Source: Methanobacteriaceae archaeon
Lineage (GTDB): Archaea; Methanobacteriota; Methanobacteria; Methanobacteriales; Methanobacteriaceae
Direction of reading: 5' to 3'
Assembly: GCA_003558085.1 (NCBI GenBank)
Contig: PWMT01000103.1
Coordinates: forward strand, 1-28,845
Length of the DNA stretch: 28,845 nucleotides
Both the position numbers and the translations under genes were made by a program. The notes beneath the pieces are model-generated. The model was not told where the DNA came from and searched no databases. It saw only the letters and a list, made by a program, of their open reading frames with translations. How positions within the stretch are numbered: the stretch's first letter is position 1; each line of letters opens with the position of its first letter. Of the stretch, positions 1 to 28,845 are shown one piece after another.

Positions 1-1
1 A

Positions 2-46
2 CAAAGTAATAAGTATCCAGTGGATGAAAACCCATTGGAAGGTTAA
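2..46 (+). CDS. possible 3' end of a gene entering from outside the window (...QSNKYPVDENPLEG*)
   Basis: Open frame from base 2 to TAA at 44-46, followed by very AT-rich spacer; too short to identify. Confidence 0.35.
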   Translation, partial: QSNKYPVDENPLEG

Positions 47-192
47 TATTTAATTATAATATAATTTAAGAGCGCTAAATCTACTTAAATTGGATTAATA
101 ATTTTTTTGTATTATTACTTAATATTAATTTAATCATACCTAACATGAAAAAAATAAAAATCTAATAAAACCTTTCAAACACCTTCTAGGCA

Positions 193-861
193 TTAAAAAA
201 CATAGAAAAATGTAATCAAAACCCAAATTCCTATTAATATTATTCCTATAGGTTTTTTGAAATTTGTTGGTAGGAATGGTCTTAAGAACTGCACTCCCTT
301 AGGATTGAACATGTCTAATATACTATGACTTAAGAAACCTAAGAATATTGGTCCGAAAACAATATACAGGTTGAAAAAATCATAAGGAGGTAATGGTATT
401 AAGAAAATTCCTGAAATAGATAGGATTAAAAAAGGAATCAGAATATGCTTGTTAATAGATAAAATTCCCAGGAAAAGAACTATTAATGCCAAAATAAGTT
501 GTTGTTCCAGTCCCCATACAGTCAAGAAAAAATAGCTGGAAATGACCACTATGGTTAAAAAAATGGATAAGATGAATATTCCTAATAAAGAGTGGGTGAA
601 CCCCCTATGCTTTGATAAATAAAAAATCAAAGCCATATTCATTAACATTATTCCTAAAGTGTATGGTAGACCTATAATATAAGTTATTAAAGTCAAAGCC
701 AGTCCAGTGAAGAATAAAATAGAAATATTTTTTTTCTTTAATTCATGATCAAAATCAGGTAAAGAAGATCCTATAATAGCTAATGCGAGGGAGAAAACAT
801 TAGGGAAAAAAGGTAAGGTAAAAATCAGTGCAAAGATTGCATGTTTCTTATAAGATGCCAT
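193..861 (-). CDS. membrane-bound metal-dependent hydrolase (YdjM/LexA-binding inner-membrane family)
   Basis: Motifs N-terminal H, GSSLPDFDH, HRGFTHS, SHSILD...G in a hydrophobic protein. Confidence 0.85.
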   Translation of the reverse strand: MASYKKHAIFALIFTLPFFPNVFSLALAIIGSSLPDFDHELKKKNISILFFTGLALTLITYIIGLPYTLGIMLMNMALIFYLSKHRGFTHSLLGIFILSIFLTIVVISSYFFLTVWGLEQQLILALIVLFLGILSINKHILIPFLILSISGIFLIPLPPYDFFNLYIVFGPIFLGFLSHSILDMFNPKGVQFLRPFLPTNFKKPIGIILIGIWVLITFFYVF

Positions 862-997
862 TTAATCTCATCCTAATTATGTTGAAATATAGTTTAAGGG
901 TATATTACTTTAATTATCATTATATAAAACACTAAAATTCTACTGATTTTTATAAATATCGGTTTCAAGCATATAAAATATTATTAAAATATCTGTT

Positions 998-1744
998 TTA
1001 ACGTAAAATCTTAAAGTGTTCCAGATAAATTTTCATTTGTAGAAAAGACCTTTTAATACTACCTGGTTTAACTTCTCCATTTTGCGAAACCACTTCACAT
1101 GTTACAGCAGGTATATTTTGCAAGTTACACTCATCCTCCAGTGCGCCTTGATAAATTGTTCCTGCCTTATTGTAACATATTAATTCTGAAGTAGTCTTAG
1201 AGGTGATATATTTAGCTATATGGTAACTATTAATGCAGGGTTGTTTAGAGCAGAATACACTTTCTCTTCCTGGATTACTCTTAGGATTAGTAGAGTGAAA
1301 ATCAGCAACTCCATCTAAATTAAGTTTTTGGCTTAGTTCTAAGATAATATTGGTTATTGATCCCTGCTGAGAACAGGATCGATTGAGATCATGGCCATTA
1401 AACCATCTTACATTTTCCATAGTTGATTTTGGAGAGGTGAATGGAATTAAATAAATTTTACCAAATAATTCTACTGTTTTTAAGTATTCCAATAGATTTA
1501 AAGCAGCTATTTGTGGAGGTAGCTCGTTACCATGAACCCCTGCAACTAACATTACTTCAGGACTGCCTTTACCTATTTCGATGAGGGGGGTGCCTTTTTG
1601 AGCAGATCTAATCAACGGATCGATAGCCATAATTCCCTTAATCTTGCTCATCAGATTTTGGTTCTCCTCTACATTTCCTCCAGTCTGGGAAGATAAAACC
1701 GTGATTTTTTGCGAGGAAAAAATATCAACATTATTATATCTCAT
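998..1744 (-). CDS. succinylglutamate desuccinylase/aspartoacylase family (M14-like Zn) protein
   Basis: AGVHGNE (HxxE), DLNR, DFHS and a C-terminal catalytic E (AVTCEV). Confidence 0.85.
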   Translation of the reverse strand: MRYNNVDIFSSQKITVLSSQTGGNVEENQNLMSKIKGIMAIDPLIRSAQKGTPLIEIGKGSPEVMLVAGVHGNELPPQIAALNLLEYLKTVELFGKIYLIPFTSPKSTMENVRWFNGHDLNRSCSQQGSITNIILELSQKLNLDGVADFHSTNPKSNPGRESVFCSKQPCINSYHIAKYITSKTTSELICYNKAGTIYQGALEDECNLQNIPAVTCEVVSQNGEVKPGSIKRSFLQMKIYLEHFKILR

Positions 1745-2152
1745 TTAAACCTCATTAAGCTCAGTTAAACCTCATGAATAAGAGTAAGTCCTCTGCATGT
1801 AAAGATTTTGTTCTTAAATCACTACCAGTTGAATATTTATGAATCCTATTCTTAATTATTTGATTTTAAAGTAAACTTGATTTCTATTTTAATTATTAGC
1901 TAATAGTAATATATCACTTTTAATGGGGGGAAAAATGTGCTTCTTATACCATTTAATAAATTAATTATAAAATTTTCTATTAAGGCAGTAACACTAACTA
2001 TGATTTTTAATATTTTAATAATTTAACAAAACAGTGCACTGGTTTAATAATAATGATAATTTTATTAGTTAGATATACTAAAGAATATTTTTGGACCTGA
2101 GTAGTAATAATAATAACTTTTAAATTTAATTAGATTTTATTAGGTGATAAAA

Positions 2153-3331
2153 ATGGATAAAGTGGTTCTGGCATTCAGTGGTGGTCTTGATACCTCAGTT
2201 TGCATTAAATTACTTGAAGAAAAATACAATATGGAAGTTATAACCGCTTGTGTAGATGTAGGACAACCACAAGAAGAGATAGAACGGCCTGCTTCAGTCG
2301 CTATGGACATAGGTATGAATAAACATTATACTATTGATGCTCGAGAAGAATTTGCTTCTGATTTTATTTTTCCAGCTATAAAGGCCAATGCAGTTTACGA
2401 AGGCTATCCTTTAAGTACTGCTCTTGCAAGACCCTTAATTGCCATGAAAATAGTTGAACTAGCATATAAAGAAAATGCTGATGCTATAGCTCATGGATGT
2501 ACCGGTAAAGGTAATGATCAGTTCCGTTTTGAGGCTATAATTCGATCTTTATCAGATTGTAGAATTATCGCTCCTATTAGGGACTTGAATTTGACCAGAT
2601 CTGAGGAAGTAGATTATGCTCGTTCCTGCGGCATACCGTTACCTCCGGATAATATTTATAGTATCGATGAAAACCTTTGGGGAAGGGCAGTGGAAGGAGA
2701 TATATTAGAAGATCCTATGGTTGAGCCTCCTGAAGATGCTTTTACCTGGACCCGTTCTATTAAAGATGCGCCTGAACAAAGCCAAATCATTGAAATAGAA
2801 TTTAAAAATGGTGTTCCTATTGCTTTAAACGAAGATAAAAAGTATCCTTTTGATATAATTATTAAATGTAATGAAATAGCAGGAATGCATGGCATTGGTC
2901 GAGTGGATATAGTGGAAGATAGAATTCTAGGCCTTAAAAGTCGTGAAATATATGAAACCCCCGGGGCTTTTTTAATTATAGATGCCCATAAGGCACTGGA
3001 ACAGCTCACCTTAACAAGAAATGAACTTAAATTTGCAGAAATAGCCAGTAATAATTATTCGGAATTGGTTTATAATGGAATGTGGCATGAGCCCTTACGA
3101 TAAGGCCTGGATCAATTATTTAATCATATGCAAAGAAGGGTTACTGGCACCGTTCGCATTAAACTGCATAAAGGAAATATGAGAGTAGTGGGAAGAAAGT
3201 CTCCTTACAGTTTATACCATAAAGAAACCGTTTCTTTTGAGGATAAAACAATGGATCAGCGCGAGATGGTAGGTATGGTAAAGAATCATGCTCTACAGGC
3301 TGCCATATATCATCAAGTATGTAAAAAATAA
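2153..3331 (+). pseudogene. argG: argininosuccinate synthase interrupted by one in-frame TAA at 3101-3103
   Basis: [47 protein letters not shown]. The two ORF-track pieces are in the same frame and read [21 protein letters not shown] across the stop. Start taken at ATG 2153 after an AGGTGA RBS. Confidence 0.9.
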
Positions 3332-3368
3332 GGTTTGAACATAAAATCGATATAGGATTACATTTTCT

Positions 3369-3449
3369 GCTTAATAACCACATATAGAGAGAAAATGGAT
3401 TTTATGTCGCTTAATAACCACTTAGAGGAGAGAAAATGGATTTTATGTC
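3369..3449 (+). repeat. imperfect tandem duplication (40/41 bp) of the RBS and start region of the bofA-like gene
   Basis: gcttaataaccacatatagagagaaaatggattttatgtc (3369-3408) then gcttaataaccacttagaggagagaaaatggattttatgtc (3409-3449). Confidence 0.9.
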
Positions 3450-3705
3450 ATTTATAAATATGGTGGTAATAGGACTTTTTCTAATTCTCTTAGGACTAGT
3501 TGGCCTAAAAATATTATTCAAACTAGGTAGAACAATTCTAGGTATCGTGTTTAATATGCTGATGGGGTTTATATTCCTCTATATAGCTAATTTATTACCC
3601 TTTATCAATATCCCTATCAATATTATTACGGTGATAGTGGCTGGTTTTGGTGGTATATTAGGAGTAGGTCTCCTAGTTTTTGCTCAGGTAATAGGATTTT
3701 TTTAA
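3436..3705 (+). CDS. small membrane protein, BofA-like (pro-sigmaK processing inhibitor family)
   Basis: 89 aa, hydrophobic, with the IPINIITVIVAGFGGILGV signature; GAGGAG RBS upstream. Confidence 0.7.
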   Translation: MDFMSFINMVVIGLFLILLGLVGLKILFKLGRTILGIVFNMLMGFIFLYIANLLPFINIPINIITVIVAGFGGILGVGLLVFAQVIGFF

Positions 3706-3734
3706 TTATTAAAGAGAGGAAGCTTATAATCCCT

Positions 3735-5237
3735 TTAGATCTTCATTGCCTCATCTATAAACCAAATCATTTCAGAAGCGGTGAAATTATATCCTAATCT
3801 TTTTTCTGCTAATTCGCCAGCCCTACCATTAATAAAAGCTCCTAAGCATGCTGAATCAAATGGAGAATGACCTTGAGCTACAAGTGAAGATACTAAGCCT
3901 GCTAAACAGTCCCCAGTACCACCTACCGTCATCCCTGGACTTCCAGTTTTATTGAATCTAAATTTCTCCTGTTGGAAGATGAGATCAAAAGTACCTTTTA
4001 AAAGAACAACTCCTTTTATTTCTGGGATGATAGAATTTAAGATTCTTATCTTTTCTTCCATTTTTAGGGGTATATAAATTTTTTTGTGGAAAAAGGCATT
4101 GAATTCTGCTGAATGGGGAGTTATAATTAGGTCTTCTTTATCTTTTACTTGATCTTTTTTGACTAGTTTTAAAGCATCTGCATCCATTATCAATGGTTTA
4201 TTGATCTTTTGGACTATTAAATTAAATGCTTCCTTGGTAGTTTTATGCTGACCTGCTCCACAACCTAATAAAACGCAATCTACCTTGGATGCCATTTCAA
4301 AAATATTATCCACCATCTCCGTGTTAATAAAATCCCCCTTCAAACCTCTGACTATTAAATCAGGTGAATATGATTTTATGGGCAGTGCTGCTACCTCTGG
4401 ACAGATTACATGTACCAAATCAGCCCCTGATTTTAATGCAGATAATGCAGCTAAAGCAGGAGCTCCTGAATATTCTTTGCTTCCACCTATTACTAGAACT
4501 TGGCCATGAGCACCTTTATGAGCATAAGGATCTCTTTTTTTTATTCTAAGGAGTTCTCCTGCACCTACCATTTGTTCAACTTGTTCCGGTATTCCGATAT
4601 CGCAAACCCGTATTTCGCCACTATAAACTTGATTTAATTTTAAACCTGTTTTAGCGCGGTGAAAGGTAATTGTATAGTCTGCTTTAACTGCTATATCTTC
4701 TATTTTTCCATTCAAGGGATTTAAACCGCTAGGAACATCAACTGCTATTTTTATTCCCGGTGAATTATTAATAAATTTTATGATGGATCTTACTGGTTCT
4801 CTAAGCTTTCCTTTTATTCCGGTTCCCAAAAGCGAATCGACTAGCACGGACTTATCTTGATCAATTCTCACTTTTTCTAAGTACTGGGAGTCATTGATAA
4901 TCTTTAGCTTTAAAGAGGAATTATAATCAACTATATTATTTATTACCTGCCAATTCGATTTGCTTTCTTCGCAACTAAAGTGGCGAGGACGATCTACTAA
5001 AAGAATTTCTACCTGAAAGCCTTGATTTAAGAGATGTCGAGTCGCCACCAGCCCATCTCCTCCGTTTCCACCCATTCCCACAAAAACCTGTACTAGGGGA
5101 GTTGAAATATTTGAACTATCAGATATTTTCTTTATTTCTTGTGCCAGACAATTACCAGCATTTTCCATTAAAGATAAAAGAGGTAAACCCATATTTTCTG
5201 CATTTAGTTCAGTGATCATCATATCTAGCGGATTCAT
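3735..5237 (-). CDS. nnr: bifunctional NAD(P)H-hydrate epimerase/ADP-dependent dehydratase (YjeF)
   Basis: LMENAG, GGNGGDG, DSLLGTG, AVDVPSG (YjeF_N); HKG..G, YSGAP, DADAL, ITPH..EF, GGTGDCLAG (dehydratase domain). Confidence 0.93.
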   Translation of the reverse strand: MNPLDMMITELNAENMGLPLLSLMENAGNCLAQEIKKISDSSNISTPLVQVFVGMGGNGGDGLVATRHLLNQGFQVEILLVDRPRHFSCEESKSNWQVINNIVDYNSSLKLKIINDSQYLEKVRIDQDKSVLVDSLLGTGIKGKLREPVRSIIKFINNSPGIKIAVDVPSGLNPLNGKIEDIAVKADYTITFHRAKTGLKLNQVYSGEIRVCDIGIPEQVEQMVGAGELLRIKKRDPYAHKGAHGQVLVIGGSKEYSGAPALAALSALKSGADLVHVICPEVAALPIKSYSPDLIVRGLKGDFINTEMVDNIFEMASKVDCVLLGCGAGQHKTTKEAFNLIVQKINKPLIMDADALKLVKKDQVKDKEDLIITPHSAEFNAFFHKKIYIPLKMEEKIRILNSIIPEIKGVVLLKGTFDLIFQQEKFRFNKTGSPGMTVGGTGDCLAGLVSSLVAQGHSPFDSACLGAFINGRAGELAEKRLGYNFTASEMIWFIDEAMKI

Positions 5238-5333
5238 AGTATCACTACTTATAAATTATAGTACTAGATATTTAATTATAACTAAAACCAAAAAAAGACA
5301 GTCATTATAAAAATATATATTATATTAACTCAG

Positions 5334-7283
5334 GTGTTTTACTTGGCTCCATTGCGTATTCCCACTTTTCCTATTTCAAAAAATTTGTCTGATGTTACTT
5401 TGTCTAAGTTTTTTTATGCAATACTAGCATTGATAATATTAATAGGATATGGCTGGATCGGTTCTATATTTATCATGGAGTTGGATGTATTAAATGCCAT
5501 ATATTTCGCCATCATCACCATTTCAACTGTGGGTTACGGGGATATTAATCCCATTACCACCATTCAAAAGATTTTTTCCATAAGTCTGGCTATTGGAGGT
5601 GTGGGTTTACTTGCCTATGGGTTTAGCTTAATTTTATCGGTGATTAGTATGACCGTTGAAGAAATAACTTCTGGATCGAAAATAAGGAAATTATTAGCAT
5701 CTACAGAAAATCATTTCATTTTATGTGGTTATGGACGAGTAGGAGCAGCTGTTTTCAAAGAACTAGAAAAAAGAAATCAGAAAGCAATAATTGTGGAGAG
5801 AAACAGAAATTTAGTGGAAAAAGAATTATGGGAAGATCCTGATGTTCTGGCCATACCTGGAGATGGCACTGATGAAAGTATATTGAAGTATGCGGGAATC
5901 AAAAGAGCTAAAGGGGTGATTATCACTACCGGTGATGATGTAGATAATTTATTCATCACTCTTACTTGCCGAGAAATTCATCCTGAAGTATGGATTGTCT
6001 CCCGTGCCAGTAAAAAAGAAAATATAAAACGGCTTTTTAAATCAGGCGCCAATAGAGTTATATCCCCTGAAATAAGTGGCGGAGAAGATATTTATTTTGC
6101 AGCCGTAGAACCCACAATGATGAAAATTACTGTTAAACACGACGTGGAAAATATTAACAAAGAAGCTAATATAATTCTAAAGCATGGCTGTACTTTAGAA
6201 GATATTGAATATCATTTTCCAGAATTTAAGGAGCCTCTTTCTCGTAAAATTGGTGTATCTAAAATAGAACAGTTGAACCAATTTATGCATAGTTTAGAAC
6301 AGGATATTAGTCGTAAAAAATCCCTGGAAAGAATATATGAATCGGTGAGCGGAATTCACTCCCATTGGATTTCTGGCCCGGATAAAGAAAGCCTGGATAA
6401 AGTAAAAAATGAATTTGATAGAGAAGGCTTGCTCTTGGGAGTTAACTTAGATGATAAGGAAATTAAAAAAATGGCTAAGAAGTATGGGTTACTGGTAGAA
6501 GTAGTGTATAAACCAGAAATACTTATTGTAGAAAATCACGGTGTAGATGATATTGTCCAAGAGGCAGATATAATTATCAAAGAAGGAGGTACCTTAGAGG
6601 ATATAGAATACTATCTACCCGGATTTGGGGAACCTCTACAACGTAAGATTGAAATCTCAGATATGAAAGAAGTACATAAATTCATGAATAATCTTGAAAA
6701 AGAATCTTCCCGAAAAGAGTCTTTAGATAGAATTTATACTTTATCTGGAGGGGGAATACATTCTCACCGCATATCAGCAGCAGATACCACAATTCTATCT
6801 AGAATAGAAGAAGAACTGAAAAAAAAAGGATTCTTATTAGGGGTTAATCTATCTAAAGGAGAAATAAAGGAAATAATAGAAAGGTCTGGAAGAGTAGTGG
6901 AAATGCTAGTAAAACATGAAGTAGGAGAAGTAGACGATAAAAAAATAATTATTAAACTTGGGGGGCATATTCTTGATGCTAAACATTATTTACCTGGAGT
7001 CCGCCAAGTAGTTACTCGAAACCTCAATATTAAAACTCAAGAAGATCTAGAAAATTGTGAAAAGGAACTAGAAAAAGAAGATGCAAAACGTTCTTTAACC
7101 GCTCTTTATGAAATATCACGGCATATACATTCCCATACTGTTGCTGCACCAGAAGAAAAAAATATAAGAAAAATTGAGCAAGAATTAAAGAAAATTGGCA
7201 TATTATTGGGAGTTAATCTATCTGAAGATGAAAAATGGGATATTGTAGAAAAAGAGAATGTGAAAGAATTCTGTATAGACTAA
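5334..7283 (+). CDS. 2-TM potassium channel with RCK-N (TrkA_N) domain and three C-terminal 3H domains
   Basis: Selectivity filter TISTVGYGD; Rossmann motif [11 protein letters not shown]; three ~125-aa repeats each with KH/NH...IHSH...G.LLGVNL. True start may be TTG 5343. Confidence 0.85.
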
Positions 7284-7330
7284 ATATGATTAATTTTTTT
7301 AAATATAAAAAAAAGGAAAAGAAATTAATT

Positions 7331-8224
7331 TTAGAAAAGCTCCTGTAATTTTAGCTGATAGGCACCTAAGCTACCGCCGTAATTACCAGCACTTATTTTT
7401 ATTATTCCTGGTACGGTACAAGCAGCCTTTATACCTTCTTTCATGGCCTGTTTTACTACTTCCTCATTTACACCATCAATAACTATTTCATAAATACCAT
7501 TTACATCAGCTGGAACTTCACTATCATCTACTTCATCCTTGAGAGTTACACACATTTTCTCATTGGTAGAGGCATCTAAAAACTTATATTTATTAGAGCC
7601 CACTTTAGATCCGGAAGCCACCATTCCTCCTGGGAAAGGAGTTATAGTACCTTCAATAGACATTATAGCATCAACAGCTACTTCAGCAGCTATTAGAGCT
7701 GAAGCCTGACTATCTCCCATAATAAAGAAATTTCCACCTGCAACGCCTTCTTTCATACCTAATTCACTATCAATAAGGAAATCCCCCGACATGATAGGAA
7801 TGGAATTCACTTTTCGGCCAGCTACTTCCACTTCTTTTTCAAATCCATCCCCAAAAAATTTTAGTTTAAAACCTATCTTTAATTTTTCATCAGCATCATC
7901 TAGAGCATCAAAAACAGCTGTAGTGGGAGCAGTAAGTATGCCCATTCCAATTCTTTCCAATAATTCATGATCTAATTTTTTTTTGCTAGGATTGCAGATC
8001 ATAACCATATATCCTGGTCTGCCATCAGGAGTTTGCTCAGGTGAAACATAACCATCAATGCCTGCCTCTGCAGGACATCCAATAACTGATGTTCCATAAC
8101 CTGTAGCTTCAGTTGCTGCTATTTTAGCCAGTTTTTTGGTTGCTGCAGTAACTAGTATACGAGAAACTTGTATTCCAAAAGCTTCTGCAAAAGTATCTTC
8201 TATTTCCACGCCATTAATTTCCAT
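7331..8224 (-). CDS. ftr: formylmethanofuran--tetrahydromethanopterin N-formyltransferase
   Basis: [45 protein letters not shown]. Confidence 0.97.
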
Positions 8225-8577
8225 TGAATATCACCGAATCTTAAGTAGTCCATGTATTTTTATATATTTTTCTATTTGATTTTACTCTCTAAGCCCGATA
8301 AGTTGAAAAACTAAAAAAAGATTTTTAAAAATCAAATTAGAATTTTGATAAATACATGAATTTTTTAGGACTTTAAGAACCTTAAATACTTGAATTAGGA
8401 CAAATTAAATAGTATTAGTTATTAGCGAAAACTAATTAAATTATTCTAAGTAATTAACTTCATCAAAATTATGCCATGTATTTTAGTAATAAGCTAATAA
8501 TGAAATAGCGTTAGTTTTGGTTCCTTTAATTTTAAACTTTTTATCAAGTATTTTTAGTTTTAAGTAGCATAATATCG

Positions 8578-9060
8578 TTAGAATTCTATTATATCATAGC
8601 TTAAATCCTGAGGATCCAATAATACCATCGTTTTAGTATCAGTTAGATAACCACAACATTCACCAGGATTTATCATGAGAGTATTTCCTTTTTTAATCTC
8701 TAATTTATGATTATGACCCCTAATTACCACATCATAAATTTGAGATTGAATTAAAGCATCTACTAGAGAGTTTAACTTACCATGAATCACCGCGATTCTT
8801 CGATCAGCAACCTGAATATCCTTAAAATCTTCCAATAAACATAAATCAGAATAAGCTTTTTTAAGCCCTTCCCTTTCACCATCATTATTACCATAAATTG
8901 CTTCTAAGGGAGCTTTTAATTTAGAAAATTATTGAGCAGTGAAAGGAGATATCAAATCACCAGCATGAATTACCAAATCTACCTTTTTTTTGTTTAATAA
9001 ATTTACTGCTTTTTTTATCGCATCTAAATTGTCATGGGAATCAGAAAGAATACCTATCAT
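8578..9060 (-). pseudogene. YfcE/MJ0936-family metallophosphoesterase interrupted by one in-frame TAA at 8929-8931
   Basis: From ATG 9060 it reads [11 protein letters not shown]...[34 protein letters not shown] and continues in frame into the 85-aa ORF (VIHG, GHNH, INPGE); GAGGTGA RBS upstream. Confidence 0.9.
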
Positions 9061-9738
9061 GAAAATCACCTCTAATTACTATGAAATATTTCTAAACAGC
9101 TTTTAGGTGAAATTTTTGGAAGACTATGAATATATTATCTATCTTCATATTCTTATAATATTTTAAAAAAATTCTATTAAAAAATATAATTAGAACAATT
9201 TTTATACCCATAAAAAAGAGGGATATTAAATTTCTTGAAATTAGGATCTTTTATTGATTTAAAACACATCCTAATCTTTAAAATGCAAGGATCATAAATA
9301 CAATTAGAATATTAGCCTAATAAAATATTAATTGATTAAAAATGTTAATATAAGCTGTTTTAGAGATTTTACAATTTAAATAAGACTAAAAGATTTGATA
9401 TGAGCAAGGATTACAAAATTAGAATATTGAAATTAGTCTGCAGAATTTAAGCCTGGAAATTTTAATAAATTTATAACTTAAACTATATTATGGGCCCCTA
9501 GTTATATACTATTACTATTTAAAGGAAATTAATTGTTTTAGTACGTTTAAGCTAAAGATGGGCTATTTCTGACCAAGATATGTTTATAAATAATGATTAA
9601 TTAACTATTTTTTATGTACCTATTGACTAAGCTTGTTTTGATTCCAAAACAACTATTTTGAAGTTTGGTGCATACACTCTAGTTAAATATGACTTGGAAG
9701 TTTAATTTCATGTCATTTTGACTCTAGGATGTGATGAA

Positions 9739-9960
9739 TTGTTTGGAAATGACTACAATAGAATAGAAGGCCATACCACCCCCATAAAAGTGGGTGATGA
9801 GTTTGATGTAAAAATAGAAGACCTCGGCCGAGATGGCGATGGAATAGCTCGGGTAGAAGGTTTCGTAATATTTGTTCCAGGTACTGCTGTAGGGGACGAA
9901 GTAAAAATAAAAATCAATGCAACCCAGCCAAAATTTGCCTTTGCAGATAAAATTGAATAA
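9739..9960 (+). CDS. stand-alone TRAM-domain RNA-binding protein (archaeal RNA chaperone type)
   Basis: [43 protein letters not shown]...KFAFA; likely start TTG 9739, in frame with the ORF-track start 9718. Confidence 0.9.
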
Positions 9961-10280
9961 GAAGTAAATTAAATATTCATAAAATCATTCCAGATTTTCT
10001 TGAATTACTTATTATTTTTTTAATTAATATTTATAGTTAGCTTATCAAATTTCATTTAAACCTTAATTATTGTCCCTGTTTATTAATCAAAGTATTATAC
10101 AACATGAATTCTTTTTATTAATCATATTAAAACTTATTTTTAATTGTATATCTCCTAAATGAAATTTTACATATAAAAGAAATAATCAATTAGGGATTCA
10201 ACTTATTCCATAATATATCCTACGCTAACCTTAAAAGCCAAAATATTTAAGTACATTTGATTATCTTTTATACGGTATTA

Positions 10281-11711
10281 ATGAGATATGTTGGCAGAAG
10301 AGATCTTTTACTGGTCTTAGAAAATTTAGGTATATTAATGCAGGCCATAGGTATAGGGGTGTTGCTGCCCATAATAGTGGCTTTAATCTATGGTGAGGGG
10401 AATTATATTGGTTTTTTATTGCCCTCGGCTGTTTCTTTCACCTTCGGAACATTACTAAATAGATACATAAATGTTTCAGCACCAGTACGACTTAAGCATG
10501 GCATGATGGTTGCAGGTTTAGCCTGGTTATGGGCTGCTCTAATTGGCAGTATGGTTATGATGTTGGTAGTTAACCTTGATTTTCTAAATGCTTTTTTTGA
10601 AAATATGTCTGGTTGGACCGGCAGTGGTCTAACTATTTTTGCTGATGTGGAAGTTCTACCTAAATCAATATTATTTTTAAGAAGTGTGGAACAATGGATT
10701 GGGGGACTTGGAATAGTTATCGTAGTGATTGGAATACTCATCCGCCCAGGCACAACTGCATCTAAACTTTACAAGTCTGAAGCTAGAGAAGAAAGAATAA
10801 AACCCAGTATCAGAAATACTATTAAAACCATTTTATGGATTTATTTAGTTTATACTTTAATTGGGGTGATATTGTATCTTCTAGCAGGTATGCCGCTTTT
10901 TGATGCCATTAATAATACTATGACTAATCTGGCCACTGGTGGTATGTCCATTAAAAATGATAATATAGGTTTCTATGATAATAATTTGATCTACTTAATC
11001 ACCATGTTTTTGATGATAGTAGGAGCTAGTAGTTTTTTACTGCATTATAAAGTATTTAAAGGCAAAGTTAGGAATGTTATTAATGATATTCAATTCCAAA
11101 CAATGTTAACGCTCATTATTATTTTTTCACTACTAATCATTATTACCAGATTTTTATTACCTTTAGATTCTATTTTCCATGTTATTTCTGCTTTAACCTG
11201 TACTGGTTCCAGCATACAGACTGTTCCTGAAATGAGTGAATGGGCAGGTTATGTTAAAATCGTAATCATGATGGGTATGATAATTGGAGGGGCTGCCGGC
11301 TCTACAACTGGCGCCGTTAAACTAATTCGATTTGTCACTGTAATTAAAGGGATGTATTGGGAAATCATGAAAATTATAACCCCCAAAGGAGCAATCATCC
11401 GACGTACAATTTCTGGAAAACCAGTGGACGAAGCGGAAATTAAAGAAGCTAGTGTCTATATCTCCATTTATTTCCTCTTCATTTTCATTAGCTGGCTGGT
11501 GCTTTCTGCTTATGGTTATGATACTTTAAATGCTTTATTTGAAGTATTTTCCGCGCAAGGAAATGTAGGACTTAGTATGGGAATCACTTCTGCGCAAATG
11601 CCCACTGTACCCAAGCTATTTTTAATATTTAACATGTGGCTGGGACGTTTAGAAATAATACCGGTTATGATTCTTATTAGAGGATTTTTAGAAGTTTTTA
11701 AAATAAAATAA
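10281..11711 (+). CDS. trkH: Trk-type potassium uptake membrane protein
   Basis: FFENMSGWTGSGLT, QWIGGLG, TGGMS, GSTTGAVK, SAQGNVGLS, GRLEI; ATG 10281 preferred over TTG 10257. Confidence 0.93.
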   Translation: MRYVGRRDLLLVLENLGILMQAIGIGVLLPIIVALIYGEGNYIGFLLPSAVSFTFGTLLNRYINVSAPVRLKHGMMVAGLAWLWAALIGSMVMMLVVNLDFLNAFFENMSGWTGSGLTIFADVEVLPKSILFLRSVEQWIGGLGIVIVVIGILIRPGTTASKLYKSEAREERIKPSIRNTIKTILWIYLVYTLIGVILYLLAGMPLFDAINNTMTNLATGGMSIKNDNIGFYDNNLIYLITMFLMIVGASSFLLHYKVFKGKVRNVINDIQFQTMLTLIIIFSLLIIITRFLLPLDSIFHVISALTCTGSSIQTVPEMSEWAGYVKIVIMMGMIIGGAAGSTTGAVKLIRFVTVIKGMYWEIMKIITPKGAIIRRTISGKPVDEAEIKEASVYISIYFLFIFISWLVLSAYGYDTLNALFEVFSAQGNVGLSMGITSAQMPTVPKLFLIFNMWLGRLEIIPVMILIRGFLEVFKIK

Positions 11712-11829
11712 GATGTAACGAAAAGACTTATTAATAGAGATATGCAAAAGAATTAAACTATTCAATAATTCAAAAAGTAAATTTTACAATATAAGCTTTT
11801 AGTGATCTTAATTTATTTAAAAAGGTGTA

Positions 11830-12483
11830 TTGATGTATGTAGTTATAATGGGTGGTGGTCGGGTAGGTTTAACCCTAGCCCATCTATTAATAAATGATGG
11901 TCATGATGTGACTCTAATAGAAAATGATGAAACTGTATGTGGGGATTTAGCAGTAGAATTAGATGCACTTGTAATCTGCGGAAATGGAACTGATACTAAA
12001 GCTTTAGAAGAAGCCAATATTAAAACTGCGGATGTATTTGTGGCTGCTACGGGAAATGATGAAGCTAATCTTTTATCATGCATATTGGTTCGTGAATACA
12101 ATATATCCAAATTAATAGCCCGGGTAAGTAATCCAGACCATGAGGAAGCATTCATAAAGGTAGGAATAGATGCAGTTATCTCACCAGAACGTACTGCGGC
12201 AGGTTATTTAGAAAAATTGATAACTCGACCTAAAGTGGCTGATTTAATCGTTTTAGGCCATGGAAATGCGGAAATATTAGATATGGCTGTAAATAATAAA
12301 AGATTAATCGGGCAAAAAATAGGAGATATTAGTCCCACCGAAGATTATCTCATTGTAGCAGTTTATAACAACGATGAATTGATTATACCCCATTCAGATA
12401 TGGTTTTAGAGAAAAATAGTAAAGTATCGGTACTAGTTAAAACCAAAGCAGTTAAAAAAGTTACTGAATTATTTACAAGTTAA
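11830..12483 (+). CDS. trkA: Trk potassium uptake NAD-binding subunit (single RCK)
   Basis: [30 protein letters not shown], TrkA_C at the C terminus; follows trkH. Confidence 0.93.
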
Positions 12484-12531
12484 ACTAGAAAGTAAGTAAT
12501 CCAAACCTGATTGATATTTAATTGATTAATT

Positions 12532-13507
12532 ATGGACTTTTTTACTCATTTCCAGGTAACTATATATTGTTATTTTTTAAAATAGTAAATATAAATTGGA
12601 AGGATCCTTAGACGGTATTTCAGTAGATTTTGATCTTTTTATATAATTTATAGGCATATTATTCCCAATTATTTATTTTTAGTCATAGAGGCATTACTCA
12701 CTCCTTTGTCTTCGGTTTGATCTATGCAATTCTTTTTTTATACTTGTTAACTAGAAATCCTATTCAAAATCTAATTAGTAAAATCATCAAACGAGATTTG
12801 AAGCTTAATTTTTCTTTAAAAACAGTGGCGATAGCCTATTTTGGTGTTTCGATAGATTTAATACTTGATTTTCTAACCACTGGTGGTATACCCCTATTTT
12901 ATCCATTTTCAATAACTCTTTTTAGTGCTGAAATATTTTATGCGGTAGAAGGCATTACTATTATTGGTAGCATTAGTGATGGGGGAGTATAATCTTCTTT
13001 GCAATAGATAAACGTTATCAAAAAATAGCTATGATATTTTTTATAATATTTTTAATATCGATGGGTGTTATCAGAGCTTATGAAAAAAACAACACCATCC
13101 ATAGCTTTCAAACAGAAATGCAAGGAAATTACAGTGAAATAAAGGTTTATCCTACCGCAGATATATTTACTTGGAAAGTAGTTTTAATTAATCCCCAGGA
13201 TCAAGAATACACCTACTATAAGTACCATAGTAATAGTGATAATAAATTGTTTCCAGGCAATTACAGAGCTCTGCATATTGAAAAGGGAGATTATAATTCC
13301 GCTATTTCAGCCATAGAAAGAGATGAGAAAAAAAGTATGGTCGAATATTTCCGTTGGAGGTCCTATCATACTTGTATTAATGCTAAATATGATAATGGTA
13401 TTTGGAAAATAACTTATTCTGATTTTGCAGGAAGATACGCTGCTAGAGATAATTTAAGCGTGTATATTGCAGATAAAAAATTATATTTTTTAAAATCATC
13501 TTATTAA
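12532..13507 (+). pseudogene. degraded membrane-bound metal-dependent hydrolase (multiple stops and frameshifts)
   Basis: MDFFTHF from ATG 12532; GISVDFDLFI* from 12614 (TAA 12644-12646); HRGITHSF from 12684 in a different frame; LILDFLTTGGIPLFYPF; second break between 12992 and 13031. Confidence 0.85.
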
Positions 13508-13525
13508 TTAGTTATTAATATTTTT

Positions 13526-14152
13526 CTAAAATCCTTTGAGCAAGTTATAAGACCATTCTATATGTTGATTACCTTCATCAGCCCAAGGACCATGCCCTGG
13601 TAATAAATATTTTACATCAAGTTCTAAAAGTTTTTTAATGGAATTAATCATGTCCTTATAGTTTCCACCAACATCCAGGCGCCCGAATCCGCCATTAGCA
13701 AATACTGTATCGCCTGAAATTAGAATTTCACCATCCCAGAGACAGATGCCACCAGGACTATGTCCCGGGGTATGTAGCACTTCAAAGTTAGCTATTTTAT
13801 CTCCTTCCTTTAATATCCGACCTATATTTATAGGTTCTAAAGTTCGGCCAAAGAGGTAAGAAACAGTTGCCATTGGATCAGCTTTTTCCATTGCAGGAGC
13901 CTCTAATTCATGAATAGCTACTTCAGCTGAAAATAAATGATTACCGCCTACATGATCGTAGTGACAATGGGTGTTTACAATATTAGATATGTCCTCTGGA
14001 CTTATTCCTGTCTTTTTAATTTCTGAGAAAAGATAATTTTTATTAACTCCTGTACCAGTATCAATCAGAATATCGTCCACTACATAAACATTTGAATCGA
14101 AGCCATAACCTTCTATAAAAAAGACATCATTAATTTGTTCCATTATATTCAA
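13526..14152 (-). CDS. MBL-fold metallo-hydrolase (glyoxalase II-like)
   Basis: LIDTG, THCHYDHVGG, HTPGHSPG, SGD, LPGHG. Confidence 0.92.
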   Translation of the reverse strand: MNIMEQINDVFFIEGYGFDSNVYVVDDILIDTGTGVNKNYLFSEIKKTGISPEDISNIVNTHCHYDHVGGNHLFSAEVAIHELEAPAMEKADPMATVSYLFGRTLEPINIGRILKEGDKIANFEVLHTPGHSPGGICLWDGEILISGDTVFANGGFGRLDVGGNYKDMINSIKKLLELDVKYLLPGHGPWADEGNQHIEWSYNLLKGF

Positions 14153-14201
14153 CCCATAATTTAAAATTGATATAAATTGTTGGTAAAAATAATATTAATA
14201 G

Positions 14202-14343
<142 letters not shown>

Positions 14344-14389
14344 CTGAATTTGAGTTTTAAATGTTTAAAAATATTCAGACGAAATCTAA

Positions 14390-14461
<72 letters not shown>

Positions 14462-14585
14462 ATAGTAGGTATACTAGTAGATTAATTTGATATTTAAAAT
14501 TTGCGGAGAAATTTTTGAGCAATGTAATAAATTAACCTTTAAAAGATAATCTAAAAGATATTTTGGTTAAAAAAGGTGGTGATCA

Positions 14586-14858
14586 ATTGAATGGGATCCT
14601 ATGATTTTTTTTTTATATCTCCTTTTTAGTATAATTATTGTTATATTATCTTATTGGGAATATACTTAAAGTAAAAAATGCTACCACACTATTCATAGGC
14701 GCATATTTTGGTTTATTTGGTATTTCACATTTTTCAATTCTTATGGAGTTGATAGTTCTGAAATACTTTTAATCCTAATTAGAAGTCTAGGTTATATTAT
14801 GGTGATTATAGCTCTTATAAGATCTTTATACAAAATTAAATCCTTATTTAGTATTTAA
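14586..14858 (+). pseudogene. remnant of a ~90-aa small membrane protein (lost start, stop, two frameshifts)
   Basis: After an AGGTGGTGA RBS, three collinear frames give IEWDPMIFFLYLLFSIIIVILSYWEYT* / KNATTLFIGAYFGLFGISHF / EILLILIRSLGYIMVIIALIRSLYK; resembles a methanogen hypothetical family as recalled, not searched. Confidence 0.6.
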
Positions 14859-16248
14859 TTAAACAGCAGCTAATAAATTTTATTTAGATTTTAATTTTAA
14901 ACCTGTTTATCTTATATTAGATATTTTTTTAAAACCATAAATTCTATCCAAGAGGAAGAATAAAAATCAATTTCTCTACAAAATATTTGTAATTAGAATA
15001 GCGAAGTATTCGTACTATTAACTACTGCTTTTGATATACACATGGGATAAAATGTAATAAGATTTGGAAGATGTTACTTGGTACTATTTACCGTATCATA
15101 ATACTAGTTTTAGTGCTAAATATTATGATAAATACATATAGTTCCAATTAATAATTTTGAAAATAAGTAATTAAAATAGGTTTAAAAGTATCCTCATAGT
15201 TCCATTGCCAGGAATAAAAAAAAACGTGATTAGAACCTACTATAATCCTATCAGTGAATGTTTATCTGTTTAAAAGATTTTGTGCTTAAATTGGTTTATC
15301 TAGTTAAAAGTTATAAATATTTAAATTCCGAGGAAAAAAGATTTCTGGAATATTGGAATTGGTGTAAAATAAGTTTTAATTCCAATCCAAATTTTTCCAG
15401 AGATGTTGTCATCTCGCTCCACAAATATATCCATAACATTCTGTGTCATGGATACATACTAATATATGTTATATTACTATATACTTTTTTTGATCAAAAA
15501 AAATAATTATTGGCTTTTTTAGGAAAAAATTAAAAAATTCCTTATATTATAATAACTAATCTGAATATTTTATTTATTAAAATAAAAAAATTTAAAATCA
15601 TTCTAATAATTTTTTTGTGGTTAACAGTGAATACTGTTTAAATCCCCAGTACCCCTATTTAATCATTAAATTAATTTAAAAAGCTTGGGAAAAATAGTTA
15701 AAAAGACATGGAGGCGTCTTCCAGCAAGTTTTCCCTAGCCTAAATTTATTTGTAGAATACAGGAGTCGCAGAAACACCTATAAAAATTCATTTATTTTTA
15801 AATAAGGTAATTAAAGATAATTAATCTAAAAAGAGAGTTACCCTAACCTAAAATCTAACTTAGACTAAATATCTGCCCAAAAAAAATTAGAATAAAAAAT
15901 AGTTGCTTGTGGAGCATTTTTATTATCCTATTTGAGATGACTTGTTATCTAATACTATATTCAGCCTAGTGCTTAAATGAATCGATAAGCTTCCAAATAT
16001 AAAAATAATGTAAAACAGCCTAAATTAAATATAAATACTTTAGAATATAAGGTTTGACAATAAATAATTAAATTGTCTTTGAATTTACCATTATAAAAGA
16101 AATAATAAAACAAATTTCAAATAATATACAAATCATTAGTTCCAGGATCAATATTGATCCGAAGAAAATTATAAAAAAACCCAGTTCTAAGGTAAAAATT
16201 CATTTAATCCTTTCAATAAATTTTAGCAGAGGTTAGGTTATAAGAATG

Positions 16249-16677
16249 TTATACATTATGGTCAGGGTTGGTTAATTTTATCTGTTTAGACTTTCCCAAA
16301 ATTTCATCTAATTCTAATCCTTTAGTTAGAGCTAAATTTAAATCTAAGCGGTAATTTTGATTTTTAGTTAAAATTAAGTTTTCAGGAGAAATAAAAATCC
16401 ATTTTTTATATTTGAATTTAATCCCCACATATGGTTGAGCACCAAATAAATCTGAAAATGCACATAAACCCCCAATTTTTTGAGAATCTATGTAAATTCG
16501 TTCTTTAGATGTAGTTTTAACTTCAATAGCTAGATAAATCTTTCCATTCCCTGCAATTACATCAGGAAGAGGTTTTTTAGTGGCTCCTCCTGAAGCAGGA
16601 GCACGCATCGCAGCAAAATCTGCATTCCATAATAATTTAACCAGATCTCTCTCTTCTTTTGAACCCTTTTTCACCAT
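16249..16677 (-). CDS. hjc: archaeal Holliday junction resolvase
   Basis: [32 protein letters not shown] (PD-(D/E)XK motif). Confidence 0.95.
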
Positions 16678-17205
16678 AAAATCATCTTAATTATGCTATT
16701 AAATTATTTATACTCATTTTATTATTAGTGCAAGTATCTTAAATAATATTTTAATACTCTAGGCAATAAAAGCTCCACTCTATTTGCTTCTCTTGAGTAG
16801 TCAGTAAACTTATTTCATAATTACCCTAAAGAAAATATTAGAATAATTTCCTTCACTAAAGTAGTTTTTTTTAGTAAAGAATCTGATTAAATTATCTATT
16901 GAATAATACTTATTTAGCTAAAAGCTGAATAAGTTGTGATCTTCCATACTCCCATATTTGCCCTTATATATACATTGAAGAGCATAGATTAACCGCCTTT
17001 ATAATCTTAATTAAAAATAATCCTATTTTAATGTATTAACTCTTCTCATCATCTTATAAATAATTTATATTTAAATGAGCACTTTAAAAATCGTATTAGA
17101 TTAAAATAAACAATTAATCTCCTATAGGAAAAAATTAGGTAAAAGAATAAAATATAAAAAAGTTATACTAGTATTATTTAAATATACCTAATAATTAAAA
17201 TGAGA

Positions 17206-17279
<74 letters not shown>

Positions 17280-17304
17280 TGTATGAAAATTGATAATCTT
17301 TCGA

Positions 17305-17388
<84 letters not shown>

Positions 17389-17485
17389 TATTTCGAGGAA
17401 AGGCAAAATCCTCTATTAGATTAGGAAAGATTAAATTTAGTAACTTAATCTAGAATATAAATATCTTATATACTTATGATTATAA

Positions 17486-17560
17486 TGCTCCGGCCGGGAT
17501 TCGAACCCGAGTCTTCGGCTCGAAAGGCCGAAATGATTGGCCGGACTACACTACCGGAGC
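17486..17560 (-). tRNA. tRNA-Glu(UUC)
   Basis: GCTCCGG/CCGGAGC-A acceptor; TCGGC-CT-TTC-GA-GCCGA. Confidence 0.95.
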
Positions 17561-17580
17561 TAAAATATTATGCTTATTAA

Positions 17581-17654
<74 letters not shown>

Positions 17655-17658
17655 AAAG

Positions 17659-17733
<75 letters not shown>

Positions 17734-17785
17734 CTTGCCAAGTAAAGCCTGTAAAACAAGCTACAAAAGATATTTCTCTTTACTC

Positions 17786-17795
17786 TATTTAAAAA
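17786..17795 (-). promoter_or_regulatory. candidate TATA box for the tRNA cluster
   Basis: TTTTTAAATA on the minus strand about 55 nt upstream of tRNA-Asn; AT-rich background limits certainty. Confidence 0.4.
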
Positions 17796-17889
17796 CATAG
17801 TACTTAAATCGAGTACAGTTAGATTGACAGTCATCATATATAAATATTTGGAAGCATATTTAGTTTATAAGCTATCCTGCAAGGTTTTA

Positions 17890-18315
17890 CTATAAACTGA
17901 AAAAAGCCCATATTACTGCAGCGATAATTAAGGCTAAGGGAAAACTAATAATCAAAGTTGACTTTCTACGAGAGAAGATCAAAACATATACTAAGGCCAT
18001 GAAAACAGCAATCCAAGTAGCAATTGAAGGTAAAATTCTAAGTAGAATCCCTGCTAAAATAACAAGTATTAAGGAAGCACCAAATATAACATCCCATTCT
18101 ATAATGCCCTCCCCCTCTACCTCAGCATCAACCGGATAGGCTTCTTCCTCAGGCATATATTCTATATTTTCACTAAAATCATCATCTATAAAAGATTCTA
18201 TACGTGATTTTAAAGGTTTATCTGGATGATACGTAGTCTTTAAAATTTCTCCGCAATTTTTGCAGAATTTAGACTGATCATCATTCCTTTCACCACAATT
18301 AGAACAGTAACCCAT
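17890..18315 (-). CDS. zinc-ribbon domain membrane protein
   Basis: YCSNCG...KFCKNCG N-terminal ribbon, acidic linker, three hydrophobic C-terminal helices. Confidence 0.8.
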   Translation of the reverse strand: MGYCSNCGERNDDQSKFCKNCGEILKTTYHPDKPLKSRIESFIDDDFSENIEYMPEEEAYPVDAEVEGEGIIEWDVIFGASLILVILAGILLRILPSIATWIAVFMALVYVLIFSRRKSTLIISFPLALIIAAVIWAFFSL

Positions 18316-18697
18316 ATTTTCATCCTGTTGATATTATGAAGTAAAATTATATTTTAAGAGCAATTTATATAGAAAATATGTTATGAAGGTTTATATTATA
18401 ATTAAAGGTATTATTTAAAATATAAATCTGTGTATAATGAGGTCTTAACTATTACAGTTTTAATGATTCCATTATATAATTAAGCTATAAGATATTGGTT
18501 CTCCAGGATAAAGATTACTTAACCATTACTTAAATAAATGACAGCATCAAGATTTAATATAGGCAATAGGGGATAAAACTCCTAAGTAAATAATCTATAA
18601 TCTTTTTCTAGAATAACTATGATATCTAATTTAGACCAATTAAAGACTTGCCTGATAAAATTAATTTTTAAATTAACTGGAGTAAATTAAGATTATT

Positions 18698-19696
18698 ATG
18701 AAAGTAATTGATAAATTAGAAAATTTAGAAATATGGGATCTTATAGATAAGAGCAATAAAATCCATCTGCAAACTCATGGGAAAATTATAAGCATAGAAA
18801 GAGCTTTATTTCTTTCCTGGTGGTGTGAAAAGGGAGATTGTGCATTTTGTTATATGAGAACTCAAAAACCAAAAATAGATGATCCCAAAAAAGCACGAAG
18901 AAGTATTAATTCTATTTTAGCTGAAGCAGAATTATGTAGACGTTTAAATTGGAATATTGAATTTTTAGCAGGAGGATATGGCGCTTTTAACACTGCAGAA
19001 ATTAAAAATTTATCTAAAAAAATTCAGGAGATTACTGGACAAAGTCTCTGGTTAAATATAGGGATTACTCAGGAATTAGAAGAATATGGGAAAGAAATTG
19101 CTGGAATTACTGGAGCAGTGGAAGTGGCTAATCCAAAACTCCATGAACAAATTTGTCCTAGCAAGCCTCTTGAAGATATTGTAAATATGCTTTATTTAGC
19201 TAGAGATTTAGGATTTAAAACCGGGATGACTATAATTTTAGGATTGGGAGAAACCCCTCAAGACCTTGAATTTCTATTTAATATGATAAAAAAATTGAAA
19301 ATCCAAAGACTTACCTTTTATTCATTAAATCCCCAAAAGGGAACGCCCTATGAGAATAGGCCTTCACCTGCCTCCTTGTATTATGCAGGTACTGTAGCTG
19401 CCACTAGAATAAAATTCCCTGATTTGGAATTAATTTGTGGAACCTGGATAGATAACTTGGCCAATATTGGACCATTAATTTTAAGTGGAGCTAATGGTTT
19501 AACCAAGTTTCCACTTTTTAAAATGTTTGGATCCCATTATGGAAAGCGTTTAGAAGAAGAAGTATTTTGGTCTGGTAGAACTTTAAAAGGAACTTTTACC
19601 AATTACGATAGTTTATTAGATGATTCTAAATCTCCCGCAGAAATAGAACCTTTAATAAAAAGATATATTGATAAGTGCCTTAATAACAAATCATAA
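18698..19696 (+). CDS. radical SAM protein (BioB-like, function unknown)
   Basis: WWCEKGDCAFCYM cluster motif, AGG, GAVEVAN, IILGLGET, LNPQKGTP. Confidence 0.85.
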   Translation: MKVIDKLENLEIWDLIDKSNKIHLQTHGKIISIERALFLSWWCEKGDCAFCYMRTQKPKIDDPKKARRSINSILAEAELCRRLNWNIEFLAGGYGAFNTAEIKNLSKKIQEITGQSLWLNIGITQELEEYGKEIAGITGAVEVANPKLHEQICPSKPLEDIVNMLYLARDLGFKTGMTIILGLGETPQDLEFLFNMIKKLKIQRLTFYSLNPQKGTPYENRPSPASLYYAGTVAATRIKFPDLELICGTWIDNLANIGPLILSGANGLTKFPLFKMFGSHYGKRLEEEVFWSGRTLKGTFTNYDSLLDDSKSPAEIEPLIKRYIDKCLNNKS

Positions 19697-19807
19697 AATA
19701 AATCCATATTCAAATTGAACTAGTTTAAAACCTGATTATCAAGAAGATTAGTGCATAAATTGCATAATAAATAATAATTTTTTTCCAAAAAAGAGGCCAG
19801 AGGAGGG

Positions 19808-21181
19808 ATGCCTATTAAGATGAAATGTGGATTAGAAATTCACGTCCAATTAGAAACTGATTCTAAGCTTTTTTGTAATTGTCCTACTAATTACCAAGAT
19901 ACTCCTGCCAATACTAATATTTGTTTTGTTTGTTTGAATCAACCTGGCGCCAAGCCTTTTCCTACCAATAAACAAGCAATAGAAGGTGCGTTGAAAATAG
20001 CACTTATGTTAGATTGTAAAATGAACCAAGAAGTAATCTATTTTATGCGAAAGCATTATAATTATCCTGACCTTTCATCTGGTTATCAGCGAACCAGCAT
20101 CCCCATAGGTTATGAAGGTGATTTAAATGGTATCAGAATTAGGGAAGTGCATATGGAAGAAGATCCCGGGCAATATAAACCAGATGTGGGTACTGTTGAT
20201 TTTAACCGTTCTGGAATTCCTTTAATAGAAATTGTAACAGAGCCCGATATGAAATCACCAGAAGAAGCCCGTAAATTTCTTAAAGAACTTATCAGGGTAT
20301 TGGAATATAGTGCTAATGCTCGTGGAGAAGGTACCATGCGAGCGGATGTTAATATATCTTTAGAGGGAGGTAAACGGGTTGAAATTAAGAATATAAACTC
20401 TATTAAAGGTGCCTATAAAGCCCTTAAATTTGAAATGGTGCGGCAAAAAAATTTATTGAAAAGAGGTGTAGAAGTCCAACAAGAAACACGTGCTTTTCTG
20501 GAATCGCAAATGATAACTGTTTCTATGAGGCTAAAAGAAGAAGCTGAAGATTATAGATATCTACCGGATCCTGATTTAGCACCAATGCAAACCGAAGAGG
20601 AAAAACTACGGATTATTAAAGATGAAATACCTGAAGCCCCTCATATAAAAACCAAAAGATTTATAAAGGAATATAATCTTGCAGAAGAACATGCTAAAGT
20701 TTTAACTTCGGAATTAGAATTAGCAAATGCCTTTGAAGAAGTGGCTAAAGAAATTGACCCTGAATTTGCAGCTTTATGGATGAGAGATGAACTAAAAAGA
20801 GTAATTTATTATAATAAAATGAGTTTTAAGGAGAGTGGAATAAGCACCTCCCAACTTATAGAGTTGCTTGAAATGATTCAGAACAAAGAAATTACCACCA
20901 AAGCAGGTAAACGAATAATAGAACAGTTACCCCATAATTCTGAAATTCCAAGATCCATTGCAGAGAAAATGGGCTTAATAGGAATTATTAAAGAAGATGA
21001 AATTATTAATGCCGCCCAACAAGCCATAAAAGAAAATCCAGAAGCAGTTGAAGATTATAATCAGGGCAAAAAAGCTGCCATGAATTTTCTGGTGGGACAA
21101 GTAATGAGAATAACCCGAGGAAAAGCAGAACCAGAACATACTGTAAAAATACTGCTTAAATTAATTAACTCAGATAACTAA
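19808..21181 (+). CDS. gatB: Asp-tRNA(Asn)/Glu-tRNA(Gln) amidotransferase subunit B
   Basis: GLEIHVQL..SKLFC, RKHYNYPDL, HMEEDPG, VDFNRSGIPLIEIVTEPD, DYRYLPDPDL, FLVGQVM. Confidence 0.97.
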   Translation: MPIKMKCGLEIHVQLETDSKLFCNCPTNYQDTPANTNICFVCLNQPGAKPFPTNKQAIEGALKIALMLDCKMNQEVIYFMRKHYNYPDLSSGYQRTSIPIGYEGDLNGIRIREVHMEEDPGQYKPDVGTVDFNRSGIPLIEIVTEPDMKSPEEARKFLKELIRVLEYSANARGEGTMRADVNISLEGGKRVEIKNINSIKGAYKALKFEMVRQKNLLKRGVEVQQETRAFLESQMITVSMRLKEEAEDYRYLPDPDLAPMQTEEEKLRIIKDEIPEAPHIKTKRFIKEYNLAEEHAKVLTSELELANAFEEVAKEIDPEFAALWMRDELKRVIYYNKMSFKESGISTSQLIELLEMIQNKEITTKAGKRIIEQLPHNSEIPRSIAEKMGLIGIIKEDEIINAAQQAIKENPEAVEDYNQGKKAAMNFLVGQVMRITRGKAEPEHTVKILLKLINSDN

Positions 21182-21193
21182 TAAGGAATTTTT

Positions 21194-21439
21194 ATGGCTA
21201 GGAAAATCTTAAATCAGCTGTTATGGCATCCTGAAATGAAACTATCATCGTGTAAAATAACTTACATTCATCGGGGAAGTAGTCAAAATCTCAAAACCAT
21301 ATCTGGCTCTCAAATAAAAAAAATAGAAAAAGGATTTTTAATTTTAGAAGAGGACGTGCAAATTCCCTATCATCGCATTATTAAAATTGAGTGCCCAGAT
21401 ATTTTAATATGGAAAAAGAGGACTTCCAAAGATAAATGA
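21194..21439 (+). CDS. DUF504 / MJ1316-like putative RNA-end recognition protein
   Basis: ILNQLLWHP, ITYIHRG, IPYHRII, IWKK. Confidence 0.8.
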   Translation: MARKILNQLLWHPEMKLSSCKITYIHRGSSQNLKTISGSQIKKIEKGFLILEEDVQIPYHRIIKIECPDILIWKKRTSKDK

Positions 21440-21458
21440 AGATTTAAAGGGGATTAAT

Positions 21459-22262
21459 ATGAGTAATAAAGCCCTAGTAAAAGATTATATGACTAAAGAC
21501 GTGATTAGTGTTAAAGCTGAAACACCTAGCGAAAAAATTATTCAACTCATGAGGAATACTGGACATGACGGTTTTCCAGTGAAAGATAATGATACAGTTA
21601 TTGGTATGGTAACAGCATTTGATTTACTCTTAAAACATCGAAATAAATCCGTGCAAGACATCATGTCCACTAATCTAGTAGTAGCTGATCAAGATATGAC
21701 TATTAATGATGCTGCTAGGGTAATGTTTAGAATGGGAATATCAAGACTACCAGTTATTGATAAAAAAGGAAAATTAGTGGGAATAATTACCAATACTGAT
21801 ATAGTTCGATCCCACATAGAACGTTCAACCCCTATGAAGGTAAATTATTTTAAAAAAACTTTAGAGCAACTTTATGGTATAAAAACTGAAATTAAAAGGC
21901 GGAAGGTAAGTATTGGCCAACTCAGACCAACACAAAATAAAATATATGCTGATGAATTGCAGGGTAGAACTTATGAACTAAAAAGAGGTTTAGCTGAACC
22001 CACTATTGTGGTTAAAACTGGAGATCGTTATGTGCTGATAGACGGACATCATCGTACTATAGCTGCTCTTAACTTAGGCTTTGACGAAATAGATTCCTAT
22101 GTTATTCATTTAAATCAGGAAATAAAACTGGGAATGGAAAAAACAGCTGATTTAAATGGAATATACTCTTTTGAAGATATAGATATAATTGATGATGCAC
22201 AACATCCGCTGATTGCCTTAACCCGCAGTATCCGGAAAAGTAAGATGAATAAAAAACAATAA
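21459..22262 (+). CDS. CBS-pair plus ParB/Sulfiredoxin-like domain protein
   Basis: Two CBS repeats (HDGFPV, ISRLPV...GIITNTD) followed by LRPTQ...EPTIVV...LIDGHHR. Confidence 0.88.
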
Positions 22263-22267
22263 ATAAT

Positions 22268-22570
22268 ATGGGGAATACCATGGTCAATGAACGTGTAATC
22301 AGCGAAATTTATGAGATTTTAAAAGATCGAAGAGATAATCCTACAGATTCATATACTTCTTTGCTCATGCAAGATGATAATAAAACTGCTGAAGATAAAA
22401 TACTGGAAAAAATAGGTGAAGAAGTTACAGAATTAATAATTGCCGCAAAAAATGAGGAAAATATTGTCCATGAAAGTGTTGATTTAATATTCCATACACT
22501 TTTATTATTAGTTTATAAAGAAATCGAATTAAAAGCTGTTTTAGAAGAATTCGATCGTCGAAGAAGATAA
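22268..22570 (+). CDS. hisE: phosphoribosyl-ATP pyrophosphohydrolase
   Basis: [34 protein letters not shown]. Confidence 0.95.
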
Positions 22571-22773
22571 ATTTTAATTTTTATAAATTATTCCATATTT
22601 AATAGATCCATACTAAATATTAATTCTTGCAAATTCTATAGAATTTATTTTCTATAATTAGTATCTTTTATTAAGATTTATTACTTAATATAACAATCAG
22701 ATGCATACAATAAAGGAAAATTTAATATTATGATCAAATTTGCTAAAAGGTAAGCTTGGTAACTCTACTTCTA

Positions 22774-23526
22774 TTAATATTCTGCAATAACCAGCATTTC
22801 ATAATCTTCAGTGGTTAATTGATCATTTCTGCTGAATGCTCCAAGTTGGCATCCATAAATACCAATTTCATTAAATCCTAGAGATTTTAAAAGCCAAGTG
22901 ATTTCGGAAGGAACATAATACCGTTCATTACAGTTTAGAATGATTTTATTATCATCATCATCTTCTATTTCCAACTGGTATTTATCCCGTAAAGTCATAA
23001 GATCAAATCTATTGTGGTTATTATTTTGTATGCTCGAATTACTGTGTATAAAGTTTTCTAGTGAGTGAAATAAAGGGTATAAACCATTTAAGGTGGTAAA
23101 TATTAATTTTCCATTCTTTTTTAGGGCTTGGGATGCGTTTTTAAGTATTTGGAAATTCATCTCATCGGTTTCCATTAAGGGGAATGCGCCCTCACAAATC
23201 ATGTAAACCAAATCATATTCGTTTTGATAGGAGATATTTAGAGCATCGCGCTGTTGAAAATCTATTTGCAAACCTTCATCAGCAGCTTTCTTAAGAGCTT
23301 TATCTATCATGGCCGAGGATAAGTCTACTCCGTTCACAGAATATCCTTTTTTAGCAAGTTCCAAAGCATGTCGGCCCGTGCCACACCCAATATCCAATAT
23401 TCTACTATTTTTATCGAAATTTATTTCTTTTTCTATAAAGTCCACTTCGCCTATGGTGCCTTGGACAAATGATTCTGACTCATATTTTTCCGCGTAATTT
23501 GAAAACATTTCTTTGTACCATTTCAT
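22774..23526 (-). CDS. class I SAM-dependent methyltransferase
   Basis: ILDIGCGTGRH, GVDLS, QRDA, LKKNGKLIF. Confidence 0.92.
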   Translation of the reverse strand: MKWYKEMFSNYAEKYESESFVQGTIGEVDFIEKEINFDKNSRILDIGCGTGRHALELAKKGYSVNGVDLSSAMIDKALKKAADEGLQIDFQQRDALNISYQNEYDLVYMICEGAFPLMETDEMNFQILKNASQALKKNGKLIFTTLNGLYPLFHSLENFIHSNSSIQNNNHNRFDLMTLRDKYQLEIEDDDDNKIILNCNERYYVPSEITWLLKSLGFNEIGIYGCQLGAFSRNDQLTTEDYEMLVIAEY

Positions 23527-23719
23527 TTTTTTCTCCCAAATGAAAGCTGATTAATTTGAAAATATTTAAATGAGTATGAAATCCAGAAATCAATAATCAT
23601 ATAAGTGTGTTTTTTAATCTGAAGGATATTATTTTAAATTCTCCTTGATAAATTTAAATTCGTTTTTTTATTTAATTTGGATATTGAGTACAATTTAAAC
23701 TAAAAAAAATAGTTAATAA

Positions 23720-24184
23720 TTAAAATAGTAAGCTGAAACGACGAACCATGGCTTCAATTTTTTTATCTATATCTCCTCTCCATACTATGATTTCAGTATC
23801 CACTACAGATCCATCTTTAGCTTCACAAATTTTTTTAATTTTATTAATGGCCTGAGTGCCCCCAGTCCAGTTAAAAGGTAGGGATTTGGTGACGAAACCA
23901 GCAATCTTTTTATTTTTTAAATTAGAAATCTGTTCTAGATAAGAAGTCATTGCTGGAGCTACAGAAAAAGCATGTACTGGTGAACCAAATACTAAACCTT
24001 CATATTCCTGTATATCCGGTAAGCTTTCTAACTGAACATTTTTAGCTCGAGGAGAGGTCTCACCCACTAGTTTAAGTCTCTCTAAATTAACTTCATGTCC
24101 AATTTCCAGCAGCTTTTCTTTAAGTTTCAAAGCAGCCAAGCGAGTATTATCAGTTTGAGAATATATTATAATCCCAATTTTCAT
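23720..24184 (-). CDS. flavodoxin family protein
   Basis: IIIYSQTDNT FMN loop, VFGSPVHAF, FVT...GG. Confidence 0.85.
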   Translation of the reverse strand: MKIGIIIYSQTDNTRLAALKLKEKLLEIGHEVNLERLKLVGETSPRAKNVQLESLPDIQEYEGLVFGSPVHAFSVAPAMTSYLEQISNLKNKKIAGFVTKSLPFNWTGGTQAINKIKKICEAKDGSVVDTEIIVWRGDIDKKIEAMVRRFSLLF

Positions 24185-24459
24185 AAATAAAACACCCCTG
24201 CTAGTTCCAATATAATCCTATTATTGCTCTAAGATATATTATATTTATCTTCTAAAATTTTATTTAACTAATAATATATTTATGTGATGATAATTATTAA
24301 TGAAAATCTATCTAGAGAGAGTATAATTATAGTGAATCTATAAAAAAAAATTATAGGTATTTTTCAGAAATGGCGCGAATACTTCTTAAATATCTAATCT
24401 TAGCAAGAGAATCTAATTAATCCTAACACTATTTAAGCAGTCTAAATAGAATATAAGTA

Positions 24460-25062
24460 TTATTTTAATTTACATTCCATATGAAAAACTCCTTTTTCAT
24501 TATTAAACCAATTTATGCTCTTTTTATTGAATATGGTAAATCCTAACCTTTTATAAAGTTTATAAGCGCCTTTATTATCTACATCAACTTCCAGAACCGC
24601 TCTTTCAAATTCATGCTCTTTAGCAATTATCAGGGCTTTTTGAATAATAAAACTACCTATGCCTTTACCTCTGCACTTTTCAGCAACTGCCAAGCTAGCT
24701 AAATAAAAATCATTTTCCTTTAAATCCGCTAAGAAATATTTCTCCAGCCAATCCATTACTTTAAATTTTAAGACATCTAAGCAATTCAGATTCTCCAGCA
24801 AAATATTTATTTTATTTTCTTCGCCCTGCCCACAGGAATAAAGCAGAACACCCAGTACTTGGTTATTATTATCAGGAGTGACCACTATTATTCTTTCATA
24901 GCCCATGGTGTTATTACCAGCTCTAACTAGTCTTTCAATTTTTTGTATAGCTTTATGCTTATCCCTATAGAAAAAGTCAAATAAAGTAGCATCTGTTTCG
25001 TAAATCAGTTTAGAAACTTTATAAGTATCGTGTTTATTCAAATCTATCTTTTCCAACTTCAT
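24460..25062 (-). CDS. GNAT family N-acetyltransferase
   Basis: YLASLAVAEKCRGKGIGS, LEVDVDNKGAYKLYKRLGF. Confidence 0.92.
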   Translation of the reverse strand: MKLEKIDLNKHDTYKVSKLIYETDATLFDFFYRDKHKAIQKIERLVRAGNNTMGYERIIVVTPDNNNQVLGVLLYSCGQGEENKINILLENLNCLDVLKFKVMDWLEKYFLADLKENDFYLASLAVAEKCRGKGIGSFIIQKALIIAKEHEFERAVLEVDVDNKGAYKLYKRLGFTIFNKKSINWFNNEKGVFHMECKLK

Positions 25063-25111
25063 AATTTAATTTCCTAGATAATTAACCTTGAATAATAAAA
25101 TATTAATAATT

Positions 25112-25616
25112 ATGGCTATGGCTGAACGCTGCCGTGAAAAATTATATTCTTAAAATAGTTTTATTATCTAATCTGCATTCAATAAGTATTTATATTGTAG
25201 ATGCCTACATAATATCTGCTTTGGGATTGATTTATGCTATATTATATCTATTTTATTGTATTTTCCTCGAATTTAGATTATTAAAAAGTATATGCGTCTG
25301 TTGCTATTATTATGGTCGGGTCTGTGCTTTTGGTAAGGGTTTTTTAAGTTCTTTATTATTTAAAAAAGGAGATAATAATAAATTCTCTCTAAATAAAGTT
25401 ACTTGGAAGGAAATGATTCCAGATATGATGGTTTTTGTGGTTCCTTTAATAGGAGGCATAATTAGTTTGATTATTAATTTTAGAATTTTAAGTTTGTCAC
25501 TAATCATCATTTTACTGGTACTAAGCTTGCCTGGCAATGCATTTATTAGAGGAATAACTTGCAAAAATTGTAAACAGGGCCATTTAGGTTGTCCTGCTCT
25601 TGAATTTTTTCATTAA
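25112..25616 (+). CDS. Cys-rich hypothetical membrane protein, possibly frameshifted near its N terminus
   Basis: CVCCYYYGRVCAFGKG and CKNCKQGHLGCP flanking TM helices. ATGs at 25112/25118 (MAMAERCRE) join the 25134 frame only if one A of the run 25137-25141 is removed. Confidence 0.7.
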
Positions 25617-25753
25617 AACCTCCAAATACAAATAATTCCATAATTAACAGCTAAAAGTATTTAGTTTTTTTAAGTTTAAACAGAATTAAAGAACATGAAA
25701 TATTCTTAATTTTGATGCGTTTAAACAAAAAGATACTTTTTCAGGTTTATTAA

Positions 25754-26035
25754 AACTTTTTTAACCTAAATTGGAATGTTACTTCGGGCTTTTGCAGCCC
25801 CCTTCATTATTATAAAGATTGTGGAAGCCCGAGACTGTGGAAACTTCTCATGAGTCGTTATTTATAGAGATATAAGTATGCTGATCTGCAGGATAGAAAA
25901 TACTGGAAAATTGGTCACTTTCTTATTTATGAAATCGTATATTGTCTAGAATAACTATATTTTTTAACTTTTGGAAAAGAAGAGGTTATTAACTGAATTT
26001 ATGATTGGCTGGCAAATGAAGCGGGAAAAAAGTAA
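25754..26035 (+). pseudogene. probable decayed hypothetical gene (three in-frame stops)
   Basis: One frame reads NFFNLNWNVTSGFCSPLHYYKDCGSPRLWKLLMSRYL*RYKYADLQDRKYWKIGHFLIYEIVYCLE*LYFLTFGKEEVIN*IYDWLANEAGKK*; more GC-rich than its flanks. Confidence 0.45.
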
Positions 26036-26160
26036 TATTTGATTTAAAAGTTATATTGTAAAGTTTTTAAATTTTATATAAGATTATATATTAATGGCAT
26101 TTTCCAGAGATATTAGTACCAGATAAGTATACTATAACTATTATTAATAAAAAAATTGGA

Positions 26161-26185
26161 AAAATAGGTTTTATGAACCTATTTT
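26161..26185 (-). terminator. hairpin plus T-tract downstream of the 31-aa ORF
   Basis: Perfect 10-bp inverted repeat aaaataggtt-ttatg-aacctatttt right after the stop codon, then a T7 tract on the minus strand (26149-26155). Confidence 0.55.
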
Positions 26186-26186
26186 A

Positions 26187-26282
26187 TTATTCTTCGGCAT
26201 CTATCATTTGACCGTATTCAATTTCTAGTTCACAGCCTTTAGGGCCGCAGCAAAAATGTTGTAAATCTAATTTAGTTTGCAT
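26187..26282 (-). CDS. 31-aa Cys-motif microprotein MQTKLDLQHFCCGPKGCELEIEYGQMIDAEE
   Basis: GAGGTGA RBS 6 nt before the ATG, clean ORF, downstream hairpin/T-tract, divergent from the HxlR-family gene; not in the ORF track. Confidence 0.7.
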   Translation of the reverse strand: MQTKLDLQHFCCGPKGCELEIEYGQMIDAEE

Positions 26283-26341
26283 TATTAATCACCTCAAATT
26301 GTTCGACTAATATATTAAAGTAACTTATAGTATTTAAAGTT

Positions 26342-26389
26342 TATACTGACAGGATCAATATATACAAACATTATAAACTTATACTTACA
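26342..26389. promoter_or_regulatory. three TATACnnACA direct repeats at 19-bp period (candidate regulator sites)
   Basis: TATACTGACA 26342, TATACAAACA 26361, TATACTTACA 26380, in the divergent intergenic region. Confidence 0.5.
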
Positions 26390-26429
26390 TTTTTAATACT
26401 AACTAACATAATATACATTAGGTGTTCTT

Positions 26430-26756
26430 ATGGATGAAGTGGAGGAAGAAGAATATATTTGTTCTGTAGAAGTAGCCCTTAATGAGATCGGAGGAAAATG
26501 GAAATCACTGATACTGTGTACTCTAAAAGATGGTAAATTAAGATTTAGTGAGATCAATAATAAACTACCAGAGATCACCCAGAGGATGCTTACTAAAAAT
26601 CTTCGTGAACTGGAAAAAGATGGAATAATCCTTCGAAAGGTTTTTGCGGAAGTTCCTCCAAGGGTAGAGTACAGCCTAACAGATAAAGGAGAATCTGTTA
26701 TACCGATTTTAGATGCTTTATGTGAATGGGGAGAAAAATATACGGCGCCAGAATAA
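26430..26756 (+). CDS. HxlR/DUF24-family winged-helix transcriptional regulator
   Basis: [49 protein letters not shown]. Confidence 0.93.
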
Positions 26757-26768
26757 ATAAAAAAATAT

Positions 26769-26805
26769 AAGAGCTAGTTAAAGATTATGAATCAATAGCT
26801 CTTTT
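26769..26805. terminator. possible hairpin between the convergent hxlR-like and larB genes
   Basis: AAGAGCTA (26769-26776) / TAGCTCTT (26796-26803), with A/T tracts on both sides. Confidence 0.35.
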
Positions 26806-26822
26806 ATAAAATTTAAGCTGAT

Positions 26823-27599
26823 CTATACTTTATTTTTTATTTGCTTAGTTACTGTAAAAGCAAAAACTGCTGCTCCAAAGCCATTATCGATATTTACTAC
26901 GGCAATACCTGGGGCGCAGGATTGTAGCATGGTATTAAGTGCTGTATAACCACCTTTACCTACACCATATCCTATAGAAGTGGGAACCCCCACCACCGGG
27001 AGGTCTACCATCCCCGCTACTACCGAAGGTAAAGCACCTTCCATGCCCGCTACTACAATAATTACCTGAACATTCTCTTCCAGAATTTTCCTTAAATGAG
27101 AAAATAATCGATGTATGCCAGCTACTCCCACATCATAGGTGGTTAAAACTTCACAACCCATCTCCTGGGCCACTATCCTGGCCTCTTCAGCTATAGGAAT
27201 ATCTGATGTACCGGCAGTTATAATACCAATTTTACCTACCGGGTGTCTTTTTTCTTCTTCGCTTTTAAGTACTAATATTTTAGCTCGAAGATGATATTCC
27301 AGCTTTAAGTTAGGGGAAATTAAAGTTTCTATTTCCTTTTTTATGGTTCTATATCGATTTTCATCTAGACGAGTTACCATCACCGGTAGATTATCCATGC
27401 AATTTAAAATTATTTGGATAATTTCATGATCTTCCTTACCTAGAGCCAATATAGCTTCGGGGAAGCCGGCTCGAGATTCCCGTGAAAGGTCGAATTTGGC
27501 AAAATCCTCAATTTCTCTGATCTGATTTAATTTGATAAGTTTCTCAGCGCTCTCCAGAGAAATCTCACCTTTTAAGAGTTTTTCTAAAATTTGCCTCAT
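26823..27599 (-). CDS. larB: nickel-pincer cofactor biosynthesis protein LarB (PurE-like)
   Basis: [59 protein letters not shown]. Confidence 0.92.
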
Positions 27600-27813
27600 T
27601 AGTTATCACCTATCCTAGATGAATATATAAGGAGGGATATTTAAAAAGAGTGATAAATATACACTTGAAACCCATGTTTAGAAGACAATTTTTTTGTAAT
27701 TTAAATGACTTCCACTTGATCTTAAATATTACCTGGGATATAAAAAGTAGCTTAAACTTCTTTTATAAATTTATAATTCCCTAATTGATTAGCTAAGATA
27801 AGAGGTGTAATAA

Positions 27814-28801
27814 TTGGTAAGCGCCCGCATATTTGTGCAAGGAATAGTGCAAGGAGTAGGTTTTAGACCCACAGTATATCGGCTAGCTAAAAATATGAAA
27901 CTTACAGGTTATGTACGTAATCTTGGAAATATAGTAGAGATTGTTTTAAATGGAGAAAAAAAAGAAATAAAGAAATTTGTAAAAGAATTAAACCATAAAA
28001 AACCTCCTATATCTAAAATATCTTCTCTTAAATTAGACTGGTTAGAGAATTCTTCTCCATCATATACTGATTTTAAAATATTGGAAAGTTCAACTAACTT
28101 TTCAGGATCATCAGTGATACCCGCAGATGTAGCTATTTGTAATGCCTGTTTAACTGAAATAAAGAGTCCTAAAAATAGAAGATATGATTACCCTTTCACT
28201 GCCTGTACAGATTGCGGACCACGTTTTACAGTTATTAAATCCATTCCCTATGATAGAGAAAGAACTAGTATGGAAGAGTTTCCATTATGTCCTTCCTGCC
28301 AGATAGAATATACAGATCCTGAAGATAGACGTTATCATGCAGAAGCTACTTGTTGTCCTATCTGTGGTCCTTCAGTTTATCTATATAAAAATAAAAGATT
28401 GGAGCTAGAAAATCCTTTAAAAGAAGCTGTAAATCTTCTTGATGATGGTAAAATACTGGCTATGAAAGGTATAGGTGGAACCCACCTGGTATGTTCGGTG
28501 GAGCAGGAAAAAGTAGTGGAAAAATTGAGAAAAAGATTAGGACGTTTTAATCAACCCTTTGCCTGTATGTGTCCAGATGTGGATACAGTTAAGACTTTCG
28601 CTGAGGTATCGTCCTTAGAAGAAAAAACCTTGACCTCTAGAAGACGGCCTGTAGTGGTGCTGAAAAAGAGTGATGATTATTTTTTAGCCCCTTCAGTAGC
28701 TCCTGATTTGCATAATATTGGTATCATGCTTCCTTATTCTGGATTGCATTATGTGTTGTTCCACTATTCAGCAGCACCGGCTTATGTAATGACTTCAGCT
28801 A
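27814..28801 (+). CDS. hypF: [NiFe]-hydrogenase maturation carbamoyltransferase, N-terminal part only (sequence folds back at about 28801)
   Basis: [10 protein letters not shown] acylphosphatase domain, Zn fingers CNAC...CTDCGPRF and CPSC...[27 protein letters not shown]; the last 9 predicted residues are not HypF. Confidence 0.93.
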
Positions 28802-28845
28802 TACCTTCTAGATTTTTTATTATTTCCTGATTAGAGATTAACATA

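Follow-up and report, generated by a model that had tools for sequence, protein, structure and literature searches.

The window analysed here is a 28,845-nucleotide stretch of DNA from a Methanobacteriaceae archaeon (contig PWMT01000103.1). At positions 5334 to 7283 of its plus strand it holds an open reading frame of 649 amino acids, counted from the first in-frame GTG and with the stop codon included in the coordinates, whose Pfam domains are those of a potassium channel. Homologues begin with the residues MAPSPIP, which align with a TTG at 5343. This TTG (5343-5345) is preceded, six bases upstream, by a GGTG (5333-5336) that resembles a Shine-Dalgarno motif and within which the GTG at 5334 falls. 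These two features make TTG 5343, rather than GTG 5334, the probable true start, with the GGTG as its probable ribosome binding site and a product of 646 amino acids.

The channel gene diverges from nnr, the NAD(P)HX repair gene (3735-5237, minus strand; YjeF_N and Carb_kinase domains, assigned by Pfam and synteny), and converges with ftr, which encodes formylmethanofuran:tetrahydromethanopterin formyltransferase (7331-8224, minus strand; Pfam). The AT-rich spacer between nnr and the channel (5238-5333) measures the 96 bp given for this head-to-head pair in the original prediction, or 105 bp if translation starts at the TTG. About 3 kb downstream of the channel, on the plus strand, lie genes for K+ uptake that were recognised by their domains, TrkH (10257-11711) and a TrkA with both N and C lobes (11830-12483). 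Among 16 related loci, ftr adjoins the channel in every case, nnr adjoins it divergently in 14, and TrkH lies inside the 16-kb locus in 10. The genes belong to a block, YdjM-AstE-ArgG-BofA-Nnr-channel-Ftr-...-TrkH-TrkA, that is collinear across the class Methanobacteria, and two genomes without the channel have nnr directly beside ftr. The nnr neighbourhood to which the original prediction drew attention is conserved, but because it is part of this backbone and nnr stays beside ftr when the channel is missing, we read the adjacency as conserved gene order. It gives no evidence for a pyridine ligand or a link to pyridine nucleotides, and we rejected nnr as a functional partner of the channel.

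A pore, a Rossmann lobe and three 3H domains

Pfam places Ion_trans_2 at residues 33-104 (5430-5645; E = 3.8e-14) and TrkA_N, the N-lobe of RCK/KTN domains, at residues 128-245 (5715-6068; E = 5.6e-31), directly after the inner helix. The former comprises two transmembrane helices, a pore helix and the selectivity filter TVGYGD (5526-5543, residues 65-70); the latter has the GYGRVG motif of a Rossmann fold (5727-5744, residues 132-137), a glutamate (Glu155) after the second strand of this fold and, in the predicted model, an alternating strand-helix pattern. The 3H domain (PF02829) matches three stretches of the protein, at 217 bits (curated cut-off 25) and E = 2.7e-65, and the repeats, when scanned one by one, score 81.9, 86.6 and 72.9 bits and all span the whole 97-position profile. 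TrkA_C (PF02080) gave no match at E ≤ 1 among the 12 Pfam families listed, and the three 3H domains fill its place. From the profile and alignment, repeat 1 (6126-6434) carries H269 (6138-6140), E277 (6162-6164) and the pair H342 and H344 (6357-6365), and repeat 2 (6528-6836) carries H402 (6537-6539), E410 (6561-6563), H476 and H478 (6759-6767). Repeat 3 (6906-7205) is the most diverged, with H528 (6915-6917), H599 and H601 (7128-7136), and an aspartate, D535 (6936-6938), replacing the glutamate.

Much of this had been anticipated. The original prediction gave the same reading frame, filter and Rossmann motif, and it described three repeats standing where the RCK C-lobe is expected, each with an early histidine and an IHSH. 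The repeat ranges it proposed agree with the profile, the early histidines are H269, H402 and H528, the IHSH motifs lie exactly at 6354-6365, 6756-6767 and 7125-7136, and the profile search that it recommended matched all three domains.

The full-length model (pLDDT 83) has helices at residues 16-46, 52-64 and 76-123, and its best Foldseek match is MthK (E = 1.3e-14), followed by GsuK and Slo1. The arrangement of the domains relative to one another is uncertain, both here and in a model of the 3H triple (pTM 0.48 and 0.53, respectively), and a predicted complex of two copies of residues 255-649 (score 0.39, mark 0.42) speaks neither for nor against self-association. The channel shares with MthK, a protein of the same organism group, a two-transmembrane pore with a TVGYGD-type filter that leads into an RCK N-lobe. 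MthK is a Ca2+-binding channel with a C-lobe of the TrkA_C type. The channel described here has three 3H domains in place of TrkA_C and retains a GxGxxG of the nucleotide type, and in the fold alignment the two proteins are about 21% identical. In the text on it available to us, GsuK from Geobacter is a multi-ligand-gated K+ channel with two RCK domains that is activated by NAD+ and ADP. It resembles our channel in that its pore is joined to a long cytoplasmic regulator of several domains, among them an RCK of the nucleotide-binding type, but its extra modules are RCK domains and not 3H, and identity is about 12%.

At least 120 database homologues carry the three Pfam domains of the channel which, together with the E-values, excludes a chance origin of the architecture. 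Across 18 homologues with 63-77% identity, Met106 and all twelve 3H metal-ligand residues are invariant, the filter reads TVG[YF]GD in 18 of 18, and G132-x-G134-x-x-G137 and Glu155 show little or no variation; the three repeats of the channel itself differ from one another, with 30-50% identity. The pore and its TVG[YF]GD filter are retained in 16 of the 17 genes examined, and in one relative (L006) the pore region is out of frame and the cytoplasmic part intact. In a hand count of 251 genomes sampled from the class Methanobacteria, about 106 have the triple-3H channel and about 57 others a channel with a single 3H (Ion_trans_2, TrkA_N and one 3H; 365-414 amino acids). Eight genomes that have two 3H matches were tested, and all 8 have the single form. 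In the 3 loci inspected, it sits like the triple form between nnr and ftr; it belongs to the same family. Beyond the class, only Methanopyrus yielded members of the family, as single-3H forms. In one of these (P0138) the HxH reads H-T-Y, so that not every member has the full 3H metal site, and in another Methanopyrus lineage the selectivity filter is degenerate. The database matches also include short 3H proteins (P0141, P0144 and P0160-P0163) and P0131, a TrkA_N and 3H protein of 268 amino acids that lacks a pore and may be a fragment. In the genome under study, which is 96% complete and has two Ion_trans_2 genes, no other K+ channel with an RCK domain was found.

Our literature search returned no functional study and no characterised channel that combines an RCK N-lobe with 3H domains, in line with the original prediction. 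The architecture as such is not new: a 2008 paper names "TrkA-module proteins" among the carriers of 3H, and a sentence of PMC2330245 refers to the original description of the domain, from 2001. The triple-3H channel is a real and uncharacterised variant of RCK-gated K+ channels, with a design that is conserved and already catalogued.

An internal start signal

Just past the inner helix, a second GGTG (5639-5642) stands six bases before the ATG of Met106 (5649-5651, plus strand), and both elements are present in 17 of 17 genes compared. Of 47 invariant four-fold-degenerate columns, only that of Val103, with its GTG codon, has an identical third base in all 17 genes. The other columns reach at most 12 of 17, and GTG accounts for only 174 of 699 valine codons. 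This pattern, a new observation of the present analysis, suggests that a soluble RCK-3H subunit is made from the same gene, as in MthK, where the available text of PMC2573919 and PMC2920069 describes an internal start at Met107. The two proteins thus share an internal methionine some 106-107 residues in, at the same point past the inner helix. We considered whether the single-3H channels use the same start and rejected this, as they lack an equivalent of Met106; another methionine sits 15 residues before their GxGRxG.

The 3H domains and their possible ligands

The homology to the niacin repressor NiaR (YrxA) that the original prediction proposed is borne out by both sequence and fold. A phmmer search of the 3H part against the PDB retrieves Thermotoga maritima NiaR at 4.6e-12, and all three Foldseek hits of the 3H-triple model (pLDDT 84) at E ≤ 0.001 are NiaR structures (1J5Y, 7CV0, 9EBR), with TM scores by target of 0.57-0.59. 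The repeats therefore have the 3H fold, each of them over the full profile. The His/Glu/HxH metal site is kept as well, with Asp for Glu in repeat 3, and the ligand residues of repeat 2 align one to one with H83, E91, H150 and H152 of BhNiaR, for which the roles of metal-ligand and niacin-pocket residues are given in the consulted portion of PMC7713382. From homology, the His/Glu(Asp)/His/His sets of the three repeats are putative metal sites whose residues would cluster in space. When the niacin pocket of BhNiaR (M88, L92, V105, L119, F130, M134, L141, L142 and Y112') is compared with repeat 2, 7 of the 9 positions are hydrophobic (I407, I424, F431, I439, F450, L454 and I467). L92 is replaced by alanine and L141 by an invariant arginine, Arg466. 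The archaeal 3H domains also have a common five-residue insertion, which in repeat 2 lies before Arg466 and forms an extra helix in the predicted model, where the 3H region further shows an extra C-terminal strand and helix.

NiaR differs in its context, with one 3H behind a winged-helix DNA-binding domain where the channel has three behind a pore and a Rossmann lobe; Pfam finds HTH_11 in the NiaR representatives and no match to it in the channel. In a tree, the channel 3H domains form a clade separate from NiaR, and their sister clade is the 3H domain carried by a paralogue of 2-phosphoglycerate kinase (each clade 100/99). This paralogue, a P-loop kinase (PRK12338) annotated as 'hypothetical protein', is the only other 3H protein of the genome; it is soluble and not a channel, and its single C-terminal 3H has the archaeal insertion and is 30-41% identical to the channel repeats.

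We think it fairly probable that the gene encodes an MthK-like channel in which 3H sensors have taken over from TrkA_C and bind an anionic metabolite anchored by metal, with a soluble RCK-3H3 subunit as its partner. The product would be a two-transmembrane, tetrameric K+ channel with a nucleotide-type RCK/KTN N-lobe (GxGxxG and Glu155) as the first element of its cytoplasmic regulator. The internal ribosome binding site and the ATG of Met106 probably also yield the soluble RCK-3H3, of about 544 amino acids, which would join the four tethered copies in a gating assembly as in MthK. Because the NiaR-type His/Glu(Asp)/His/His site is kept, each 3H most likely holds a divalent metal, and this metal would in turn hold a small anionic metabolite by its acidic group. 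Filling of the 12 sites, or 24 with the soluble subunits, would alter the ring so that the pore opens or closes. K+ flux would in this way be coupled to a metabolic signal, perhaps acting in concert with a nucleotide bound to the Rossmann lobe.

The original prediction inferred gating by a metal or a pyridine metabolite. On the pyridine view, nicotinate or a related compound would be bound through the metal, as in NiaR, which would make the channel a reporter of NAD-precursor status. The conserved metal tetrad and the largely hydrophobic pocket of repeat 2 fit this idea, as does the fact that NiaR is the only characterised 3H protein that our literature search found, and the nnr adjacency was part of its appeal. 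We nonetheless hold it unlikely: that adjacency belongs to a collinear block, the archaeal clade stands apart from NiaR, the pocket has gained an insertion and an arginine, and within the same genomes 3H co-occurs with the 2-phosphoglycerate-kinase-like protein and not with NAD genes.

A GxGxxG together with an acidic residue that ends the second strand is a feature of nucleotide-binding KTN domains. Both are invariant or nearly so in the channel family, so that the pore could be gated from the Rossmann lobe by NAD(H) or ATP/ADP, leaving the 3H domains mainly as structural modules that assemble the ring in place of the absent TrkA_C. GsuK is among the fold hits, and the 3H domains of NiaR dimerise (PMC7713382, in the portion consulted). 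Such a division of labour seems somewhat less probable than even the pyridine ligand, as it leaves unexplained why twelve ligand residues are invariant in repeats that have diverged to 30-50% identity.

We give slightly less weight again to the view that the 3H domains are pure metal sensors, gated by free Zn2+, Ni2+ or Fe2+ without an organic ligand, and no connection of trace-metal status with K+ flux is known to us. The twelve invariant metal ligands would suit such a sensor, and NiaR crystals contain Ni or Zn; in the available text of the same study, however, the metal is fully occupied both in apo and in ligand-bound NiaR and serves to anchor the ligand (PMC7713382). The hydrophobic pocket residues are also conserved, although a pure metal sensor would have no use for them. 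Finally, the soluble RCK-3H3 might be the main product and the pore form secondary, and the protein would then regulate a different transporter, for which TrkH close by is one candidate. This is very improbable: the internal start signal, TrkH/TrkA 3 kb downstream, the out-of-frame pore of L006 and the pore-less P0131 are compatible with it, but 16 of 17 genes keep the pore and filter, a separate TrkA stands beside TrkH and P0131 may be incomplete.

A possible link to cyclic 2,3-diphosphoglycerate

For an MthK-like channel with metal-anchored 3H sensors, several observations argue for an anionic ligand other than niacin: the insertion helix and Arg466 at the L141 position, the sister relationship with the kinase-paralogue 3H apart from NiaR, and the restriction of the family outside the class to Methanopyrus, where cyclic 2,3-diphosphoglycerate (cDPG) has been reported. 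To these can be added the genome's own cDPG synthetase (717 bits to 8ORU) and the distribution of the two genes. The synthetase, for which NCBIfam has no model, was found by a short motif and confirmed by a PDB search. It is present in 228 of the 251 genomes of the class, and by hand count the channel occurs in 160 of these 228 and in 3 of the 23 without it, in genomes that are related and hence not independent. In one genus the two are concordant in 18 of 18 genomes. As a predictor of the channel the synthetase was rejected, since it is so widespread and 68 of the 228 genomes have it without a channel (19 of 19 in genus g8, for example). The reverse implication, that a genome with the channel has the synthetase, roughly holds, and joint loss of both may simply reflect genome reduction. 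In the consulted parts of PMC10690619 and PMC12136491, cDPG is described at 0.3-1.1 M with very high K+ in M. fervidus, M. kandleri and M. thermautotrophicus.

An anion of the cDPG pathway (2-PG, 2,3-DPG or cDPG), the counter-ion to K+ in these organisms, is therefore a possible ligand of the 3H domains, albeit a tentative one; the near-universal synthetase and the hydrophobic character of 7 of 9 pocket positions in repeat 2 weaken the case. Nicotinate or another pyridine carboxylate is a less promising candidate, and most of the weight falls to another carboxylate or phosphate metabolite. More speculatively, the 3H domains might sense cDPG or its precursors 2-PG and 2,3-DPG in a circuit shared with the kinase-3H protein that keeps the cation and its counter-anion in step. 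If the cDPG reading is true, input from 12 to 24 sites, each anchored by a metal, would converge on every channel. The channel would be the first metabolite-gated K+ channel to use a non-RCK sensor fold, and archaeal 3H domains would receive their first function.

RCK channels, the BK channels of animals among them, serve as the principal model of how ligands gate K+ channels, and to our knowledge all those characterised sense their ligands with the RCK lobes themselves. A C-lobe exchanged for three copies of a 3H sensor, each with its predicted metal site intact, is thus a natural test of what a gating ring tolerates, and the presence of three repeats, one or none at a single locus provides a built-in comparison series. 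The conserved internal start would carry the soluble-subunit principle of MthK to a second channel family, and synonymous-site conservation offers a way to reveal such starts. Thermostable orthologues in cultivated Methanothermobacter strains, such as M. marburgensis or M. thermautotrophicus (hits P0015 and P0029), are suited to biochemistry and cryo-EM, and the channel family provides a lead to a metabolite with a regulatory role in methanogens containing K+ at 0.5-1 M.

Domains, fold and ligand pocket of the channel

The open reading frame at 5334..7283 (+) encodes 649 aa, and the Pfam scan matched all three families expected from the original prediction: Ion_trans_2 at aa 33-104 (E 3.8e-14), TrkA_N at aa 128-245 (E 5.6e-31) and 3H in three stretches (E 2.7e-65). 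TrkA_C was absent from the families at E<=1. Scanned singly, each repeat covers all 97 positions of the 3H profile with 73-87 bits (cut-off 25 bits); repeats 1, 2 and 3 lie at 6126-6434, 6528-6836 and 6906-7205 (all +). The positions first given for the TVGYGD filter, the GYGRVG loop and the three IHSH motifs are exact, and the window DNA bears out both the head-to-head arrangement with nnr and its 96-bp spacer. By Pfam, the divergent upstream reading frame encodes a bifunctional Nnr (YjeF_N and Carb_kinase), and the convergent downstream gene encodes Ftr, a methanogenesis enzyme. Homologous proteins start MAPSPIP, and in the alignment this start falls on a TTG at 5343 in the window; a GGTG stands upstream of this TTG, six bases away. 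These observations put the true start probably at 5343, with the GTG at 5334 being part of the ribosome-binding site.

In the full-length AlphaFold model (mean pLDDT 83, pTM 0.48), a pore helix accompanies two long membrane helices, and a Rossmann lobe and the three repeats come next. Every repeat runs strand-helix-strand-strand-helix-helix-strand-helix, with a short strand and then a linker helix after it. Among PDB structures the model matches MthK best (E 1.3e-14), ahead of GsuK and Slo1. For a model of aa 255-649 (pLDDT 84, pTM 0.53), NiaR structures are the sole PDB matches at E<=0.001 (1J5Y, 7CV0 and 9EBR; TM 0.57-0.59, normalised by target), so the 3H fold originally proposed for the repeats stands. 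The predicted packing between domains is not reliable. A residue-by-residue alignment with NiaR suggests that the His residues cluster in space. These putative ligand residues (H269/E277/H342/H344 in repeat 1, H402/E410/H476/H478 in repeat 2 and H528/D535/H599/H601 in repeat 3) are invariant or nearly so in 18 homologues of 63-77% identity, as are the filter, Met106, the GxGRVG loop and Glu155.

In Bacillus halodurans NiaR, E91, H150 and H152 bind Zn, and the niacin carboxylate is a further Zn ligand, held by a hydrogen bond from H83. Around the pyridine ring lie M88, L92, V105, L119, F130, M134, L141, L142 and, from the partner chain, Y112' (PMC7713382). A phmmer alignment with repeat 2 equates H83/E91/H150/H152 with H402/E410/H476/H478, so the mode of anchoring, through a metal and an acidic group, appears to be kept. 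By the same alignment the remaining pocket is altered (M88 to I407, L92 to A411, V105 to I424, Y112' to F431, L119 to I439, F130 to F450, M134 to L454 and L142 to I467) and gains positive charge, L141 being replaced by the invariant R466. Just before R466 lies a five-residue insertion, modelled as an extra helix, around which the alignment is less certain than elsewhere. Every archaeal 3H domain, whether in a channel repeat, a Methanopyrus form or the kinase, carries it, and none of the ten NiaR-type sequences aligned does. This pocket argues for a ligand related to that of NiaR in its binding mode, and not plain nicotinate.

A conserved motif before Met106

Met106 is invariant and directly follows the inner helix. 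When 17 genes (the window's and those of 16 loci) are aligned by codon, G-GTG-(G/A) occupies positions -12 to -8 of its ATG in every gene, and the six bases between GGTG and ATG equal the spacing at the proposed TTG start. An invariant four-fold-degenerate amino acid occurs in 47 columns; of these, Val103 (GTG), which falls inside this motif, is alone in having an identical third base in 17/17 genes, and the runner-up columns reach 12/17. Of the 699 Val codons counted in 15 of the genes, only 174 are GTG. The preceding codon likewise ends in G in all 17, with Ser, Thr, Ala or Met as its amino acid. Judged by this codon pattern, the constraint acts on nucleotides, beyond an explanation by protein sequence, and an internal ribosome-binding site would be its simplest reading. 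In MthK, from the same organism group, a soluble RCK domain starting at Met107 has been proposed to complete an octameric ring (PMC2573919, PMC2920069); by analogy, we infer that a soluble RCK-3H subunit may start at Met106. The single-3H channels differ in that Met106 is not kept, and another Met is kept 15 residues before the GxGRxG loop. One database protein of 268 aa with TrkA_N and 3H (P0131) begins at a Met in this position.

Distribution, ancestry and locus

The best 120 database matches all carry the same three Pfam domains over 596-653 aa. Their named sources are Methanobacterium, Methanothermobacter and one metagenome bin labelled Methanomicrobiales, and their annotations go no further than '3H domain-containing protein', 'NAD-binding protein' or 'voltage-gated potassium channel'. 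An exhaustive phmmer search of the 3H region against 1.84 billion representatives returned no more than 60 proteins at E<=0.001, among them a single triple-3H representative, five single-3H channels (365-391 aa), P0131, kinase-3H proteins and NiaR-type repressors. Both single-3H lineages in this set whose source could be named come from Methanopyrus (P0138, P0185, P0145, P0149 and P0187). In one of them HxH reads H-T-Y or H-S-Y; the second has degenerate selectivity filters (TGVGCANPP, CSGYGYL), and its members may therefore not be K+-selective or may be non-conducting.

We ran the 3H profile on 251 genomes sampled from the phylum-level group, all belonging to Methanobacteria, and counted the results by hand; 237 have at least one match. 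Three or more matches (106 genomes) correspond to the triple channel, in frames of about 595-680 aa, usually with the kinase, and exactly two (57 genomes) to a single-3H channel plus the kinase, the channel being present in all eight two-match genomes inspected. A single match (74 genomes) most likely marks the kinase-3H only. The channel is missing from both one-match genomes inspected (G026 and G029), and no absence is called for two others (G008 and G030), which were scanned minus about 0.28-0.30 Mb. The 3H domain was not found in the remaining 14 genomes. These counts and inspections place the channel family in roughly 163 of the 251 genomes, and it was found only in Methanobacteria and Methanopyrus. 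In two genera, g10 (G093, G095, G127 and others) and g6 (G017, G067), some genomes have six matches, among them an extra 522-aa frame that may be a two-repeat paralogue, and the number rises to seven in two genomes. G067 shows a tandem duplication, its channel frames of 552 and 648 aa being separated by 1.2 kb on the same contig. The channel gene at locus L006 (G013:C1:1541500-1557500) has an open frame of only 595 aa, with the pore region out of frame (EESYGDITP at the filter) and the part that starts at the internal Met intact, which may reflect a frameshift, a pseudogene or a sequencing error; a 598-aa frame in G020 resembles it.

A maximum-likelihood tree of 54 3H domains, limited for readability to 9 of the 17 channel genes, places NiaR-type and archaeal domains in separate groups (100/99 each). 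On the archaeal side, the channel-type domains (91/79) have the kinase-type clade (99/87) as their sister, and the Methanopyrus forms are a separate branch (96/95). Repeat 3 forms a clade on a long stem (100/100), and repeats 1 (95/89) and 2 (97/94) are sisters (97/95). All four families of the class occur in every repeat clade, and the triplication is thus older than the class. The single-3H forms of the class group with repeat 1, whose clade includes three of their sequences, which fits an origin by loss of repeats 2 and 3. The window's repeats share 30-50% identity with one another and 30-41% with the kinase 3H.

We compared 16 loci, each from a different genome, which together span 12 genera and all four families of the class. 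The channel gene has ftr as its convergent neighbour in all 16 and nnr as its divergent neighbour in 14 (3.8 kb off in one, outside 16 kb in one), within a collinear block YdjM-AstE-ArgG-BofA-Nnr-channel-Ftr-phosphoesterase-TrkH-TrkA. We viewed the same locus in five further genomes with fewer than three 3H matches: a single-3H channel fills the nnr-ftr slot in three, and nnr directly adjoins ftr in two, both without the channel. The adjacency of nnr thus reflects a conserved order of genes; the neighbourhood highlighted by the original prediction is indeed conserved, and carries no specific information on the ligand. Within a fixed nnr-ftr order, it is the channel gene that was gained, shortened or lost. 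A K+ uptake system, TrkH and TrkA with its N and C lobes, lies 3 kb downstream (10257-12483, +), and TrkH falls inside the 16-kb locus in 10 of the 16 related loci. The window's argininosuccinate synthase gene (2144-3331, +) is interrupted by an in-frame TAA at 3101-3103, past which the same frame resumes up to 3331 (319 + 75 aa); it is unbroken (401 aa) in the congener locus L014, and the TAA results from a nonsense mutation or from misassembly. An 85-aa frame at 8578-8835 (-) matches only the C-terminal half of Metallophos_2 (positions 74-152 of 154) and may be a truncated or frameshifted phosphoesterase gene.

Candidate ligand and proposed gating

Apart from the channel, the genome encodes a single 3H protein, a P-loop kinase of 326 aa with its 3H domain at the C-terminus (kinase-3H, L002:868-1848 (+), on contig G000:C166), a 2-phosphoglycerate-kinase paralogue. 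It matches NCBIfam PRK12338 ('hypothetical protein') with 516 bits, and its kinase part matches 2-phosphoglycerate kinase models with 206 and 160 bits, under their cut-offs. It appears widespread in the class, to judge from 3H matches in similar frames of about 320-350 aa in related genomes. The N-terminal 146 positions of the canonical 2PGK (PRK04220) lie at G000:C81:8019-8450 (+), where the gene is cut by the contig end. Cyclic 2,3-diphosphoglycerate (cDPG) is made by 2PGK and cDPG synthetase, both K+-activated, and is reported to reach 0.3-1.1 M in M. fervidus, M. kandleri and M. thermautotrophicus (PMC10690619); another report gives 0.5-0.9 M K+ in M. fervidus (PMC12136491). The window's genome encodes the synthetase (717 bits to PDB 8ORU), as do 228 of the 251 genomes. 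By hand count among related genomes, which overstates independence, the channel occurs in 160 of these 228 (68 have the synthetase without it) and in 3 of the 23 genomes without synthetase, two of these three being fragmented assemblies. In one genus the two genes are concordant in 18/18 genomes (three with both, fifteen with neither), and their shared loss could be joint genome reduction. We regard an anion of the cDPG pathway as the single most likely ligand class for the 3H sites, and hold even this as a tentative suggestion; a nicotinate-like compound seems more doubtful still.

The domain architecture is already catalogued, NCBI protein names for the homologues are domain-based, and two NiaR papers name TrkA-module proteins in passing only. 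Full-text searches, in which most subscription journals are missing, gave no description of this channel, in keeping with the original statement that no characterised channel of this architecture is known; we file it as an uncharacterised variant of RCK-gated K+ channels. As far as the literature covered shows, the conserved internal start, the series of three, one or no repeats at a single locus, the restriction to Methanobacteria and Methanopyrus, the archaeal-specific pocket insertion and the sister relation of channel and kinase 3H domains are new.

The triple-3H channel is the only RCK-bearing K+ channel of the window's genome. The other Ion_trans_2 gene (L033:1321-2142 (-), on contig G000:C11) encodes 273 aa without RCK, with a TTIGYGD filter, several N-terminal membrane helices and a coiled C-terminus. 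We consider the following general mechanism rather probable. A tetrameric, two-transmembrane K+ pore would be joined to a cytoplasmic assembly of nucleotide-type RCK N-lobes, probably eight counting the soluble subunits, with three metal-bearing 3H sensors attached to every N-lobe. An anionic metabolite would bind the 3H metal sites, perhaps with a nucleotide also bound in the Rossmann lobe, and the resulting change in the ring would gate K+ flux.
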